Source: an uncultured Chloroflexia bacterium (GTDB lineage Bacteria > Chloroflexota > Limnocylindria > Limnocylindrales > CSP1-4). From it: a stretch of DNA of 64,000 nt. The DNA lies in the NCBI GenBank assembly GCA_963748625.1, contig CAVVJT010000004.1, positions 736,001-800,000 on the forward strand, given 5' to 3'. The notes beneath the pieces are model-generated. The model was not told where the DNA came from and searched no databases. It saw nothing but the letters and a program-made list of their open reading frames with translations. How positions within the stretch are numbered: position 1 is the stretch's first letter; the number at the start of each line of letters is the position of its first letter. The position numbers and the translations under genes are program-made. Shown here piece by piece: positions 1 to 64,000 of this stretch.

Positions 1-2
1 GG

Positions 3-545
3 AAGACCTTCCCGGACTGGGCGCTCTGCGGGGCCGACGGCCGTGAGCCGCGATCCCTGCGGTCGCTGAACCTGCGCGCTGAGGACCTGGAGCGCCACAA
101 CGACGAGTTGCAGGCCACCTACCGCGAGATCGAGGCCAGCGAGACCCGCTGGGCCGGCGAGCAGCTCGAGGACGCCGAGGTGGTCATCGTGGCCTACGGC
201 ACCGCGGCCCGCGTGGCCCGGACCGCCGTGGAGCGGGCTCGGGCCGTGGGTCTCCGGGCCGGGCTGTTCCGGCCGATCACGTTGTGGCCCTTCCCGGCGC
301 AGGCCCTGTGCGAGGCCGCCGCGGGCGCACGCGGTGTGCTGGCGGTCGAGATGTCGGCGGGCCAGATGGTCGAGGACGTGCGGCTCGCGCTCGACGGCGC
401 CGTGCCGGTCTTCTTCCACGGCCGCACGGGCGGCATGGTGCCCACCCCGGACGATGTCGTGGCGGCCGCCCGGCGTGCCTGGGCGCGCACGGGGACGCCA
501 CCCCACGGCGCGGACCTCGGGCAGGTCGGGGAGGTTGAGCGATGA
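3..545 (+). CDS. 2-oxoacid:ferredoxin oxidoreductase alpha subunit (VOR/KOR-type), 5'-truncated by window edge
   Basis: Frame is open from base 3 (KTFPDWALCG...). C-terminal transketolase-like motifs VAYGTAAR, RPITLWPFP, EMSAGQM, GRTGG. ATGA overlap with the beta subunit. Confidence 0.9.
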   Translation, partial: KTFPDWALCGADGREPRSLRSLNLRAEDLERHNDELQATYREIEASETRWAGEQLEDAEVVIVAYGTAARVARTAVERARAVGLRAGLFRPITLWPFPAQALCEAAAGARGVLAVEMSAGQMVEDVRLALDGAVPVFFHGRTGGMVPTPDDVVAAARRAWARTGTPPHGADLGQVGEVER

Positions 546-1366
546 CCGCGCCAGTCGCCAGCGAGACCGAGGGCCGCACGATCTACCGGCGGCCGTCGCT
601 GCTGTCCAACCCCACCACCTACTGCCCCGGCTGCGGCCATGGCATCGTCCACAGGTTGATCGCGGAGGTGCTCGAGGAGCTCGGCCTCGGCGGCCGGACG
701 ATCCTCGTCGGCTCGGTCGGCTGCTCCGTCTTCGCCTATGACTTCCTCCGGCTCGACGCCGTCGAATCCCCGCACGGGCGGGCCGCTGCGGTTGCAACGG
801 GCGTGAAACGCGTCCAGCCCGACAAGATCGTGTTCACCTACCAGGGTGACGGCGACCTCGCCGCCATCGGCACCGCGGAGATCGTCCATGCGGCGGCCCG
901 CGGCGAGCGGATCACCGTCATCTTCGTGAACAACGGCATCTACGGCATGACCGGCGGCCAGATGGCCCCCACCACCCTGCCGGGCCAGAAGACCACGTCG
1001 AGCCCCAAAGGCCGCGATGTCACAACGGCGGGCTATCCGCTGCCGGTGACCGAGATGCTTTCGCTGCTCATGGGCGTCCAGTACGCCGCACGCACCTCGG
1101 TCTCGGATCCGGTGCACGTCGGGAAGACCAAGGCCGCGATCAAGCGCGCCTTCGAGGTGCAGCAGGAAGGCACCGGGTTCGCGATCGTGGAGGTGCTCTC
1201 CACCTGCCCGGTCGGCTGGGGCATGACCCCGACCGAGGCGATGCACCGCCTCGCGAGCGATGTCATGACGGCCTATGCGACCGGAACGTTCGTGGACCGG
1301 GCCAGGCGCATCGCGCCCGACCTGCCCAAGCCGGGCTCCCCCCGGTCGATCACGGAGGGCTTCTAG
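542..1366 (+). CDS. 2-oxoacid:ferredoxin oxidoreductase beta subunit (TPP-binding)
   Basis: YCPGCGH, GCS, HGRA, TPP motif GDGD...NNGIYGMTGGQ, C-terminal CP. Confidence 0.95.
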   Translation: MTAPVASETEGRTIYRRPSLLSNPTTYCPGCGHGIVHRLIAEVLEELGLGGRTILVGSVGCSVFAYDFLRLDAVESPHGRAAAVATGVKRVQPDKIVFTYQGDGDLAAIGTAEIVHAAARGERITVIFVNNGIYGMTGGQMAPTTLPGQKTTSSPKGRDVTTAGYPLPVTEMLSLLMGVQYAARTSVSDPVHVGKTKAAIKRAFEVQQEGTGFAIVEVLSTCPVGWGMTPTEAMHRLASDVMTAYATGTFVDRARRIAPDLPKPGSPRSITEGF

Positions 1367-1918
1367 ATGGAGTTCTCGACGATCATCGCCGGGTTCGGCG
1401 GCCAGGGGATCCTGTTCGCAGGCAAGGTCCTGGCGGAGGCCGCGCTCCTCGAAGGGCGGGAGGTCCTGTGGATCCCGTCCTACGGGCCTGAGATGCGAGG
1501 CGGGACCGCGTCCTGCACCGTGATCGTGGCCGACCGCCCGATCGGCTCACCGGTCGTGGATCGCGCCGACCATGCGGTGGTCCTCAACCCGCCGTCGATG
1601 GCGAAGTACACGTCGCTCGTCGCGAGAGACGGCTTGCTCGTCGTCAACACCACGCTGATCGAGGCGGAGGCCGGACGGGACGACATCGAGGTTCTCGAAG
1701 TCCCCTGCACGGCGCTTGCGAAGCAGGCCGGCGACGACAAGCTGGTGTCGGTCGTTGCGCTGGGGGCGATGCTCGGTCGACGCCGGTTCGTGGAGCCCGA
1801 GTCGGTCCATGCGGCGCTGGTGCGCCTGCTGGGCACCAAGCGGCCGGAGCTGATCGCCCTGGACGCGGCCGCGTTCGACGCGGGCTACGAGGCGGGGCTC
1901 GAGGTGGTCATCGCCTGA
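1367..1918 (+). CDS. 2-oxoacid:ferredoxin oxidoreductase gamma subunit
   Basis: IAGFGGQG and SYGPEMRGG motifs; abuts the beta-subunit stop. Confidence 0.95.
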   Translation: MEFSTIIAGFGGQGILFAGKVLAEAALLEGREVLWIPSYGPEMRGGTASCTVIVADRPIGSPVVDRADHAVVLNPPSMAKYTSLVARDGLLVVNTTLIEAEAGRDDIEVLEVPCTALAKQAGDDKLVSVVALGAMLGRRRFVEPESVHAALVRLLGTKRPELIALDAAAFDAGYEAGLEVVIA

Positions 1919-1977
1919 TCGCGGTCCCGGTGCGCAGCGCGACCGCGTGCTCGGGCCAGGCGGGTGCTGGGACGGTC

Positions 1978-2484
1978 TCAGTCGCCCTCGGCGACACCGT
2001 CAACCGGCGCCGGCACGGGTTCGGCTGCCACCGCAGGCCGCGCAACCGGTTCGTCATCGGGTTCGGCCGCGGCTGCCATCGCCCGGATCAGATCTGCGGC
2101 GGCCAGGATTCCGATCGGGCGGGCCGGGTCATCGTCGGCAACCACCACCAGGCGGCTCACGTGATGGCGCTCCATGCGCCGGGCCGCCTGCGTCAGTGGC
2201 TCGCCACGCGTGATCGTGAGGGCCGGACTCGTCATCAGGTTCCGGATGCGGAGGTGGTCGCGGTTCGCCCAGAGGCTCTCGGTCGCACGCGCCCGCAGCA
2301 GGTCGGACTCGCTGACCACCCCGACCAGCAGCCCGGCAGCGTCGACCACCGGCAGGCCCGAGATGTCATGGCGGTCCATCAGCGTCGCCGCGTCCGCGAG
2401 CCCGGCATCAGCGTGGACGACGATCGGCTGGCCAGCCATCAGGTCGCCCACCAGGCGCGGGACATTGAGCGGAACGACGTTCAC
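1978..2484 (-). CDS. CBS-domain pair protein
   Basis: Two CBS repeats (VGDLM...ISGLPVVD...GVVSESDL; LMTSP...RLVVV...GILAAADL). RBS GGAGG upstream of the GTG. Confidence 0.9.
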   Translation of the reverse strand: MNVVPLNVPRLVGDLMAGQPIVVHADAGLADAATLMDRHDISGLPVVDAAGLLVGVVSESDLLRARATESLWANRDHLRIRNLMTSPALTITRGEPLTQAARRMERHHVSRLVVVADDDPARPIGILAAADLIRAMAAAAEPDDEPVARPAVAAEPVPAPVDGVAEGD

Positions 2485-2566
2485 GCGAGAACCTCCGGGA
2501 CTGCTGCCCGCACAACGGGCGTGCGGTCACCGTGACCGCCACGCCGGTGCAGGGATCGTACGCGCC

Positions 2567-3085
2567 CTAGCCGGCAGCCGCAGGCCCGTGCGAGACGTGG
2601 GTCACGCGCTCCAGTTCGAGGGTGATGGCCTCCTGGAATGCGTGCATGTTGAGCCGGACCGATCGCGAGAGCGGGCGCCCGTACCCGAACCGGCGTCCGC
2701 CGATCCCCACGAAGGTGCCGTCGGGCAGGCCGCCCGCCCGGCGCGCCTTTGCATCCTCCAGGACGGCGTCGATGGGCAGCTCATGCGAAGAGCGTGGTGT
2801 CGGGGTGGTCGTATCGCCGGTCACGTCACACAGCTTCATGGTCACGACGTGTCCGGGAGCGATGCCCATGGCCGCGTCCACGAGGATGCAGATCTCGCCC
2901 GAGGGCACATCGAGGAGGTCCTCCGCCCGGAGGTGCCCGCACCGCCGGACCTCGAGCCGCTCCAGCATGGCCGCGGGCAGGGACGGCAGGAGCGTCGCCA
3001 CCGCGCTGAGCGCGGCGCCGTCATCACCCCTGTCCGCGTTGCCACAGACCAGGAGTCGCACCGAGGGCGGTGCCAGCTGGTTCAT
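2567..3085 (-). CDS. Hydrogenase maturation protease (HycI/HybD family)
   Basis: GNADRGDDG, VDAA and SSHEL motifs. Start set at ATG 3085, which has GGAG upstream. Confidence 0.85.
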   Translation of the reverse strand: MNQLAPPSVRLLVCGNADRGDDGAALSAVATLLPSLPAAMLERLEVRRCGHLRAEDLLDVPSGEICILVDAAMGIAPGHVVTMKLCDVTGDTTTPTPRSSHELPIDAVLEDAKARRAGGLPDGTFVGIGGRRFGYGRPLSRSVRLNMHAFQEAITLELERVTHVSHGPAAAG

Positions 3086-3510
3086 ACGTTCGCCTCCACA
3101 ACGGATGTCGGGACGCACGACACCAGCGGATCCCCCGAGGGGGGCTGCATACCCATGCTCGCCCGTGGCCGACGGGCCAGCGAGTGCCGTCCGTCGCCGG
3201 GGCGGCGTGCCGGTCGGCCGGGGGTGCCTGCCGGTCGGCCCGCGTGGCAGGGGCCGGCAGCCCCTCAGCGTGAGCCCAACAGTCCGTCAACGGGGTCCCG
3301 GAGTGCCGCAGCGGGGCCGGGCAGCATCTCAACGGGGGCCAGGAAGCCCCCGCCGATGACCAGGGCCCTGCCGGAGGCGCTCGAGGCGCGCGCGGAGGTC
3401 CGCCTCGCCAACCGGTCCCTCGGGACGCTCCGCACGGATGACGCCTGGTCGCTGGCCGATCGTCCGAAAGGGGTGGGCGATACGCCCGCCCATGGACGCC
3501 GGGACCGACA

Positions 3511-3924
3511 TCACGGTCCGCAGGGCTCGCCTCCGGCCGGGTTCGGGGCGGGGAACGACGGTGCCTGGTCCGATGCCCAGATCGCGAGGCGGCCACAGAC
3601 CATGTCGACCAGGCCGAGGGCGCCGGTGCACGAGGTCGCATCACCCTGGGTGGCGCAGGTCGGCGCAGCATCGAGCTGCATCGAGACGAGCACCCGGCCC
3701 GCCGGGGAGACCGCCTCCACCCGCCATGGGAACGCGACGCCACGCAGGGGGACCGCGCCGCTCTCTCCGGCTGGCGCCATGCCTGCGGGCGTGCCGTTCA
3801 CGCGGATGACCACGTCAAGTGTCGAGCCGTTCTCGTAGACGATGTCCGCGCCCTCCTGCACGCCGGGCAGGATCGTGCAGGCAGCCACGAGGGCCGCCGC
3901 GACGACCAGCGCCAGGACACGCAT
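3511..3924 (-). CDS. Hypothetical lipoprotein
   Basis: Signal peptide with lipobox VAAC. RBS GGAGGT precedes ATG 3924. Confidence 0.7.
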   Translation of the reverse strand: MRVLALVVAAALVAACTILPGVQEGADIVYENGSTLDVVIRVNGTPAGMAPAGESGAVPLRGVAFPWRVEAVSPAGRVLVSMQLDAAPTCATQGDATSCTGALGLVDMVCGRLAIWASDQAPSFPAPNPAGGEPCGP

Positions 3925-4013
3925 CGCCCGACCTCCACCCCAAGTCGAACCCGGGAATCCGAGGACCGGCCGCAGCATGCGCCGGGCCGGCCCTCGACAG
4001 CAAGCGGTGAAGG

Positions 4014-5351
4014 TCAGTGAGGGCCGGCCTTCGCCTCCTGCGCGCGCTTGATGATCGGGGCGAGCGCCTCCGCCAGGTTGCCCGAGACCGGATCGAGCTC
4101 GTACCGGACGCGCACGATCGGCTTCGACACCTTGAGCACGCGCGTCAGGTCGATGGGCGTGGCAGCCAGGATCACATCGGCCGGGACGGCGTCGAGAGCC
4201 GCTTCCAGCTCGTGGACCTGCTTCTCGCCATAGCCCATGGCCGGAAGCAGGGCTTGGAGCTTCGGGTACTTCGCCAGCGTCGCCGCGAGCTCGCCCGATG
4301 CATAGGTCCGCGGATCCACGACCTCGGCGCCGAAGCGCTGCGCGGCCACGATGCCCGCCCCGTACGTCATGCCCCCATGGGTGAGCGTCGGGCCGTCCTC
4401 CACCACGACGACGCGCTTGCCGGCGATATCGCCGCCCTCGAGCACCAGGGACGAGCGGGCCTCGACGATCATGGCGCCCGGGTTGACCTCGGCGATGGAT
4501 GCGCGGACCTCGGCCAGCGCCTCCGCCGTGGCCGAGTCCACCTTGTTGATGCAGACGACGTCCGCCGAGCGCAGGTTCGCCTCACCCGGGTGATACCGGA
4601 GCTCGTGGCCGGGCCGCAACGGATCGACCACCACGATGGCAAGGTCGGGCGTGTAGAACGGCAGGTCGTTGTTGCCGCCGTCCCAGATCACCACGTCGGC
4701 CTCGGCCTCGGCGGCGCGCAGGATGTCCTCGTAGTCAACGCCCGCGAAGACCAGGCGGCCCGCGTCGAGGTGCGGCTCGTACTCCTCGCGCTCCTCGATC
4801 GTGGTCTGGTGACGGTCCAGGTCGGCGTACGTCTCGTAACGCTGGCAGCGCTGCGCAACGAGATCGCCATACGGCATCGGGTGGCGGACGACCGCGACCG
4901 TCAGGCCCGCGGCCTCGAGGGCGGAGGCGACGTACCGGCTTGTCTGGCTCTTGCCGCAGCCGGTGCGCACGGCGCACACGGACACCACCGGGCGGGTGCT
5001 CGCGAGCATCGTGGCTGCCGGACCGAGGAGCTTGAAGTCAGCGCCTGCCGCCATGGCGCGGCTGGCTGCGTGCATGACCTGCTCGTGGCTCACGTCGCTG
5101 TACGCGAAGACGACGGTGTCCACGGCCAGGTCGCGGACCAGCTGCTCCAGCTCCGACTCCGGCCGGATGGGGATCCCCTCGGGGTAGCGCTCGCCCGCGA
5201 GCTCGGGCGGATAGCGCCGGTCGGCGATGCCGGGGATCTGCGTCGCCGTGAAGGCGACGACCTCGACGGTGGGGTCCGCGCGATACACCACGTTGAAGTC
5301 GTGGAAATCGCGGCCGGCGGCACCCATGATCAGCACGCGTTCGGTGCCCAT
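4014..5351 (-). CDS. COG2403 P-loop protein (cyclic 2,3-diphosphoglycerate synthetase-like / arginine synthetase ArcE-like)
   Basis: MGAAGRDFHDFN N-terminus, RTGCGKS P-loop, RHPMPYG, TIEEREEYE, WDGGNND, EDGPTLTHGGM. Confidence 0.85.
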   Translation of the reverse strand: MGTERVLIMGAAGRDFHDFNVVYRADPTVEVVAFTATQIPGIADRRYPPELAGERYPEGIPIRPESELEQLVRDLAVDTVVFAYSDVSHEQVMHAASRAMAAGADFKLLGPAATMLASTRPVVSVCAVRTGCGKSQTSRYVASALEAAGLTVAVVRHPMPYGDLVAQRCQRYETYADLDRHQTTIEEREEYEPHLDAGRLVFAGVDYEDILRAAEAEADVVIWDGGNNDLPFYTPDLAIVVVDPLRPGHELRYHPGEANLRSADVVCINKVDSATAEALAEVRASIAEVNPGAMIVEARSSLVLEGGDIAGKRVVVVEDGPTLTHGGMTYGAGIVAAQRFGAEVVDPRTYASGELAATLAKYPKLQALLPAMGYGEKQVHELEAALDAVPADVILAATPIDLTRVLKVSKPIVRVRYELDPVSGNLAEALAPIIKRAQEAKAGPH

Positions 5352-5612
5352 GATCTGCCTTTCCGGAGGCGCAGCACGTCACCCGCGCCGGTCCGCTAGG
5401 GACCAGCAGGCGGGCGCGGCAGGGACAGCCTCCGCATCGTGAGGAGCATGTCGGATGGCCTCCGGCCCGGTCGTCGGCCGGGATGCCCCAGCCATGGTGC
5501 CGCTGGTCCCATGAACCCGGTCCGATCGGCACTCACCGCTGGGACATCGCGTCGGTGACGATTCACGGTGAGGTGGGTGCCGGAGGGGACGCCCGGCATC
5601 CACCCGAACCTT

Positions 5613-5634
5613 CGCCCTCGCTTCGGCGGGGGCG
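5613..5634. terminator. Hairpin downstream of the CoA-transferase gene
   Basis: CGCCCTCGC-TTCG-GCGGGGGCG stem-loop about 15 nt beyond the stop at 5649. No clear U-tract. Confidence 0.4.
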
Positions 5635-5648
5635 TTCGTGTGTCCGGG

Positions 5649-6935
5649 CTACAGCTCGTGATGCTGGCGCGCCTGTTCCGTGAGCCAGTCACGATGGTTC
5701 GGGTGGGCGACCGCGATGAGCGCCTTCGCGCGCTCCCGCAGGCTCTTGCCCCAGAGCTCCGCGACGCCGTACTCCGTCACCACCGTGCGGACGTGGGCGC
5801 GGGTGGTCACGACCCCCGCCCCCTCCCTGGGCGCCGGGGTGATGCGCGAGATCTCATCGTCCCTTCCGGCGGCTGACGGCAGGGCGATGATGGCGCGGCC
5901 TTCGGGCGCCAGGGCCGCCCCGCGGATGAAGTCCATCTGGCCGCCCACGCCGGAGTACATCCGGTAGCCGATCGAGTCCGCCACGACCTGGCCCGTGAGA
6001 TCTACCTCGATCGCGGAGTTGATGGCCGTCATGGCGCGGAATGATCGGATGACGTGGGTGTCATTGGTGAAGTCGACGGCTCGCATCTCGACCATCGGGT
6101 TGTCGTCCACGAAGTCGTACAGGCGCCGGGTGCCCATCATGAAGGCGGCCACGAGCTTGCCCCGGTTGCGCGCCTTGGCCATGCCCGTGATGACGCCGGA
6201 CTCGACCAGGTCCACCACGGCGTCGGTGAACATCTCCGTGTGCACGCCCAGGTCCTTCTTGCCACCGAGGAACTCGGCTGTGGCGGCCGGGATCGCCCCG
6301 ATCCCCAGCTGGAGCGTGGCGCCATCGGGGACGAGGTCCGCGATGAACGACCCGATCTGGCGCTCGATCGGCCCGATCTCCGGACGCGCGTGCTCGAAGA
6401 TCGGCTGGTCCACCTCGCAGGCGAGGTCGATCTCGTCAACATGGATGAAGGACTCGCCGAGCGTCCGCGGCATCTGCGGGTTGAACTGGACGATCACGGT
6501 CTTCGCCGCCGTGATCGCGGCCCGCATCGCCTCCACTGACACGCCAAGCGAGCAGTAGCCGTGGGCGTCGGGCGGGGTGGCATGCGCAAACACCGCGTCG
6601 AGCGGCAGGGCGCCCTGCAGGAACAACTCCGGTACGTCGGAGAGGAAGACGGGCACGAAGTCGGCGCGGCCCTCGTTGACGGCCTTGCGCGCGTTGGGGC
6701 CGATGAACAGCGCCCGGTGGCGGAAGTGGCCAGCCATCTCCGGGGCGAGGTGCGGGCCGGGACCCTCGGTGTGGAGGTGGATGACGCCGACGTCGGTCAA
6801 CTCCGACGCCCGGGCGACGAGCGCCTCGAGCAGGACCTCGGGGACGCCCGACGCGCACTGGACGTAGACCTGGTCCCGGGACTTGATCCCCGCGACCGCT
6901 TCTTCCGGGCTCACGATACGCATGGGACGATTCAC
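5649..6935 (-). CDS. Acetyl-CoA hydrolase/transferase family (4-hydroxybutyrate CoA-transferase-like)
   Basis: LQLGIGAIP, HTEM (catalytic Glu), INSAIEVDLTGQ, SGVGGQMDF, VTEYG. Confidence 0.93.
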   Translation of the reverse strand: MNRPMRIVSPEEAVAGIKSRDQVYVQCASGVPEVLLEALVARASELTDVGVIHLHTEGPGPHLAPEMAGHFRHRALFIGPNARKAVNEGRADFVPVFLSDVPELFLQGALPLDAVFAHATPPDAHGYCSLGVSVEAMRAAITAAKTVIVQFNPQMPRTLGESFIHVDEIDLACEVDQPIFEHARPEIGPIERQIGSFIADLVPDGATLQLGIGAIPAATAEFLGGKKDLGVHTEMFTDAVVDLVESGVITGMAKARNRGKLVAAFMMGTRRLYDFVDDNPMVEMRAVDFTNDTHVIRSFRAMTAINSAIEVDLTGQVVADSIGYRMYSGVGGQMDFIRGAALAPEGRAIIALPSAAGRDDEISRITPAPREGAGVVTTRAHVRTVVTEYGVAELWGKSLRERAKALIAVAHPNHRDWLTEQARQHHEL

Positions 6936-7197
6936 GCATGCGTCAACGCCGAATGGGGGCGCCGGATGGCATGCGCGGCGGGACCGGTGCGCCCGTAGGT
7001 TTCGGGACGGTTGCGGCCCGAGCGCTCAGTCCCCAGCCCTGTCCAACGCGAACGACGGGTCCGGTCCTGCATGTCGGCCCATGTGGGGGGCGAATTGGGA
7101 TGGCGCACGCACGCGCTGCGCGGCAAACCCCGACATTCGGACGCACACCCCGCACGGCAGGCGTCCAAACGGCTCCCACGTGGGGCGGGGTCAGAGA

Positions 7198-7274
7198 CGG
7201 CGCGTCGGGGGCCACGCGTTTGGGAACGAGCGGGCGGCGCGTCGGGGGCCACGCGTTTGGGGCCGAGCGGGCGG
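7198..7274. repeat. 37-bp direct repeat, 2 copies
   Basis: CGGCGCGTCGGGGGCCACGCGTTTGGG-NN-CGAGCGGG at 7198 and 7235. Confidence 0.85.
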
Positions 7275-7279
7275 GCCGG

Positions 7280-7618
7280 TCAGTCTGCGGCCCTGTCCAG
7301 GGCGAACGACGGGCCCGACCCGAGTCCCTCGGCAGGGGTCCCGTACTTGACGATCAGCTCCCGGACCGCCGCTGCGTGGTCTGGCCCGGAGACCGGCCGC
7401 GCCATGGCGGCGAACGAGAGGTCCGCGATCGTCACGCGGCAGGCCGGGTCGGCAAGGAGGTTGCGGGCCCAGTGGGCGGTTGACGATCCCGCTGAGATCA
7501 GCAGGGACCCGTCCGCGCGCTCGACGAACCCGACGCTCGCAACGGCAGGCTGACCCGTCACCCGGCCGCGGGTCTCCAGGCGCAGCACGCGACCGCGTGC
7601 GACAAGATCCTCCTCCAC
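7280..7618 (-). CDS. Deazaflavin (F420)-dependent nitroreductase / Ddn-like protein
   Basis: LETRGRVTG and HWARNLLADP motifs typical of split-barrel F420H2-dependent reductases. Confidence 0.8.
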   Translation of the reverse strand: MEEDLVARGRVLRLETRGRVTGQPAVASVGFVERADGSLLISAGSSTAHWARNLLADPACRVTIADLSFAAMARPVSGPDHAAAVRELIVKYGTPAEGLGSGPSFALDRAAD

Positions 7619-7654
7619 GTCGTCAGCGCCCGGAGCCGGTAGCGCGAGGGTGGC

Positions 7655-8326
7655 TTATCCGCCGCCGCGGTCAAGCCGGTGCTTGGCGACGAACGCTGCA
7701 GCCTGGGCGCGACGCTCGAGGTTCAGCTTGGAGAGGATGGAGCTGACGTAGTTCTTGACCGTCTTGTCGGAGAGGAAGACCTCCGACGCGATCTCCTTGT
7801 TCGTCTTGCCCTCGGCGACCAGCAGCAGGATGCGCTGCTCCTGTGCCGTGAGCTGCGCCATCTCGTCGGTGTAGGCACCGGTCGCGATGCGCCGGACGCG
7901 CTCCAGCACCTTCTCGGTGACCGCGGGATCGAGGAGGGACTCGCCGCGCCCGACGGACTCGAGCGCAGCCACGAGATCGCGCGCCCGGATCTGCTTGAGC
8001 AGGTAGCCTGAGGCCCCGGCCACGATGGCGGACAGCACCGCCTCCTCGTCCGGGTACGACGTGAGCATCACCACCCGCGTCGCCGGCAGCTCCGCGCGGA
8101 TCTCGCGGCACGCCTCGATCCCCGAGCCATCCGGCAGACGGACGTCCATGATGACGATGTCCGGCTGGAAGCGACGGGCCTGCTCGATGGACTCGGCCGC
8201 GGTCCCGGCCTCCGCGACGACCTGGAAGCCCTCGCGGCGATCGAGCAGGGCCACGAGTCCCTGCCGCACGACCTCATGGTCGTCGACCACGAGCAGCCGC
8301 AGCGGTCGCGAATTGGGATCAGTCAC
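7655..8326 (-). CDS. NarL/DevR-like response regulator
   Basis: Receiver domain (VVDDHEVVR, DVRLPDGSG) plus LuxR HTH (EKTVKNYV-like, TVKNYVSSILSKL). Confidence 0.95.
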   Translation of the reverse strand: MTDPNSRPLRLLVVDDHEVVRQGLVALLDRREGFQVVAEAGTAAESIEQARRFQPDIVIMDVRLPDGSGIEACREIRAELPATRVVMLTSYPDEEAVLSAIVAGASGYLLKQIRARDLVAALESVGRGESLLDPAVTEKVLERVRRIATGAYTDEMAQLTAQEQRILLLVAEGKTNKEIASEVFLSDKTVKNYVSSILSKLNLERRAQAAAFVAKHRLDRGGG

Positions 8327-8328
8327 GA

Positions 8329-9954
8329 TCAGCTCTCTCCGGTGGCGGCGATGGGACGCTCGAAGGTCGCGGCACCCGTGAGCGCCGGGATGCGGACGAT
8401 GATACGCGTGCCGGGGCCATCGGGGCGCTCCACCGCGAATGTCCCTCCCATACCGACGGAGCGGTCACGCATGTTGGTCAGGCCCTGGTGGCGGCCGAAG
8501 GCATCGGGGCCCGCGACAGTGAGCGGGTCGAAGCCGCGTCCGTTGTCCTCGATGCACAGCACCAGCTGGTCATCGTCGTCGGCAAGGATCAGCGCTGTTC
8601 GCGTGGCACCGGAGTGCCGGGCGACATTCGAGAGCGCCTCGCGCGCGATGAACAGCAGGTCGGATCGCTGGTCCGGAGGCAGCGCCCGCATCCGGTCCGC
8701 GCCGCCCTCGAGATCCACCTCGAGGTCGATCACGGCGTGCATGCCCAACTCCTCGCCGAGGCGGGCGAGGGCCTCCACCGGGTCCTCGGGGCCGCCCAGG
8801 GCCGGCCGCAGGCGGAGGATGTAGGACCGGATGTCCGCGATCACGAGGTTCAGGGCATCGATCGCCCGGTCGACCCTGGCGATGGCGTCGGCGCGACCGT
8901 CCTCATCCTCCACGAGCTCCGGCACGTCCTCGAGCGCGAGGCCCACGGCGTAGATGCTCTGGATGATCCCGTCGTGGAGGTCCTTGCCGATCCGCTCCCG
9001 CTCCTCGACCACCGCCATTCGCTGCACCTGGTCGTGCAGGCGCGCGTTCTCGATGGCGATGCCCGCGTGGACCGCGAACATCTCGACCATCCGCTCGTCC
9101 TCGGTGGTGAACGGCTCGTCGCCGGGCTTGTCGGCGAGATACAGGTTGCCCACCGACCGTCCCTTGACCAGCACGGGTGCGCCCAGGAAGGACGTCATCA
9201 CCGGGTGGTGCGGGGGGAAACCGTAGCTGCCCGGATGCTGGGTGATGTCCTCGGAGCGGACGACCTGGGCCTCACGGATGATCAGGCCGAGCAGACCGTG
9301 CCCCTTGGGGACTGGGCCGATCGCCGCCCGATCCACAGCCGAGATCCCACTCGTGATGAAACGCTCGATCCGGCCCCGGCCATCGGCGATACCGAGCGCC
9401 GCGAACCGGGCGCCGACAAGGTCGCGCACGCGGTCCACGATCAGGCCGAGGACCCGGTCGATGTCCAGTTCGGCCGCGATGGCCCGGGTGGCCGACTCGA
9501 GTGCCACCAGGCGCTCGGCATGGCCGTGGGCCTCCGCCCCGGACCAGGCCGCCTCCACAACGAACTCCAGGCCGCGCGCAAGCTGCTCCGCACCGGCGTC
9601 GTCCGCAGCGTCCACGTGCACTGTGCCCAGCGTCGCGTGGCCGGCGTGCGCGCCGAGCGCGAAGCGGCGATAGTCCGCGAGGACGTCCGCAGCGGGCAGG
9701 GGCGCGAGGGTTCCGGCCGCCACCTGGAGCGCCTCGAGCGGCGGGGCGGATACGGCGAGGACCGCACCGTCGACACCCACCACGCGGAGTGTCCCCTCGA
9801 GGGCAGCCTGCAGCCCGGCGAGGTGTTCAGGCGTGCGTCCGGCCTGCCAGCGCTGCAGGGCCTCGAGCATCGCCACCATCGGGAAGGGACCCACACCAGC
9901 CGCTGCCGCAGCCGGTGCGGCAGGGCTCGTGACAGGTCGGCTGGAAGCGGTCAT
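8329..9954 (-). CDS. GAF-domain HisKA_3 sensor kinase (DevS/DosS-like)
   Basis: GAF with FPPHHPVMTSFLG, H-box ERERIGKDLHD, EALSNVARHS, DNGRGF. Leaderless-type -10 TAGGCT lies 7 nt before ATG 9954. Confidence 0.9.
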   Translation of the reverse strand: MTASSRPVTSPAAPAAAAAGVGPFPMVAMLEALQRWQAGRTPEHLAGLQAALEGTLRVVGVDGAVLAVSAPPLEALQVAAGTLAPLPAADVLADYRRFALGAHAGHATLGTVHVDAADDAGAEQLARGLEFVVEAAWSGAEAHGHAERLVALESATRAIAAELDIDRVLGLIVDRVRDLVGARFAALGIADGRGRIERFITSGISAVDRAAIGPVPKGHGLLGLIIREAQVVRSEDITQHPGSYGFPPHHPVMTSFLGAPVLVKGRSVGNLYLADKPGDEPFTTEDERMVEMFAVHAGIAIENARLHDQVQRMAVVEERERIGKDLHDGIIQSIYAVGLALEDVPELVEDEDGRADAIARVDRAIDALNLVIADIRSYILRLRPALGGPEDPVEALARLGEELGMHAVIDLEVDLEGGADRMRALPPDQRSDLLFIAREALSNVARHSGATRTALILADDDDQLVLCIEDNGRGFDPLTVAGPDAFGRHQGLTNMRDRSVGMGGTFAVERPDGPGTRIIVRIPALTGAATFERPIAATGES

Positions 9955-10009
9955 CGCCCGCAGCCTACCAGCCAGCGCCAGAGGACGGGGCACCGGGCAC
10001 AGCGCCTTC

Positions 10010-10044
10010 GGGCCATTGGTCACTTCGCAGGGTACGCTTGTGCC
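10010..10044. promoter_or_regulatory. Tandem DevR-box-like sites between the sensor kinase and multicopper oxidase genes
   Basis: GGGCC-ATTG-GTCAC (10010) and GGTAC-GCTT-GTGCC (10031), 21 bp apart, resemble the DevR core GGGAC-N4-GTCCC. Confidence 0.45.
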
Positions 10045-10100
10045 CGGAACATTCCCCAATCCAACGTCGCGAGATCCTCGCCCACACGACAGGAGTGCCC

Positions 10101-11504
10101 GTGCCCGTGGAGCCGACCGTCTCCCTCACGCCCGCGTCCCCGGCCGAGTCCGAGCAGGACGGCGCCACCGCCACATCCCCGCTGAGCCGCCGCGGGTTCT
10201 TGCGCGTCGCCGGCCTGACCGGTGTCGCTGCGGCCGCTGCCGCCTGCGCCCCGGCCGCCGCCCCGGCCTGGAGCTTCGGTGCCCCGGCGAGCGGTGGGGC
10301 CGCCACCGCGGTTCCGGCGTCGGTCGCCCCGTCCGTCGCACCGTCGGTCGCACCGTCGGTCGCCCCGTCCGTCGCACCGTCGGTCGCACCGTCGGTCGCA
10401 CCGTCGGCTGACCCGAACATGCCGGTCGGCTGGACCGAGCACGACATCAACGCCCGCAACGTCGTCCGCCGCTACGTGGGCAACCTCGCCCCGGCGCTCA
10501 AGGGCATCTTCGACCCGGTTGACCCCGCCATCTTCGAGAAGCTTGCGGAGATCCTCGGTGCCGCGGACGGCTACCCGGAGCTCTCCCAGCCGCCGGCCTT
10601 CGTCCAGGTCCCGCAGTTGATCCTCAACGACGCACTCACGCCGCTCACCCCCACCATGGATGGCGACGTGAAAGTGTTCGAGCTCACGGTCGACGAGTTC
10701 ATGTGGCCCATCGACGAGCTGAAGGCCCCGGTCGCGGCACTCGGTTACAACGCCCAGTGGCCCGGCCCCACGATCACGGTCACCGAGGGTGACAAGCTCC
10801 GGTTCAACTTCACCAACAACCTCAAGGAGACCACGGGCGTCCACTTCCACGGTGTGGAGTTCGCCAACTTCTTCGAGGACGGCGTGCCGTTCGTCACGCA
10901 GCTGCCGATCATCCCCGGCGAGACGTACCCGTACACCTTCGATGCCAGCCGTGACGGCTCCCTGATGTACCACTCGCACCACAACGCGACCGACCAGGTC
11001 GGCCGCGGCCTCCTCGGAGGCTTCGTGGTCAACGCGAAGACGCCCAGCGACCGCTGGGACAGCGAGTACGTCTGGGTCTCCAACGACGCCCTCGGTGGCT
11101 TCACCATCAACGGCCACGGCTTCCCCGCCGTCGTCCCGGTCCTCGCGTACATCGGCGAGCGGATCCTGGTCCGCTTCATGAACGAGGGCTCGATGATGCA
11201 TCCGTGGCACCTCCACGGCTTCAAGATGCGCGTCGTCGCCCGGGACGGCTACCCGCTCGGCGGGGCCGAGTTCGACTGCGACACCCTGGGCGTCAACCCG
11301 GGTGAGCGCTTCGATGTGATCATCACGGCCGACCGGCCGGGCATCTGGGCGTTCCACTGCCACATCCTCCCCCACGTCGAGGGAGCGGACGGCATGTTCG
11401 GCATGGTGAGCACGCTGATGGTGCTGCCCACCAAGGCGGACAAGGACGCGGTGCTCAAGGCCGTCATCGACCAGTACAACCCCGCGCCCATCGTCACGGG
11501 GTAA
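10101..11504 (+). CDS. Tat-exported two-domain multicopper oxidase (type B-like), probable lipoprotein
   Basis: SRRGFLR twin-arginine motif, AAAC lipobox, Cu motifs HFH, HSH, HPWHLHG, HCHILPH...M. RBS AGGAG at 10091. Confidence 0.9.
   Translation: MPVEPTVSLTPASPAESEQDGATATSPLSRRGFLRVAGLTGVAAAAAACAPAAAPAWSFGAPASGGAATAVPASVAPSVAPSVAPSVAPSVAPSVAPSVAPSADPNMPVGWTEHDINARNVVRRYVGNLAPALKGIFDPVDPAIFEKLAEILGAADGYPELSQPPAFVQVPQLILNDALTPLTPTMDGDVKVFELTVDEFMWPIDELKAPVAALGYNAQWPGPTITVTEGDKLRFNFTNNLKETTGVHFHGVEFANFFEDGVPFVTQLPIIPGETYPYTFDASRDGSLMYHSHHNATDQVGRGLLGGFVVNAKTPSDRWDSEYVWVSNDALGGFTINGHGFPAVVPVLAYIGERILVRFMNEGSMMHPWHLHGFKMRVVARDGYPLGGAEFDCDTLGVNPGERFDVIITADRPGIWAFHCHILPHVEGADGMFGMVSTLMVLPTKADKDAVLKAVIDQYNPAPIVTG
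10320..10403 (+). repeat. Coding 12-bp tandem repeat (SVAP x7) in the oxidase linker
   Basis: TCG/TCC GTC GCC/GCA CCG repeated 7 times. Confidence 0.95.
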
Positions 11505-11509
11505 CGGTT

Positions 11510-12016
11510 GTGCCGACCCGGCCGGACACCAGTGCCGTGCCGCGCCAGGCACTGGCGAGTCCGCCCGCGTCCGGCGACCCGCGCAAGCTCCTGCTGGCCA
11601 CGGATCTCTCCGAGGCCAGCCAGGCGGCCACGGACGAGGCATTCGAGCTTGCGAAGCGGCTCGAGGCGTCGCTGCTCGTGGTCTCGGTGATCGACCCGGG
11701 AGCGCTGCAGTTGCCTGGAGGCCGGTTCCGCGCCCGTGTCGACCAGGTCCGGGAGCGGCGTGAGCAGCAGGCGCAGGTCCTCGTGGAGCGTGGCCGCGCC
11801 GAGGGCGTGGACGTCTCGTTCCTCGTGTGGACTGGCGACCCGGGCGACATGATCGTCGAGGCGGCGGAGGCGGAGCGCGTGGACATGGTGCTCGTGGGCA
11901 GCCACGGGCGCGGTGCGGTCGGCCGGTTCTTCCTGGGCAGCGTGTCCGAGCACGTCGTCCGGCACGCCCCCTGCCCGGTCCTCGTGGTCCGGCCGAGGGA
12001 CCCGCTCAGCAACTAG
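11510..12016 (+). CDS. Universal stress protein
   Basis: LLATDLS and LVGSHGRG...FLGSVSEHVVRHAPCPVLVV motifs. Confidence 0.95.
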   Translation: MPTRPDTSAVPRQALASPPASGDPRKLLLATDLSEASQAATDEAFELAKRLEASLLVVSVIDPGALQLPGGRFRARVDQVRERREQQAQVLVERGRAEGVDVSFLVWTGDPGDMIVEAAEAERVDMVLVGSHGRGAVGRFFLGSVSEHVVRHAPCPVLVVRPRDPLSN

Positions 12017-12405
12017 CCCAGAACGCCAGCGCGGTGCGCTGATGGGCCCCGACGGGCCCGTGGACGAGGGTGCTGCCCGAGTGCGCCATGTCACCTGCTC
12101 CCATCCCCTCCGGGAGCGCTCGGCGTCATGGCCACTCCGCCGGCTCCCGGGCTGCACGGGAGGATCCCGTGCTCGCCCTCTATGGCGGCGACGGATGGCA
12201 ATTTGTTCCCTGCGCACGGCCAGATCCGGCGACTTCGTCCCGGCACCCTCGCGATCCAGCAAACGGCTCCGGGTTCGTCGGGCGGGGGCCAGACGGGAAT
12301 CGTGCCGTTTGCCCGTTGTCCGGCCAGGTGGAGACTGCCACTGTGGTCGCGGCCCGATCGGCCAGCATCCACGGGCCGTCCCTGTCGACGAGCGAGGTGG
12401 TCACG

Positions 12406-13953
12406 ATGTGGAGCGCCCGAGCGATCCTGGTCGTCGCGGTGGCGGCTCCGGCCTTGGTCGGGCCCTTGCCAGCACCCTCCCATGGCGCCGCAGCGCCCGC
12501 GATGCCCTCCGATTTCAACGGCGACGGCTACGCGGATCTCGCGATCGGGGTGCCCGGCGAAGGACTCGGCCCGACCAGGCGGTATGCGGGCGCCGTCAAC
12601 GTCCTCTACGGCTCGCCGGGTGGGCTGACGGCGGCTGGCGACCAGTTCTGGAGCCAGGCCAGCGCCGGCGTCAAGGGTGTCGCCGAAGACAACGAGTGGT
12701 TTGGCAGCGCCCTCGCGTCCGGTGACTTCGACCGTGACGGATACGCGGATCTCGCCATCGGCGTCTGGGACCGCGTCGCGGGCTTCAGAGGTGCCGGCGC
12801 AGTCAGCGTGCTCTACGGCTCGGCCGCTGGCCTCACGGCCGATCGCGACCAGCGCTGGACCAAGGAGCATCTCGGGGCTGCCGTGGCGGCAGAGGAGGGC
12901 TTCGGGGACGTCCTTGCGGCCGGCGACCTCAACTCGGATGGCTACGACGACCTTGCCATCGGTGGCCCTGGCGAAGGCGCGTCCACGGGCATCGCCCGGA
13001 TCATGTTCGGAGGCCCGGACGGTCTCATCGCACAGGGGGCACTCACGCTCGAGGCGGCGCAGACGATCCCCGGCTATGACGGAGGTGACGGCGAGGTGTT
13101 CTACGGCGCCGCGCTCGCCATCGCCGACCTCGATGGGAACGGGCGCGCGGACCTGGCGATCGGCGTCCCCGGACATGACATCGGCGCCACCTTCGATGCC
13201 GGAGCGGTGAACGTCCTCTACGGAGGCGTGTCCGGCGTCGGGTCCGCGGGCACAGCCCTCTGGACGCGTGCCTCACCAGGCGTGGCCGGGAAGCCGGATT
13301 ACCAGGACGACTTCGGTGCGCCGCTCGTCGCCGGCGACTTCGACGGCGACGGGTACGCCGACCTGGGAATCGGGGTGGTCGGCGACATGACCGGCGGCCA
13401 CTGGGTCGGCGGTGCGGTCAACGTGCTCTACGGATCTCCGACGGGACTTGCCTCGACGCGCAACCAGCTCTGGCACCAGGACGTGCCGGGCGTCCCGGGC
13501 CGGAGCGGCGAGCACCAGTTCGGCGCCGCACTGGCCGCCAGCGATCTCGATGGCGACGGGCGCTCCGACCTCGCGATCGGCGCGCCGTGGGACACGACGT
13601 CCTGGGTGGGCTCGGTCACCGTCCTTTACGGGACCGCGAGCGGCCTGTCCACGACCGGCGTGCAGCGTTGGACGCAGGACAGCCGCGGCGTGCCGGGAGC
13701 CTCGGAGTCGACCGACCAGTTCGGATCGGCGCTCTCGATCGGCGACTTCGATGGCTCGGGCGTGGGCGACCTGGCCATTGGCGTCCCGTTCGAGTCGATC
13801 CACGCTCGACAGGAGGCCGGCCGGGTCGTCGTCATCTACGGGCGAGCAGGCGGTCTGAGCGCCGGCGGTGCCCAGTCGTGGAGCCAGCGGTCGGCGGGCG
13901 TCAAGGGCATCGCCCAAGCAGAGGACAGCTTCGGCAGCAGCCTGGCGCCCTGA
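12406..13953 (+). CDS. Secreted FG-GAP (integrin alpha-like beta-propeller) repeat protein
   Basis: Signal peptide followed by about 7 DFNGDGYADLAIGVP / FGxAL repeats. RBS GAGGTGG precedes ATG 12406. Confidence 0.9.
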   Translation: MWSARAILVVAVAAPALVGPLPAPSHGAAAPAMPSDFNGDGYADLAIGVPGEGLGPTRRYAGAVNVLYGSPGGLTAAGDQFWSQASAGVKGVAEDNEWFGSALASGDFDRDGYADLAIGVWDRVAGFRGAGAVSVLYGSAAGLTADRDQRWTKEHLGAAVAAEEGFGDVLAAGDLNSDGYDDLAIGGPGEGASTGIARIMFGGPDGLIAQGALTLEAAQTIPGYDGGDGEVFYGAALAIADLDGNGRADLAIGVPGHDIGATFDAGAVNVLYGGVSGVGSAGTALWTRASPGVAGKPDYQDDFGAPLVAGDFDGDGYADLGIGVVGDMTGGHWVGGAVNVLYGSPTGLASTRNQLWHQDVPGVPGRSGEHQFGAALAASDLDGDGRSDLAIGAPWDTTSWVGSVTVLYGTASGLSTTGVQRWTQDSRGVPGASESTDQFGSALSIGDFDGSGVGDLAIGVPFESIHARQEAGRVVVIYGRAGGLSAGGAQSWSQRSAGVKGIAQAEDSFGSSLAP

Positions 13954-14021
13954 CCCGGCAGCAGCCTGGCGCCCTGACCCGGCAGCAGCCTGGCGCCCTG
14001 ACCCGGCAGCGGCCTGGCGCC
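13933..14021 (+). repeat. 24-bp tandem repeat containing the stop codon of the FG-GAP gene
   Basis: GGCAGCAGCCTGGCGCCCTGACCC x3 plus a partial copy. Confidence 0.95.
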
Positions 14022-14064
14022 GTAGGTTCCGCGGGCCACGGCCCATTGGGCGACGTCGCGCCGA

Positions 14065-14844
14065 CTACTTCGTGTAGACGCCCTCGGGATCGAGCTCCTC
14101 GCGGACCAGGCGCAGCTCCTCGGCGGTGGGGGCCGGCGTGACCGTGAGCGATGGGCTGATCTTCGGCTCCCAGGCGATCGTGGACCGGACCTCGTCAAGG
14201 GTCGCCCCCGGGTGCAGGAAGTCCAGCCGCATCTCGCCGGTCTCGTCGAAGTGCCAGATGCCGAGGTCCGTCACCACCACCGATGGTCCGCGCCCGTTCC
14301 AGCCGCCGGCCCTGCGGATCCTCTCGGCCTGCTCGGCGCCGCCGAGGTTGCCGGGCGAGGTCCGGAAGTCGATCTCCTTCACGAAGGAGCGCTGGGACTG
14401 GCGCATGATCACGAAGACCTGCTTCGCGTTGATCGCGATCTCGCAGGCGCCACCGGAGCCCGGGAGGCGTGTCTTGGGCGCGTTGTAGTCACCGATCACG
14501 GTGGAGTTGAGGTTGCCGAACCGGTCGATCTGGGCTGCGCCCAGGAACCCCACGTCGATGAGGCCGCGCTGCAGGTAGAACGCGAACAGCTCGAACATGG
14601 AGACCACGGCCGTGGCGCCGGTGACGATCGTCGGGTCACCGATGGACAGCGGCAGCCGCGCGGGCCGGGCACCGAAGACGCCGGCCTCGTACACGAGCTC
14701 CATGTCCGGGGCGATCGTCCGCTTGGCCAGGTTGACCGCGATGTTGGGCAGGCCCACGCCGACGAAGCAGACGTGCTGCCCCGCGAGCTCGCGGGCCGCC
14801 GCCACGATCATCATCTCGTTCTTGGTGAAGCCGAGGTCGCTCAT
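14065..14844 (-). CDS. CoA-transferase beta subunit (glutaconate/3-oxoadipate CoA-transferase family)
   Basis: FVGVGLP, VYEAG (catalytic Glu region), GAAQIDRFGNLN, GSGGA. Confidence 0.9.
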   Translation of the reverse strand: MSDLGFTKNEMMIVAAARELAGQHVCFVGVGLPNIAVNLAKRTIAPDMELVYEAGVFGARPARLPLSIGDPTIVTGATAVVSMFELFAFYLQRGLIDVGFLGAAQIDRFGNLNSTVIGDYNAPKTRLPGSGGACEIAINAKQVFVIMRQSQRSFVKEIDFRTSPGNLGGAEQAERIRRAGGWNGRGPSVVVTDLGIWHFDETGEMRLDFLHPGATLDEVRSTIAWEPKISPSLTVTPAPTAEELRLVREELDPEGVYTK

Positions 14845-15767
14845 CGGTAGTCACCGTAGTCCACCGAGCCGGACGGAGCCGACCCGGGCTTGAGGGATGC
14901 GATCCGCTCGGCGCCCAGCTTCTGGACGTAGGCCTCGCGACCATCGAGGTCGTAGACCCACTCCCGCAGCCAGGCCTGGGTCTTCTCCTCGTCGCGCGAG
15001 ATCGGGTCCCAGTCCAGGTAGAAGCGGTTGTCACGGTCGTAGCGGCCCTGGACGTAGGAGGGATGGGCACCGAACGGGTCCACCACCACCGCGTCCACGA
15101 TCAGGCCGGGGATCACGGTGCGATTGGGATCCGCCCGGACCACCGACTCCTCGACCAGCTCCTCCACCACCACGATGACGCGGTCGGCGGCGAAGGCGGC
15201 CTCCTTCTGGCAGCCCAGCAGGCCCCAGATCTGGGTGTTGCCGTTGGCATCCGCACGCTGGGCGTGGATCACCGTCACGTCGGGGTTCAGCGGCGGGACC
15301 GCATAGACGACCTCGTCACTGTACGGGCTCTTGATCTCGCGGATCAGCGGGTTGGCCTTGGGCAGGTCGGTCTCGAAGTACGAGCGCAGCGGCATGAACG
15401 GCAGGTTGGCCGCCCCCGCGGTGTAGCGCGAGACCATGCCGAAGTGGCTGTACTCCTCCACCTCGAGCGGGGTGTCCACGACCAGGCTGGCGGGCTCGAT
15501 GCGCCTGCGGATGGCGTTGAGCCCGCCGACGCCGGGGTTGCCGAGCCAGGAGAAGATGAGCTTGCGGGCGACGCCGCCGGCGATCATCTGGTCGTAGATC
15601 AGGTCAGGGGTCATCCGGGCCAGCGTGAGGTCGCGCTTGCGCTGGCGGATGATCTCGTGACCGGCCGAGAAGCCGATGAGGTGCGTGAAGCCCTCGATCG
15701 CGACCGTGTCGCCGTCGCGGACGAGGTCCGTGACGGCATCGCGCATCGAGGCGACCTTGCCGGGCAT
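14841..15767 (-). CDS. CoA-transferase alpha subunit (GctA/CatI-like)
   Basis: DGDTVAIEGF, HEIIRQ, HAQRADANGN, GAHPS...YDRD. Overlaps the beta subunit by ATGA. Confidence 0.9.
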   Translation of the reverse strand: MPGKVASMRDAVTDLVRDGDTVAIEGFTHLIGFSAGHEIIRQRKRDLTLARMTPDLIYDQMIAGGVARKLIFSWLGNPGVGGLNAIRRRIEPASLVVDTPLEVEEYSHFGMVSRYTAGAANLPFMPLRSYFETDLPKANPLIREIKSPYSDEVVYAVPPLNPDVTVIHAQRADANGNTQIWGLLGCQKEAAFAADRVIVVVEELVEESVVRADPNRTVIPGLIVDAVVVDPFGAHPSYVQGRYDRDNRFYLDWDPISRDEEKTQAWLREWVYDLDGREAYVQKLGAERIASLKPGSAPSGSVDYGDYR

Positions 15768-15777
15768 GGCGCCAGCC

Positions 15778-17133
15778 TCAGCCGGCGCCGGTCGCGGCCG
15801 CCACGAGCCCCGCGGCGACCTCGGCATCCATCTCCGCCACATCGGTGGCCCGATGCAGCGCGACGTGCGCAACGGACTCCGAGAAGATCCGGATGGCGGT
15901 CTCCGCCTCCTCCTCGGTGACCACGAGCGGCGGCGACATGCGGACGCAGTCCTCACCCGCCTCGAGGACCAGGAGACCCCGGTCGAAGGCCTGCATCTGC
16001 ACGGCACCGGCGGTCTCGCCCGAGTCGAACTGGATGCCCACCATCAGGCCCTTGCCGCGGACGTCGCGGACCATGCCCGGGTACCTGCTCACCAGCGGCC
16101 GCAGGCCGTCCATGATCTGCGGCCCACGGACGGCCGCGTTGGCCATCAGGCCACCCTCGAGCAGCTTGATGGTCTCCAGGAGCGCGGCGAGCGCCACCGG
16201 GTTGCCGCCATAGGTGGAGCCGTGAGCGCCTGGACCCCAGGTCATCACCGACGACTTGGCGATCATCGCGCCCACCGGCATGCCCGAGCCGATGCCCTTG
16301 GCGGTCAGCAGGATGTCGGGCTCGACGTCCCAGTGCTCGATCGCCCACATCTTGCCCGTGCGCCCGGCGCCCGACTGGACCTCGTCGGCGATCAGCAGGA
16401 TCCCGTGCCTGTCGCACAGGGCCCGCAGGCGCGGCAGGAAGTCGGCATGCGGGACGATGTAGCCACCCTCGCCCTGGATGGGCTCCACGATGATCGCGGC
16501 GAACTCGTCGGCCGGCATCAGGCGCTTGAAGATGCGGTTCTCGATCTCGTCAAGCCCGTCGAGGCCGTACGGGACGTGGTACACGCCGGGCAGCATCGGC
16601 CCGAAGTGGGCGTGGTACTTGGCCTTGGAGCCCGTGAGGCTCACGGCGCCCATCGTGCGGCCGTGGAAGGCGCCCAGGAACGCGATGACGTTCGGGCGGC
16701 GCGTGTGGTAGCGGGCGAGCTTGAGGCCCGCCTCGACAACCTCGGCGCCGCTGTTGCCGATGAAGACGCGGACCGGCTCCTTCATCGGGGCGAGCCGGCC
16801 AAGCTCGGCTGCCGCCTGCGCATAGATCGGCAGGTAGAAGTCGCTCGCGCTGAAGTGCTGGAGCTCGGCGGCCTGGCGCTGGATGGCCGCCACCACGGCG
16901 GGATGGCTGTGGCCGGTGGAGTTCACCGCAATCCCGGCCGCGAAGTCCAGGAAGAGGTTGCCGTCGATGTCCTCGACCCTGCAGCCGAGGCCGCGCACCG
17001 GGACGATCGGGTACGCACGGGGCAGCGACGGACTTGTCCAGGCGTGGTCGAACTCGATGTGCGCGCGGGCCTTGGGGCCGGGCGGCGGCGTCACGATGTC
17101 CGGCACGGGGCGCGCCTGGAGCGGGGTCGTCAC
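15778..17133 (-). CDS. Class III aminotransferase (ornithine / 4-aminobutyrate-like)
   Basis: NSGAE, FHGRT, EPIQGEGG, DEVQSG, AKG (PLP Lys), HGSTYGGNP. RBS GAGGAG precedes GTG 17133. Confidence 0.93.
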   Translation of the reverse strand: MTTPLQARPVPDIVTPPPGPKARAHIEFDHAWTSPSLPRAYPIVPVRGLGCRVEDIDGNLFLDFAAGIAVNSTGHSHPAVVAAIQRQAAELQHFSASDFYLPIYAQAAAELGRLAPMKEPVRVFIGNSGAEVVEAGLKLARYHTRRPNVIAFLGAFHGRTMGAVSLTGSKAKYHAHFGPMLPGVYHVPYGLDGLDEIENRIFKRLMPADEFAAIIVEPIQGEGGYIVPHADFLPRLRALCDRHGILLIADEVQSGAGRTGKMWAIEHWDVEPDILLTAKGIGSGMPVGAMIAKSSVMTWGPGAHGSTYGGNPVALAALLETIKLLEGGLMANAAVRGPQIMDGLRPLVSRYPGMVRDVRGKGLMVGIQFDSGETAGAVQMQAFDRGLLVLEAGEDCVRMSPPLVVTEEEAETAIRIFSESVAHVALHRATDVAEMDAEVAAGLVAAATGAG

Positions 17134-17227
17134 GGGATCTCCTCGCATGCGATGAACGCATAGATGTTATGCAGAGTGAATACGAGTCTACCAGAGCCGC
17201 ACGCCGTTCCGAGGCCTGTGACGCTCG

Positions 17228-19060
17228 TCAGGGATCCCGCCTGACGCGGACGCGACGCGGTGTCGCCGTGGGCGTGGCCGACTCGATGGGGAGCCGCACG
17301 GTGAACGTGGCGCCGGTCCCGGGGCCGTCGCTGCGGACGGTCAGCGTGCCACCGTGCAGCACCACCAGCTCCCGCGAGATCGAGAGGCCCAGCCCCAGTC
17401 CACCTTGGTCGTCGCCGATGGGCGTCCCGCGTCGGAAGCGCTCGAAGACATGGGGCAGGAGCTCCGGCTCGATCCCGCTCCCGGTGTCGATTACCGCCAG
17501 CTCCGCGTGCCGGCTCCGCCGCGCGATCTCGATCCGGATGGTCCCGTCGGCCGACGTGTGACGGATGGCGTTGTCGAGGAGGTTGCGCACCACCTGGCCG
17601 AGCCTGCCCGCATCGACCACGGCGTGGACGTCCACGGTGCGTACCCGCACCTCCACGCCCTTTGCCTCCGCGAGGGGCCGCATGGTGTCCGCCGCAGCCT
17701 GCGCGATGGGTCCGAGCGCCTGGCGTCGCGGGGTGATCGACAAGGTCCCCGCCATGGCCCGGGAGGCATCGAGGAGGTCGTCCACGAGCAGCCGCTGGGC
17801 CTCCGCGTTGCGCTCGATGGTGTCCAGTGCCTCCTGCTCGCGGCCGGGGATCCGGCCGGACGCCAGGAGCCGCGACCAGAGCAGGATGGCCGCCAGGGGG
17901 GTGCGGAGCTCATGGGACACGCTGGCAAGGAACGCGTCGCGCATGCGGGTGGCAGCCTCGGCCTGCCGGCGTGCGGCACGCTCCTGCGCGAGCGCCTGCT
18001 CCTGCTGGTCGTCCAGGCGCCGGCGCGCCTCGGCGAGCGCCTCCGCTGTCTGGGCGCGTTCCACCGAGGCCCATGTCCGCTCGGCCGTCTGCTCGGCAAG
18101 GTCGATATCGTCAGCGCTCCACGACCTGTGGTCCGCGGCGTAGACCCCCAGCATCGCGACCCAGCGACCGTCCTTCACCAGGGGCACGCCAATGGCCGCG
18201 CCGCCCTGGAAGATCGGCGAGCGGCTCACCTCGAGGCCCGCGAGTCGCGGATCCGTGGCGAGGTCGGACGTCACGAGCGTGGCCCCTGCCGACATCGCGG
18301 CGAGGAGCGGAGCCCCGAAAGCGGCGACGGGGAAGCGAAGACCCGGCCCCGAGCCACCGAGGACGTCGGCGGCGCCCGGGACCTCGGCGCTGCCCGGGAC
18401 CTCGGCGCTGCCCGGGACCTCGGACCCGGCCCCATCGCCGGTGTCGACCCGCGTTGCCACCGTCGCCCCGTCCGGCTCGACCACGGCGTAGAAGACGCGG
18501 TCCGCGGCCAGCTGGTCCGCGAGGAGACGTGCGGCGTGCTCCATCGCCTCGACCGGGCTGTCGAGGGGGCGGAGCGCATCGGACAGGCGCAGGAGGAACG
18601 CCTGCCGCTCGCGCCCGACACGCAGGAGGTCGGAGTTGCGGTGGGCCGCCGTGGTGTCGCGGAAGACGACGGCGACGAGGGGGTCCGACGGCTCCCCCAC
18701 CCTGACCGCGAACGCATCGATCCAGCGGTCAACGGCCGGATCGAAACGCTCCACCCGCTCGCTCGCGCCGGTCTCCGCGACCCGCGCGAAGCCGAGCGCC
18801 CACGCCGGGTCGAAGCCCGGTGTCAGCACGCTCGCGAGCTGGCCCGCGCCCGACGTGCCGAGCTGGCGCTCCATCGCGTCGTTGTGCTCGACGACGACGT
18901 AGTCGACTGGCGTGCCGTCGGCGGCACGGACGATCCGGACCAGGGCGTAGCCGAGGTCGAGCGATGCCGTGAGCAGCCGGAACCGGTCCTCGGACGCCGG
19001 CAGGTCTGGGACGGCGTCCAGGCGGGGAGCGCGGTCGCTGGCCAGGTCGGGGCCGTTCAC
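17228..19060 (-). CDS. Cytoplasmic PAS/GAF sensor histidine kinase (orphan)
   Basis: SHELRTPL, NLLDNA, DTGSGI, GLGLGL. Contains an internal 18-bp x3 repeat (GSAEVP). Confidence 0.9.
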   Translation of the reverse strand: MNGPDLASDRAPRLDAVPDLPASEDRFRLLTASLDLGYALVRIVRAADGTPVDYVVVEHNDAMERQLGTSGAGQLASVLTPGFDPAWALGFARVAETGASERVERFDPAVDRWIDAFAVRVGEPSDPLVAVVFRDTTAAHRNSDLLRVGRERQAFLLRLSDALRPLDSPVEAMEHAARLLADQLAADRVFYAVVEPDGATVATRVDTGDGAGSEVPGSAEVPGSAEVPGAADVLGGSGPGLRFPVAAFGAPLLAAMSAGATLVTSDLATDPRLAGLEVSRSPIFQGGAAIGVPLVKDGRWVAMLGVYAADHRSWSADDIDLAEQTAERTWASVERAQTAEALAEARRRLDDQQEQALAQERAARRQAEAATRMRDAFLASVSHELRTPLAAILLWSRLLASGRIPGREQEALDTIERNAEAQRLLVDDLLDASRAMAGTLSITPRRQALGPIAQAAADTMRPLAEAKGVEVRVRTVDVHAVVDAGRLGQVVRNLLDNAIRHTSADGTIRIEIARRSRHAELAVIDTGSGIEPELLPHVFERFRRGTPIGDDQGGLGLGLSISRELVVLHGGTLTVRSDGPGTGATFTVRLPIESATPTATPRRVRVRRDP

Positions 19061-19083
19061 GAGCGGGCAGTGGATCCTGGAGG

Positions 19084-20655
19084 TCAGTCCACGACGGTGT
19101 GGCTCTGCTCCCGCAGGAACTGGGCCACGTAGTACATCGACAAGCCGGACTTGCCGGTGGACCCGGAGCCCTTCCAGCCGCCGAAGGCCTGCACGCCCGG
19201 CCAGGCGCCCGTGGTGGCACCGGCACGGCGGTTGACGTAGAGCACGCCCGCGTGGATCTCCTCGAGGAACCGGTCGACCTCTTCGGGCTCCTCCGAGTAG
19301 ATGCCCGCCGTGAGCCCGTACATGCCGGCGTTGGCGAGCGCGATCGCCTCATCGAGCGAGCCCACGGGGGCGATCGCGGTGAAGGGGGCGAACAGCTCGT
19401 CGTGGAACAGCCGGTGCGTGGCGGGCAGGCCCACCACCGCGGGCTCAACGAACCAGCCACGGGCCAGGGCGCCGTCGGTGAGGCGCTCCCCGCCCGTGAA
19501 CACCGTGCCATCGCGGCGGGCTTCCGCCACCGCCTGCTGGTGCCGGTCAACGGCCGTCTGGTCGATGATCGGACCCATGAACGCTGCGCGGTCGAGCGGG
19601 TCGCCGATCACAAGCTTCTCGGTCTTCGCGACCAGGAGGCGCACCAGCTCGTCGTGGACCGGCCGCTCGACATAGACGCGGCTGTTGGCGGAGCACTTCT
19701 GGCCCCCGAACCCGAAGGCGGAACGCATGATGCCCTCGGCCGCCTCCTCGAGGTCCGCGCTGCGCATCACGATGGTCGCGTTCTTGCCGCCCATCTCCAC
19801 GATGGCCGGACGCGGGTAGTGGGTGGAGAAGTTGCGGAAGATGTCGAAGCCGACCTCGTAGGACCCGGTGAAGACGATCCCGTCGATGTCCGGGTTCTCC
19901 TGGAGCTCGGCGCCCACGGTGCTGCCCGGGCCCATGACGAGGTTGAAGACACCGTCGGGAACTCCCGCATCGCGGTAGGCCTCGAGGATCGCGATGGCCG
20001 TCATCGCCGACGCGGACGCGGGCTTGAAGACAACCGCGTTGCCGGCCATCATCGCCGCCGAGCTCGGGCCGATCGCGAGGGCCATCGGGAAGTTGAACGG
20101 GCTGATGACGGCGAACACGCCGTGGGGCCGCAGGATCGACCGGGTGTGGACCGATGGATCACCGAGGTTGTCCATGTCGTGGTCGTAGAACGCGTTGTCC
20201 TCGGCGGTCTTCGCGTAGTAGCGGATGAGATCGGCCGCCTCCTCCACCTCACCCAGCGCCTCGATCCGGGTCTTGCCGACCTCGATGGCCATCAGGGCGG
20301 CGTACTCCATCTGGCGCTCGGAGATGAGGTCCGCGGCGCGGCGCAGGATCTCGAGGCGCTGCTCCCAGCCCAGGCGGAACCAGGCCGGCTGGGCCGTGCG
20401 CGCGGCGGCAACGGCGTCCTTGGCATCCTGGCGCGTGCCCTTGGCGAACGTGCCGACAAGAATGTCGCGGTCGATGGGCGAGCGGACCTCGAAGGTGCCC
20501 ACGCCGTCACGCTCCACACCGCCGATGACATTGCGGTGGTAGGCGCCCAGGCGGGCCTTGGCCTTGTCGAGCCCGGCCTCGTAGAGGGCGTGCAGCTCCT
20601 CGTTGTCGGCGCGCAGGGTCGCATACGTGATCTTGAGGCGCGGGGCGCTGGTCAT
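19084..20655 (-). CDS. Aldehyde dehydrogenase (P5C / glutamate-semialdehyde dehydrogenase-like)
   Basis: SPFNFP, FTGS, EMGGKN, GQKCSA, ELFAP, FGGWKGSG. RBS GGAGG precedes ATG 20655. Confidence 0.93.
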   Translation of the reverse strand: MTSAPRLKITYATLRADNEELHALYEAGLDKAKARLGAYHRNVIGGVERDGVGTFEVRSPIDRDILVGTFAKGTRQDAKDAVAAARTAQPAWFRLGWEQRLEILRRAADLISERQMEYAALMAIEVGKTRIEALGEVEEAADLIRYYAKTAEDNAFYDHDMDNLGDPSVHTRSILRPHGVFAVISPFNFPMALAIGPSSAAMMAGNAVVFKPASASAMTAIAILEAYRDAGVPDGVFNLVMGPGSTVGAELQENPDIDGIVFTGSYEVGFDIFRNFSTHYPRPAIVEMGGKNATIVMRSADLEEAAEGIMRSAFGFGGQKCSANSRVYVERPVHDELVRLLVAKTEKLVIGDPLDRAAFMGPIIDQTAVDRHQQAVAEARRDGTVFTGGERLTDGALARGWFVEPAVVGLPATHRLFHDELFAPFTAIAPVGSLDEAIALANAGMYGLTAGIYSEEPEEVDRFLEEIHAGVLYVNRRAGATTGAWPGVQAFGGWKGSGSTGKSGLSMYYVAQFLREQSHTVVD

Positions 20656-20768
20656 CGGGGTCCTCCGAGGCGGAACGCTGTGCGGTCTGGCGACCCGGAG
20701 GGTACCCGCGAGGGCGGAGGCCGGTCCAGCCACGCCTCGCCCCGTTGCGCCGCGTGATCGTGGTCGGC

Positions 20769-20996
20769 TCAGCCGCCCGAGAAGACCGGCGCGATCATGA
20801 CCCGGTCGCCCGGCTCCAGGCGCTCGACGGCATCCACCGCCCACCCGTTGCGGGCGATGATCATCGGCCAGGCAGGATCGATCGCGAACCTCGCGAGAAG
20901 GTCCGCGATCGTCGTTCCGGGCTCGACGTCGAGCTCCTTATGGCTGAATCCCGCCTTGTGCGCGATGCCGCCGGTGAGCTTGAAGGTGATCCGCAT
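20769..20996 (-). CDS. MoaD/ThiS-family sulfur carrier protein
   Basis: 75-aa ubiquitin-like fold ending in PVFSGG, directly downstream of AOR. Confidence 0.9.
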   Translation of the reverse strand: MRITFKLTGGIAHKAGFSHKELDVEPGTTIADLLARFAIDPAWPMIIARNGWAVDAVERLEPGDRVMIAPVFSGG

Positions 20997-20999
20997 GCC

Positions 21000-22838
21000 C
21001 TAGTTGAGTGTCGCGTAGGCCTCCGCCTTCGCGGCCTCCTCCGTGAGACCAAGCTGCTCGAGGGTCGCCCGGGTGGGCACCCCGCGCGCATCGTAGCCCC
21101 GGATGTCGTAGTAGTGGCCCAGCAGCTCGTCGTACTTGTCCCGGTCGAGGTGCAGGCCCGCGATGGGTCCCTCGGTATCCGCGTTCTCCGGGTCGAACCA
21201 GGCGGCCGGGACGTAGTCGGCCGTGCGATCGGTGTCCGGGAACTCGCGCAGCCAGAACAGCTTGATGAGCGCGTAGATCCGGTCGGAGATCGGCCAGAAG
21301 TCCTCGAGCGTCCAGTCCTTGCCCGTGATGGTGTTGAAGTACTTCGGGTAGTTCTCCACGCCCCAGCCGAGCTCGACCCACGGGAAGCGGCAGGTCACGA
21401 TCGACTCGAACAGGCCGCCGCGGATCCGCTGGAGGTCGACGACCTTCTGGGCCTTGTCGCGCCCGTACGACCCGCGCTCGGTCTGCCGGACCTCGTACGT
21501 GATGATCCACGACTCCTTGTGGTGGGCGCCGATGGGGCTCACGCCGAAGGCGAGCGCCATGCCCGGGATGAACTTGCAGTTGTAGGCCGAGATCTCGAGG
21601 CCCTTCACCTGCATGGCGTAGTCCTCGGAGTCGTGGCCAAAGACCCGGGCGGCACGAAGGGTTCCCTCGGCCAGGATGTTGCCGATCTCGCCGTCCCGGT
21701 GGGCGATCTGCGCAAGCAGCGCCTTGAACGCCACCACATCGCCGAACAGCGGCGCTCCCGGGGCGGCGCCCCGCTCGACGGCATCAGCGTAGAACCCGAG
21801 CACGTTGCCGGCCGAGATGGTGTCCAGGCCGTAGTCGTCGCAGTCGTAGTTCAGCGCGGCAACCTGGGGCAGGTCGTACAGGTCGAGATTGGGACCGAGC
21901 AGCCCGACGGGTTCGTAGTCGAGCTCCGACTCGCGCCCCTGGTCGTCGAGGACGGCGATGCCGCAGCGCATCGTGCAGTTCGGGCAGCCGTAGGTGGCGA
22001 CGCGGGCCGCGTTGGCGCGCTCGCCGTCCACCTGCCAGGCGTCGGGATGGTGCGTGCCTCGGAAGTTGTGGACCGGGAGCGCCGCGACCTCGTTGCACCA
22101 GGGGAGGACACCGTCCGTGCCCTGGACCGACCAGCCCTGCTCCTTGTCCCAGGCACGGACCTCCTTGAGGTCGTCGCGCCCGAGGATCTTCATCTCCGCG
22201 GGGAAGGCCTGCGGGATGGGCTTGGACCCCTTGATGACGATGGCCTTGAGGAGCTTGCTGCCCATGACCGCGCCCATCCCGGGCCGTCCGCCGGAACGCC
22301 CCTCGAGGCTGCGCACGGTCGCGTAGCGGACCATGTTCTCGCCGGCCTGGCCGATGTTCAGGACGCCCGCGCCCTTGCCGTAGCGGGCGTAGATCCAGTC
22401 GTTCGTGGCGATCGTGCCCTTGCCCCAGACCTCGTCCGCAGGCAGGAACTCGACGCGGTCGTCCTCGATGTAGAGCATCGTCGGGCTGGCCGCCCGGCCC
22501 TCGACGATCAGCGCGTCGTACCCCGCCTTGCGGATCTGGTCCGTCACGCGGGTGCCGAGATTGCCGTCGCCGTAGCCGCCGGTGGCGGGGGACTTCGCCG
22601 CCACGATCGTCTTGCCCGTGTTCGGCGCGGGAATGCCCGAGATCGGGCCGACGGCGACGACCAGCTTGTTCTCAGGGCCGAGGGGGTCGATGCCGGGGGC
22701 GAGCTCGTCGTACAACAGCTTCACGGCGAAGCCACGGCCGCCGATCCACGTGGTGGCGAACTCCTCTGAGAACGTGTCCACGCGGTGCGTCCGGTCCGTC
22801 AGGTTGACCCTGAGGATCTGCCCGGTCCAACCATCCAT
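21000..22838 (-). CDS. aor: Aldehyde:ferredoxin oxidoreductase (W-dependent)
   Basis: GWTGQILRVNL, KSPATG, GRPGMGAVMGSKLLKA, CPNCTMRC, DDYGLDTIS, VKGLE. Confidence 0.93.
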   Translation of the reverse strand: MDGWTGQILRVNLTDRTHRVDTFSEEFATTWIGGRGFAVKLLYDELAPGIDPLGPENKLVVAVGPISGIPAPNTGKTIVAAKSPATGGYGDGNLGTRVTDQIRKAGYDALIVEGRAASPTMLYIEDDRVEFLPADEVWGKGTIATNDWIYARYGKGAGVLNIGQAGENMVRYATVRSLEGRSGGRPGMGAVMGSKLLKAIVIKGSKPIPQAFPAEMKILGRDDLKEVRAWDKEQGWSVQGTDGVLPWCNEVAALPVHNFRGTHHPDAWQVDGERANAARVATYGCPNCTMRCGIAVLDDQGRESELDYEPVGLLGPNLDLYDLPQVAALNYDCDDYGLDTISAGNVLGFYADAVERGAAPGAPLFGDVVAFKALLAQIAHRDGEIGNILAEGTLRAARVFGHDSEDYAMQVKGLEISAYNCKFIPGMALAFGVSPIGAHHKESWIITYEVRQTERGSYGRDKAQKVVDLQRIRGGLFESIVTCRFPWVELGWGVENYPKYFNTITGKDWTLEDFWPISDRIYALIKLFWLREFPDTDRTADYVPAAWFDPENADTEGPIAGLHLDRDKYDELLGHYYDIRGYDARGVPTRATLEQLGLTEEAAKAEAYATLN

Positions 22839-22902
22839 CGTCAGCTCATCCTTGCATGGGTTGTCGGATAGGACCGTAATGCGTCTCCGGGTCAGGCTCC
22901 TA

Positions 22903-22937
22903 AGGGCATTGGACCCCTGTTGCAGGATGAAGGTCCC
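22903..22937. promoter_or_regulatory. Tandem DevR-box-like sites upstream of aor
   Basis: Minus-strand GGGTC-CAAT-GCCCT and GGGAC-CTTC-ATCCT, 21 bp apart. Confidence 0.45.
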
Positions 22938-22991
22938 GACTCTTCCGGCCAGCCTGGTGACAGACCCCGGCGCCGCATCTACCCTCCTCGG

Positions 22992-24596
22992 GTGAACCGC
23001 ACCATCCGTCCGCTCGGCATCCTCGCCCTCGTCGCGGCCCTGCTGGGAGCCGCCGTGCCCGTCCGCGCGGCAAACGGGTTCCCGGCCGGCTACGAGGGCT
23101 TCCACACCTACGCGGAGATGCAGGCGGAGATCGCCGACGTCGCCACTGCGCATCCCGACATCGTTTCCCTGTTCACCATCGGCACCTCGTACAAGGGGCG
23201 CGCGCTGTGGGCCGCCAAGATCAGCGACAACGTGCTGGTGGACGAGGACGAGCCCGAGGTGCTGTTCGACGGCCTGCACCACGGCAACGAGCACATGGGC
23301 CTGGAGATGACGCTGGCGATCCTCCACTGGCTGGCGGAGGGCTACGGATCGGATGCGCGGATCACGGACCTCGTCGACACGCGCGAGACGTGGATCGTGT
23401 TCGCGGTCAACCCCGACGGGGCCGCGTTCGATGTGCTCGACGACGGCTTCCGGGACTGGCGCAAGAACCGCCAGCCGAACGCCAACGGCACCGTGGGAAC
23501 AGACCTCAACCGCAACTACGACTACCGCTGGGGCTCGAAGGACACCTCCGGGTCGCCGGTCCCGGGCGCCAGTGGCTACCGCGGGCCCCGGCCGTTCTCG
23601 GCACCCGAGACCCGTGCGCTTCGGGACTTCCTCGCCGGCCGCGTCGTCGGTGGCCGCCAGCAGATCCGCGTGGCCATCAGCTTCCATGAGTACGGGCGCC
23701 AGGTGATGTGGCCGTACGCCTACACATCTGCCGACGCGCCGCCCGACATGACGGCCGACGACGCCGCGGCGCTCCGGCGGATCGGCCGGCGCATGGCGGC
23801 GTCCTCGGGCTACACGCCGCTGCAGGCGAGTGAGATACGGCTCGCATCGGGCACGTTCCGCGATTACGCCTACGGGCGGTACCGGATCTTCGCCTACACC
23901 GTCGAGCTGTCGGCCGTGAACTATCCCAAGGACACGCGTATCCCGGCCGAGACCGGCCGCAACCGCGAGGCGGTCCTGTGGCTCATGGAGCAGGCGTGGT
24001 GCCCGCTGAACGTGCTCGGGGCTGCCGTGACCGCCGCCCGCTGCGGAGCCTTCGACGACGACCTCGAGGTCACACGGGGCTGGCAGGTGAACCCGGACGG
24101 CACGGACACCGCCGGCGCGACCGGCGGCCGCTGGCAGCGGGCGGACCCCGCGTCGACGACGCTGTCGCGCACGGTCATGCAGCGGCGTGCGGTCCCGTCC
24201 GGCCGCGCTGCACTCGTGACTGGCGCGTCGGCCGGCAGGCGCGCATCGGCCAATGACCTCGACGGACGGACCACCGTGCGCTCAACGCCGATCGCCCTGG
24301 CGGCGGGCGCGGGGCAGACGCTCAGGTTCCGGTGGCTCTTCGCGCACGCGGCCACCTCGGGGCCAGAGGACCACCTGCGCGCCGTCGTCGAGGCGGATGA
24401 CGGGACGCTGACGACGGCCTGGGAGCAGACCGGCGCAGCCAGCCTCCGGGGCGGGACGTGGGGTTCGGCGTCGGTCCCCCTGGACGCCTGGGCCGGGCAG
24501 ACAATCCGAATCCGCTTCGAGGCGGAGGACGGCGGTAGGGGCGGCGTGGTGGAAGCCGGGATCGACGACGTCAGGGTGACCCGCCCGGCCGAGTGA
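22992..24596 (+). CDS. Secreted M14 zinc carboxypeptidase (carboxypeptidase T-like) with C-terminal beta-sandwich domain
   Basis: Signal peptide, HHGNE zinc motif, NPDG, WRKNR, DLNRNY, SFHEYG, TVEL. Confidence 0.92.
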   Translation: MNRTIRPLGILALVAALLGAAVPVRAANGFPAGYEGFHTYAEMQAEIADVATAHPDIVSLFTIGTSYKGRALWAAKISDNVLVDEDEPEVLFDGLHHGNEHMGLEMTLAILHWLAEGYGSDARITDLVDTRETWIVFAVNPDGAAFDVLDDGFRDWRKNRQPNANGTVGTDLNRNYDYRWGSKDTSGSPVPGASGYRGPRPFSAPETRALRDFLAGRVVGGRQQIRVAISFHEYGRQVMWPYAYTSADAPPDMTADDAAALRRIGRRMAASSGYTPLQASEIRLASGTFRDYAYGRYRIFAYTVELSAVNYPKDTRIPAETGRNREAVLWLMEQAWCPLNVLGAAVTAARCGAFDDDLEVTRGWQVNPDGTDTAGATGGRWQRADPASTTLSRTVMQRRAVPSGRAALVTGASAGRRASANDLDGRTTVRSTPIALAAGAGQTLRFRWLFAHAATSGPEDHLRAVVEADDGTLTTAWEQTGAASLRGGTWGSASVPLDAWAGQTIRIRFEAEDGGRGGVVEAGIDDVRVTRPAE

Positions 24597-24654
24597 CCCA
24601 CGCCGGACGGCTGAACCCGCCTGGACGGCTGGACCCCGCGTGTGACAGGCGTGA

Positions 24655-25539
24655 TCAGTCGAGGGCCGCGACGATCTCCCTGATCGAGTCGGCGACGCCG
24701 TCGGGCCGGTACGCGCCCCGGGCCCGTGCCGCAACCGCGTCCAGCTCGGCCTCCCCGTGCTTGCCGGTCCGCACGAACACGGTGCGCAGCCCGGCGCGCC
24801 TGCCGCCACCGATATCGCTGTGCACGTCGTCGCCGACCATGACCACCTGCGACCGGTGGAGCGGCGCCTCACCGCGGGCCGCGGCCTCCCGGGCGAGCCG
24901 CTCGAACCCGGATCGGAAGAACGACGGTGACGGCTTGCCGACTGTGCGCGCGCGTCGGCCGGACGCCCACTCCAGGCCGACAAGGAACGCACCTGCGTCC
25001 AGCGTTGGACCGGCCGCGGTGAGCCACCACGGGTTGCGGTGCATCCCGATCAGCGCGGCGCCGCCCAGCACCAGGCGGAACGCCCGATCGAGATTGGGCT
25101 TGGTGATCTCGTCCGGTGAGTCGCCCAGGATCACAGCCGCCACGGCGGAGGGGTCCGCGTCGGCCGTCGGGCCTTCGACAAGATCCAGGCCGTCGAGCTC
25201 CGTGCGCGCGTCGGCCGAGCAGATCACGTAGACCTTGCGCCCGGCGAACTCCCGGCGCACGAGATCCGCCGATGCCGCCAGCGCGGACAGGAACCGGTCC
25301 CGCGGGATGGCAAGACCCACCGACGCGCTCCAGCGGGCGAGCGTCTCGCGGGACACGAGGGAGCTGTTGGTCAGCACGAGGTACGGGATGCCGCGCCCGT
25401 CGAGCTCGGCCATGGCCTCCACGGCACCCGGGATCGGCTTGCCCTTGAGCAGCAGGACGCCGTCGAGGTCAAGGAGGAAGGCCCGGGCCCCGTGCAGGGC
25501 TGCACGCAGGGCGTCGTCCGGGGCGGTCGCGTCGGGCAT
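24655..25539 (-). CDS. HAD-IIA family hydrolase (NagD-like)
   Basis: DLDGVL, LTNSS, GKPS, VGDD...DI, RTGK. Confidence 0.92.
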   Translation of the reverse strand: MPDATAPDDALRAALHGARAFLLDLDGVLLLKGKPIPGAVEAMAELDGRGIPYLVLTNSSLVSRETLARWSASVGLAIPRDRFLSALAASADLVRREFAGRKVYVICSADARTELDGLDLVEGPTADADPSAVAAVILGDSPDEITKPNLDRAFRLVLGGAALIGMHRNPWWLTAAGPTLDAGAFLVGLEWASGRRARTVGKPSPSFFRSGFERLAREAAARGEAPLHRSQVVMVGDDVHSDIGGGRRAGLRTVFVRTGKHGEAELDAVAARARGAYRPDGVADSIREIVAALD

Positions 25540-25573
25540 GATGGGCGGAGGGTATCGGAAGGAGGAGCCGCGC

Positions 25574-26356
25574 ATGGGCCTGCTCGACGGACGCAAGGCG
25601 CTTGTCTTCGGGGTCGCGAACGACCACAGCATCGCCTGGGGCATCGCCAAAGCATTCCACGATGCAGGGGCCACGGTTGGCTTCTCGTCGGTGGAGAGCC
25701 TGATCGAGCGACGCGTGAAGCCGCTCGCGGACTCGATCGGCTCGACGTTCGTGGAGCCCGCAGACGTGAGCTCGGACGAGCAGCTCGCAGACGTGATGCG
25801 CAAGTGGCACGCGGCTCACGGCGAGATCGACATCCTGGTCCACGCGGTCGCCTACGCGAAGCGCGAGGACCTCGACGGGCAGTTCGTGAACACGTCGCGG
25901 GCCGGGTTCGCCCTCGCCCTGGACGTGTCGGCGTACTCCCTCGTCGCGATGGCCCGCGAGGCGCGCCCGTACCTGCACCGCGGCTCGTCGATCATCACGC
26001 TCAGCTACTACGGAGCTGAGAAGGTGGTCACCAACTACAACGTGATGGGGGTGGCCAAGGCGGCGCTCGAGGCGTCCGTGCGCTACCTCGCGGCGGACCT
26101 CGGGCCGGACGGCATCCGCGTCAACGCGATCTCGGCGGGCCCTATCCGGACCCTGTCGGCAGGCGGGATCGCGGGCTTCCGCAAGCTCTACGGCCCGTTC
26201 GACCAGGTCGCCCCGCTGCGGGCGCACATCTCGATCGAGGACTGCGGCAAGACCGCGGTGTACCTGGGGTCCGACCTGTCGTCCGCCGTCACCGGCGAGG
26301 TGGTCTACGTGGACGGCGGGTTCAACATCCTCGGTGTGCCCACGCCCTCCGACTGA
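25574..26356 (+). CDS. fabI: Enoyl-ACP reductase
   Basis: GVANDHSIAWGIA, YNVMGVAKAALE, ISAGPIRT. RBS AAGGAGG. Confidence 0.97.
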   Translation: MGLLDGRKALVFGVANDHSIAWGIAKAFHDAGATVGFSSVESLIERRVKPLADSIGSTFVEPADVSSDEQLADVMRKWHAAHGEIDILVHAVAYAKREDLDGQFVNTSRAGFALALDVSAYSLVAMAREARPYLHRGSSIITLSYYGAEKVVTNYNVMGVAKAALEASVRYLAADLGPDGIRVNAISAGPIRTLSAGGIAGFRKLYGPFDQVAPLRAHISIEDCGKTAVYLGSDLSSAVTGEVVYVDGGFNILGVPTPSD

Positions 26357-26370
26357 GGAGGCTGTATCGG

Positions 26371-26745
26371 ATGGACCTGGTCCTCGTGGGGGTGGGCGGC
26401 TTCTTCGGCGCCATCGCGCGCCGGGCCGTCGACCTGTGGGTGAGCGACAGGAGTGGCTCGCCGTTCCCCCTTGGAACGCTGGTGGTCAACCTGTCCGGCG
26501 CGTTCCTCCTCGGACTCCTGTTCGCGTGGGCCACCGAACGCGACGTGCTGCCGAGGGAGATCCGCGGGCCGGTCATGATCGGCTTCATCGGGGCGTACAC
26601 CACGTTCTCCACGTGGATGCTGGAGTCGATGCGCCTGTTCGAGGACGGGGCCTGGCAGCTCGCCCTGGTCAACCTCCTCGGGTCCATCGTGCTGGGCGTC
26701 ATCGCGGTCGCCGGGGGCCTTGCCCTCGGCCGGCTGCTTCCGTAG
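26371..26745 (+). CDS. crcB: Fluoride efflux channel (Fluc/CrcB)
   Basis: GGFFGAIAR, GTLVVNLSG, GFIGAYTTFSTW. Confidence 0.95.
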   Translation: MDLVLVGVGGFFGAIARRAVDLWVSDRSGSPFPLGTLVVNLSGAFLLGLLFAWATERDVLPREIRGPVMIGFIGAYTTFSTWMLESMRLFEDGAWQLALVNLLGSIVLGVIAVAGGLALGRLLP

Positions 26746-26768
26746 CCGCTCCCAGGAGGGACGCAACC

Positions 26769-27116
26769 ATGTCGATCGAGGGTGAGGCCCTGCTGGTCCG
26801 GATCTACATCGGCGAGTCGGACACGTTCCACGGCAGGCCCCTGTATGACGCGATCGTCCGGCTCTTCCGCGAGCGGCACATCCGCGGCGTCTCGGTGTTC
26901 CGGGGGATCGAGGGGTACGGGCGCTCGTCGCGCGTGCACACGACCCGGGTGCTTGCCCTGTCCGAGGATCTGCCGATCCTGATCGAGGCCGTGGACGAGG
27001 CCGACCGGATCCGCGCCGTGCTCCCAGACCTCGAGCCGATGATCGGCGGCGGGCTGGTGACCCTCGAGAAGCTCGAGGTGGTGGTCTACCGGGGCGGGGA
27101 GGCGACGGCGGGGTGA
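26769..27116 (+). CDS. DUF190 (PII-like) protein
   Basis: RIYIGESD, FRGIEGYG, LSEDLPI motifs; the usual neighbour of crcB. Confidence 0.9.
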   Translation: MSIEGEALLVRIYIGESDTFHGRPLYDAIVRLFRERHIRGVSVFRGIEGYGRSSRVHTTRVLALSEDLPILIEAVDEADRIRAVLPDLEPMIGGGLVTLEKLEVVVYRGGEATAG

Positions 27117-27985
27117 CGCTCCCCTCCTCCGCCCGACCGTTCGACGCGCGGGTCCTCGCCAGCGCCGACGCGTGGGAGGCGGGCGCCGTGGCGGTGGCGG
27201 TTGTCGATGTCGACGGCCTGGTGGCCGTGCGTGGCACACAGGATCGCGTGCTGCCCTGGGCATCGGTGACGAAGCTCTTGACCGCCTATGCCGTGCTGGC
27301 CGGTGTGCGCCGGGGCGTGGTCTCGCTCGACGACGCAGCTGGACCGGAGGGCTCCACGCTGCGCCACCTGCTGGCCCACGCCTCGGGCTGCGCGTTCGAC
27401 ACCGCTGTGCCGATCTCGCCACCGGGCCGGACGCGCATCTATTCCAATGCCGGGTTCGACACGGCCGCAGCGCACCTCGCGCGCGCCGCCGGCCGGCCGT
27501 TCGCGGCGCTGCTGCGCTCGTGGGTGCTCGATCCACTCGAGATGCACGGGACCAGGCTTGTCGGGACGCCGGCTGCGGGACTCGAGGGCCCGGTGGCCGA
27601 CCTCGCGGCGTTCGCCCGCGAGCTGCTCCGGCCGCGCCTGCTGCCGGTGGCCGACCTCGCGGCCGCGACGGACGTCGTCTTCCCCGGGCTGCGCGGCGTG
27701 CTGCCCGGCGTCGGACGGATGGATTCGAACGACTGGGGACTGGGCTTCGAGATCCGGGGCGTGAAGGCGCCGCATTGGACCGGGAGCCGGAACTCGCCGC
27801 GGACCTTCGGGCACTTCGGGCGGAGCGGGACGTTTCTCTGGGTGGACCCTGAGGCCGGCCTTGCACTGGCCTGCCTCACGGAGCGGGAGTTCGGGCCCTG
27901 GGCGCTCGACGCCTGGCCGCCCTTCTCCGATGCGGTCCTGGCCGCGGCCGACCCTACCAGCCCCCGGAGCCTGGCTCACCCTTGA
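27113..27985 (+). CDS. Serine hydrolase, beta-lactamase-related family
   Basis: SVTK, LLAHASG, YSN, FGHFG. Confidence 0.9.
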   Translation: MTLPSSARPFDARVLASADAWEAGAVAVAVVDVDGLVAVRGTQDRVLPWASVTKLLTAYAVLAGVRRGVVSLDDAAGPEGSTLRHLLAHASGCAFDTAVPISPPGRTRIYSNAGFDTAAAHLARAAGRPFAALLRSWVLDPLEMHGTRLVGTPAAGLEGPVADLAAFARELLRPRLLPVADLAAATDVVFPGLRGVLPGVGRMDSNDWGLGFEIRGVKAPHWTGSRNSPRTFGHFGRSGTFLWVDPEAGLALACLTEREFGPWALDAWPPFSDAVLAAADPTSPRSLAHP

Positions 27986-28493
27986 TGGGCCCGGTGATCC
28001 GGGACGTGACCCAGCCACCGTAGAAGCCGCCCGCCTGCGGTGTCGCGAGCTCGTCCCCCACCCACGCCTCGTCCACCTTCGACGCGTAGAACGCAATGTG
28101 GCCCCGGATCGCTGCGAAGCCCGCCATTGGGGCCTCATAGGACCACGCGATGTCATCCACGCTTCGCCGGGGAGTCACCAGCGACCAGTACGCCGCCCGG
28201 CCCTTCCACTCACAGTGGCTGGAACGGGAGGACGGGCGCAGCACGTCCAGCCGGACATCCTCGGGTGGCAGGTAGTAGACCGGCGCACCTGCTGTCTCGA
28301 TGACGCGCAGGGCACGGACCGACTCGGCGATGGCTTCACCGTCAACGACCACGCGGATGCGCTCGACGACGGGCTCGACACGCGGCGGGCGCGGATAGTC
28401 CCACACGGATTCCTGGCCGGGACCCGGGATCACCGGGGCCACACCACGCGGGATGGTCGAGGCAAAGCGGTGGGCAGTGGGTCGATCGCGCAC
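27954..28493 (-). CDS. DUF427 domain protein
   Basis: ESVWDYPRPP, CEWKG, FYGGWVT, KGEPGS. GTG start with AGAGG upstream. Confidence 0.88.
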   Translation of the reverse strand: MRDRPTAHRFASTIPRGVAPVIPGPGQESVWDYPRPPRVEPVVERIRVVVDGEAIAESVRALRVIETAGAPVYYLPPEDVRLDVLRPSSRSSHCEWKGRAAYWSLVTPRRSVDDIAWSYEAPMAGFAAIRGHIAFYASKVDEAWVGDELATPQAGGFYGGWVTSRITGPIKGEPGSGGW

Positions 28494-28632
28494 ACCGCCT
28501 CTACGCGCGCACGGTCCTCGCGGATTGGGGCACCCGCAGGGTGGGCGTCTCAATGGCGTCCGCGCCCGACGGTTGGCCCGGCCAGCGCGCACCGCCGGCG
28601 CTGCGGCCGCGGGGTCAGTCCTCCGGCGCGGG

Positions 28633-29112
28633 TCAGTCCTGCGGCGCGCAGGCGGCGCACCGGCCGGCAATCGAGAGGTGCGAGAGCTCCACCCTGAACC
28701 CACGTGAGGCCTGGAGCGACGCGACGAGCGCCGCGGCCTCCTCAGCCCCGATCTCCCACGTGCCGCGGCACCCGGCGCAGTACAGGTGCCCGTGATCGGC
28801 GGCGGGCATGACGTGGAACTCCTCCCGGCCGTCCATGCCGTGGGCGTGGCGGAGGACGCCGATCTCCTCGAGCACGTCGAGGGTGCGGTACACGGTGGAC
28901 GGGATCGTGGTCGGGTCCACCTCGCGGCAGCGCTCCACGAGCTCCGCTCCCGTGACGTGCCCATCGGTCCGGGCCAGGACGTCGATCAGCACGCGGCGCT
29001 GGGGCGTCCAGCGCAGGCCGCGCGCGCGAAGCTCCGCGGGCACGTCGGACCACGAGGCGGGGGCGGCAGGCTGGGGCGATCCGGCAGGTCCGGGAGATCC
29101 GGTGGAGCTCAT
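28633..29112 (-). CDS. Fur-family metalloregulator
   Basis: RWTPQRR, STVYRTL, HGHLYCAGC and C-terminal CAAC. Confidence 0.93.
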   Translation of the reverse strand: MSSTGSPGPAGSPQPAAPASWSDVPAELRARGLRWTPQRRVLIDVLARTDGHVTGAELVERCREVDPTTIPSTVYRTLDVLEEIGVLRHAHGMDGREEFHVMPAADHGHLYCAGCRGTWEIGAEEAAALVASLQASRGFRVELSHLSIAGRCAACAPQD

Positions 29113-29140
29113 CGCGCGAAGGATAGGGTGAGCCAGCATA

Positions 29141-29182
29141 CTATTGCAACTAATTGCAATAGCAACCCTTTGCGACTACGAT
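29141..29182. promoter_or_regulatory. Palindromic operator overlapping divergent promoters of the Fur gene and ECF operon
   Basis: CTATTGCAA-CTAA-TTGCAATAG (9-4-9). The right arm TTGCAA lies 17 bp before the -10 TACGAT (29177-29182). Confidence 0.75.
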
Positions 29183-29226
29183 GTCCACACAGCGCATCGC
29201 CACCTGCAACCGGGGAACCCGTCCTC

Positions 29227-29961
29227 ATGGACCTCTTCACCATCGCCAGCGCCCCCCTCACAGGCATCGCCGATCCGTCGCTCCATGCAGCGGACCGGTT
29301 CCTCTCCGTCCCCGTCGCACTGCTCTTCTGGGCCATCACGATCGTGGTGGTCGGCATCTCGGTGCGCAAGGTCGGCCGGACCATGGATGAGCGGGCCATC
29401 CCCCTGATGGGCGTCATGGGCGCCTTCATCTTCGCCGCCCAGATGATCAACTTTCCCGTCGCCGGCGGCACCTCCGGGCACCTCCTGGGCGGCGTGCTCG
29501 CGGCTGTGCTGCTCGGGCCTTGGGCGGGCACGCTGGTGATGGCCTGCGTGATCGCGGTGCAGGGCCTCGTGTTCTCCGACGGTGGCCTGCTCGTGATGGG
29601 CGCCAACATCTTCAACATGGGCATCGTGGGCACCGTGGGCGGCTTCGCGATCTACCGGGCCCTGTGCGGCGTCCTCGGAGGCGAGGATCGCGGGCGCATT
29701 CCGGCATCGGCGGTCGCCGCTTGGCTGTCGGTGATGATCGCGGCCGCCTTCATCGCCGCAGAGCTCGCGGTCTCCGGCACAAGCCCGGCAGAGGTCGTGT
29801 TCCCGGCCATGCTCCTGGTCCACACGGCCATCGGCTTGGGCGAGGCCCTGATCACCGCCGCAACCCTCGCCTTCATCGGCAGGGTGCGCCCGGACCTGTT
29901 CAACCTGCGCCCCGATCGTGCCGGGCGTCCGTCCGGCACGACCGCCCCGGTGCCGGCATGA
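29227..29961 (+). CDS. cbiM: ECF transporter substrate component CbiM/NikM-like
   Basis: AFIFAAQMINFP, GTSGHLLG, QGLVFSDGG, GANIFNMG, HTAIGLGEALIT. Confidence 0.9.
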   Translation: MDLFTIASAPLTGIADPSLHAADRFLSVPVALLFWAITIVVVGISVRKVGRTMDERAIPLMGVMGAFIFAAQMINFPVAGGTSGHLLGGVLAAVLLGPWAGTLVMACVIAVQGLVFSDGGLLVMGANIFNMGIVGTVGGFAIYRALCGVLGGEDRGRIPASAVAAWLSVMIAAAFIAAELAVSGTSPAEVVFPAMLLVHTAIGLGEALITAATLAFIGRVRPDLFNLRPDRAGRPSGTTAPVPA

Positions 29962-30413
29962 GCGGGAACGAGGGCCAGGTGGCGACGGCGGCCGCGGAGC
30001 CCGCGGTGGACCAGCCCGATGCCGGCACGGCGGTGGCCGCGGCCACCGACACGACCACGCCGGCGCCCGCGACCACCGACACGATCACGCCAACGCCCAC
30101 TCCAACGACCACAGCAACGAAGCGCGCCGGCGGCCGCTGGTGGTGGGTCGGCGGGATCGCGATCGCGGTGCTCGTGGTCGTCCTCCTCGCGCCGCTCGCA
30201 TCGTCAGACCCTGACGGCCTCGAGCGTGTCGCAGAAGACCAGGGCTTCATCGGCCAGGCGACCAACCTGATCGGCGGCCTGCTGGGCGATTACGCGCTCC
30301 CGGGCGTCGGCAACGAGGCCGTCTCGACGGTCCTGTCGGGCCTGCTGGGCATCGCGATCGTGGTGGGGCTGCTGTTCCTCCTGGGGCGCCTCATGGCGCG
30401 CCGCCGCGCCTAG
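29958..30413 (+). CDS. PDGLE-domain membrane protein (NikN/CbiN-like)
   Basis: ASSDPDGLERVA motif with two TM helices and a Thr/Pro-rich N-terminus. Confidence 0.9.
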   Translation: MSGNEGQVATAAAEPAVDQPDAGTAVAAATDTTTPAPATTDTITPTPTPTTTATKRAGGRWWWVGGIAIAVLVVVLLAPLASSDPDGLERVAEDQGFIGQATNLIGGLLGDYALPGVGNEAVSTVLSGLLGIAIVVGLLFLLGRLMARRRA

Positions 30414-30425
30414 GAGCGCCGGGCC

Positions 30426-31220
30426 CTGGAGCTTGACCGGTACGTCGAAGGCACGAGTCCCTTCCATCGGGCGGATGCGCGCGTCAAGTTCATCCTGACC
30501 CTGGTGGCCATCCTGGCCATCTCCCTGCTGCCGGATGCCTCCTGGGTCGCCCTGGCGATGGCCTGGCTCACCCTCGTCGCGTGCTCGGCCACGGCCGGCC
30601 TGGGCCCGTTCCGGCTCACCCGCGCCGGCGTCGTGGCGCTGCCATTCGCGATCGCCGCCCTGCCCCTTGTGTTCACCGTGCAGCAGGACATCGTGGCCAC
30701 CATCGACCTCGGCCCCCTGACACTGACCATCTCCGCGGAGGGTTTCCGTCGGTTCCTCTCGATCCTGATCGGCAGCTGGCTCTCGGTGCAAGTCGCGCTC
30801 CTGCTCGCCTTCACCACGCCGTTCCACGATCTCGTGGACGGCCTGCGGGAACTGCGCGTGCCGCGAATCCTGATCGCGATCATCTCGTTCATGTACCGGT
30901 ACCTCGCGGTGCTCTCCGACGAGGCCTCGCGCATGATGCGGGCCCGCGATGCGCGCTCCGCCATGCGCACGGGCTCCTCGGGTGGCACGCTCCGCTGGCG
31001 CGCCACCGTGGCCGGGCGCATGGTCGGCTCACTGTTCCTGCGCGCCTACGAGCGAAGCGAGCGCATCTACGCAGCGATGCAGGCGCGCGGCTTCGAGGGT
31101 GAGTTCCGCCACCTGCAGGCTCGCGCCCTCCGCCGCTCCGAGATCGCCTGGCTCTTCCTCCTCATCGCCCTCCTGGCCGCCTACGAGGTCATCGCGTTCA
31201 TGTGGCTTCCCCACCAGTGA
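30426..31220 (+). CDS. cbiQ: ECF transporter T component CbiQ/NikQ (probable CTG start)
   Basis: Conserved SPFHRADARVK lies upstream of the first GTG. FMYRYL, ARDAR and AMQARGF motifs. AGGAG is 9 nt before CTG 30426. Confidence 0.85.
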   Translation: MELDRYVEGTSPFHRADARVKFILTLVAILAISLLPDASWVALAMAWLTLVACSATAGLGPFRLTRAGVVALPFAIAALPLVFTVQQDIVATIDLGPLTLTISAEGFRRFLSILIGSWLSVQVALLLAFTTPFHDLVDGLRELRVPRILIAIISFMYRYLAVLSDEASRMMRARDARSAMRTGSSGGTLRWRATVAGRMVGSLFLRAYERSERIYAAMQARGFEGEFRHLQARALRRSEIAWLFLLIALLAAYEVIAFMWLPHQ

Positions 31221-32050
31221 GCACGCAGCTCGACCAGCCCCACGTCCACGAGCACGTCCACGACGAGCTTGGCGCTCACGCCCACCCGCACGCGCACGAC
31301 GAGCCCGCGGGTGCCGGGGGGAGCGCCGCCGACAACGCCCGCGGCACCGTCAGCCTGCGCCATGTCCACTACCGGTATCCGGACGGGTTCGAGGCGCTGC
31401 GGGGCGTTGACCTGCGGATCGAGGCGGGCGAGAAGGTCGCGCTGGTCGGGCCCAACGGCGCAGGCAAGAGCACCCTCATGCTCCAGCTCAACGGCACGCT
31501 CCGGCCGGAGTCGGGCGAGGTCCGGGTTGCCGGGGTGCTCGTCGAGAAGGCCTCGCTCAAGCGCGTGCGTGCGGAGGTGGGCCTGGTCTTTCAGGACCCG
31601 GACGACCAGCTCTTCAGCCCCACGGTCTTCGATGACGTGGCGTTCGGGCCGCTGCACATGGGCCTGTCCGGCGACGAGGTCCATCGCCGGGTGGAGGGCG
31701 CGCTGGCGGCCGTCGGGATGGCGGCCTTCGCACACCGGGTGCCCCACCGCATGTCGCTCGGGCAGCGCAAGCGCGTTGCCGTGGCCACCGTGCTCTCCAT
31801 GGACCCGTCGATTCTCGTGTTCGACGAGCCGTCGGCCGGCTTGGATCCGCGGGGCCGCCGCGAGTTGATCGGGCTGCTCCGGTCGCTCGACCAGACCATG
31901 CTGGTGTCGACGCATGACATGCGGCTGGTCGCTGAGGTCTTCCCGCGGACCGTGGTCGTCGATGACGGCCTCGTGGTGGCCGACGGGCCCACGGATGCCC
32001 TCCTGGCCGACACGGCCATGCTGGAGGCGCACGGGCTCGAGGCTCCCTGA
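31217..32050 (+). CDS. cbiO: ECF transporter ATPase CbiO/NikO with His-rich N-terminus
   Basis: GPNGAGKS, FQDPDDQLF, SLGQ, DEPS, STHD. GTGA overlap with cbiQ. Confidence 0.93.
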   Translation: MSTQLDQPHVHEHVHDELGAHAHPHAHDEPAGAGGSAADNARGTVSLRHVHYRYPDGFEALRGVDLRIEAGEKVALVGPNGAGKSTLMLQLNGTLRPESGEVRVAGVLVEKASLKRVRAEVGLVFQDPDDQLFSPTVFDDVAFGPLHMGLSGDEVHRRVEGALAAVGMAAFAHRVPHRMSLGQRKRVAVATVLSMDPSILVFDEPSAGLDPRGRRELIGLLRSLDQTMLVSTHDMRLVAEVFPRTVVVDDGLVVADGPTDALLADTAMLEAHGLEAP

Positions 32051-32101
32051 CCCCGGGACCGCCCGGGCTCATCGTGGGATCAGCCCGCGATCAGCCTGAG
32101 A

Positions 32102-32608
32102 TCAGCCCACGCGCGTGATCGACGGGAGGTCGAGCGCGTCGAGGTGGTCGGCACGGCGGAGGATGCGTGCGAACAGCGACGGCACGTACCAGCGCAGGAA
32201 GTAGAGCCGGCAGCCCACGCAGATCCCCGTGGCGGCGAGCAGCGTCTGCAGCGCGATGACGGCGCCGGTGAAGACCCAGCCGAGCGGCGCGGCGCCAAGC
32301 ACGAACGCGAGCGAGGCTAGGGCGAGGGCGATGCCGCCGAGCGCCTGGGCGAAGCGCGGCGGGTACTCGTGCTCAGGCTCCGCAGGCGGGCCGAGCCTGA
32401 GAGCGCTGCGCACGGCGGGCCAGGCGCGTCCCGGCAGGAAGAACCGGGTGCCGAACGCGGCGGAGACGAGCAGGTTCAGGGCGACCAGCGCGACGAGCCA
32501 CGGCAGGCCTAGGGCGAAGGCGAGGACGAGGGCCGCAGCCGAGACGCCGGCGCCGAAGCGCTGGCCACGGGGGTCGATGAGACGGGCGGGAGCAGGGGTG
32601 AGGGACAC
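32102..32608 (-). CDS. DUF4395 membrane protein
   Basis: IDPRGQRF, PPRFAQALG, GICVGC motifs. GGAG is 9 nt before GTG 32608. Confidence 0.85.
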   Translation of the reverse strand: MSLTPAPARLIDPRGQRFGAGVSAAALVLAFALGLPWLVALVALNLLVSAAFGTRFFLPGRAWPAVRSALRLGPPAEPEHEYPPRFAQALGGIALALASLAFVLGAAPLGWVFTGAVIALQTLLAATGICVGCRLYFLRWYVPSLFARILRRADHLDALDLPSITRVG

Positions 32609-32694
32609 AGGAACGGGCTCCGGGTCGGGCGGGACACAGCGGGGCGCGGGTGCGCACCCGGGACGACGGGGAGAGATGCGAGGCCCGGAGCGGG

Positions 32695-32805
32695 TCAGGC
32701 GGTGGGCGATCCTGCAGCGGACCACGCACGCTCGACCGACGCCGACGCTCGCCGACGACAGGAGCAAGAGTGGTCCATACAGCCCATGGGGGCGATCGCA
32801 ATCAC
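32695..32805 (-). CDS. Putative leaderless Cys/Met-rich leader peptide (36 aa, MIAIAPMGCMDHSCSCRRRASASVERAWSAAGSPTA)
   Basis: -10 TACGGT lies 6 nt before GTG 32805. Five sulfur-amino-acid codons fall within codons 7-16. Directly upstream of the DUF4395 gene. Confidence 0.6.
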   Translation of the reverse strand: MIAIAPMGCMDHSCSCRRRASASVERAWSAAGSPTA

Positions 32806-32867
32806 GGGAGAACCGTACACGACGCTGGTTGCATCGTCAACGACCTAGCTCCGCCGGAGGGCGCCCG

Positions 32868-35800
32868 CTACCGGAGCGTCACCATCCCGTCGATGTCCAC
32901 GCGCGGCCGACCGGCGGTCCCCACGACCACCAGCCTGACCTTGCGCGTCGCCGAGGTACCCCACGTCCTGGACCATACGATCACGCGATGCCGGACCGTC
33001 GAGCTGCGGGTGTCGACCGTGGTCACGTAGGCGCCGTTCACATACACCTTGACCTTGCCCCGGCCGAGGCCGGTGGTGACCACCAGGCCGAGCGTCCTGC
33101 CGGTGACGGTCCACGTCGAGGATGCGCCGGCGCGCTTGCTCCACCGCGCTGAACCGCCCGAGTACGCAGCCCTGGATGCTGTCCTCCAGCCACTTGACCA
33201 GCGGATGCTGGATCGTGTCTGCTGCAACACCCGAGCGGTCAGCGTCGGCCCTTTGGCCCAGGCGCCCGCGACGCCATCGCCATCCACAGCACGCACGGCG
33301 TACCGCACCGTTCCCGACGAAGGCATCGTCACGATGTGCGAGGCGGCGGCGAGACCGGTGGCGACCGTCACGAACGCGCTGCTGTTGACGCTCCGGGCGA
33401 GCTCCCATGAGGCGATCCCCGGCCCATCGGCATCGGTGCCGCTCCAGGTGAGCCTGGCGGGGATCCCGGAGCCTGCGAGCCCCGCGCCGGTCCGCAGGGT
33501 AGCGACGGGCGCTTTGGCCACAGGCGGGACGGGGGGCGCCGCCCAGGGATCAACGGACAGGACGTTGCCGGCCACGTGATAGCCCCAGTTCGGGATGACC
33601 CCACCGACGACCAGCCGGTGCGGGTCAAGAGGTGCAGCCGCGGCGGCCATTGGGGTGGCGACCATCGCGAGGTCCACGCCGGGATCGACGGGTGGAGCGA
33701 GCGGCAGCGCAAGTGCGAAGACGCCCGTGCTGCCGTCCTGGCCCCAGGCCCAGTAATCGTTGCTGCGCAGCGGAGCCGTGGCCGCCGCGTTGACGTCGAG
33801 CGAGCCTCGGTCGAGGATCACCACGCCGCCACGGCCAATCGCCATCGCGATCCCGGCGTCGGCGGTGGCGATGCCGTAGACGTGGTCCCCCCAGTAGTTG
33901 CTGAACCACGAGGTCGTCGAGGGGTCCGTGGGCCGCAGCAGTGCGCCGGTGTCGGCCGCGAAGACCACGAGGGACGAGCTGCACGTGATGTAGCCGCCGC
34001 CGCCCTCCCGGGCCGTGATCCAGCAGTACTCCCCGCCGGCAAGCACGCGACCCTCGTCTGCAACGATCGCGTGGACCGCGAAGTCGCGGAGCCCGGAGCC
34101 CGGAGCCACCGGGATCACACCCAGCAGGTCCGGGTCCCACGCGTCGAGCGCGCCTGCCGCGTTGAGCCGGGCGAGGCCCCTGCGGGTCTTCCCGTCCACG
34201 GTGCCGAAGATTCCACCGATGTACAGCAGCCCCGCGGAGTCGAAGGCCAGGGCGGTCACCTGTGATGCCCGAGGCTCCCCGGACTACGCACCCCTGGTAG
34301 AACGGGAACTCGGGGATGGACGGGGCATCGAGGCACCCGAGGACCGGAGCGGGCAATGTCGCCCGCGCCCGACGACGGGCTGGCGTAGTGGCGAAGCGGT
34401 GCCGCATCGGTGCCCCCAGTGCCCCGCCAGTCGCCGCCGGCCCAGAACTCGCCGGAGACGGGATCGACCGCGATCGTCCTGACCGCGCCCGGCGGCGTCG
34501 CCTGCGGCGACCAGTCCAGCAGGTGGCCGTCCACGGGATCGAACGCCGCCAGGGATCGCACGTTCCAGTCCGCCCCGGGTGCTCTCGGGAAGAACACCTC
34601 GCCGCCGGCGAGGAGCCAGCCCTGGTCGAGCGCGAGGGCCATGACCTCGGGCTGCGGGTCTGCGACCACCGGGGAGACGAAGGCAGGGTCGGGGCTCATG
34701 CTCGTGGTCATCGCGACAATCCCGGGCGACGTGATCCCGCGCACGAACTGGAAGTCGCCGCCGAGCACCACGCCGGCGCTCGACACGGCCAGGGTCACCA
34801 GGGCCATGGACGCGTTCCCCGGGTCTGGATTCCAGGCGGCCACCTGGTCCCCAGTCCCAAGATCTATCGCCCGCGTGGTGCCGAGCAGGAGTGATCGGCC
34901 GCCCGGGGCGGTGTAGGGCACCGTTGGCAGGCCCTCCGAACCCTCGAGCGCGATCACGTCCGCCAGCTCGCCCGTGAGTCGCCCGTTCATGAGCTCGTAG
35001 CGGCAGAGCCGGCTGCCCCACGTGGCGCTGCCGTCTGACGAGTAGGACCACTTGGACATCCAGGCGTGGATCGCTCCATCGAGCTCGAAGTACGGAGAGC
35101 CAGGGGCTGACCCGACGCACGTCGAGCCCGCACCGGCGAAGGAGCCGTCGGCGAGGTGCTCCTCCCCGGCATCGTTCCAGCGCTGCACGATCGTCCCCGT
35201 CGCGGCGTCGAACGCGACGAGCCGTGACGCGCCGAACGTGGTGGCGTCCACGGGGTCCAGTGGGAAGGTGCCGGCCAGCAGCACCTTGCCCTCAAGGTAG
35301 GCAGCGCCGGTCGCCCAGCCGGTCCAGTTTCCTCCGCCGTAGACCTCGGATCCCGCCGGCATCTCCGACTGCAGCGGCACCACCCATCGCCGGGTGCCTG
35401 GCCCCAGGTCATACGCAACAAGGAAGCTGCGGCTGTCCCGAGTTTCGATGGAGGTCGCCCCCACCCACGCGCGGTACACCACGAACAGCCGGTTGGCGGC
35501 CGGGTCGTATGCGGCGGCGAACACCGTTGCATAGCAGTACGGCAGCGCTGCGCAGTCGGCAACGACGGGCAACGGGCTCGTGACGCCGGGGAGTGACGTG
35601 GTGCAGGCACCCGTCGTCCGGTTGATCACGAAGAGGCCGGTCGTGTTGCCCGCGCTGGTCATGAAGCGGCCGATCAGGTGCTGCGGCGTGATCGTGTACC
35701 CCGCATCACCGCTGAATGTGCTCATCCGGGCGAAGACCGAGCAGGCGTCAGGGTCGCCGGTGATCTTCCAGCCGGCGTCCACCACCCAGCGGCTACCAGC

Positions 35801-36815
35801 AGGATCGAGGTGCATCCGCGTGACCGGCGAGGCGGGCACGGGGACGCCGTCGATCGCGGTCAGCTCCCCGATGATGAAGAAGCCCGGGTCCCCCGGCCGG
35901 TCGTCGGCCACCACCTGGCGCACGGTGCCCAGCACCTCGGGGCTCCCCGCCTGCAGCGAGCCATCCCCCGCATCGGGCGTCGAGACAACCGCGACCGGTC
36001 CGGTCCGCAGGCCGACCTTCGTGAAGCTGCCGCCAAGATACGTGCGGCCGGTGGTGGCATCGGTCACGATCGCGCGCACCGCACCGTTGACGGCGTACAG
36101 GCCCAGATCCACACCCCCGGGCGGCCGGATCGACTCGATGTGCACGGTGACGCCACTGGCCGCCGCGTGGTAGGTGTCCCCCGCCTGCGATGCCGTGAGG
36201 GTGCAGGTCCCCGGGGTGTCGAGGGTGACGGAGGTGGTGCCGAGGGTGCAGATGGCCGGCGTCATGACGGCCCAGGCGATCGGCAGCCCTGCGTCCGAGG
36301 AGGCGACGAGCGCCACGACGGAGCCCACATACGCCGAGGGCGCCATCTTCACAGCGATGGACTGGCTGCCGACCACCGCGACGGACGCGGTCACATCCTC
36401 GGCCGCCACCCACGTCGCGTCGCCTGGCTGCGAGGCCGTGACCGAGCAGAGTCCCGCGACCTCGAGGACGAGGAGCGGCTCGCTGATGGAGCAGACGTCC
36501 GGCGTGCTCACGGCGAACGTCACCGGGAGCCCGGAGTCTGCCGTTGCCACGAGCTGGATCGAGTCGCCCACGCCACCACTGGACCGCCAGGTTGAACGTG
36601 ATCACCTGTGGAGTGCCGGAGGCCGGCGCGGACGTCGGCTCAGGTGTGGGCTCGGTGGTGAGGACGACCCCAGGCGTTGGAGTTGGCCCCAATACGGGAG
36701 TCGGGTCAGGCGCAGAGGGTCCGGTCGCCCCCACCGGGGCTGGGGCCGCAGCACTGCTCACCACGACGAGCGCGGCGAGCAGTGTGGTGGTGATGCGGGC
36801 AGCCAGGCGAAGCAT
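32868..36815 (-). pseudogene. Large secreted beta-propeller / Ig-like protein interrupted by three +1 frameshifts (or sequencing errors)
   Basis: Signal peptide from ATG 36815. Coding continues across shifts near 36583, 34365 and 34280 through ORF pieces 36842/36571/34407/34259. SGLPVTF repeats and GGxF propeller motifs. Confidence 0.75.
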
Positions 36816-36993
36816 GCGTGTCCTCGTGCTGTGCAGGCTCAAGGAGGACGACGGCGGTCCGACGGGCGGACCAGGGCGCGGCTGTCGTCGCGGATGCCAC
36901 GCGGTCTCCCCCGCAGGGCTCCTCCAGCGTACGCCCGACCCGGGTCCAAGGCATGACCTGTTTCGGGGGGTCGACGCGGCCGTTGGTCCTCGG

Positions 36994-37980
36994 TCAACTG
37001 CTGGCCGAGCGCGACGGCGCCCGGTCCCAGCGGTGCGCCCGCAGCGCCGTCATCAGCTCGTCGGGCAGCGGCCCGGCCTCGGCCGCCACGACGTTGTCGG
37101 CCAGGTGCTCGGGCCGCCGCATCCCGGGGATGACCGTCGTCACGTCCGGGCTCGAGAGGATGAACCGCAACGCCAGCTGCGCCATCGTCTGGCCCTCGGG
37201 GACCAGCGGCCGCAGCGCGTCAACCCGCGTCACCGTCTCGCCCAGGTTCGCCGGCGTGAAGTAGGTGTTCCGCCAGTCCCCGTCCGGCCATCGGCTGTCC
37301 AGGGTCAGTTCGCCGGTCAGGCTCCCCTCGTCCAGCGGCACCCGCGCGATCACGGCGATGCCCAACTCCCGGCACAGCGGGAACAGCTCGTCCTCGGGCG
37401 ACTGGTCGAAGATGTTGTAGACGACCTGCACCGCGTCAATGAGGCCCGTCCGGAGCGTCCGCAGCACGTTGGACGGCTCGCGGCGGTTGACGCTGATGCC
37501 CACGAACCGGGCCAGGCCCTCGCTCCGGAGCGCCTCCACGGCGCCCTGCCAGGTGACGTCGTCGGCCCACTCGTCCTGCCAGACGTGGAACTGGACCAGG
37601 CCGATGGGCGGCGCCCCCACTTTGCGCAACATGCCGGCCGCCGATCCGCGGATGTGGTCGGGCGGGAAGACATCCTTGATCCGGCTGCCGGGCCGGGCAG
37701 GCCACTCTCGGTTCCTGGGCGGGATCTTGGAGGCGAGCAGCAGCTCACGGTTCGGGTTTGCGGCCCGAAGCTCGCCCATCAGGCCGTCGGTCGCCCCGTA
37801 CCCGTAGACCTGGGCCGAGTCGAAGAAGGTGACGCCCGCATCCACGGCGGCCTGCAGCACGGCCATCGACGCGCCGTCGTCGGCGCCGGTCCATCCGCCG
37901 GTGCCCCCACCCATCCCCCACATGCCGACACCGAGCTCGCTGACGGTGAAGCCGGTTCGCCCGAAGGGTCGATGTCGCAT
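36994..37980 (-). CDS. Aldo/keto reductase
   Basis: FFDSAQVYG, ASK, QVVYNIFDQ, VIPGMR. Confidence 0.93.
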   Translation of the reverse strand: MRHRPFGRTGFTVSELGVGMWGMGGGTGGWTGADDGASMAVLQAAVDAGVTFFDSAQVYGYGATDGLMGELRAANPNRELLLASKIPPRNREWPARPGSRIKDVFPPDHIRGSAAGMLRKVGAPPIGLVQFHVWQDEWADDVTWQGAVEALRSEGLARFVGISVNRREPSNVLRTLRTGLIDAVQVVYNIFDQSPEDELFPLCRELGIAVIARVPLDEGSLTGELTLDSRWPDGDWRNTYFTPANLGETVTRVDALRPLVPEGQTMAQLALRFILSSPDVTTVIPGMRRPEHLADNVVAAEAGPLPDELMTALRAHRWDRAPSRSASS

Positions 37981-38153
37981 GGGGGCTCCTCACGGGCAGG
38001 GGTCCGCTGACGGCGGAGGGGGATGGGGCGGGAGAAGGGGTCCGAACCAGGACACGCAGTACATCACGATCCAGCAGGCGTCGGCGTCGACAGAACGGCG
38101 ATCGAGGTGCTGCCTTGGAGGCCCACGACGGCGATTCCAGGCCGGCGATGCCC

Positions 38154-38993
38154 CTACCTGGACCCCCACAGCTCTCCACCCTCGACGCCCAGGGTCCAGG
38201 CCCCGCGGTCCGCAGCCCACTGCTGCGCGGCCTCGACAAGCTTGGGGTTCCCGGAGTTCAGGAAGCACTCGGCCATGTCCTGGTAGCCGTTCTTCTTGAA
38301 TGCGGCCAGGAGGGCCTTCTCCGTCCCGGGCTGACCGATCCTGATGAGTGGCCCGTAGACCTCGATGGTCTTGAACGACTTGAGGAGCTTCAGGAGTGGA
38401 GCCGCGTCCGCTTGGTTGATCGCGACAAGGGCATCCGTGAACCCATTGTTCTGACACGCGGCGTAGGTCGACTCGGCCAGCACCAGGTTGTGTTCCACGC
38501 CCCCGATGCGGCCCAGGATGCCAGCGGCGGTGTCTGCACGCTCCGCACGTCCAGGTATCGCCTGGCTTGGCTGCCAGGTGGTGATCGACTCGACAAGGAA
38601 GGCGATCACCTCGGCGTTGGCGATCTTCTCGAGCGCTTCCCATGCGACGTCCGCAGCGCCTTGGTGGACATCTGGATCCGTCACGGCAGCCACGAGCACC
38701 GGGACTGCAGCGGGGTCGCCCTTGTCCCTGAGGGCCTCGGCCGCGGTCGTGCTGTAGGCGTCGCACGACCGTGCGCTCTTGGACTCGCAGTCCGTGGCCG
38801 CGGCCGGGTCGACCAGGATGGCACCGAGCTCGGCGACGGATCTGACTGACCAGTCGGGAGTGGGAGACGGCGACGGCTGGTTGGCGGTCCCCGAGCAGGT
38901 TGCGACCATGACCATCACGACGACGATCGCCACGAGCTCGGTCAACGCCCGCGGGACGCGCATCCCGCGGGTCGTGCCGGCCGTTCCCCACAT
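38154..38993 (-). CDS. Hypothetical exported/lipoprotein with HEAT-like helical repeats
   Basis: Hydrophobic N-terminus ending VATC. Repeats AAEALRDKGDPAAVPVL and AAGILGRIG. RBS GGAGG. Confidence 0.65.
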   Translation of the reverse strand: MWGTAGTTRGMRVPRALTELVAIVVVMVMVATCSGTANQPSPSPTPDWSVRSVAELGAILVDPAAATDCESKSARSCDAYSTTAAEALRDKGDPAAVPVLVAAVTDPDVHQGAADVAWEALEKIANAEVIAFLVESITTWQPSQAIPGRAERADTAAGILGRIGGVEHNLVLAESTYAACQNNGFTDALVAINQADAAPLLKLLKSFKTIEVYGPLIRIGQPGTEKALLAAFKKNGYQDMAECFLNSGNPKLVEAAQQWAADRGAWTLGVEGGELWGSR

Positions 38994-39222
38994 GGTCAGC
39001 CCTCCAGGACGCATCAGGTCGCGTGTCGGTCTCGCCAGTGGCTCGGCGCGGCTCGACGGCCGTGGGCTGGATCGCGCATCGATGCCACCCGCGGAACGAG
39101 AGGAACGTTGGGCGGCTCCTGCCCGCGCCACCAGAGCCGGTCGGTCACGGAACGCGCCCCCAGACGGCCCCGTCGGGATGCCACGTATCAGGGCGCGTGA
39201 CGTGCTGTGCACGAGCAGGGAT

Positions 39223-39269
39223 TGGAGCGGGAGACGGGGTTCGAACCCGCGACATGCAGCTTGGAAGGC
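39223..39269 (-). repeat. 47-bp duplicate of the 3' half of tRNA-Gly (att-like site)
   Basis: Identical to 40516-40562 (TGGAGCGGGAGACGGGGTTCGAACCCGCGACATGCAGCTTGGAAGGC). Confidence 0.95.
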
Positions 39270-39519
39270 CGGGATGGCCATGCGTCTCAGCATCCTGCTC
39301 GGGACGCGAGCGAATCGTGTCCAGTTATCGTGTCGTGCGGGCCGCCTCGCTGCCCAGGCGCCAGCGGTTCGTGAATGGGCGGCAGCGAGCCGCGCCTGAC
39401 TGCAGTACCCCTGGCTGCCATAGCTAGATCGGACTCGCGGCGTTGGCTGTGCGACAGACATCTGTGCGACCACCTTCTGGTCGGATGCTGCGCGAGCAAG
39501 TCGCTACAGTCCGCGAGCC

Positions 39520-39690
39520 TCATGGAGTGCGCGGACCATGGGCACACTGGATCGGTCCGCCTGAAGACCGTGTGATGGTCGAGGTCCGGAAGGACTACCC
39601 CGTCCACCACAGGCGCGTCCGCAGTCTCCTTGTCGCCGCTGGGCGAGTCATCGCCACCGACGAAGGCAAGGGCGGGGCGAACCTGGCCAT
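39520..39690 (-). pseudogene. Relic of an alpha/beta-hydrolase C-terminus
   Basis: QVRPALAFVGGDD...VVLPDLDHHTVFRRTDPV, then frameshifted VPMVRAL. Resembles the acid/His catalytic region, with no N-terminal half. Confidence 0.35.
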
Positions 39691-39826
39691 ATGGCGTATC
39701 GCTCGACCCGGCCACAACGGCCGCTCCGCCGGGCTCGGCGGGCTGCCTGAGGCCGTCGCCGCTGGGGCCTCGCGCCCGAGGACCCCGACCAGATGCGCGA
39801 AGCCGGGCCGGGCAGCTCGCCGAGCG

Positions 39827-40150
39827 TCAGGGCTTGTCCAGCTCCTCGGCCAGGGTCGTGCAGAGCTTCGCTTCGCGGAGGCCCTCGGGCCCCTCGCAGA
39901 TCTTCCGGTACCAGGCGGCGTTCAGGACGGGGAGCGCGTTCGCGAGCTTCGCGCTCGCCGCCACGTACTCGACGGCACTGCACGCCTCGAACACGCTCCG
40001 GACGTACGTGTTCCCCTCTGCGGCTTCCGCTGCCTGCCATGCCTTCTCGCATGGCGTCTCCGCGGTGGGCGTAGTCGCTGACGGTCCTGCGCCCGTGGCG
40101 CATCCGGCGATCAGCAGGCACCCGGTCAGGACAGCGATGGCACGCAGCAT
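39827..40150 (-). CDS. Small Cys-containing lipoprotein
   Basis: Lipobox IAGC plus four further Cys. GGAG precedes ATG 40150. Confidence 0.7.
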   Translation of the reverse strand: MLRAIAVLTGCLLIAGCATGAGPSATTPTAETPCEKAWQAAEAAEGNTYVRSVFEACSAVEYVAASAKLANALPVLNAAWYRKICEGPEGLREAKLCTTLAEELDKP

Positions 40151-40515
40151 GGGCGGGGACTCCTGGCAGTCCATTCGGGGACCACGGTCGGCAACGGTGG
40201 CCTCAACCCTGTAGACGTCCGGCCACGTCAAGTGTTGCGTCGAGCGTCCGGCCGCAACCCGGGAAGTGGTGGCGACCCACCTGCTGGCGACACGATGGGC
40301 CGCCCTTCCCGCGCTGGCAGGAGACGTCGGTCGCGAAGCGGCCCCGAGCGCACCCGGCGGGGCGCTCGCAACGCCGTACCTAAGGGCGTGGATCGCCCCA
40401 CGTCGACCCGTAGTCTGCATGTTCATCGCTGTCACCACGCCGTACCGTAAGTGGCCGGTTGGCGGACGACGGGATCCAGAAGGCTGCGTGTGCATTCACG
40501 CACGAACTGGGGTTG

Positions 40516-40591
40516 TGGAGCGGGAGACGGGGTTCGAACCCGCGACATGCAGCTTGGAAGGCTGCCGCTCTGCCAACTGAGCTACTCCCGC
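40516..40591 (-). tRNA. tRNA-Gly (anticodon TCC)
   Basis: GCGGGAGTAGCTCAGTTGGCAGAGCGGCAGCCTTCCAAGCTGCATGTCGCGGGTTCGAACCCCGTCTCCCGCTCCA forms a 76-nt cloverleaf with encoded CCA. Confidence 0.98.
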
Positions 40592-40895
40592 CCAAGCACG
40601 AATCTCGTCGATTCGGGCCAGTTCCGCCGCGATGTGCACCTGTGCGTGTGCCTACGCGACGGAGCCGGTGTCGGCCCGGCGAGTGTACGGCAGGTGGGCC
40701 GGGTGCGGTGGATGGGACGTCGCAGCAACTCGTGACGCCCGCCTCAAGGGAGATCAGGCTCGACGCGTTCGCTGTGGCGCTTCCAGTCGAAAGGCATCGA
40801 GCTCCCGCAGGAAGACTTCTTCGCGCAATTCCTCTGTGAGGATCGCGAGCAGCTCAGCCACATCCTTATCCCGGGCAGCCGTTCATACTCGCGCC

Positions 40896-41696
40896 ATGCC
40901 CGCACGCCAGTCCGTTCCGTGGCCGGAGATCCACGAGCTCCTGCTCGCCGCGGGCGTCGTGCGCGAGCCGCGGGCGTTCTGCGTGCGCGCGGTGCGCGAG
41001 CTGGCGCGGCTCGTCCCGTACGACCAGGCACGGGTCTACTTCCTCGATCCCGCAGGGCTGATCGAGGATGAGGTCCTCCTGGGCGCGGATCCGGCGTGGA
41101 GCGAACGCTACGTGAACCACTACGCAGGACTGGATCACGGGCTGTACTCCGTCGCAGGGAGGCGACGGGCGCTCCTCCAGCGGCGGCTCGAGCCGGGCCA
41201 CGTCGCAATGCCCGGCCTCGAGGGCGGCTTCTACGACTGGGAGGAGCACCGGCGCGACGAGTTCGTCGCCGACTACGTCCTCGCGCAGGGGATCCGGCAC
41301 AGCGCGGGTTTCGCCTTCCACGACCCGATCGGGCGGGTCGCCGCCATGTACGCCCTCGACCGCACGACGCGCGGCGGGTTCACGGCGCTCGAGGTGGAGA
41401 CGCTCCGGCGCGTCCAGCCGCACCTCGACAACCTCCACCGCAACCTGCTTGTCCAGCCCTCGAGCGCCCGGGCGATCGACGCTTCGGCCGAGGAGTCCCT
41501 GTCCGCGCGGGAGCGCGAAGTGGCGACCCTCGTGTTGCGGGGCATGACGCCCGCCGCGATTGCCCGCGAGCTCGTTATCAGCCGGCCGACGGTGTACCGG
41601 CACATCGCGAACATCCACACGAAGCTCGCCGTCGCGAACCGCCAGGAGCTGCTGCTGCGCCTGGCGGGAATGGGAGCGGGCGGCGCCCCGACGTGA
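40896..41696 (+). CDS. LuxR-family regulator with GAF/autoinducer-binding-like N-terminal domain
   Basis: C-terminal LSAREREVA...IARELVISRPTVYRHIANIHTKL. Confidence 0.88.
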   Translation: MPARQSVPWPEIHELLLAAGVVREPRAFCVRAVRELARLVPYDQARVYFLDPAGLIEDEVLLGADPAWSERYVNHYAGLDHGLYSVAGRRRALLQRRLEPGHVAMPGLEGGFYDWEEHRRDEFVADYVLAQGIRHSAGFAFHDPIGRVAAMYALDRTTRGGFTALEVETLRRVQPHLDNLHRNLLVQPSSARAIDASAEESLSAREREVATLVLRGMTPAAIARELVISRPTVYRHIANIHTKLAVANRQELLLRLAGMGAGGAPT

Positions 41697-41716
41697 CGCC
41701 GCCCGCCCCGTGAGCG

Positions 41717-42613
41717 CTACTTCCTGATCATCAGGCGCGCGCCACCGTCCACGACCACGGTCGCCCCGTGCATGAAGTCGCTCACCGGCGTGGCGAGCAT
41801 GAACACGGCACGCGCGACCTCGTCGGGGTCGGTCACGGGTGCCTGACCCGGCTCCCCCATCGCCTCGCGGATCTCGGGTGTCAGCTCAATCGAGGAGTGC
41901 ATCGCACCCGGCGACATCATCCCGCCCGGCAGAACGCAGTTGATCGTGATGCCGAGTGGCTTGAGTTCCCGGGCGAGCGACTGCGAGATGCCCACCACGC
42001 CGGACTTGGCCGCCACGTACGGGATCAGCATCCCGTAGGTGCTCTCCATCGAGATGCCGGCGATCGACGCCACGTTGACGATCCGCCCGCGCCGGCCCTG
42101 CTCGACCATTCGGCGTGCGACGGCCTGCGTGAAGAAGACGGTTCCCTTGAGGTCCGTGTCCACAACGGCGTCCCAGGTCTGCTCGGTCAGGTCGAGGAAC
42201 TTCGTCACTCGCCACAGGGCGGCGTTGTTGATGAGGATGTCGACGCCGCCGAACGCCTCGACGGTGGCCTCGACCGCCCGCTCGATCTGGACCAGGTCGC
42301 GGATGTCCGCGATCTCGAAGCGGACATCGCGGCCCTTCGCGGTGAAGTACGCGACAGCTGCCTCCGCGAACTCGAGGGCGATGTCCACGATCATGACCTT
42401 GGCGCCGGCCTCGGTCAGGCGGTTGACGATCGAGAACCCGAGTCCGCGCGCGCCGCCGGTGACAATCGCCGTCTTTCCCGTCAGGTCGAGCATGTCGGCC
42501 ATGGGGACCGCATGCTCGGCCCCCGCGACCTTCACGCCGCCGACCTCGGCGCCGTTGATATCGAACCCGAGCAGCCGCTGGTACATCGGGTCGAAGGTGT
42601 AGAGCTCGTCCAC
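41717..42613 (-). CDS. Short-chain dehydrogenase/reductase
   Basis: TGGARGLG, NNAA, YVAAK, VDGG. RBS GAGGAG precedes GTG 42613. About 35-aa N-terminal extension. Confidence 0.92.
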   Translation of the reverse strand: MDELYTFDPMYQRLLGFDINGAEVGGVKVAGAEHAVPMADMLDLTGKTAIVTGGARGLGFSIVNRLTEAGAKVMIVDIALEFAEAAVAYFTAKGRDVRFEIADIRDLVQIERAVEATVEAFGGVDILINNAALWRVTKFLDLTEQTWDAVVDTDLKGTVFFTQAVARRMVEQGRRGRIVNVASIAGISMESTYGMLIPYVAAKSGVVGISQSLARELKPLGITINCVLPGGMMSPGAMHSSIELTPEIREAMGEPGQAPVTDPDEVARAVFMLATPVSDFMHGATVVVDGGARLMIRK

Positions 42614-42714
42614 TGGTGACTCCTCGGGCGCGTGGCCGCGCGGGCGCATGGGGAACCAGGCGCAGCCCGCAGTCCCTGCCGCGAGCCGCGCCTGCTGGCC
42701 GTGGGGCTTGTCGG

Positions 42715-43613
42715 CTACTTCTTCTCGAGGAGCTCGCGGAACCTGTCGAGCTCGTCGGGCTTCATGCCGTATCCGTGCTCGGGCTGCGGGTAGGTGCCCG
42801 ACTGCACCTCGGCGCCGAACGCCCCGATCGCGCGGGCAGCGAACTCGAAGTAGTTCGCGTAGACCTTGGCGTGGGCGCCCAGGCGGTCGGCTGGCATCAT
42901 GCCGAACAGGTCGAAGTGGACGAGCTCGGAGCCGTCCGCCGCACCGCCTGCCGCCACGGCCACGACGGGCACGCGCAGCTTGGCGGCGATCGCGTCGGTG
43001 ACCTCGCGCGGGGTCAGCTCGATGGTCATGCCCATCATGCCGGCCTCCTGGTACGCGTAGGCCTGCTCGTAGATCTCCATTGCGGTCTCGGCGGTGGTCC
43101 CGCACTTCTTGTAGCCGCCGTGGGCTGCGGTCTGCCAGCCGGACAGGGCGCCGACGTGGCCGAACACCACGATGTGGTTCTTGGCCAGATGCTCCAGGGT
43201 CTCGAGGTTGACGCCCATCGGCAGGATGCTGTCGGCGCCCTCGGCCATGAGGATCGACGAGCGCTCGAGGGCCTTGTCCTTGTTGGCGAACTCCGGCGTC
43301 TGCAGGTACGCGTTGAGGTGCACGACCGAGGCGACGCGGCGCAGCTCGCGGGTCCACCAGGGAGATTCTGGATGCGGTGCTCGATGTTCTCGCCGGGCGC
43401 GGTGTAGCGCACGATGTCCACGCCGGCCATCTCGGCTGCCATGGTCCAGTACGGGTCCAGGTGGGCCGGGCAGTACTGGACGATCTTCTCGCCGTTGTCC
43501 TTCTTCTTCTGCAGGTACGCGATCGACTTGCGCCCCTTCTTGATCAGGGACGACTTGACCGCCGCCTTGTCGCTGTCCTTGATCTCGACGTCGTCGACTG
43601 TCTCTTCGGTCAT
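42715..43613 (-). CDS. Divergent ketopantoate hydroxymethyltransferase (PanB)-like protein with one apparent -1 frameshift near 43361
   Basis: KKxxGEKI N-terminus, AAEMAGVD, GHVG, GGYK, AYQEAG..IE, DG..LV..DLFG, YP.PEH. The frame break is at CTCCC|TGG. Confidence 0.8.
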
Positions 43614-43698
43614 AGCCGGCTGCTCCACTGCACTGCGGGTCGCAACCCGTGACGGGTCGCCAGTGACCCAATCGTGGCGGACACGCCGGACACTGGAA

Positions 43699-43714
43699 TA
43701 CACAAGACTGTGTA
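43699..43714. promoter_or_regulatory. Palindromic operator upstream of the PanB-like/SDR operon
   Basis: TACACA-AGAC-TGTGTA, AT-rich, about 85 bp upstream of the ATG. Confidence 0.5.
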
Positions 43715-43898
43715 GTGATGGGTGGAGCACAGGCCGTGCCGCTCCATCCAGGCACCGAGCCCCGCAGATCCGGGTGCGGCCGACGAGTCCGGCTCAGTCG
43801 GCTCGTGCCCGTGGCACGTGGATCACCGATGCGCCGCTCCGCGAGCACGATGGTGATCCAACTCGCAGAGGGCGCCGGCGTCGGTCCCCAACCCGGGT

Positions 43899-44600
43899 TC
43901 AGGCGCTGGCGCGGACTGCCTGGGCCGTCGCCGCGAGCGTGCGCGCGAACGGGTTGGGCTCGAACCATGCCGGGAAGGCGCGGGCGAGACGGCTCGGGCC
44001 CACGAGACGCACTGTTCCGGCCTGCTGGAGCTGCCGGAACGTGCGCGACCCGAGCAGCCAGCGGTGGAGGTCACGGTTGTCCCCGAGGACCGCCAGGTCC
44101 ACCTGGAACCCCGGGTCGATCTGGCATGCCGTGCTGCCGCCCTTGTCCAGCACCAGCCACGCGTCACCGCCACCGGGCCCGTCTGCCGTGATCTGCACGA
44201 CGACGCGCTGGTCTGGAAGCCGGTCAGGCACGACGTGCTGGTGGAGCCGCCAGGCCAGCCACGCGACGTCGAGCTCCTCGTCGGCCGGATCGCCGAACGA
44301 CCAGCGCGCGGCCCAGTGCCCCAATGACCAGACGATCGGCTCCAGCTCCTGGCCGGACTCCGTCAACCGGTATTCGGTCGTGCGGCCGGCCTCGTCAATG
44401 GTCCGCTCCACGATCCCCCGCCGCTCCAGCTCGCGCAGACGCGAGATCAGCAGCGTGCGGCTCATGCGTCCGAGGCCACGGTGGATCTCGTTGAAGTGGC
44501 GGCTGCCGATCATCAGCTCCCGGAGGATCAGCGGCGTCCAGCGGTCACCGAAGAGCTCGGCGCCGACGGCGATGGGGCAGTACTCGCGATAGCTGGGCAT
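43899..44600 (-). CDS. HxlR-family winged-helix regulator with C-terminal SCP2-like domain
   Basis: YCPIA...GDRWTPLILREL, YRLTESG, C-terminal CQIDPG. Confidence 0.92.
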   Translation of the reverse strand: MPSYREYCPIAVGAELFGDRWTPLILRELMIGSRHFNEIHRGLGRMSRTLLISRLRELERRGIVERTIDEAGRTTEYRLTESGQELEPIVWSLGHWAARWSFGDPADEELDVAWLAWRLHQHVVPDRLPDQRVVVQITADGPGGGDAWLVLDKGGSTACQIDPGFQVDLAVLGDNRDLHRWLLGSRTFRQLQQAGTVRLVGPSRLARAFPAWFEPNPFARTLAATAQAVRASA

Positions 44601-44632
44601 TGGCGAATTCTGCGCGCCCTCCGGGCACCCGC

Positions 44633-44653
44633 CTAGTACAGGCTCTGTACCAG
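44633..44653. promoter_or_regulatory. Probable HxlR operator
   Basis: CTA-GTACAG-GCT-CTGTAC-CAG palindrome between the divergent genes. Confidence 0.6.
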
Positions 44654-44855
44654 TTCCCCCGTTCGGCGTTGCATCCGCATGTACGGCCAACGACTGCCGC
44701 GCCGCAGGCGGGACGCGTGCGGGGGCTGCTCCCTGGCGCACCCCACCGGTACCGCATTCGCACTATCGAGCGCCCCGGGCCGGGCGCACGGTGTCACCAG
44801 CGGATCAACGCGCATCGGACGCGCAGCGACCCCGATCCGCCCACGGAGCACCTCG

Positions 44856-44960
44856 ATGGACCTTCTCACCATTCTCCTCGCCGCCCACATCGGCCTCGTC
44901 CTCCTCGCCCTGCTGGCCGTCAACCACGGCGCAGACACGCGCGACGGCTTCGCGCGATGA
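44856..44960 (+). CDS. 34-aa single-TM small protein
   Basis: MDLLTILLAAHIGLVLLALLAVNHGADTRDGFAR with GGAG RBS and high GC3. Confidence 0.65.
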   Translation: MDLLTILLAAHIGLVLLALLAVNHGADTRDGFAR

Positions 44961-44999
44961 GCCAGCCGATGAGCCAGCCGATGAGCCAGCCGATGAGCC
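44955..44999 (+). repeat. 12-bp tandem repeat containing the small-ORF stop codon
   Basis: CGATGAGCCAGC x3 plus a partial copy. Confidence 0.9.
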
Positions 45000-45055
45000 G
45001 GGCAGCAGCCCGTCCCGCCCAATCCCCGATGCCCCACAGCCCGGAGACCCATGCC

Positions 45056-45895
45056 ATGACCACCCTCGCCACCGCTCCCGCCGGTACCCCGATGCCGGAT
45101 CTCGCGGCCGTCAAGGCCCGCCAGCAGGCGACGTGGGCCAGCGGCGACTACCACGCCATCGGCACGCGGATCGTCCTCGTCGCCGAGGACCTGGTCGAGT
45201 CGCTGGACCTGCGCTCCACCGAACGAGTGCTCGACGTCGCGACCGGCAGCGGCAACGCCGCCCTCGCGGCCGCCCGCCGGGGCGCTGACGTCATCGGCGT
45301 CGACTACGTCCCCAGCCTGCTGGAACGGGCCCGGCGGCGCGCCGATGCCGAGGCGGTCGAGGTGACCTTCCTCGACGGCGATGCGGAAGCCCTGCCGTTC
45401 GACGACGGCGCGTTCGACGTCACCGCGTCGGTGTTCGGCGTCATGTTCGCGCCCGACCAGGAGCGGACCGCTGCCGAGCTCGTCCGGGTCACGCGGCCCG
45501 GGGGCCGGATCGGGCTGGTTGCGCACACGCCCGAGGGGTTCATCGGGAACCTCTTCAGGACCGTGGCGCGCCACGTCCCGCCGCCCGCCGGCGTGATGTC
45601 GCCCGCGCTGTGGGGCACCGAGCCGCGCTTGGCAGAGCTCTTCGGGACGTCAGCAGCCGCGATGCGGTCGCGCCGCCTTCCGATGGTCTTCCGGTTCGCG
45701 TCGCCGACGGCCTGGGTCGACGAGTGGCGCGAGCTCTACGGCCCGGTCCGCATGGCGTTCAAGGCGGCCGGTCCCGATGGCGAGGCCGCCCTCGAGGCGG
45801 ACCTGCTCGACCTGGTCGGGCGCTTCAACAGGTCGGGCGACGGGACGATGGTGGTCGCGAGCGAGTACCTCGAGACCGTCATCGAGCGGAGGTAG
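45056..45895 (+). CDS. Class I SAM-dependent methyltransferase
   Basis: WASGDY, VLDVATGSG, GDAEALPF, FGVMFAP, RPGG. Confidence 0.93.
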   Translation: MTTLATAPAGTPMPDLAAVKARQQATWASGDYHAIGTRIVLVAEDLVESLDLRSTERVLDVATGSGNAALAAARRGADVIGVDYVPSLLERARRRADAEAVEVTFLDGDAEALPFDDGAFDVTASVFGVMFAPDQERTAAELVRVTRPGGRIGLVAHTPEGFIGNLFRTVARHVPPPAGVMSPALWGTEPRLAELFGTSAAAMRSRRLPMVFRFASPTAWVDEWRELYGPVRMAFKAAGPDGEAALEADLLDLVGRFNRSGDGTMVVASEYLETVIERR

Positions 45896-45902
45896 GGTGA
45901 CG

Positions 45903-46106
45903 ATGCATCCAACGTTGATGGCCGTCCTCGCGGTCGAGCGCCAGCGAGTCCTCCGCGAGGAGGCAGCGCGGGAACGTCTCGCCCACCCGGCCCGGGCCCT
46001 GCGCGGCATGGGAGCACGCAGCTCCCGTACCGGCGGGCCGCTGGCCCGGCTCCGCGTCGCGCTCACCCCTGGCCGCCGCGCGGCCGATCCGGCGACCGGC
46101 GCGTAG
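45903..46106 (+). CDS. Small hypothetical protein
   Basis: MHPTLMAVLAVERQRVLREEAARERLA..., coupled to the methyltransferase stop. Confidence 0.6.
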   Translation: MHPTLMAVLAVERQRVLREEAARERLAHPARALRGMGARSSRTGGPLARLRVALTPGRRAADPATGA

Positions 46107-46127
46107 GCCTCCGGGTCCCACCATACG

Positions 46128-46155
46128 GCGCCCCGTCCCTCCCGGGGCGGGGCGC
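46128..46155. terminator. GC-rich hairpin between convergent genes
   Basis: GCGCCCCGTCCC-TCCC-GGGGCGGGGCGC. Confidence 0.5.
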
Positions 46156-46224
46156 ATCCGCGTGCACCCGTCAAGAATTCAGGCCGGCGGCCGATGTCGA
46201 ACCGGCCGCCGGAGCAGGACGCGA

Positions 46225-46407
46225 CTAGAAGCGGCGACGTCCGGGCGTGACCGCGGCGCCGACGACGGCGGCCTTGGCGACCGGCGACGGGCCGGGTCCG
46301 GCGGCGGCGGCGACCACGGCAACCTTGGCGACCGGCGACGGGCCGGGCTTGGCGACGGCAGCACCGACGACGGCGGCCTTGGCGACGCGGGAGGGGCGGA
46401 GCGGCAT
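46225..46407 (-). CDS. 60-aa repetitive Ala/Val-rich basic peptide
   Basis: (P/R)VAKAAVVGAA-type unit x3 with C-terminal RRRF. RBS AAGGAG overlaps the end of the upstream gene. Confidence 0.7.
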   Translation of the reverse strand: MPLRPSRVAKAAVVGAAVAKPGPSPVAKVAVVAAAAGPGPSPVAKAAVVGAAVTPGRRRF

Positions 46408-46408
46408 G

Positions 46409-46867
46409 TCAGACTCCTTCGGCCTCGAGGGCTTCGTCCGCCTCGATGGCGGCGATGATGGCCTGGACAGGAATCCGGCCGTTGGTGACGAGCTGGCCGC
46501 CCGCGTGGCGGATGGCGGATGCGAACGGTGCAGCCCACAGGTTCTCGAAGACGAGGAGCGCGCCCATGCTGCCGGGCGCCATGACGGCACCCATCTCGAG
46601 GACATCCTCCTCGGCCAGGGTCTCGGCCAGCTGTTCCTCGATCCGGGCCAGCTCACCGAGGTCCTCGAGGTCGCCCAGCTCCTGGGCCATGACCGTCCCG
46701 TCGTCGCCCTTGGCGACCAGGACCAGGTCCATCACCCGGATGATCCCGGCATCGTGGAGGCGGAGCAGCTCGTTTGCAGCCTCGCCGGTGAAGTTCTGCT
46801 GGCCGGCCGGGAACTCGACCACCAGGTAGTCGACGGGCCCCAGCTCGTCGAGCGATCGTTCAGACAT
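46409..46867 (-). CDS. DUF6325 family protein
   Basis: LGPVDYLVVEFP, IIRVMDL, FENLWA, GRIP. Confidence 0.85.
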   Translation of the reverse strand: MSERSLDELGPVDYLVVEFPAGQQNFTGEAANELLRLHDAGIIRVMDLVLVAKGDDGTVMAQELGDLEDLGELARIEEQLAETLAEEDVLEMGAVMAPGSMGALLVFENLWAAPFASAIRHAGGQLVTNGRIPVQAIIAAIEADEALEAEGV

Positions 46868-47074
46868 GTGTCCTCCGTGTTGGTGCCCTTGTTCGACTCC
46901 GAAGCATAGTTTGATCCGCGCGCACGGGTCGTCCAGGGTGGACTCCAGTCAAGCGCGATCCGACGCTGTTGACTTCGCCCTCCGAGGGTGATGTTGCCGA
47001 CGGCAGTCTGGAGTGGGATGCAACAAGAGCGATCTCCGCTGGGGATCCCTCTCCACCCTGGAGGCCGAGGCCCC

Positions 47075-47422
47075 ATGTCGTCAGTCGAAGACGGGTTCCG
47101 CCGCGTCACCATCGGTGACCCCGCGTTCCTCGCGACGCTCGCCAGTCCTGAGCGCTGCCCGATTGACATCCCACGCCTGGACCCTCTCACTGCGGCGCTG
47201 GTGCAGGTCGGTGTCCTGATCGCGATGGATGCACCGCAGTCGCTGTACGAGGTGGCGGTCCAGGCGGCCGAGCGCGCCGGCGCGCGCCCCGAGCAGCTCC
47301 TTGCGGTGCTGGTCTCCGTCGCGGGTGCCGTCGGCTCGCCGCGGGTCGTCTCGGCTGCACCAAGGATCGCCCTCGCGGCGGGCTACGATGTTGACGCGGC
47401 CATGGAGGGCATCGCCCGGTAG
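47075..47422 (+). CDS. Carboxymuconolactone decarboxylase / AhpD-like protein lacking CxxC
   Basis: LDPLTAALV...AGA..EQ...VG.PRVVSAAP pattern. Confidence 0.7.
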   Translation: MSSVEDGFRRVTIGDPAFLATLASPERCPIDIPRLDPLTAALVQVGVLIAMDAPQSLYEVAVQAAERAGARPEQLLAVLVSVAGAVGSPRVVSAAPRIALAAGYDVDAAMEGIAR

Positions 47423-47528
47423 GACGGGCCAAGGCTCCACCCGCACGGTCTCCCGGCTGACACATCAGCACGCTCAGCGCTCCCGACGACCACGCGCCAC
47501 GATTGCCGGTGCTGTACCGTCGTGAGCC

Positions 47529-49793
47529 GTGTCCGACAGTCGTCGCCGCTTCCGGGCCGGGATACCGGTCGTGGAGGCCAAGCTCCATCCGCCGCTACCG
47601 CGCCGCGGGGTGGTCGACCGCGAACGGCTGGTCCGGCTGCTCCTCACGGAGCCGGAGCCTTCGATCGTCTCGTTGATGGCCCCGCCCGGCTACGGGAAGA
47701 CGACGCTCCTCACGCAGTGGGCGGCGCGCGAACGGCGACCCGTCGCCTGGCTGACGATCGACGACCTGGACAACGACCCGGCCATCCTGCTGTCGTACCT
47801 GGCCGTCGCCCTCGACCGCATCGTGCCGCTCGACCCCTCCATCCGATCCCGGCTCAGCGCCCCCAGGGAGCGGATCCTCGCAACCGCCGTGCCCCGTCTG
47901 GCCGCGGAGCTGCACGCGTGGAGGCGACCGGCCCTGCTGGTCATCGATGATGTCCACCAGCTCGTCGACCGCACATGCCTTGACGCGCTCGCCTCGCTCA
48001 TCGATCACCTGCCCCCCGGGTTCAGCATCGCCATCGCGGGACGGTCGGAGCCGGGGCTGCCCCTCGCGCGGCACCGGGCACGGGGCACGATGCTGGAGAT
48101 CGGGCTCGACCAGCTCGCGCTAGATGAAGGTGAGACCGGCGAGGTGGTCGCCGCAGTCGGGCACGCCCTGGCCCCCGACGAGGCACGGACGCTGATGCTC
48201 CGCACCGAGGGCTGGGCCGCGGCCGTCTACCTCGCCGCCCTCGCCCGTCGCCCGGGTGGCGTCGAACAGGATGCGCTCGACACCGTCTCCGGTCGGGATC
48301 CCTACATCGACGCCTACCTGCGCTCCGAGATCGAGCGAGACCTTGGCGAGGAGGACGTGGCCTTCCTGACGCGCACGGCCGTGCTCGACACGATGACGCC
48401 GCCGGCCGCCGACGCCATCACGGGGACGACGGGAGCCGCGAGGCGGCTCCACGCGCTCGCGCGAAGCAACCTTCTCATCCAGGAGGTCGGAGGTCCCGAA
48501 CCGTCGTACCGCTATCACAATCTGTTGCGCGACCATCTCCTGGCGGAGCTGGAGCGACGCGAACCGGGGGTCGCGCCTGCGATGCACGGCCGCGCGGCCA
48601 CGTGGTACGCGGCCATGGGCGACGTTGACCGCGCGGTCGAGCACGCCTTCGCGAGTGGTGATCTTGACGCGGCCGCGGGGCTGGTGACCGCAGCGGCACT
48701 GCCGGCGTTCTACGAGGGGCGACCGAACACGCTGGACCGATGGCTGCGCAGCTTCGGGCCTGCGGACTTCGAGCGCAACCCGCCGCTCGCCGTCATCGCG
48801 GCCTGGATCCACGTCCTCAACGGGCGCACGGACGCGACCGACCGGATGGCGGACGTCGCGGATCACACGCTCTTCACCGGGGTGCCCGGTGACGGCTCGG
48901 CCTCCTTCGAGTCGCAGCGGGCGATGCTCTGGGCGATCCTGGCCCGGCACGGCGCGAAGGATGTGCTCGCGAATGCCGAGCTTGCGGCGTCGCAGGAGGG
49001 CGCACGGAGTCCGTGGAGGACGAACGCGCTGTGGCTCCTCGGGTCGGCCCACTACCTGCTCGGCGACGCGGGGGCAGCGGACACGACACTCGCCCAGGCG
49101 GTCGACTCCGGGGACGCCGCGGCAGCGTCGGCGATGGTGGCCGAGGCCAACCGCGCAAGCATCGCGATGGCACGCGGGGACTGGCGGGCGGCAGAGCAGC
49201 TTGCTCGCCAGAGCCGCGCCGTGCTGACGCAGGCGAACCACGACGAGCTCCTCTCGTCTCTCCTCGTGTATGCCGTCGGTGCTCGCGTCAGCATCCATCT
49301 CGGCGACCTGGACCGCGGACGGGAGGACCTCGCGCGCGCACAGCTCGTCCGTCCCCTGGCCAGTCACGTGGCGCCGTGGTTCGCCGTCGACGCCCTGCTC
49401 GAGCTGGCGCGCGCCTACCTGGCCATCTCGGACCCCGAGGGCGCGCGGGTCGTCGTGCAGCAGGCGGAGCACATCCTCCGGCACCGCCCCGACCTCGGGC
49501 GGCTGACCGGGGATGTCATCGAGATGCGTCGGCGACTCGCGGACGCCGCTGCCACGACCGTCGGCTCGTCGACGCTCACGAATGCGGAGCTGCGCCTGCT
49601 GCCGTTGCTGACGACCTACCTCTCGTTCGAGGAGATCGGGGAACGCCTCTTCATCTCGCGCAACACCGTCAAGACCCACTCGATGTCCATCTACGGGAAG
49701 CTCCAGGCGTCGTCCCGCCGTGAGGCGGTCGAGCGAGCGGTCGAGCTGGGTCTGCTGGAGCCATTCCAGGACCTTCGGGCGCCGCGCACGTAG
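47529..49793 (+). CDS. MalT-like (LAL) ATP-dependent LuxR regulator
   Basis: APPGYGKTT, IDDVH, TEGW, YRYH, C-terminal LuxR HTH. Confidence 0.93.
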   Translation: MSDSRRRFRAGIPVVEAKLHPPLPRRGVVDRERLVRLLLTEPEPSIVSLMAPPGYGKTTLLTQWAARERRPVAWLTIDDLDNDPAILLSYLAVALDRIVPLDPSIRSRLSAPRERILATAVPRLAAELHAWRRPALLVIDDVHQLVDRTCLDALASLIDHLPPGFSIAIAGRSEPGLPLARHRARGTMLEIGLDQLALDEGETGEVVAAVGHALAPDEARTLMLRTEGWAAAVYLAALARRPGGVEQDALDTVSGRDPYIDAYLRSEIERDLGEEDVAFLTRTAVLDTMTPPAADAITGTTGAARRLHALARSNLLIQEVGGPEPSYRYHNLLRDHLLAELERREPGVAPAMHGRAATWYAAMGDVDRAVEHAFASGDLDAAAGLVTAAALPAFYEGRPNTLDRWLRSFGPADFERNPPLAVIAAWIHVLNGRTDATDRMADVADHTLFTGVPGDGSASFESQRAMLWAILARHGAKDVLANAELAASQEGARSPWRTNALWLLGSAHYLLGDAGAADTTLAQAVDSGDAAAASAMVAEANRASIAMARGDWRAAEQLARQSRAVLTQANHDELLSSLLVYAVGARVSIHLGDLDRGREDLARAQLVRPLASHVAPWFAVDALLELARAYLAISDPEGARVVVQQAEHILRHRPDLGRLTGDVIEMRRRLADAAATTVGSSTLTNAELRLLPLLTTYLSFEEIGERLFISRNTVKTHSMSIYGKLQASSRREAVERAVELGLLEPFQDLRAPRT

Positions 49794-49919
49794 CGGCGCG
49801 TCCGGCCGGCGGATCGTGCCCGCATGGACTTGCGTCCTTGCGCACCCGTCGGAATGCCACCATCGAAAGGGGCCTGACGGACCCCGGTCCGGCAGCCGAT
49901 CCACGGTAGGGTCACCTCC

Positions 49920-51548
49920 ATGGATGTCGTCATCATCGGCGGGGTCGCGGGCGGGATGTCCGCGGCGGCCCGGCTGCGCCGGCTGGACGAGCAGGCGCGC
50001 ATCACCGTCATCGAGCGCAGCGGCAACGTCTCGTTCGCCAACTGCGGCCTGCCGTATCACGTGGGCGGGGTCATCGAGCAGCGCGATGCGCTGCTCCTGC
50101 AGACCCCGGCATCCCTCGGCGCGCGCTTCCGGATCGACGTGAAGGTCAACCACGAGGCAGTCTCGATCGACCGGGCGGCCCGCACGGTGACCGTGCGCGA
50201 TCTTGCCGACGGCACCGAGGACGTGCTGCGCTACGACGCACTGGTCCTGTCCCCCGGCGCCCGGCCCGTCCGGCCGCCGATCCCCGGCATCGAGCGCGCG
50301 CTCTCGCTGCGAACCGTCGAGGACACCGACGCCATGGTCGCCGCCGTCGCGGGCGCGCACTCGGCCGTCGTCATCGGCGGCGGCTTCATCGGCCTGGAGA
50401 TGGCCGAGAACCTGGTCCACCGCGGCATCCAGACCGCGATCGTCGAGGCTACGAGCCAGGTCATGGCCCCCGTGGACCCCGAGCTCGTGGACATCGTGCA
50501 CCGCCGGATCCGGTCGCGGCATGTCGATCTTCGCCTCGGCGCGGCCGTCACCGCGATCGGCCCGGACTCGGTGACGCTCTCAAACGGCGACGTCCTCCCG
50601 GCCGACGTGGTCGTGGCGGCCATCGGCGTGCGCCCGGAGACCTCCCTGGCCGAGTCGGCGGGGCTCGCCCTCGGGCCTCGCGGCGGCATCGCCATCGACG
50701 AGCAGTTCCGCACCAGCGACCCGCACATCCACGCCATCGGCGACGCCGTTGAGAAGCGCGACGCGCTCGATGGCGCCGAGGCGCTCGTCCCCCTCGCGAA
50801 CACCGCCAACCGCCAGGGCCGCTTCCTCGCCGACGTACTCGCAGGCCGCAAGGGCACGGACCGGCCGGTCCTGGGCACGGCCATCGTGGGCGTCTTCGGG
50901 CTGCAGGTTGCGGTGACCGGCTGGAACGAGAAGCGCCTGCGCGCAGCCGGGCGTCCGTACCTCGCGATCCACACCCATCCCGGCAGCCACGCCGGCTACT
51001 ACCCGGGCTCGGCCGGGATGGCCCTCAAGCTGCTGGTCGATCCGGCGGACGGGCGGATCCTGGGTGCTCAAGGCGTCGGCCGGGACGGCATCGACAAGCG
51101 GATCGACGTGATCGCCACCGCCATGGCGGGCGGGCTCACCGCCCCGGATCTCGCAGACCTGGAGCTCGCCTACGCGCCCCAGTTCGCCTCGGCGAAGGAC
51201 CCGGTGAACATGCTGGGCTACGTCGCGCGCAACGCGCTCGAGGGCCTCACGCCGACGGTGCAGTGGCACGAGCTTGCCGACGCGATGGCGGCGGGCGCCG
51301 TGCTGGTGGACGTCCGCGATCCGGGCGAGCACCGCCGTGGTGCGATCCCGGGGTCGATCCTGCTGCCGGTCAACGACCTGCGCGAGCACCTCGACGGGAT
51401 CCCGCGCGACCGCCCGGTCGTCATCCACTGTGCGGTGGGGGTCCGCGGGCACACCGCGGCCCGGATGCTGCTCCAGCTGGGCTGGACGGACGTGCGCAAC
51501 CTCGACGGCGGCTACACGACCTGGTCGGCGGGGATGGGCACGGCGTAG
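49920..51548 (+). CDS. CoA-disulfide/persulfide reductase with C-terminal rhodanese domain (CoADR-RHD / Npsr-like)
   Basis: GGVAGG, SFANCGLPY, GGGFIG, YAPQF, rhodanese HCAVGVRG. Confidence 0.93.
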   Translation: MDVVIIGGVAGGMSAAARLRRLDEQARITVIERSGNVSFANCGLPYHVGGVIEQRDALLLQTPASLGARFRIDVKVNHEAVSIDRAARTVTVRDLADGTEDVLRYDALVLSPGARPVRPPIPGIERALSLRTVEDTDAMVAAVAGAHSAVVIGGGFIGLEMAENLVHRGIQTAIVEATSQVMAPVDPELVDIVHRRIRSRHVDLRLGAAVTAIGPDSVTLSNGDVLPADVVVAAIGVRPETSLAESAGLALGPRGGIAIDEQFRTSDPHIHAIGDAVEKRDALDGAEALVPLANTANRQGRFLADVLAGRKGTDRPVLGTAIVGVFGLQVAVTGWNEKRLRAAGRPYLAIHTHPGSHAGYYPGSAGMALKLLVDPADGRILGAQGVGRDGIDKRIDVIATAMAGGLTAPDLADLELAYAPQFASAKDPVNMLGYVARNALEGLTPTVQWHELADAMAAGAVLVDVRDPGEHRRGAIPGSILLPVNDLREHLDGIPRDRPVVIHCAVGVRGHTAARMLLQLGWTDVRNLDGGYTTWSAGMGTA

Positions 51549-51600
51549 GTCCGGGCTGGTCCGCGCCCGCGTCCGACACCCGACAAGGGCGCCCTCAGCG

Positions 51601-51865
51601 CGCGCTGACTCGCGGCGCTGACTTGCCCGCTGACTCGCCCGCTGACTCGCCCGCTGCCTCGCGCGCTGACACGACCCGGAGTCGCCCGCTGACACGACCC
51701 GGAGTCACCAGCACATGGTCCGTGCGGCGGGTGTGCAGCCAAGTCGAGGTTCAGCGCACAAGCCGTGCGGGAACGGGGCGCCGGTGACTCCCACCGGTGT
51801 CACGGGAGCGGGTGTCACGGGAGCGGGTGTCACGGGCGCGGGCGTCACGGGCGCGGGCGTCACGA
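51601..51865. repeat. Clusters of short imperfect tandem repeats between convergent genes
   Basis: CGCTGACTCGCC-like 12-mers (51601-51710) and GTCACGGG(A/C)GCGGG(T/C) 15-mers x4-5 (51797-51865). Confidence 0.85.
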
Positions 51866-51902
51866 ACGCGGGCCAGCCCCGGGGTCCCCGCATCGGACGG
51901 GT

Positions 51903-53156
51903 CTAGGCCACGCCCGAGGTGGGCACCTCGAGCCAGAACGCGGCGCCGCCCTCAGGCCGGTTGCGCGCGCCGACGGTGCCGCCATGGGCCTCGACGATCG
52001 CGCGGGCGATCGCCAGGCCAAGGCCCGACGTGCCGGTCCCCCGGTCGCGGCCGGCGTCGGCCTGGTAGAGCCGGTCGAACACGTTGGGCAGGTCCGCGGG
52101 CGGCACACCTGGGCCGTCGTCGGCGACCTCGAGGCGGACCATCCCCTCTTCGCCTGGGACGCGGCCAACCGTCACGTGACCGCCCACGGGCGCGAAACGT
52201 AGCGCGTTGTCCACCATGGTCGCCAGCGCTTGCGCCAGACGGTCGCGGTCCGCAGCGACCACCGGCGAGGGCGACGTGGCTGCCTCATGGGCGAGCTCCA
52301 CGCCGCGCGCGGCCGCTCGTGCCGCGAAGGACACGACCACTGCCTCCGCGACGGCATCGGCGGCCACCGGCGCCGGCCGCAGGTCCAGCGCGCCGGCGTC
52401 GGCCAGGCTGATCGTGCGCAGGTCATCGACCACGCGGGCCAGCAGGCGCGCCTGCTCGCGGATGGTCGCCAGGTGCCGGTCATCGTGCTCGTACACGCCG
52501 TCCATCACCGCGGCAGCCGTCGCCTCGATCACCGCGAGCGGGGTCTTCATCTCGTGGGCGGCGTCCTGGAAGAAGCGGCGCCTGGCGGCCTCGCCCCGCT
52601 CGAGGTCGGCGGCCATTGCGTCGAACGAGCGCCCCAGCGAGCCGAACTCGTCGCGACGACCCGCGATGCCCGAACGTGCCGCGAGATCGCCCTGGGCCAC
52701 CGACGCGGCCACCTGCTCGAGCCGCTCGAGGGGCCGGGCGAGGTGGCGGGCGATGACGATGCCCAGCAGCGAGGCGACGGCGGCGGCGATCAAGGCAACC
52801 AGCGCGATCGTCTGGGTGGTCTCGGCCTGCGCCTGGGCGTAGTAGCTGCCGGGCGTGCCCGTGTCAGTTGGCGCGCCCGTCGCACCGGGGACAGTGCTGG
52901 CGAGCGGACCCTGGCCCATGCCGCCGCCCATGCCACCGCCCTGGCCCATCCCCGAGCCGTGCCCGGGTCCCTGGCCCTGGCCCTGGCCGGGACCCTGGCC
53001 GACGGCCGCGCCTCCACCCTGCATCATCGCGAAGCCGCGACCCACGATGGGCGGGGCAGCGATGGCAACGGCGACCGCCGTGGCGATGGCGACGAACGCG
53101 AAGGCGAGCGCGAGCCGAACCGCGAGCCCGTCAAGACGCCTGACGCGGCGGCTCAT
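51903..53156 (-). CDS. HAMP-containing sensor histidine kinase (BaeS-like) with Gly/Gln/Met-rich extracytoplasmic loop
   Basis: Two TM helices, HAMP, AAHEMKTPL, DNALRF, DDGPG, GLGLAI. Confidence 0.93.
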   Translation of the reverse strand: MSRRVRRLDGLAVRLALAFAFVAIATAVAVAIAAPPIVGRGFAMMQGGGAAVGQGPGQGQGQGPGHGSGMGQGGGMGGGMGQGPLASTVPGATGAPTDTGTPGSYYAQAQAETTQTIALVALIAAAVASLLGIVIARHLARPLERLEQVAASVAQGDLAARSGIAGRRDEFGSLGRSFDAMAADLERGEAARRRFFQDAAHEMKTPLAVIEATAAAVMDGVYEHDDRHLATIREQARLLARVVDDLRTISLADAGALDLRPAPVAADAVAEAVVVSFAARAAARGVELAHEAATSPSPVVAADRDRLAQALATMVDNALRFAPVGGHVTVGRVPGEEGMVRLEVADDGPGVPPADLPNVFDRLYQADAGRDRGTGTSGLGLAIARAIVEAHGGTVGARNRPEGGAAFWLEVPTSGVA

Positions 53157-53890
53157 TGACGGGCGGCCCGGTAGCCGACGCCCCGGATGGTCTCGATGTA
53201 CTCGAGGCCGGCCGGCCGCTCGCCCAGCTTGCGCCGCAGGTTCTTCACGTGACTGTCGATCGTGCGGTCGAACGCGTCGAACGCCTCGCCGAAGACGCGG
53301 TCCCCGAGCTGCGAGCGCGTGAGCGTCACACCCGGCTGCGCGGCGAGGGCGGCGAGGAGGTCGAATTCGGCGCGGGTGAGCCCCAGGTCGGCGGCTCCCC
53401 TCCGGACCTCGCGGGCGAGCTGGTCGATCTCCAGGTCCAGGTATACGAGGACGCCCGCTGGGGGGACGGAGGCGTCCGCAACACCCGCCGAGCCGGTCGC
53501 GCCGGCCGCGGAGGTCCCGACCTGGACAGCGGCCCGGCGCAGCACCGCACCTACGCGGGCAACCAGCTCGCGGGGCTCGAACGGCTTGGTCACGTAGTCG
53601 TCGGCGCCGATCTCGAGGCCGGCAACGCGGTCGATCACGTCGTCGCGCGCCGTCAGCAGGATCACGGCGGCGTGATTGCCCGAGGCCCGCAGCTCGCGCA
53701 GGACGTCGAAGCCGGATCGTCCCGGCAGCATCACGTCCAGGACGATCAGGTCGGGCGGGTTGTCCGACGCCGAGGCAAGGGCCGCGTCGCCGTCCACTGC
53801 GTACGTGACGGCGTACCCCTCGCGGGCAAGGTAGGACCCCACGATCTCGCGGATGTGGGGCTCGTCATCGACGACCAGGACGGTGCTCAT
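53153..53890 (-). CDS. OmpR-family response regulator
   Basis: VVDDE, LDVMLP, GADDYVTKPF, DSHVKNLRRKL, IRGVGY. Confidence 0.95.
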   Translation of the reverse strand: MSTVLVVDDEPHIREIVGSYLAREGYAVTYAVDGDAALASASDNPPDLIVLDVMLPGRSGFDVLRELRASGNHAAVILLTARDDVIDRVAGLEIGADDYVTKPFEPRELVARVGAVLRRAAVQVGTSAAGATGSAGVADASVPPAGVLVYLDLEIDQLAREVRRGAADLGLTRAEFDLLAALAAQPGVTLTRSQLGDRVFGEAFDAFDRTIDSHVKNLRRKLGERPAGLEYIETIRGVGYRAARQ

Positions 53891-53952
53891 GTCGGGGTAA
53901 TGGTAGGGGCAGGCCGGAGGAGGTATCGGCCTGCCCCGTGGAGTTCGGTTGA

Positions 53953-54624
53953 TCAGCTCGAGGGCGTCGTGGCGGTGGCCGGGCAGGTGCCGGTACCGGC
54001 TCCCCCGCCCATGCTGCCGCGCATCTGGCCACCATGGCCTGCACCCATCTGGCCGCCGTTCCCCTGGCCACCGGCCATCCCCCGACCGCCGCCCATTCCG
54101 GCGCCACCCTGGCCGCGCATCGATCCGTTCGGGCCGGCCCCGACGGCCGCGCCGCGCATGCCGCCCGGCGTGGTCTGGTCGACCATCGCCTTCGCCTGCT
54201 CGGCGACGTCAGCCTTGAGGGTGGCTGCCTGGTCGGCCGTGAGCGCGCCGGCGGTGACGCGGGCGTCGATCCGGATGGACCACGTGGCGGCCAGGGCGTC
54301 GACGAGCGTCTGGGGGTCGACCTTCTGCTGCGCGGCGATGTCGGCGAGGCTCTTGCCCGCCATGCGCAGCTCCTGCACCTGGGCATCGGTGAGGCCCAGC
54401 ATCGCGGCGATCATGCCCGTGGTCTCGGGCGCCGGCGTGCCGGCCGGGGCGGGCGTCGCGGCCGGAGCCGTGACCAGAGCCGCATCGGGCGTGGCGGCCG
54501 GGGTGATCCAGCCATCAGGCGGCGCCCAGTTGCTGGTGGCGCCGGGGTCGGCTGCGACGGCGACCCCGGCGAGGAGGAGGACGCCGAGGCCGGCACCGGC
54601 GATCGGGGCCAGGAAGGACTTCAT
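53953..54624 (-). CDS. Secreted helical protein with Gly/Met-rich tail
   Basis: Signal peptide, LGLTDAQVQE..GKSLADIA motif, GMGGG tail. RBS GAGG. Confidence 0.75.
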   Translation of the reverse strand: MKSFLAPIAGAGLGVLLLAGVAVAADPGATSNWAPPDGWITPAATPDAALVTAPAATPAPAGTPAPETTGMIAAMLGLTDAQVQELRMAGKSLADIAAQQKVDPQTLVDALAATWSIRIDARVTAGALTADQAATLKADVAEQAKAMVDQTTPGGMRGAAVGAGPNGSMRGQGGAGMGGGRGMAGGQGNGGQMGAGHGGQMRGSMGGGAGTGTCPATATTPSS

Positions 54625-54901
54625 CAGGTGGGTACCTCTGTGTTCGTGCCCCGGACGGAGGACGCCCGATCCGGCGGCGAGGGCACCATCCTCTGCCGCG
54701 TTCGTGGAGCGCCGATGGACGGCGCGTGGAGATCGCGGGGATGTCCGCGGATCCGGCATTCGGCCCCGGCTCCACACAACCTGCACAGCACCGTCGTCGT
54801 GCGTCCACGAAGGCTCCATCAGCGGTCCACGCTTCGCACGGACAGTGGCGGGGCAGCAGCCCGGCACGCCCTGCCGGCGCCCAACCGCCCGGAGCCTGTC
54901 C

Positions 54902-55846
54902 ATGACCGTCACCCCCGTCACGCTCACCGAACCGCCCGCGGCCCGCCGGCCTGCCGCCGGGATCCGCCGGCCACGCCGGGGCGTCGCCGCCCTGCGGGGC
55001 GTCCAGGGGTTCCGCCGCGCCGTCCAGGTTGCGGTCTCCGCCGTGATCGCCGTCCTCATCGTGAACCGGGCGGCCGCGGCAACCTCCGGGCCTGGCGTCA
55101 CGAGCCCCGAGGCACTCTGCCCGTTCGGCGGCCTCGAGACGTTCTACACGTGGGCGACATCGGGCGGCTACGTACCGCACGTCCATGCGGCCAACGTAGT
55201 GCTCGCCGCTGCCGTGCTGGTCCTGGCCTTCGTGGCCCGCGGCGCCTTCTGCGGCTGGCTGTGCCCCCTGGGCTTCCTCCAGGACGTGTCGGCAGGCATC
55301 AGCGCGTTCGTCCAGCGACATCTCCCCGCCGCCCACCGCGGCATGCGCGCGCTGCGCAGGGCCGGCGCCCCGCTGGCCGTGCTCGACCGGCCGCTGCGCC
55401 TGCTCAAGTACGCGGTGCTCGCCTGGGCCCTGTGGGGCACGGCCGTCTTCGGCTACATGGTCTTCCGCGACGTGGACCCGTGGATCGCCCTGCTGGACAT
55501 CGGCCGCGAGAGCGCAGGGTTCGGGATGGTCATCCTCGTCCTGACCCTCGTCGGCGCGCTGTTCGTGGACCGTCCCTGGTGCCGGTATGCGTGCCCGCTG
55601 GGCGCGGCCAACGGCATCGTCGCCCGCTTCAGCCCGGTCCGCCTGGAGCGGTCGGCTGCGGCCTGTGTGGACTGCAACCTGTGCACCCGCAGCTGCCCGA
55701 TGGGGCTCGAGATCGCCAAAGCCAAGGTCATCACGTCGGCCGACTGCATCGGCTGCCTCGAGTGCGTCGAGGCGTGTCCTCGCGACGGCGCGCTCGAGCT
55801 CCGCATCGGCAGTCCCATCGCATTCCCCTTCGGAGGCAAGGCATGA
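54902..55846 (+). CDS. Membrane 4Fe-4S protein (NapH/MauN/YccM polyferredoxin family)
   Basis: LCPFG, FCGWLCPLG, WCRYACPLG and two CxxCxxCxxxCP motifs. Confidence 0.92.
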   Translation: MTVTPVTLTEPPAARRPAAGIRRPRRGVAALRGVQGFRRAVQVAVSAVIAVLIVNRAAAATSGPGVTSPEALCPFGGLETFYTWATSGGYVPHVHAANVVLAAAVLVLAFVARGAFCGWLCPLGFLQDVSAGISAFVQRHLPAAHRGMRALRRAGAPLAVLDRPLRLLKYAVLAWALWGTAVFGYMVFRDVDPWIALLDIGRESAGFGMVILVLTLVGALFVDRPWCRYACPLGAANGIVARFSPVRLERSAAACVDCNLCTRSCPMGLEIAKAKVITSADCIGCLECVEACPRDGALELRIGSPIAFPFGGKA

Positions 55847-56349
55847 GCACCACCATCGACCCGGCAGCCGACGCCACCGGCGGCGCGTCTCCCGCCGGCG
55901 ATCCTGTCCCCGTGAGCGCCGCTGCCGACGCACCCGCGCCTGTGGGCGGTGCCGCCGCCCGTGTGCCGACACCTGCCCAGCCGCGCCGACGGATCCCGCC
56001 GATGGTCTACGGGATCCTCGTGGTCGCCGTGTTCTTCGGTGGGATCGGGATCGCGTACGCGGGAGGCGCCTGGCAGACCAGCGGTCGGATGGGCGGCCAG
56101 ACGGGCGGCGAGACGGGTGGCGAGAGCAGGCCCACGCTCCAGGGCATGAGTGCCACCGAGGTCAAGGGCTGGATGCTGATCGGCGACGTCGCCGAGACAT
56201 TCGGCGTCCCCTACGAGGACCTCCTGGCCGCCTTCGAGCTGCCCGCCGATACTGCGCCCGGAACCGCGCTCAAGGAGCTCGAGAGCGAGCTGTTCTCGGT
56301 CATGGCCCTCCGGGAGTGGCTGGTTGCCGAGGGGTACGCGGCCGGGTGA
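55843..56349 (+). CDS. Hypothetical single-TM protein
   Basis: ATGA overlap with the polyferredoxin gene. TM helix followed by an EVKGWM domain. Confidence 0.75.
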   Translation: MSTTIDPAADATGGASPAGDPVPVSAAADAPAPVGGAAARVPTPAQPRRRIPPMVYGILVVAVFFGGIGIAYAGGAWQTSGRMGGQTGGETGGESRPTLQGMSATEVKGWMLIGDVAETFGVPYEDLLAAFELPADTAPGTALKELESELFSVMALREWLVAEGYAAG

Positions 56350-56527
56350 CCGGTCCACGTCACGGCAGTGTGACCCATCGGTTAGCACAGCCGGACCACG
56401 GGCGGCGCCGACGCCGGGCGCCCGACGCCACCAGGTGCTGCGAACACCTATCATCCTCCTCGCAGCGACGCTTGGGTGCTCCAGCCGCGCCGCCCTGACC
56501 ATGTACGCCACCACCCCGAGGAACCCG

Positions 56528-56869
56528 ATGTTCTCGTCCCTGAAGCGCCTCTTCGCCGGCGCCCCCTCCATCACCATCGAGGAGCTCGACACGCTGCTCA
56601 CCCAGCGGGCCGTCACGCTCATCGACGTGCGGGAGCCCAACGAGTACAAGTCGGGTCACGTCCCGGGCGCTGTCAACGTCCCCGGCGGCCAGCTCGACAC
56701 ACGTCTCGACCGGATCAAGAAGGACAAGCCGGTTGCGGTGATCTGCCAGTCGGGCAGCCGCAGCGCGAGCGCGACCTACTTCCTGCTGGAGCATGGTTTC
56801 GAGGGCGCCGTCTCGGTCCGGGGTGGCACCGGCGCCTGGCAGCGGAGCGGCCGCAAGACCGTCCGCTGA
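56528..56869 (+). CDS. Single-domain rhodanese
   Basis: IDVREPNEY..GHVPGA, active-site CQSGSRS, GG..AW. Confidence 0.92.
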   Translation: MFSSLKRLFAGAPSITIEELDTLLTQRAVTLIDVREPNEYKSGHVPGAVNVPGGQLDTRLDRIKKDKPVAVICQSGSRSASATYFLLEHGFEGAVSVRGGTGAWQRSGRKTVR

Positions 56870-56888
56870 GGCAAGACCGTCCGCTGAG
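56853..56888 (+). repeat. 18-bp duplication containing the rhodanese stop codon
   Basis: GCAAGACCGTCCGCTGAG x2. Confidence 0.9.
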
Positions 56889-56956
56889 GGCGGTCCACGG
56901 GCGCGGGCGCCCTCGCGTGCCGCGGCCGCGTCGGCTCAGGCCTTCAGCACGTGGCG

Positions 56957-57844
56957 TCAGGCGTCCAGCTCGCACTCCGCTGAGGCGCAGTCGGCTGCGA
57001 ACCGCGACAGGGCGCCGGCATCGGTCGCGCACGCCCGCACCAGCGTCATCACCCGGTCCACGCCGGCGTCGGCATAGCGCCGGAGCAGGTCCACGCGGTC
57101 CGCCCCCTCCACCCCGCTCGCGTCCCGCCCGATGTTCACCGAGATCCGCAGCGTGGCGGGGTCCCGCCCGACCTCCTCGCACCGCGACGCGATCACGGAG
57201 CGGTTCCCGACGATCTCCTCGGGCGTGAGCCAGTCGAGGTTCAGCTCGTCCGCGAACCGCGCGGCCATGCGCCAGGTCCGGTTCGGCCCGTTGCCGCCCA
57301 CGAGGATCGGGATCCGAGGCTCCTGGAGGCCTCGCGGCACGTTGACCGCGTCGTGCACCGACGACACCGGCCCGGCGTACGTGGCACGCCCGCCGCCCAG
57401 CATCCGGGTCGCGATCTCCAGCGCGTCCTCGAGCGCCTCCATGCGCGTCGCCAGCGGCGGGAAGCCGAATCCGTACGCGGTGTACTCGTCCTCCTTCCAG
57501 CCGGCACCGATGCCCAGCTCCGCCCGGCCGCCGGAGATGACGTCGAGCGTGGAGATCATCTTCACCGCGAGCGCCGGGTTGCGGTAGCCGGCACACAGCA
57601 CCAGGTGCCCCAGGCGCACACGGGCGGTCTCCGACGCCAGCGCCGCGAGGGTGGTGAACGCCTCGAACGTGATCTCGTCGGTGGGTACGGGCTCCGTCTG
57701 GACGTGGTCGAATGCCCAGATCGAGTCGAAGCCCAGGGCCTCCGCCTCGTGGGCGACCGCGACCGTCCGGGCCCAGGCACGGGCCGGATCCCAGCCGTCG
57801 AACTCCCCCGTCCAGCCCTGGGGGACGATGATCCCTACGCGCAC
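56957..57844 (-). CDS. LLM-class F420-dependent oxidoreductase
   Basis: GFDSIWAFDH, YRNPAL, LDVISGGR..LGIGAGW, ILVGGNG. Confidence 0.92.
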   Translation of the reverse strand: MRVGIIVPQGWTGEFDGWDPARAWARTVAVAHEAEALGFDSIWAFDHVQTEPVPTDEITFEAFTTLAALASETARVRLGHLVLCAGYRNPALAVKMISTLDVISGGRAELGIGAGWKEDEYTAYGFGFPPLATRMEALEDALEIATRMLGGGRATYAGPVSSVHDAVNVPRGLQEPRIPILVGGNGPNRTWRMAARFADELNLDWLTPEEIVGNRSVIASRCEEVGRDPATLRISVNIGRDASGVEGADRVDLLRRYADAGVDRVMTLVRACATDAGALSRFAADCASAECELDA

Positions 57845-57918
57845 GGCAGCACCTCCGCACGCAGCGTACTCGCCCGGCGTGTCCTCAGACGAGCGCCGGG
57901 CGGCCTGTCAACAGTGCG

Positions 57919-58812
57919 TCAGCCGCACTTCTTGGGGTGCGGCGTCGGGTGCGCGGCGGCGTAGGACACCGAGACCGTGGACACCCAGGAGGACTTCACG
58001 AACAGCTTCGGGTACGTGTAGTTCGGGCCCGTGGAGGTCTGGAGCCACACCTTGTCGTAGCCCGCGCTGAACACCTTGTTCATCTGCGAGGTGAGGCCCG
58101 TGGCGAGCGAGTCGATCCTGTACGTGTGCATCTTGTTGTCCGACGTGTACACGTAGACGAGCTTGCCGATCAGCTGCGAGCCCTTGTTCTGCTGCCACTC
58201 CTTGAGCAGGGGCAGGAACATGCCGGTGCGAGCGTGGGCGAAGATGAAGGTGGCCCAGTCGCTTGGCTCACGCGGCTGGCTGAGTGCCCCGTTGTACAGG
58301 GCGACGTTGCACAGCGGATACCCGGCGTTCCCGCGGATGACCGCCATGTCGATGCCCTTGCCCATCACGCCCTGGGTCGGGACCCGCACGCGCGTGGCAT
58401 GGGCGAAGTTGAGCAGACCGCACTTCACGGACTTGCCGCTCACGATCTTGAGCGACAGGACCTTGTACCAGTTGGCCTCCCAGACCGCCTTGGTCTTGGC
58501 ATTGGAGAGCACCTTCGAGACGTTCAGCGCGCCCTTCGCGTTGGTCGTGGGGTAACCGACCACCGTGACCGCCTTGCCCAGGGCACTGCACCTGCCGCGA
58601 TACACCGTGGCCTTGTAGGTGGCCGACTTCTTGAGCCCCTTGAGCGCCCAGGTCATCTTGCCGGTGGCATCGGTGTTGTACGTGAACGTCCCCGAGCCGG
58701 CCGTGCCGAACGAGGCCCTGAAGACGCGCTGGGGGGCGCTGGCCGCCTGCACCGGTGCGGCCATCAGGCCGACGAGCAGGAGGGCGAGGATGAAGGCGGC
58801 GGGACGTCGCAC
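57919..58812 (-). CDS. Secreted Lys-rich protein with C-terminal sortase-fold domain (catalytic Cys replaced by Ser)
   Basis: Signal peptide; ATRVRVP..IDMAV, QP, FIFAHAR...F..L, VYVY...YRI, VWLQTS, PKLFV. Confidence 0.75.
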   Translation of the reverse strand: MRRPAAFILALLLVGLMAAPVQAASAPQRVFRASFGTAGSGTFTYNTDATGKMTWALKGLKKSATYKATVYRGRCSALGKAVTVVGYPTTNAKGALNVSKVLSNAKTKAVWEANWYKVLSLKIVSGKSVKCGLLNFAHATRVRVPTQGVMGKGIDMAVIRGNAGYPLCNVALYNGALSQPREPSDWATFIFAHARTGMFLPLLKEWQQNKGSQLIGKLVYVYTSDNKMHTYRIDSLATGLTSQMNKVFSAGYDKVWLQTSTGPNYTYPKLFVKSSWVSTVSVSYAAAHPTPHPKKCG

Positions 58813-58894
58813 GAATAGACCTCGGATACGGATAAGTGCATCGTAAGGATGCCCCATGTCCGGGAACCATGGGAATAGCGGGGCAGGACCTTGC

Positions 58895-59030
58895 GGTGCG
58901 CCGGTGCACCCGAACGGTGCGCCTGTGCACCCGATCCGTTTGGCGGCGGTCCTGGCGGCGGTCCCTGGCGGGGTCCTTACCGGCGATCCCTGGCGGGGTC
59001 CCTGGCGGCGGTCCCTGGCGGCGGTTCTAG
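58895..59030. repeat. 21-bp x2 and about 13-bp x6 imperfect repeats ending at the ACT-gene stop
   Basis: GGTGCGCC(G/T)GTGCACCCGA x2 and TGGCGGCGGTCCC-like units. Confidence 0.8.
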
Positions 59031-59413
59031 CGGCGCTCGAGGATGGGGCGAGCCTTCTCTGGATCGTCCACCACGAAGGCGAAGGTCGCCCGGTCGCTCC
59101 AGCGGCCGAGGAACAGGTGGCCCAGGACGTTGACCCCAGCGTCCGACAGCTCGCGTGCGATGCGCGCCATGCCGCCCGGGCGATCGTCCACCTCGGCGAG
59201 GAGCGACTCGCCCTCGAGGAAGGTCCAGCCGCCGTCCTCCAGCACGGAGCGCGCCTTGTCATCGTCGGCCGTGGTCATGATGAAGTGGCCGACCTCGCCC
59301 AGGCCGCCCCCACCGATGGCGCGCAGGTCCACGCCACTCTCCGCCATCTGCTCCGCGAGGCGGGCCATCTCACCGGGCTTGTTGGTGACCTGGACGACGA
59401 ACTGCCTGGGCAT
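59027..59413 (-). CDS. Tandem ACT-domain protein
   Basis: NKPGEMA..GVDL and DDRPGGMA..GVNV repeats. Confidence 0.88.
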   Translation of the reverse strand: MPRQFVVQVTNKPGEMARLAEQMAESGVDLRAIGGGGLGEVGHFIMTTADDDKARSVLEDGGWTFLEGESLLAEVDDRPGGMARIARELSDAGVNVLGHLFLGRWSDRATFAFVVDDPEKARPILERR

Positions 59414-59491
59414 CGGTGCCTCCGGGCGGCTGGTGCCGCGGCTTGAACAGGATCGAGGTGAGCGATTCTCGCACGGGCGCGGGTCGCGTGC

Positions 59492-60970
59492 CTATAGGGT
59501 CCGGGCCTCATCGCGCAACAGGACCGCACGCCGGTACATCTCCAGGTAGCGCGGCGCGGATCCGGTGACCCAGTTGAAGTCCTCGGCCATCCCGCGGTCC
59601 ACCAGGGCCGCCCACGCGGCGGGACGAGCCCGCAGCGCCGCAGCGCGCCGGATGGCCGCGAGCAGCGCCTCGGGCGTGGCCTCATCGAAGACGAAGCCCG
59701 TGCCCGTTCGCGGCCGCTCGGCGGCGTCCACCACGCTGTCCGCGAGGCCACCCGTCCGACGCACGATCGGTGGCGTGCCATACCTGAGGGCGATCATCTG
59801 CCCTTGCCCGCACGGCTCGAAGCGCGATGGCATGAGGAAGGCGTCGGCGCCCGCATAGATGCGGCGAGCCATATCCCGGTCGAACCGCTCGATGAGCGCG
59901 ACACGGCCGGTGCTGGCCCGCGCAAGGGCCCGGAACGGATCCGCCAGGGACGCATGCCCGCTGCCTTGCACGATCACCCGGACGCCGTCCGCCAGCAGGT
60001 CGTCCATGGCGCCCGCCAGCAGGTCGAAGCCCTTCTGGGGGTCCATGCGCCCGATCATGCCGACGACCAGACCGTCGTCGTCGGGGTCGAGTCCGTTGCG
60101 CGTGAGCAGGTCCACGCGGCAGGCCGCTTTGCCGGCGGTGTCGCCGCGGCCGTACGGGGCGGCGAGCGCAGGATCGGAGGCCGGGTCCCAGACAGCCGGG
60201 TCGATTCCGTTGAGGATGCCCAGGAACCGATCCCCCTTTGCCTGCAGCGCACCATCAAGCCCCATGCCGAACTCCGGCGTGAGCGCCTCGCGGGCGAACC
60301 CGGGCGACACCGTATTGGCGATCTCCGCTCCCTCGATCGCGGTCAGCAGCAGGTCGAGGCCGGCCGGATTGGCGCCCGCCAGGGCCGAGCCGGGGACGAC
60401 ACCCAGCTGCGCCTCCTGGGCCAGGGGCGTCCAGCCGTGGTAGGCCAGGTTGTGCAGGGTCACCGCGATCGCCGTGCCCGCGAGGAACGGATCGCCCGCG
60501 GCCTCGGCGCGGGCACGCTCCAGGACGGCTGGGCCCGTGTGCCAGTCGTGGAGATGCAGCACGTCGAGCGGCAGGCCATCGCGGCGGAGGGCTGCAATCG
60601 CCACCCTGCAGAACACGGCGAAGCGCCAGGCGTCATCGGGATGGTCGTAGTAGCCATCCCGGTCGAAGGCCTTGGGCACGTCCACGAGGCGCAGGCGATA
60701 GCCGTCGGCGGCGACATTGACGAGGGAGGCCTTGAGCGCTCGGCCGCCGTGCGGATTGGGGATCGTGAGGGCGGGCTCGGTCACCGCGGCCGCGGGCACC
60801 GGCACGCCGCGGTAGCGGGGCATGAACACGTCGACGGGCGCGTGCAGCTCCGTACCCGCCTCGGGGATGCGGCCGAGCGCCCGGGCGAGCGCATCCACCA
60901 CGTCGGCGAGCCCGCCGGTCTTGGCCCAGGGCTCGCACTCCGCGGCGAGCATCGCGACTCTCAGCGTCAT
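59492..60970 (-). CDS. glgA: Glycogen synthase
   Basis: KTGGLADV, HLHDWH, TLHNLAY, PSRFEPCG, RTGGL. Confidence 0.96.
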   Translation of the reverse strand: MTLRVAMLAAECEPWAKTGGLADVVDALARALGRIPEAGTELHAPVDVFMPRYRGVPVPAAAVTEPALTIPNPHGGRALKASLVNVAADGYRLRLVDVPKAFDRDGYYDHPDDAWRFAVFCRVAIAALRRDGLPLDVLHLHDWHTGPAVLERARAEAAGDPFLAGTAIAVTLHNLAYHGWTPLAQEAQLGVVPGSALAGANPAGLDLLLTAIEGAEIANTVSPGFAREALTPEFGMGLDGALQAKGDRFLGILNGIDPAVWDPASDPALAAPYGRGDTAGKAACRVDLLTRNGLDPDDDGLVVGMIGRMDPQKGFDLLAGAMDDLLADGVRVIVQGSGHASLADPFRALARASTGRVALIERFDRDMARRIYAGADAFLMPSRFEPCGQGQMIALRYGTPPIVRRTGGLADSVVDAAERPRTGTGFVFDEATPEALLAAIRRAAALRARPAAWAALVDRGMAEDFNWVTGSAPRYLEMYRRAVLLRDEARTL

Positions 60971-61026
60971 GCGGGGATCGTACTGCCGCACGCGGTGCCG
61001 ATTCCGGCGCTGGCGCCCGCGGCCGG

Positions 61027-61117
61027 CGGCGCGACGTGGCTGCCAACCGCCGGCGCGACGTGGCCTGCCAACCGCCCGGCGACGTGGCTGCCGGCGCGAC
61101 GTTCCTGCCAACCGCCC
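61027..61117. repeat. Imperfect repeats of about 24 bp upstream of glgA
   Basis: CGGCGCGACGTGGCTGCCAACCGC-like units x3-4. Confidence 0.75.
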
Positions 61118-61270
61118 AGCGGGCACTGTGTGCAGGGTTTGACACAGGTCTGCCGTCTGGCGGGCAGCCGACGGGTCCTAAGGGCGATTCGGGGCCTGGC
61201 ATGCCGCTGGGCGGGACGAGTGGACGGAATTCGTTACGCACGGCCCGCTGAGCGGGATCCACGGCTGGGG

Positions 61271-61394
61271 CGGACCAGGCCGGACCACCGGACCAGGCCG
61301 GACCACCGGACCAGGCCGGACCACCGGACCAGGCCGGACCACCGGACCAGGCCGGACCACCGGACCAGGCCGGACCACCGGACCAGGCCGGACC
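61271..61394. repeat. Perfect 18-bp tandem array (6.9 copies) in the glgA/glgP intergenic region
   Basis: CGGACCAGGCCGGACCAC x6 plus 16 nt. Confidence 0.97.
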
Positions 61395-61476
61395 CGATCG
61401 CAGCGTGGCACCGGTCGCAACCCGATCGCTAAACCGGTTCACAAGATCGGCCCATTCCGTCTAGAATGCCGACCTC

Positions 61477-63657
61477 ATGGAGTCACTCGTTCGCGTTCCC
61501 GTCGCGCCCGGCGCGCCATTCCACCTGCCGCCGCGCCTTGAGGGCCTGCGTCGTCTCGCCTACAACATGTGGTGGGCGTGGCATCCACGCGCCCGGGTGA
61601 TGTTCTCGCGGATCGACGCGGCCGCCTGGGCCCGCTACCGGAACCCCATTCCCGTCCTCCAGGGCCCGGTGAACTGGCAGGGCCTGCTCGAGACGCCGAT
61701 CTTCATGGCCGAGTACGCGAGCATCCTGGCCGAGTTCGACGCCTACATGGCCAACGGATCGGACCGCTGGTTCCAGCGCAATCACGCTGAGGCCTTCTCG
61801 GGTCCCATCGCCTACTTCTGCGCCGAGTACGGCTTCCATGAGGCACTCGGGATCTACTCCGGAGGCCTTGGCGTCCTCGCCGGCGACCACATGAAGACCG
61901 CCTCGGACATGGCCGTGCCCATGGTCGGCGTGGGCCTCATGTACCGCAAGGGCTACTTCCGCCAGTCCATCGATGCGGACGGGCACCAGGAGCACAACTA
62001 CCCCGACTTCGACCTCAAGAGCCTGCCCATCCTGCGCGCGCTCGACCAGGTCGGCGAGCCGCTCACGGTGTCGGTGCCTCTCCCTGACCGCGACCTGGCG
62101 GCGGCTGTCTGGGTCGCGCAGGTGGGCCGCGTTCCCGTGTTGCTGCTTGACACGGACGTCCCCGACAACGACGACTCCGATCGCCCGATCACCCACATCC
62201 TGTACGTCCGCGGACGCGAGATGCGCCTGCACCAGGAGCTGGTCCTCGGTGTCGGCGGTACGCGGGCGCTCCGCAAACTGGGCCTTGACCCGGCGGTCTG
62301 GCACCTCAACGAGGGCCACTCCGCGTTCCTGCTTGCGGAGCGGGCACGGGAGCTTGTCGCCTGCGGCGTCGATCTCGACGCTGCGTGGGGCAAGGTCAGG
62401 CGCAACGCCGTGTTCACGATCCACACCCCGGTCTCCGCGGGCAACGAGCGCTTCGATGCCGACCTCGTGCGCCAGGTGGCCGGCCCCTTGCTCGACGGCG
62501 ACGGCCGCCCGGACACCGGCGGCGTGTCGCTCGATCACGTGCTGGAGCTGGGCTTGGGCGTGGATGGCGATCGCAGCCAGTTCGACATGACGGCCTTCTC
62601 GCTGCGGCTCACCAACGGCGCGAACGCCGTGAGCCAGCTCCACGGCCACACGGCGAACGCGACCTGGACGGGCATCACGCCGCACGAGATCCTGGGCCTC
62701 ACCAACGGCGTCCACACGCCCACGTGGGTCGGCCAGCCGCTGCGCGACACCCTCAAGCGGTACGTCAACGCCGATCTCGACACCATGGACGACGCCCCGG
62801 AGCACCGGTTCTGGGAACGCCTCGACCGCCTGCCCACCGCCGACCTGTGGGAGGCGCACCAGCGCCAGAAGCTGGAACTCGCGATCTTCGCCCGCGGCCG
62901 GCTCCGCAACCAGTTCGCCCGCCACGGCGAGGCGCCCGGCGTCCTCGAGGAGCTCGAGGACGTGCTCGATCCGCGGATCCTGACCATCGGGTTCGCCCGC
63001 CGGTTCGCCACCTACAAGCGCGCCTCGCTCCTGTTCAGCGACATCGACCGGCTCGCCCGGATGGTGTGGGACCAGGACCGGCCGCTCCAGATCGTCTTCG
63101 CCGGCAAGGCCCACCCGGCCGACCGGCCAGGCCAGGGCGTCATCCAGGAGATCTTCGGCAAGTCGCGTAGCCCCAAGCTCCGCGGCCGCGTGTTCATCAT
63201 GGAGGACTACGACATCCGCATCGCCCGCTTCCTGGTCGCGGGCGTGGATGTCTGGCTGAACAACCCGCGCCGCCCGCTTGAGGCGTCGGGCACCTCGGGC
63301 ATGAAGGCCGCCGCGAACGGCGTGCTCAACGTGTCGGTGCTCGACGGCTGGTGGGACGAGGGTTGGACCGGCGACAACGGCTGGGCCATCGGGGGAAGGG
63401 AGACGAACCCCGACGAGGGCGCCCAGGACTGGGCCGATGCCCAGGACCTGTACCGGATCCTGGAGCAGGAGCTCATCCCGGCCTACTACGACCGGGACGC
63501 GGACGGCCTGCCCGCGAGGTGGGCGCAGCTCATGCGCAACTCGATCGCCAGCTCGATCTGGCGGTTCTCGACCTCGAGGATGCTCCACGAGTACGTCGAG
63601 CGGCTCTACGTCCCGGCCACCGGCTTCGGGTCGGACGTCGAGACACCCAGCTCCTGA
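61477..63657 (+). CDS. glgP: Alpha-glucan (glycogen) phosphorylase
   Basis: YSGGLG, HLNEGH, ARRFATYKR, EASGTSGMK (PLP Lys), LDGWW. Confidence 0.97.
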   Translation: MESLVRVPVAPGAPFHLPPRLEGLRRLAYNMWWAWHPRARVMFSRIDAAAWARYRNPIPVLQGPVNWQGLLETPIFMAEYASILAEFDAYMANGSDRWFQRNHAEAFSGPIAYFCAEYGFHEALGIYSGGLGVLAGDHMKTASDMAVPMVGVGLMYRKGYFRQSIDADGHQEHNYPDFDLKSLPILRALDQVGEPLTVSVPLPDRDLAAAVWVAQVGRVPVLLLDTDVPDNDDSDRPITHILYVRGREMRLHQELVLGVGGTRALRKLGLDPAVWHLNEGHSAFLLAERARELVACGVDLDAAWGKVRRNAVFTIHTPVSAGNERFDADLVRQVAGPLLDGDGRPDTGGVSLDHVLELGLGVDGDRSQFDMTAFSLRLTNGANAVSQLHGHTANATWTGITPHEILGLTNGVHTPTWVGQPLRDTLKRYVNADLDTMDDAPEHRFWERLDRLPTADLWEAHQRQKLELAIFARGRLRNQFARHGEAPGVLEELEDVLDPRILTIGFARRFATYKRASLLFSDIDRLARMVWDQDRPLQIVFAGKAHPADRPGQGVIQEIFGKSRSPKLRGRVFIMEDYDIRIARFLVAGVDVWLNNPRRPLEASGTSGMKAAANGVLNVSVLDGWWDEGWTGDNGWAIGGRETNPDEGAQDWADAQDLYRILEQELIPAYYDRDADGLPARWAQLMRNSIASSIWRFSTSRMLHEYVERLYVPATGFGSDVETPSS

Positions 63658-63708
63658 CCATCCGCGGCAGGCATCCACCGCTTGCCGCCACACCGAGAGG
63701 TCCACCCG

Positions 63709-64000
63709 TTGGCCCCGAGAATCTCGCTGGCCCTCGCGATCCACAACCACCAGCCCGTGGGAAACTTCGGCTGGGTGTTCGCCGAGGTCTACGACCGCGC
63801 CTACCTGCCCATGCTCGAGGCGCTCGAGCGGCACCCGGGCGTCCGCCTGTCGCTCCACTACACCGGTCCCCTGCTCGAGTGGCTCACGGCCGAGCGCCCC
63901 GACTTCCTCGAGCGGCTCGGCGCCCTCGTCCGGAGCGGGCAGGTGGAGCTCCTTGGTGGCGGCCTGTACGAGCCGATCCTCGCGTCGCTGCCCGAGCACG
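63709..64000 (+). CDS. GH57 alpha-amylase / 4-alpha-glucanotransferase, 3'-truncated by window edge
   Basis: TTG start after GAGAGG. HNHQPVGN, YLPML, HYTGPLLEWL, ELLGGGLYEPIL. Confidence 0.9.
   Translation, partial: MAPRISLALAIHNHQPVGNFGWVFAEVYDRAYLPMLEALERHPGVRLSLHYTGPLLEWLTAERPDFLERLGALVRSGQVELLGGGLYEPILASLPEH

Follow-up and report, generated by a model that had tools for sequence, protein, structure and literature searches.

The window analysed here is a stretch of 64,000 nucleotides from an uncultured bacterium of the Limnocylindria (Chloroflexota), and on its minus strand it carries a short Cys-containing reading frame upstream of a gene for a DUF4395 membrane protein. The genes, candidate promoter elements and codons are as follows:

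32102..32608, minus strand: DUF4395 membrane protein gene, 168 aa, GTG start at 32608; Pfam PF14340, E 5.5e-28; monocistronic in the window
ending at 32050, opposite to DUF4395: neighbouring convergent ABC ATPase gene
32695..32805, minus strand: leader sORF, 36 codons plus TGA (32697-32695), MIAIAPMGCMDHSCSCRRRASASVERAWSAAGSPTA; GTG 32805 is the presumed start of both transcription and translation
32812..32817, minus strand: -10 box TACGGT (TANNNT type), 6 nt 5' of the sORF GTG at 32805
32835..32840, minus strand: -35 box TTGACG, 17 nt 5' of the -10 box, seen in addition to the features first annotated
32758..32766, minus strand: putative core sensor codons TGC-TCC-TGT, i.e. Cys14-Ser15-Cys16 (TGC 32766-32764, TGT 32760-32758)
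32781-32779, minus strand: further Cys codon TGT (Cys9) in the sORF reading
32787-32785 and 32778-32776, minus strand: Met codons in the sORF reading

The DUF4395 assignment made in the initial annotation is secured by a PF14340 match of 98.3 bits (cut-off 24.5) that covers profile positions 1-127 of 130, and the CxxC motif pointed out there is invariant in 36/36 aligned homologues. An AF2 model of the protein is helical, with a mean pLDDT of 74.6, and has no PDB match at E≤0.001. No NCBIfam model matches the protein, an Atlas search with it returned DUF4395 clusters only, and a full-text literature search for DUF4395 yielded two passing mentions only.

The -10 hexamer, the GTG at 32805, the 36-codon ORF and its TGA all lie on the minus strand exactly where they had first been placed, and the three Cys and two Met codons counted at that time are present. 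The Cys residues of the window sORF (C9, C14 and C16), no two of which are adjacent, occupy 3/36 codons, compared with 0.74% of the 13,675 codons in 31 likely window genes, where a TGC:TGT ratio of 91:10 bears out the suspected rarity of TGT. A consensus promoter scan returned 0 promoters around the leader; as the rule of the scan demands more TATAAT matches than a TANNNT box can offer, the promoter was judged by its geometry. A strict nucleotide motif of the leader is present as a single copy in the window, and the 80 loci of the relatives (best 80 of 338) contain no further copy.

The window was compared with the best 80 of 338 relatives carrying DUF4395, which are uncultured Chloroflexota MAGs whose DUF4395 proteins are 61–88% identical to that of the window. 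Alignment of the orthologous upstream regions, proposed in the initial annotation as a check, came out in its favour as regards Cys, with a short Cys-containing ORF preceding DUF4395 in 78/81 loci (window plus best 80 of 338 relatives) and with SD/anti-SD covariation. The homologous sORFs, with a median length of 30 codons (best 80 of 338), have the core Cys-x-Cys-[Arg/Pro]-Arg-Arg in common between subgroups; the N-terminal half of the peptide (13 residues) is unrelated between subgroups, with frame and length retained. A TANNNT box followed after 6–7 nt by ATG or GTG in frame with the Cys core was found in 64/76 distinct loci (best 80 of 338), the background for such spaced starts being 108 of 15,034 start-like triplets, or 0.7%. 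Sorted by frame, the -10-linked starts in the 76 loci fall in the Cys frame 64 times, in frame 2 once and in frame 1 never, and the distance from the start codon to the first core Cys is exactly 39 nt (13 codons) in 57/64 loci. Upstream, TTGACN stands 16–18 nt 5' of the -10 box in 31 of the 75 loci having a -10-linked start. The spacing between -10 box and start codon fits the geometry of a leaderless mRNA, in which the start codon would coincide with the transcription start and the sORF would be translated.

Codon usage was tabulated for 68 distinct sORFs picked by a pattern that itself fixes two Cys and one Arg; within this set the first core Cys codon is TGC in 56 and TGT in 12, the second is TGT in all 68, and the middle codon is of seven kinds (Ser 49, Ile 8, Cys 4, Ala 3, Thr 2, Met 1, Leu 1). 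Both flanking codons remain UGY even though the middle one changes, which counts for selection acting on the Cys codons. Wobble bases in the core are nearly frozen (UGU in 68/68, CGG in 60 and CGA in 60), so that the peptide motif is in part an RNA constraint. In other subgroups extra Cys codons occur nearby, at position -5 in 26/68 sORFs and at position -1, beside the core Cys, in 16/68. A Met codon at position -4 is present in 22/68 distinct sORFs, all belonging to the window's subgroup, and both core Cys are present in every matched sORF; the idea that Met is sensed together with Cys, raised in the initial annotation, was rejected on this distribution. Private gaps inside the ORF are all 3 or 6 nt long, except for one 5-nt run (L045), with 59 of the 64 three-nt runs representing one shared gap that results from a 3-nt insertion in L031, L032 and L060; gaps 3' of the sORF stop are of all lengths.

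These observations bear on the possibility that the leader is an untranslated structured RNA, such as a riboswitch or a protein-binding leader, and that the open frame is incidental in DNA of 71% GC. By a rough base-composition estimate, roughly every second 30-codon frame would be free of stops by chance at the GC content of the window, the core and the CUCGC box described below are nearly invariant at the nucleotide level, and codon-position entropy in the N-terminal half is coding-like in subgroup C only and not in the other three of four subgroups, for which reason entropy was dropped as support for translation. A purely structural RNA would account poorly, however, for starts that lie at a -10-defined 5' end, in frame with the Cys codons and at a fixed distance from them, for indels that preserve the frame, and for the persistence of both UGY codons around a changing middle codon. 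In addition, an Rfam search of 32000-33200 on both strands gave 0 matches even at E≤10. Taken together, we regard this reading as highly improbable.

The RNA elements that surround the Cys codons and reach to the DUF4395 start are listed below:

32729..32766, minus strand: P1 hairpin (segments 1:2), with the Cys and Arg codons as 5' strand, loop GAGC and a 3' strand up to GTCGAGCG
32741..32752, minus strand: P2 5' strand GCGAGCGTCGGC, with invariant GGCGAG, overlapping the P1 loop and 3' strand
32678..32689, minus strand: P2 3' strand TCCGGGCCTCGC, with near-invariant CTCGC (32682-32678) and 6 nt in common with the anti-SD
32684..32691, minus strand: anti-SD GCTCCGGG, beginning 3 nt past the sORF stop, exact complement of the SD region
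32617..32624, minus strand: SD region CCCGGAGC, the 3' strand of S2, with GGAG at 32621-32618, 9 nt before GTG 32608

The 8-nt complementarity between anti-SD and SD, with GGAG inside the SD strand, is exact, as first annotated. Across relatives, S2 pairs in 75.5% of cells and has 28 cells in which both sides are changed, a number reached by 0/500 shuffles; its variant pairs include CUCCGGG:CCCGGAG, UCUCCGGG:CCCGGAGA, CUCCAGC:GCUGGAG, GACCUCCGG:CCGGAGGUC and UUCUCCU:AGGAGAA. For P2, 84.7% of cells pair, compared with 20–47% in slid controls, and 4 pairs with 17 cells changed on both sides were likewise reached by 0/500 shuffles. P1 pairs in 87.8% of cells (62 sequences) as opposed to 40–47% in slid controls, has weak covariation (6 cells, matched by 9–30 of 500 shuffles), and is found in the MFE structure of the window and in the consensus of its subgroup. 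Slid controls for the three helices together range from 20 to 57% of cells. At least 7 contiguous pairs covering GGAG are possible in 46/66 leaders, compared with 29% of mononucleotide shuffles; this enrichment of the longest helix is real but modest in a C-rich RNA, and the positional consistency and the variant pairs weigh more.

The three helices compete for the same bases, with P1 and P2 having columns 54–65 of the alignment (A2) in common and P2 and S2 columns 127–132. On this alignment, P1, P2 and S2 correspond to mutually exclusive helices 1:2, 2:3 and 3:4, and the putative regulatory codons lie in segment 1. RNAalifold predicts P1 and S2 in the consensus of the window's subgroup and P2 in two other subgroups. 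The overlap of P2 and S2 amounts to 6 nt in the window's subgroup only and to about 2 nt in subgroup C, and subgroups B/D have the anti-SD at the stop codon (overlap UGACCUCCGG), outside P2; the relay may therefore differ between subgroups. Within the window's subgroup, the anti-SD lies anywhere from 3 to 30 nt past the stop. The comparison supports the earlier suggestion that part of the leader ORF is a rival partner for the anti-SD region, here through P2, in which GGCGAG..UCGG (32752-32741) pairs with CCGG..CTCGC (32689-32678). The particular pairing first put forward for this role, GAGCGTCGGC with GCCTGACCCGCTC, can form in the window with bulges but differs from the conserved competitor, and its complementarity is lost in L001 when inspected by eye. 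As in mycobacteria, the Cys tract might also pair directly with the SD, a design that was left as a possibility without being adopted: its core GCUCC:GGAGC pairs in 80% of cells (62 sequences) with no covariation, 0 cells being changed on both sides and shuffles performing equally well, and it is impossible where the middle codon is AUC.

The helices also weigh on a reading in which the product of the sORF is a small Cys-rich peptide with a function of its own, e.g. a sulfur- or metal-binding partner of DUF4395, and the helices are ordinary GC-rich structure without any sensing. The core C-x-C-R-R-R-(V/A)-P is kept across subgroups, which speaks for such a peptide, and Canestrari et al. (10.1101/834739), in their preprint, leave open a small-protein role for conserved non-Cys residues of the mycobacterial sORFs. 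Yet the 13 N-terminal residues are unrelated between subgroups, the peptide has no match to a Pfam family, and it is the nucleotide sequence, wobble bases included, that is best conserved; moreover, GGCGAG, itself invariant, is matched outside the ORF by CUCGC, an invariant and partly covarying partner, and a covarying helix sequesters the SD of the next gene. We consider the peptide reading quite unlikely, though somewhat less so than an untranslated RNA.

Folding of 32805-32590, suggested at the outset as a further check, gave a divided result: the unconstrained MFE structure includes the anti-SD:SD helix, and with a ribosome placed on Cys14 P2 forms in the constrained MFE structure of the window, but the leader is no more stable than its shuffles (z -1.12). 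The case for more than chance therefore rests on conservation, the sORF being present in 78/81 loci, and stability was not used as evidence. To scan for effects of the ribosome, the cost of opening the SD was calculated from ensemble free energies. A ribosome-sized block in the full-length RNA lowers the opening cost by ~1–1.5 kcal/mol over a broad range, codons -3 to +5; with the block in place, the unpaired probability of GGAG is near 0 and the cost still ~5 kcal/mol, and in the block folds of the window the SD re-pairs with the 5' part of the sORF. In a 5'-truncated model, all RNA 5' of the leading ribosome edge was removed, the edge being assumed at the A site +11. Here, opening of GGAG costs least when the first core Cys codon or the codon after it occupies the A site, with mean costs over 66 leaders of 4.7 kcal/mol at the minimum, 6.3 kcal/mol upstream and 7.7 kcal/mol thirteen codons later, and subgroups A, B/D and C agree in the codon at which the minimum falls. 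This minimum is sharper than the effect of the block in the full RNA but depends on the assumed ribosome edge. Overall, equilibrium folding lends modest support to a switch.

The genes behind DUF4395 point to cysteine metabolism in the relatives. Among 38 co-directional ORFs tested downstream of DUF4395, 8 are CysE-like, 2 are CysK (388.7 bits, cut-off 350.95), 3 are MoeZ-like (ThiF+rhodanese) and 3 are EamA, so that CysE-like, CysK or MoeZ-like genes account for 13/38. Three of the 81 loci have no sORF, and in two of these (L028 and L048) the downstream genes are instead of MBL-fold or rhodanese type. No recognised cys gene stands behind DUF4395 in the window's own subgroup, and in the window itself only DUF4395 follows the leader.

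Sequence comparison thus places at this locus a conserved sORF, a promoter geometry, three helices with bases in common, covariation in P2 and S2, and gene neighbourhoods. From this material we think it probable that the element upstream of DUF4395 is a ribosome-mediated translational attenuator that senses Cys-tRNA. In classical trp, his, leu and thr attenuators of enterobacteria, a short leader ORF with regulatory codons is combined with mutually exclusive helices 1:2, 2:3 and 3:4. The logic of the present element is, on the best reading of the alignment, of the trp type with a translational output. Both would have a leader ORF and four segments that form mutually exclusive helices, with the regulatory codons in segment 1; in the trp type, however, helix 3:4 is a terminator with a U run, the leader ORF is SD-led and its stop lies between segments 1 and 2, whereas here 3:4 sequesters the SD, the leader is of the leaderless type and the stop lies past segment 2.

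In the proposed mechanism, transcription from TTGACG-17-TACGGT would begin at or beside GTG 32805 and yield a leaderless mRNA with the 36-codon leader ORF, in which codons 14 and 16 (UGC and UGU), lying in the 5' strand of P1, would serve as the sensor. When Cys-tRNA is plentiful, the ribosome would run through the sORF and terminate, P1 (1:2) would refold, and the anti-SD GCUCCGGG would stay on the SD (3:4, S2), leaving DUF4395 untranslated. When Cys-tRNA is short, the ribosome is expected to pause at the Cys codons and occupy segment 1, freeing GGCGAG..UCGG (segment 2), which begins 13 nt past the 5' base of the first core Cys codon and would hence lie just beyond the ribosome edge. The freed segment could then pair with CCGG..CUCGC (segment 3) to form P2, removing part of the anti-SD; the SD would open and DUF4395 be translated, in relatives together with the cysE, cysK or moeZ-like genes that follow it. 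From this arrangement we infer both the pause at the Cys codons and the sense in which the system responds. The original proposal of an analogous attenuator outside mycobacteria finds comparative support in the leaderless-type conserved Cys sORF, the covarying SD helix and, in relatives, the linkage to cys genes, but not in its mixed Cys/Met sensing or its particular alternative pairing.

The direction of the response would be reversed if a ribosome at the sORF stop unmasked the SD by translational coupling, such that DUF4395 is made when cysteine is plentiful and pausing lowers its synthesis. Such coupling would suit an anti-SD that begins so close to the stop in the window and overlaps it in B/D, where the SD-opening cost is lowest near the stop (5.5–6.3 kcal/mol at codons 15–17 compared with 6.2 kcal/mol at the Cys codons); considering all leaders, a ribosome at the stop cuts the cost by 0.8 kcal/mol, and EamA-type exporters stand behind DUF4395 in 3/38 tested loci. 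However, with 3–30 nt between stop and anti-SD within the window's subgroup, a ribosome that terminates would in many cases fail to cover the anti-SD, coupling has no need for conserved P1/P2 alternatives or for a fixed distance from Cys to P2, and most of the identifiable downstream genes are biosynthetic. We therefore judge the reversed response unlikely, while giving it more weight than the other alternatives.

A different output is also conceivable for the favoured attenuator, namely transcriptional polarity through Rho-dependent termination in the leader or in untranslated DUF4395, rather than SD access alone. Rho-dependent termination has been proposed for actinobacterial cys leader peptides that have no terminators (Seliverstov et al., PMC1262725), Canestrari et al. 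(10.1101/834739) ascribe downstream effects to polarity in their preprint text, and the leader studied here is C-rich. Against polarity as the main output, no intrinsic terminator-like site (GC stem plus U run) was found in 32000-33200, conservation and covariation mark the SD as the target of the switch, and polarity would follow from SD closure rather than be an alternative to it; we give it very little credence.

The closest known systems are the polycysteine leaderless sORFs of M. smegmatis, which are described as controlling access to an SD (Canestrari et al. 2020, 10.1101/834739). For the Ms5788A system, the preprint text names only cysA2, a putative thiosulfate sulfurtransferase, as the downstream gene (10.1101/834739). 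As far as these attenuators are portrayed (Ms5788A, 'Cys ribulon'; 10.1101/834739, PMC4633059), they resemble the present element in an unannotated 5' short ORF on a leaderless-type mRNA with Cys codons as sensor, here putative, in an SD of the next gene that is masked by pairing and that a ribosome pausing at the Cys codons would, in the model, set free, in cysteine or sulfur gene targets, a likeness that holds here through the relatives, and in having no intrinsic terminator. They differ in belonging to Actinomycetota and not Chloroflexota, and in the arrangement of the codons: as described there, the mycobacterial sORFs end in a C-terminal run of 2–8 consecutive Cys and the class is defined by at least 2 consecutive Cys codons in the sORF (10.1101/834739), while the window has a non-adjacent C-x-C in mid-ORF, with fixed codons 14 and 16, and falls outside the class so defined. 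Furthermore, the SD partner described in mycobacteria is the Cys tract itself, whereas the covarying partner here is a separate post-stop anti-SD, reached via the P1/P2 relay.

Two further groups of predicted leaders are related. The uORFC-8-2 motif upstream of cysS in Rhodobacterales contains two Cys codons and was proposed to sense Cys-tRNA (Brewer et al. 2021, PMC8632094); according to its description, it has two conserved Cys codons at about codon 14–15 within the first stem, as here, but these are tandem, the output is an intrinsic terminator, the hosts are alphaproteobacteria, the target is cysS, and the entry for the motif does not call it leaderless. Leader peptides with Cys runs were predicted before cys/cbs operons in Mycobacterium, Propionibacterium acnes and Bifidobacterium longum (Seliverstov et al. 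2005, PMC1262725); by that account they, too, place Cys codons before cysteine genes with no obvious terminators, and they differ in being actinobacterial, in having the Cys runs near the stop codon and in that no conserved helices were found for them. Within the literature searched, experimental proof of Cys-sensing leader peptides comes from mycobacteria only (10.1101/834739).

If the attenuator reading holds, the Cys leader mechanism would reach a third phylum, one that is deeply separate and for the most part uncultured, beyond mycobacteria/Actinobacteria and Rhodobacterales. Its architecture would differ from known cases in joining trp-style alternative helices to a leaderless mRNA and a translational output, with a pause on two non-adjacent Cys codons (14 and 16) flipping P1 to P2 and unlocking the SD. 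DUF4395 would gain a first functional handle, as a gene with a Cys-type leader in Limnocylindria that often stands before cysE, cysK or moeZ-like genes. More tentatively, and with rather less than even expectation, we suggest that a leaderless Cys sORF with DUF4395 is a module common to, or repeatedly evolved in, Chloroflexota and Actinomycetota, the Limnocylindria version of which would be a distinct relay-type translational attenuator; if so, the CxxC membrane protein DUF4395 would be a core and unrecognised component of cysteine or sulfur assimilation, and the 'ribulon' idea of regulon control by ribosome pausing would extend from mycobacteria to an uncultured soil phylum. The 78 natural variants (from the best 80 of 338 relatives plus the window), with their compensatory changes, amount to a ready mutational series that could show how few regulatory codons suffice and how the codon-to-helix distance is tuned. 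One subgroup in this series carries Cys runs of 3–4 (CCC or CCCC).

On the minus strand, the leader lies in a 260-nt gap that separates the DUF4395 gene (GTG 32608) from a DUF5122-like gene upstream of it (stop 32868). The initial annotation had proposed here a leaderless short ORF (sORF) followed by an anti-Shine-Dalgarno (anti-SD) stem, and on re-reading the minus strand all of its coordinates were correct:

Features of the leader
32840-32835, minus strand: -35-type box TTGACG, 17 nt before TACGGT
32817-32812, minus strand: -10-type box TACGGT, followed after 6 nt by GTG 32805
GTG 32805 to TGA 32697-32695, minus strand: leader sORF of 36 codons, MIAIAPMGCMDHSCSCRRRASASVERAWSAAGSPTA
32691-32684, minus strand: anti-SD GCTCCGGG, 3 nt past the sORF stop, exact complement of CCCGGAGC
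32624-32617, minus strand: SD segment CCCGGAGC, whose GGAG lies 9 nt upstream of the DUF4395 GTG

With 3 Cys among its 36 codons, 2 of these being TGT, the sORF is unusual: across 31 likely genes in the window (GC content 71%), Cys accounts for 0.74% of codons and the TGC:TGT ratio is 91:10. In the leader region (32000-33200), Rfam gave no match (E≤10) and a strict consensus scan returned no promoters and no terminators; the minimum free energy (MFE) structure of the leader includes the anti-SD:SD helix, and its stability is not greater than that of shuffled sequences (z -1.12). The window by itself therefore cannot settle the question.

The DUF4395 protein has 3,640 homologues at E≤0.001. An alignment of 36 homologues was scanned against one genome per species, and the best 80 of 338 relatives were retained, all titled Chloroflexota, Chloroflexia, Limnocylindrales or Anaerolineaceae MAGs, with identities of 61-88%. 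This places the window in a Limnocylindria-like Chloroflexota genome rather than an actinobacterial one. Comparison of the upstream regions, as had been suggested, revealed a Cys-cluster sORF in 78 of the 81 loci (80 relatives plus the window), 77 of them recognized by pattern and one, L034, with an sORF that reads M-C-C-R-R-R. The initial observation is confirmed, and the leader is a real, strongly conserved element. The sORFs share the core Cys-x-Cys-[Arg/Pro]-Arg-Arg-x-Pro, and the 13 residues N-terminal to it fall into several unrelated subgroups, e.g. V-I-A-I-A-L-T-G-C-M-G-Q-Q, M-T-D-Q-Q-L-R-R-L-Q-G-E-P and M-T-T-R-D-R-R-L-P-S-G-A-C. The loci lacking a Cys sORF are L028, L048 and L059. 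At L028 and L048 (about 3001-4900), MBL-fold genes lie 4-8 nt behind DUF4395, that of L048 being fused to rhodanese domains and resembling a persulfide dioxygenase/sulfurtransferase, which suggests a second sulfur context for DUF4395, regulated differently.

In 64 of 76 distinct loci, a start triplet (ATG, GTG or TTG) in frame with the Cys codons stands 6 or 7 nt past a TANNNT hexamer, and no in-frame stop separates this start from the Cys codons; the same signal appeared at 1 locus in frame 2 and at none in frame 1. The distance from the start to the first core Cys is exactly 39 nt in 57 of the 64 loci, and as background a TANNNT hexamer at such spacing precedes 0.7% of start-like triplets in the same loci. 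TTGACN is present 16-18 nt upstream of the -10 box in 31/75 loci. In the passages of Zheng et al. (PMC3160421) on this type of signal, it serves as a predictor of leaderless genes, which are predicted in 4 of 12 Chloroflexi genomes. Within the ORF part, alignment gaps come as 64 runs of 3 nt, 4 of 6 nt and 1 of 5 nt; 59 of the 64 three-nt runs represent one common gap, which arises because L031, L032 and L060 have a 3-nt insertion. Gaps of all lengths occur past the sORF stop. The true 5' end and the translation of the sORF are what we infer.

Core codons were tabulated for 68 sORFs selected with a pattern in which both Cys are fixed; among these, the second Cys is TGT in 68/68, the first is TGC in 56 and TGT in 12, and the codon in between encodes seven different amino acids. 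Additional Cys codons occur at position -5 (26/68) and -1 (16/68), and the sORFs of one subgroup carry CCC or CCCC. A purely peptide-level reading of this conservation is opposed by the nearly frozen wobble bases of the core (CGG 60/68; CGA, at the third Arg, 60/68) and by the codon-position entropy of the N-terminal half, which is coding-like in subgroup C only. Both the second-Cys TGT and the third-Arg CGA, at 32758-32749 in the window and the same site in relatives, are rare in window genes (10/101 Cys and 67/1,188 Arg codons, respectively), and slow decoding, in addition to pairing constraints, could explain their preference. Joint sensing of Cys and Met, part of the original proposal, is unsupported because Met is conserved in the window's subgroup only (22/68 at position -4).

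Pairs were counted for four candidate helices in the 62-sequence alignment A2, comprising the 69 matched loci minus 4 with long leaders, 2 lacking a -10-linked start and 1 on a truncated contig:

Candidate helices on the minus strand
P1, 32766-32729: hairpin whose 5' strand is formed by the Cys and Arg codons; 87.8% of cells paired, slid controls 40-47%, 6 cells with changes on both sides
P2, 32752-32741 with 32689-32678: alternative helix; 84.7% paired, slid controls 20-47%, 17 both-side cells in 4 pairs
S2, 32691-32684 with 32624-32617: anti-SD with SD; 75.5% paired, slid controls 26-57%, 28 both-side cells
S1, i41-45 with i185-189 (32765-32761 with 32621-32617): Cys-codon tract directly with SD; 80.0% paired, slid controls 26-65%, 0 both-side cells

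The observed values were reached by 0/500 shuffles for P2, on three measures, and by 0/500 for S2; covariation between SD and anti-SD, which the initial annotation had suggested looking for, is present. Variant S2 pairs include CUCCGGG:CCCGGAG, UCUCCGGG:CCCGGAGA, CUCCAGC:GCUGGAG, GACCUCCGG:CCGGAGGUC and UUCUCCU:AGGAGAA. In P2, invariant GGCGAG plus CCGG-type bases face CCGG-type bases plus a near-invariant CUCGC past the stop. Because P1 and P2 share alignment columns 54-65, and P2 and S2 columns 127-132, the four segments follow the 1:2 / 2:3 / 3:4 scheme known from the trp attenuator, segment 4 holding the SD. RNAalifold selects P1 and S2 together in the window's subgroup and P2 in two other subgroups. 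The window's subgroup has a P2/S2 overlap of 6 nt and subgroup C one of about 2 nt, and in subgroup B/D the anti-SD lies outside P2 and overlaps with the sORF stop; the putative P1/P2/S2 relay is clearest in the window's own subgroup.

The effect of a paused ribosome was modelled in three ways using 66 leaders, with the cost of opening GGAG as the measure. A block of ribosome size, spanning -15 to +13 or +10 relative to the A site, was placed within the full RNA; it reduced the mean cost, 6.4 kcal/mol at the outset, by no more than 1.2-1.4 kcal/mol. The reduction was largest at the first core Cys but broad, the SD mostly stayed paired, and in these folds it re-paired with the 5' part of the sORF. 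Deleting all RNA 5' of the lead ribosome's edge gave a sharper profile: the mean cost was 6.3 kcal/mol upstream, fell to its lowest value, 4.7, when the A site was one codon past the first core Cys, and reached 7.7 thirteen codons further on. This minimum falls at the same codon in subgroups A (4.2 kcal/mol), B/D (6.2) and C (4.9), and in the window the cost drops from 7.6 to 4.7-5.1 kcal/mol. In the third model, the window's constrained MFE with a ribosome on Cys14, P2 is formed. GGCGAG starts 13 nt past the first base of the first core Cys codon, just outside the assumed ribosome edge, a spacing that fits the pausing model to the extent that this edge is correct. Equilibrium folding backs the predicted switch only modestly. 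A coupling mechanism, in which a ribosome near the sORF stop opens the SD and the Cys response is opposite, stays alive for subgroup B/D, because a ribosome nearing the stop gives an equal or lower opening cost there (5.5-6.3 kcal/mol, second model).

Taken together, we consider it probable that the leader is a Cys-tRNA-sensing, ribosome-mediated translational attenuator of DUF4395; the direction of the Cys response is one we infer. [quoted passage not shown] The sORF in the window lacks consecutive Cys codons, which the Ms5788A family takes as its own defining feature, and its covarying SD partner is a separate element rather than the Cys tract, so we do not assign it to the Ms5788A family; by analogy, it may function like a member of that type, via a trp-style relay. 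Cys leader peptides appear as predictions for Actinobacteria in the relevant part of PMC1262725, and PMC8632094 describes uORFC-8-2, a terminator motif that precedes cysS in Rhodobacterales and has its Cys at codons 14-15. Literature searches found none in Chloroflexi, and the leader would represent a variation on a known type of attenuator in a new phylum, Chloroflexota.

The putatively regulated gene matches PF14340 (E 5.5e-28) and encodes a helical membrane protein, the CxxC motif of which, pointed out initially, is invariant in 36 aligned homologues. Its AF2 model has no solved relative in the PDB (E≤0.001), and full-text search on DUF4395 yielded two passing mentions, making the literature nearly nil. 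In the window, the gene is monocistronic, and a convergent cbiO-type ABC ATPase gene ends at 32050. Among relatives, 38 co-directional downstream ORFs were tested:

Families encoded downstream of DUF4395 (scores from NCBIfam)
Hexapeptide transferase, 8/38: best match serine O-acetyltransferase TIGR01172, 154-163 bits, below the 210.65 cut-off
Cysteine synthase A, 2/38: 388.7 bits against a cut-off of 350.95
ThiF+rhodanese, MoeZ-like, 3/38: 466 bits, below the 647 cut-off
EamA, 3/38
MBL-fold, 2/38: one additionally with rhodanese
Unrelated families, 6/38
No Pfam family, 14/38

Given these CysE-like, CysK and MoeZ-like genes, the leader therefore heads cysteine-type operons in several subgroups; in the window's own subgroup no recognized cys gene follows DUF4395.

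The cluster converging on the DUF4395 gene (28636-32050) is of the cobalt/nickel ECF type, encoding CbiM, a PDGLE-domain protein, CbiQ and the ABC ATPase, with a divergent Fur-family regulator gene at 28636-29139 (minus strand). On the other side, two large ORFs of 463 and 771 aa (32868-36571, minus strand) overlap by 4 nt at 34256-34259 and have a weak DUF5122 beta-propeller match (23.2 bits, cut-off 27) or no Pfam family.

A long-leader subgroup (L030, L037, L046, L063, L034 and L044; about 2690-3000), excluded from the helix counts, has stop-to-gene distances of 156-188 nt, runs of 2-4 consecutive Cys (e.g. ...ACCCCRRRPRSREDVVRKD), a 10-nt gap from -10 to start and a different conserved downstream hairpin; its tested loci L037, L046 and L063 carry the MoeZ-like ThiF+rhodanese gene behind DUF4395. 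At L078 (about 2700-2730), a stretch of ~30 T, possibly an artefact of assembly, immediately precedes the promoter region of the sORF. At L054 (about 2900-2990), three apparent tandem copies of a ~20-nt unit, seen by eye between the central hairpin and the SD, extend the stop-to-gene distance to 141 nt.
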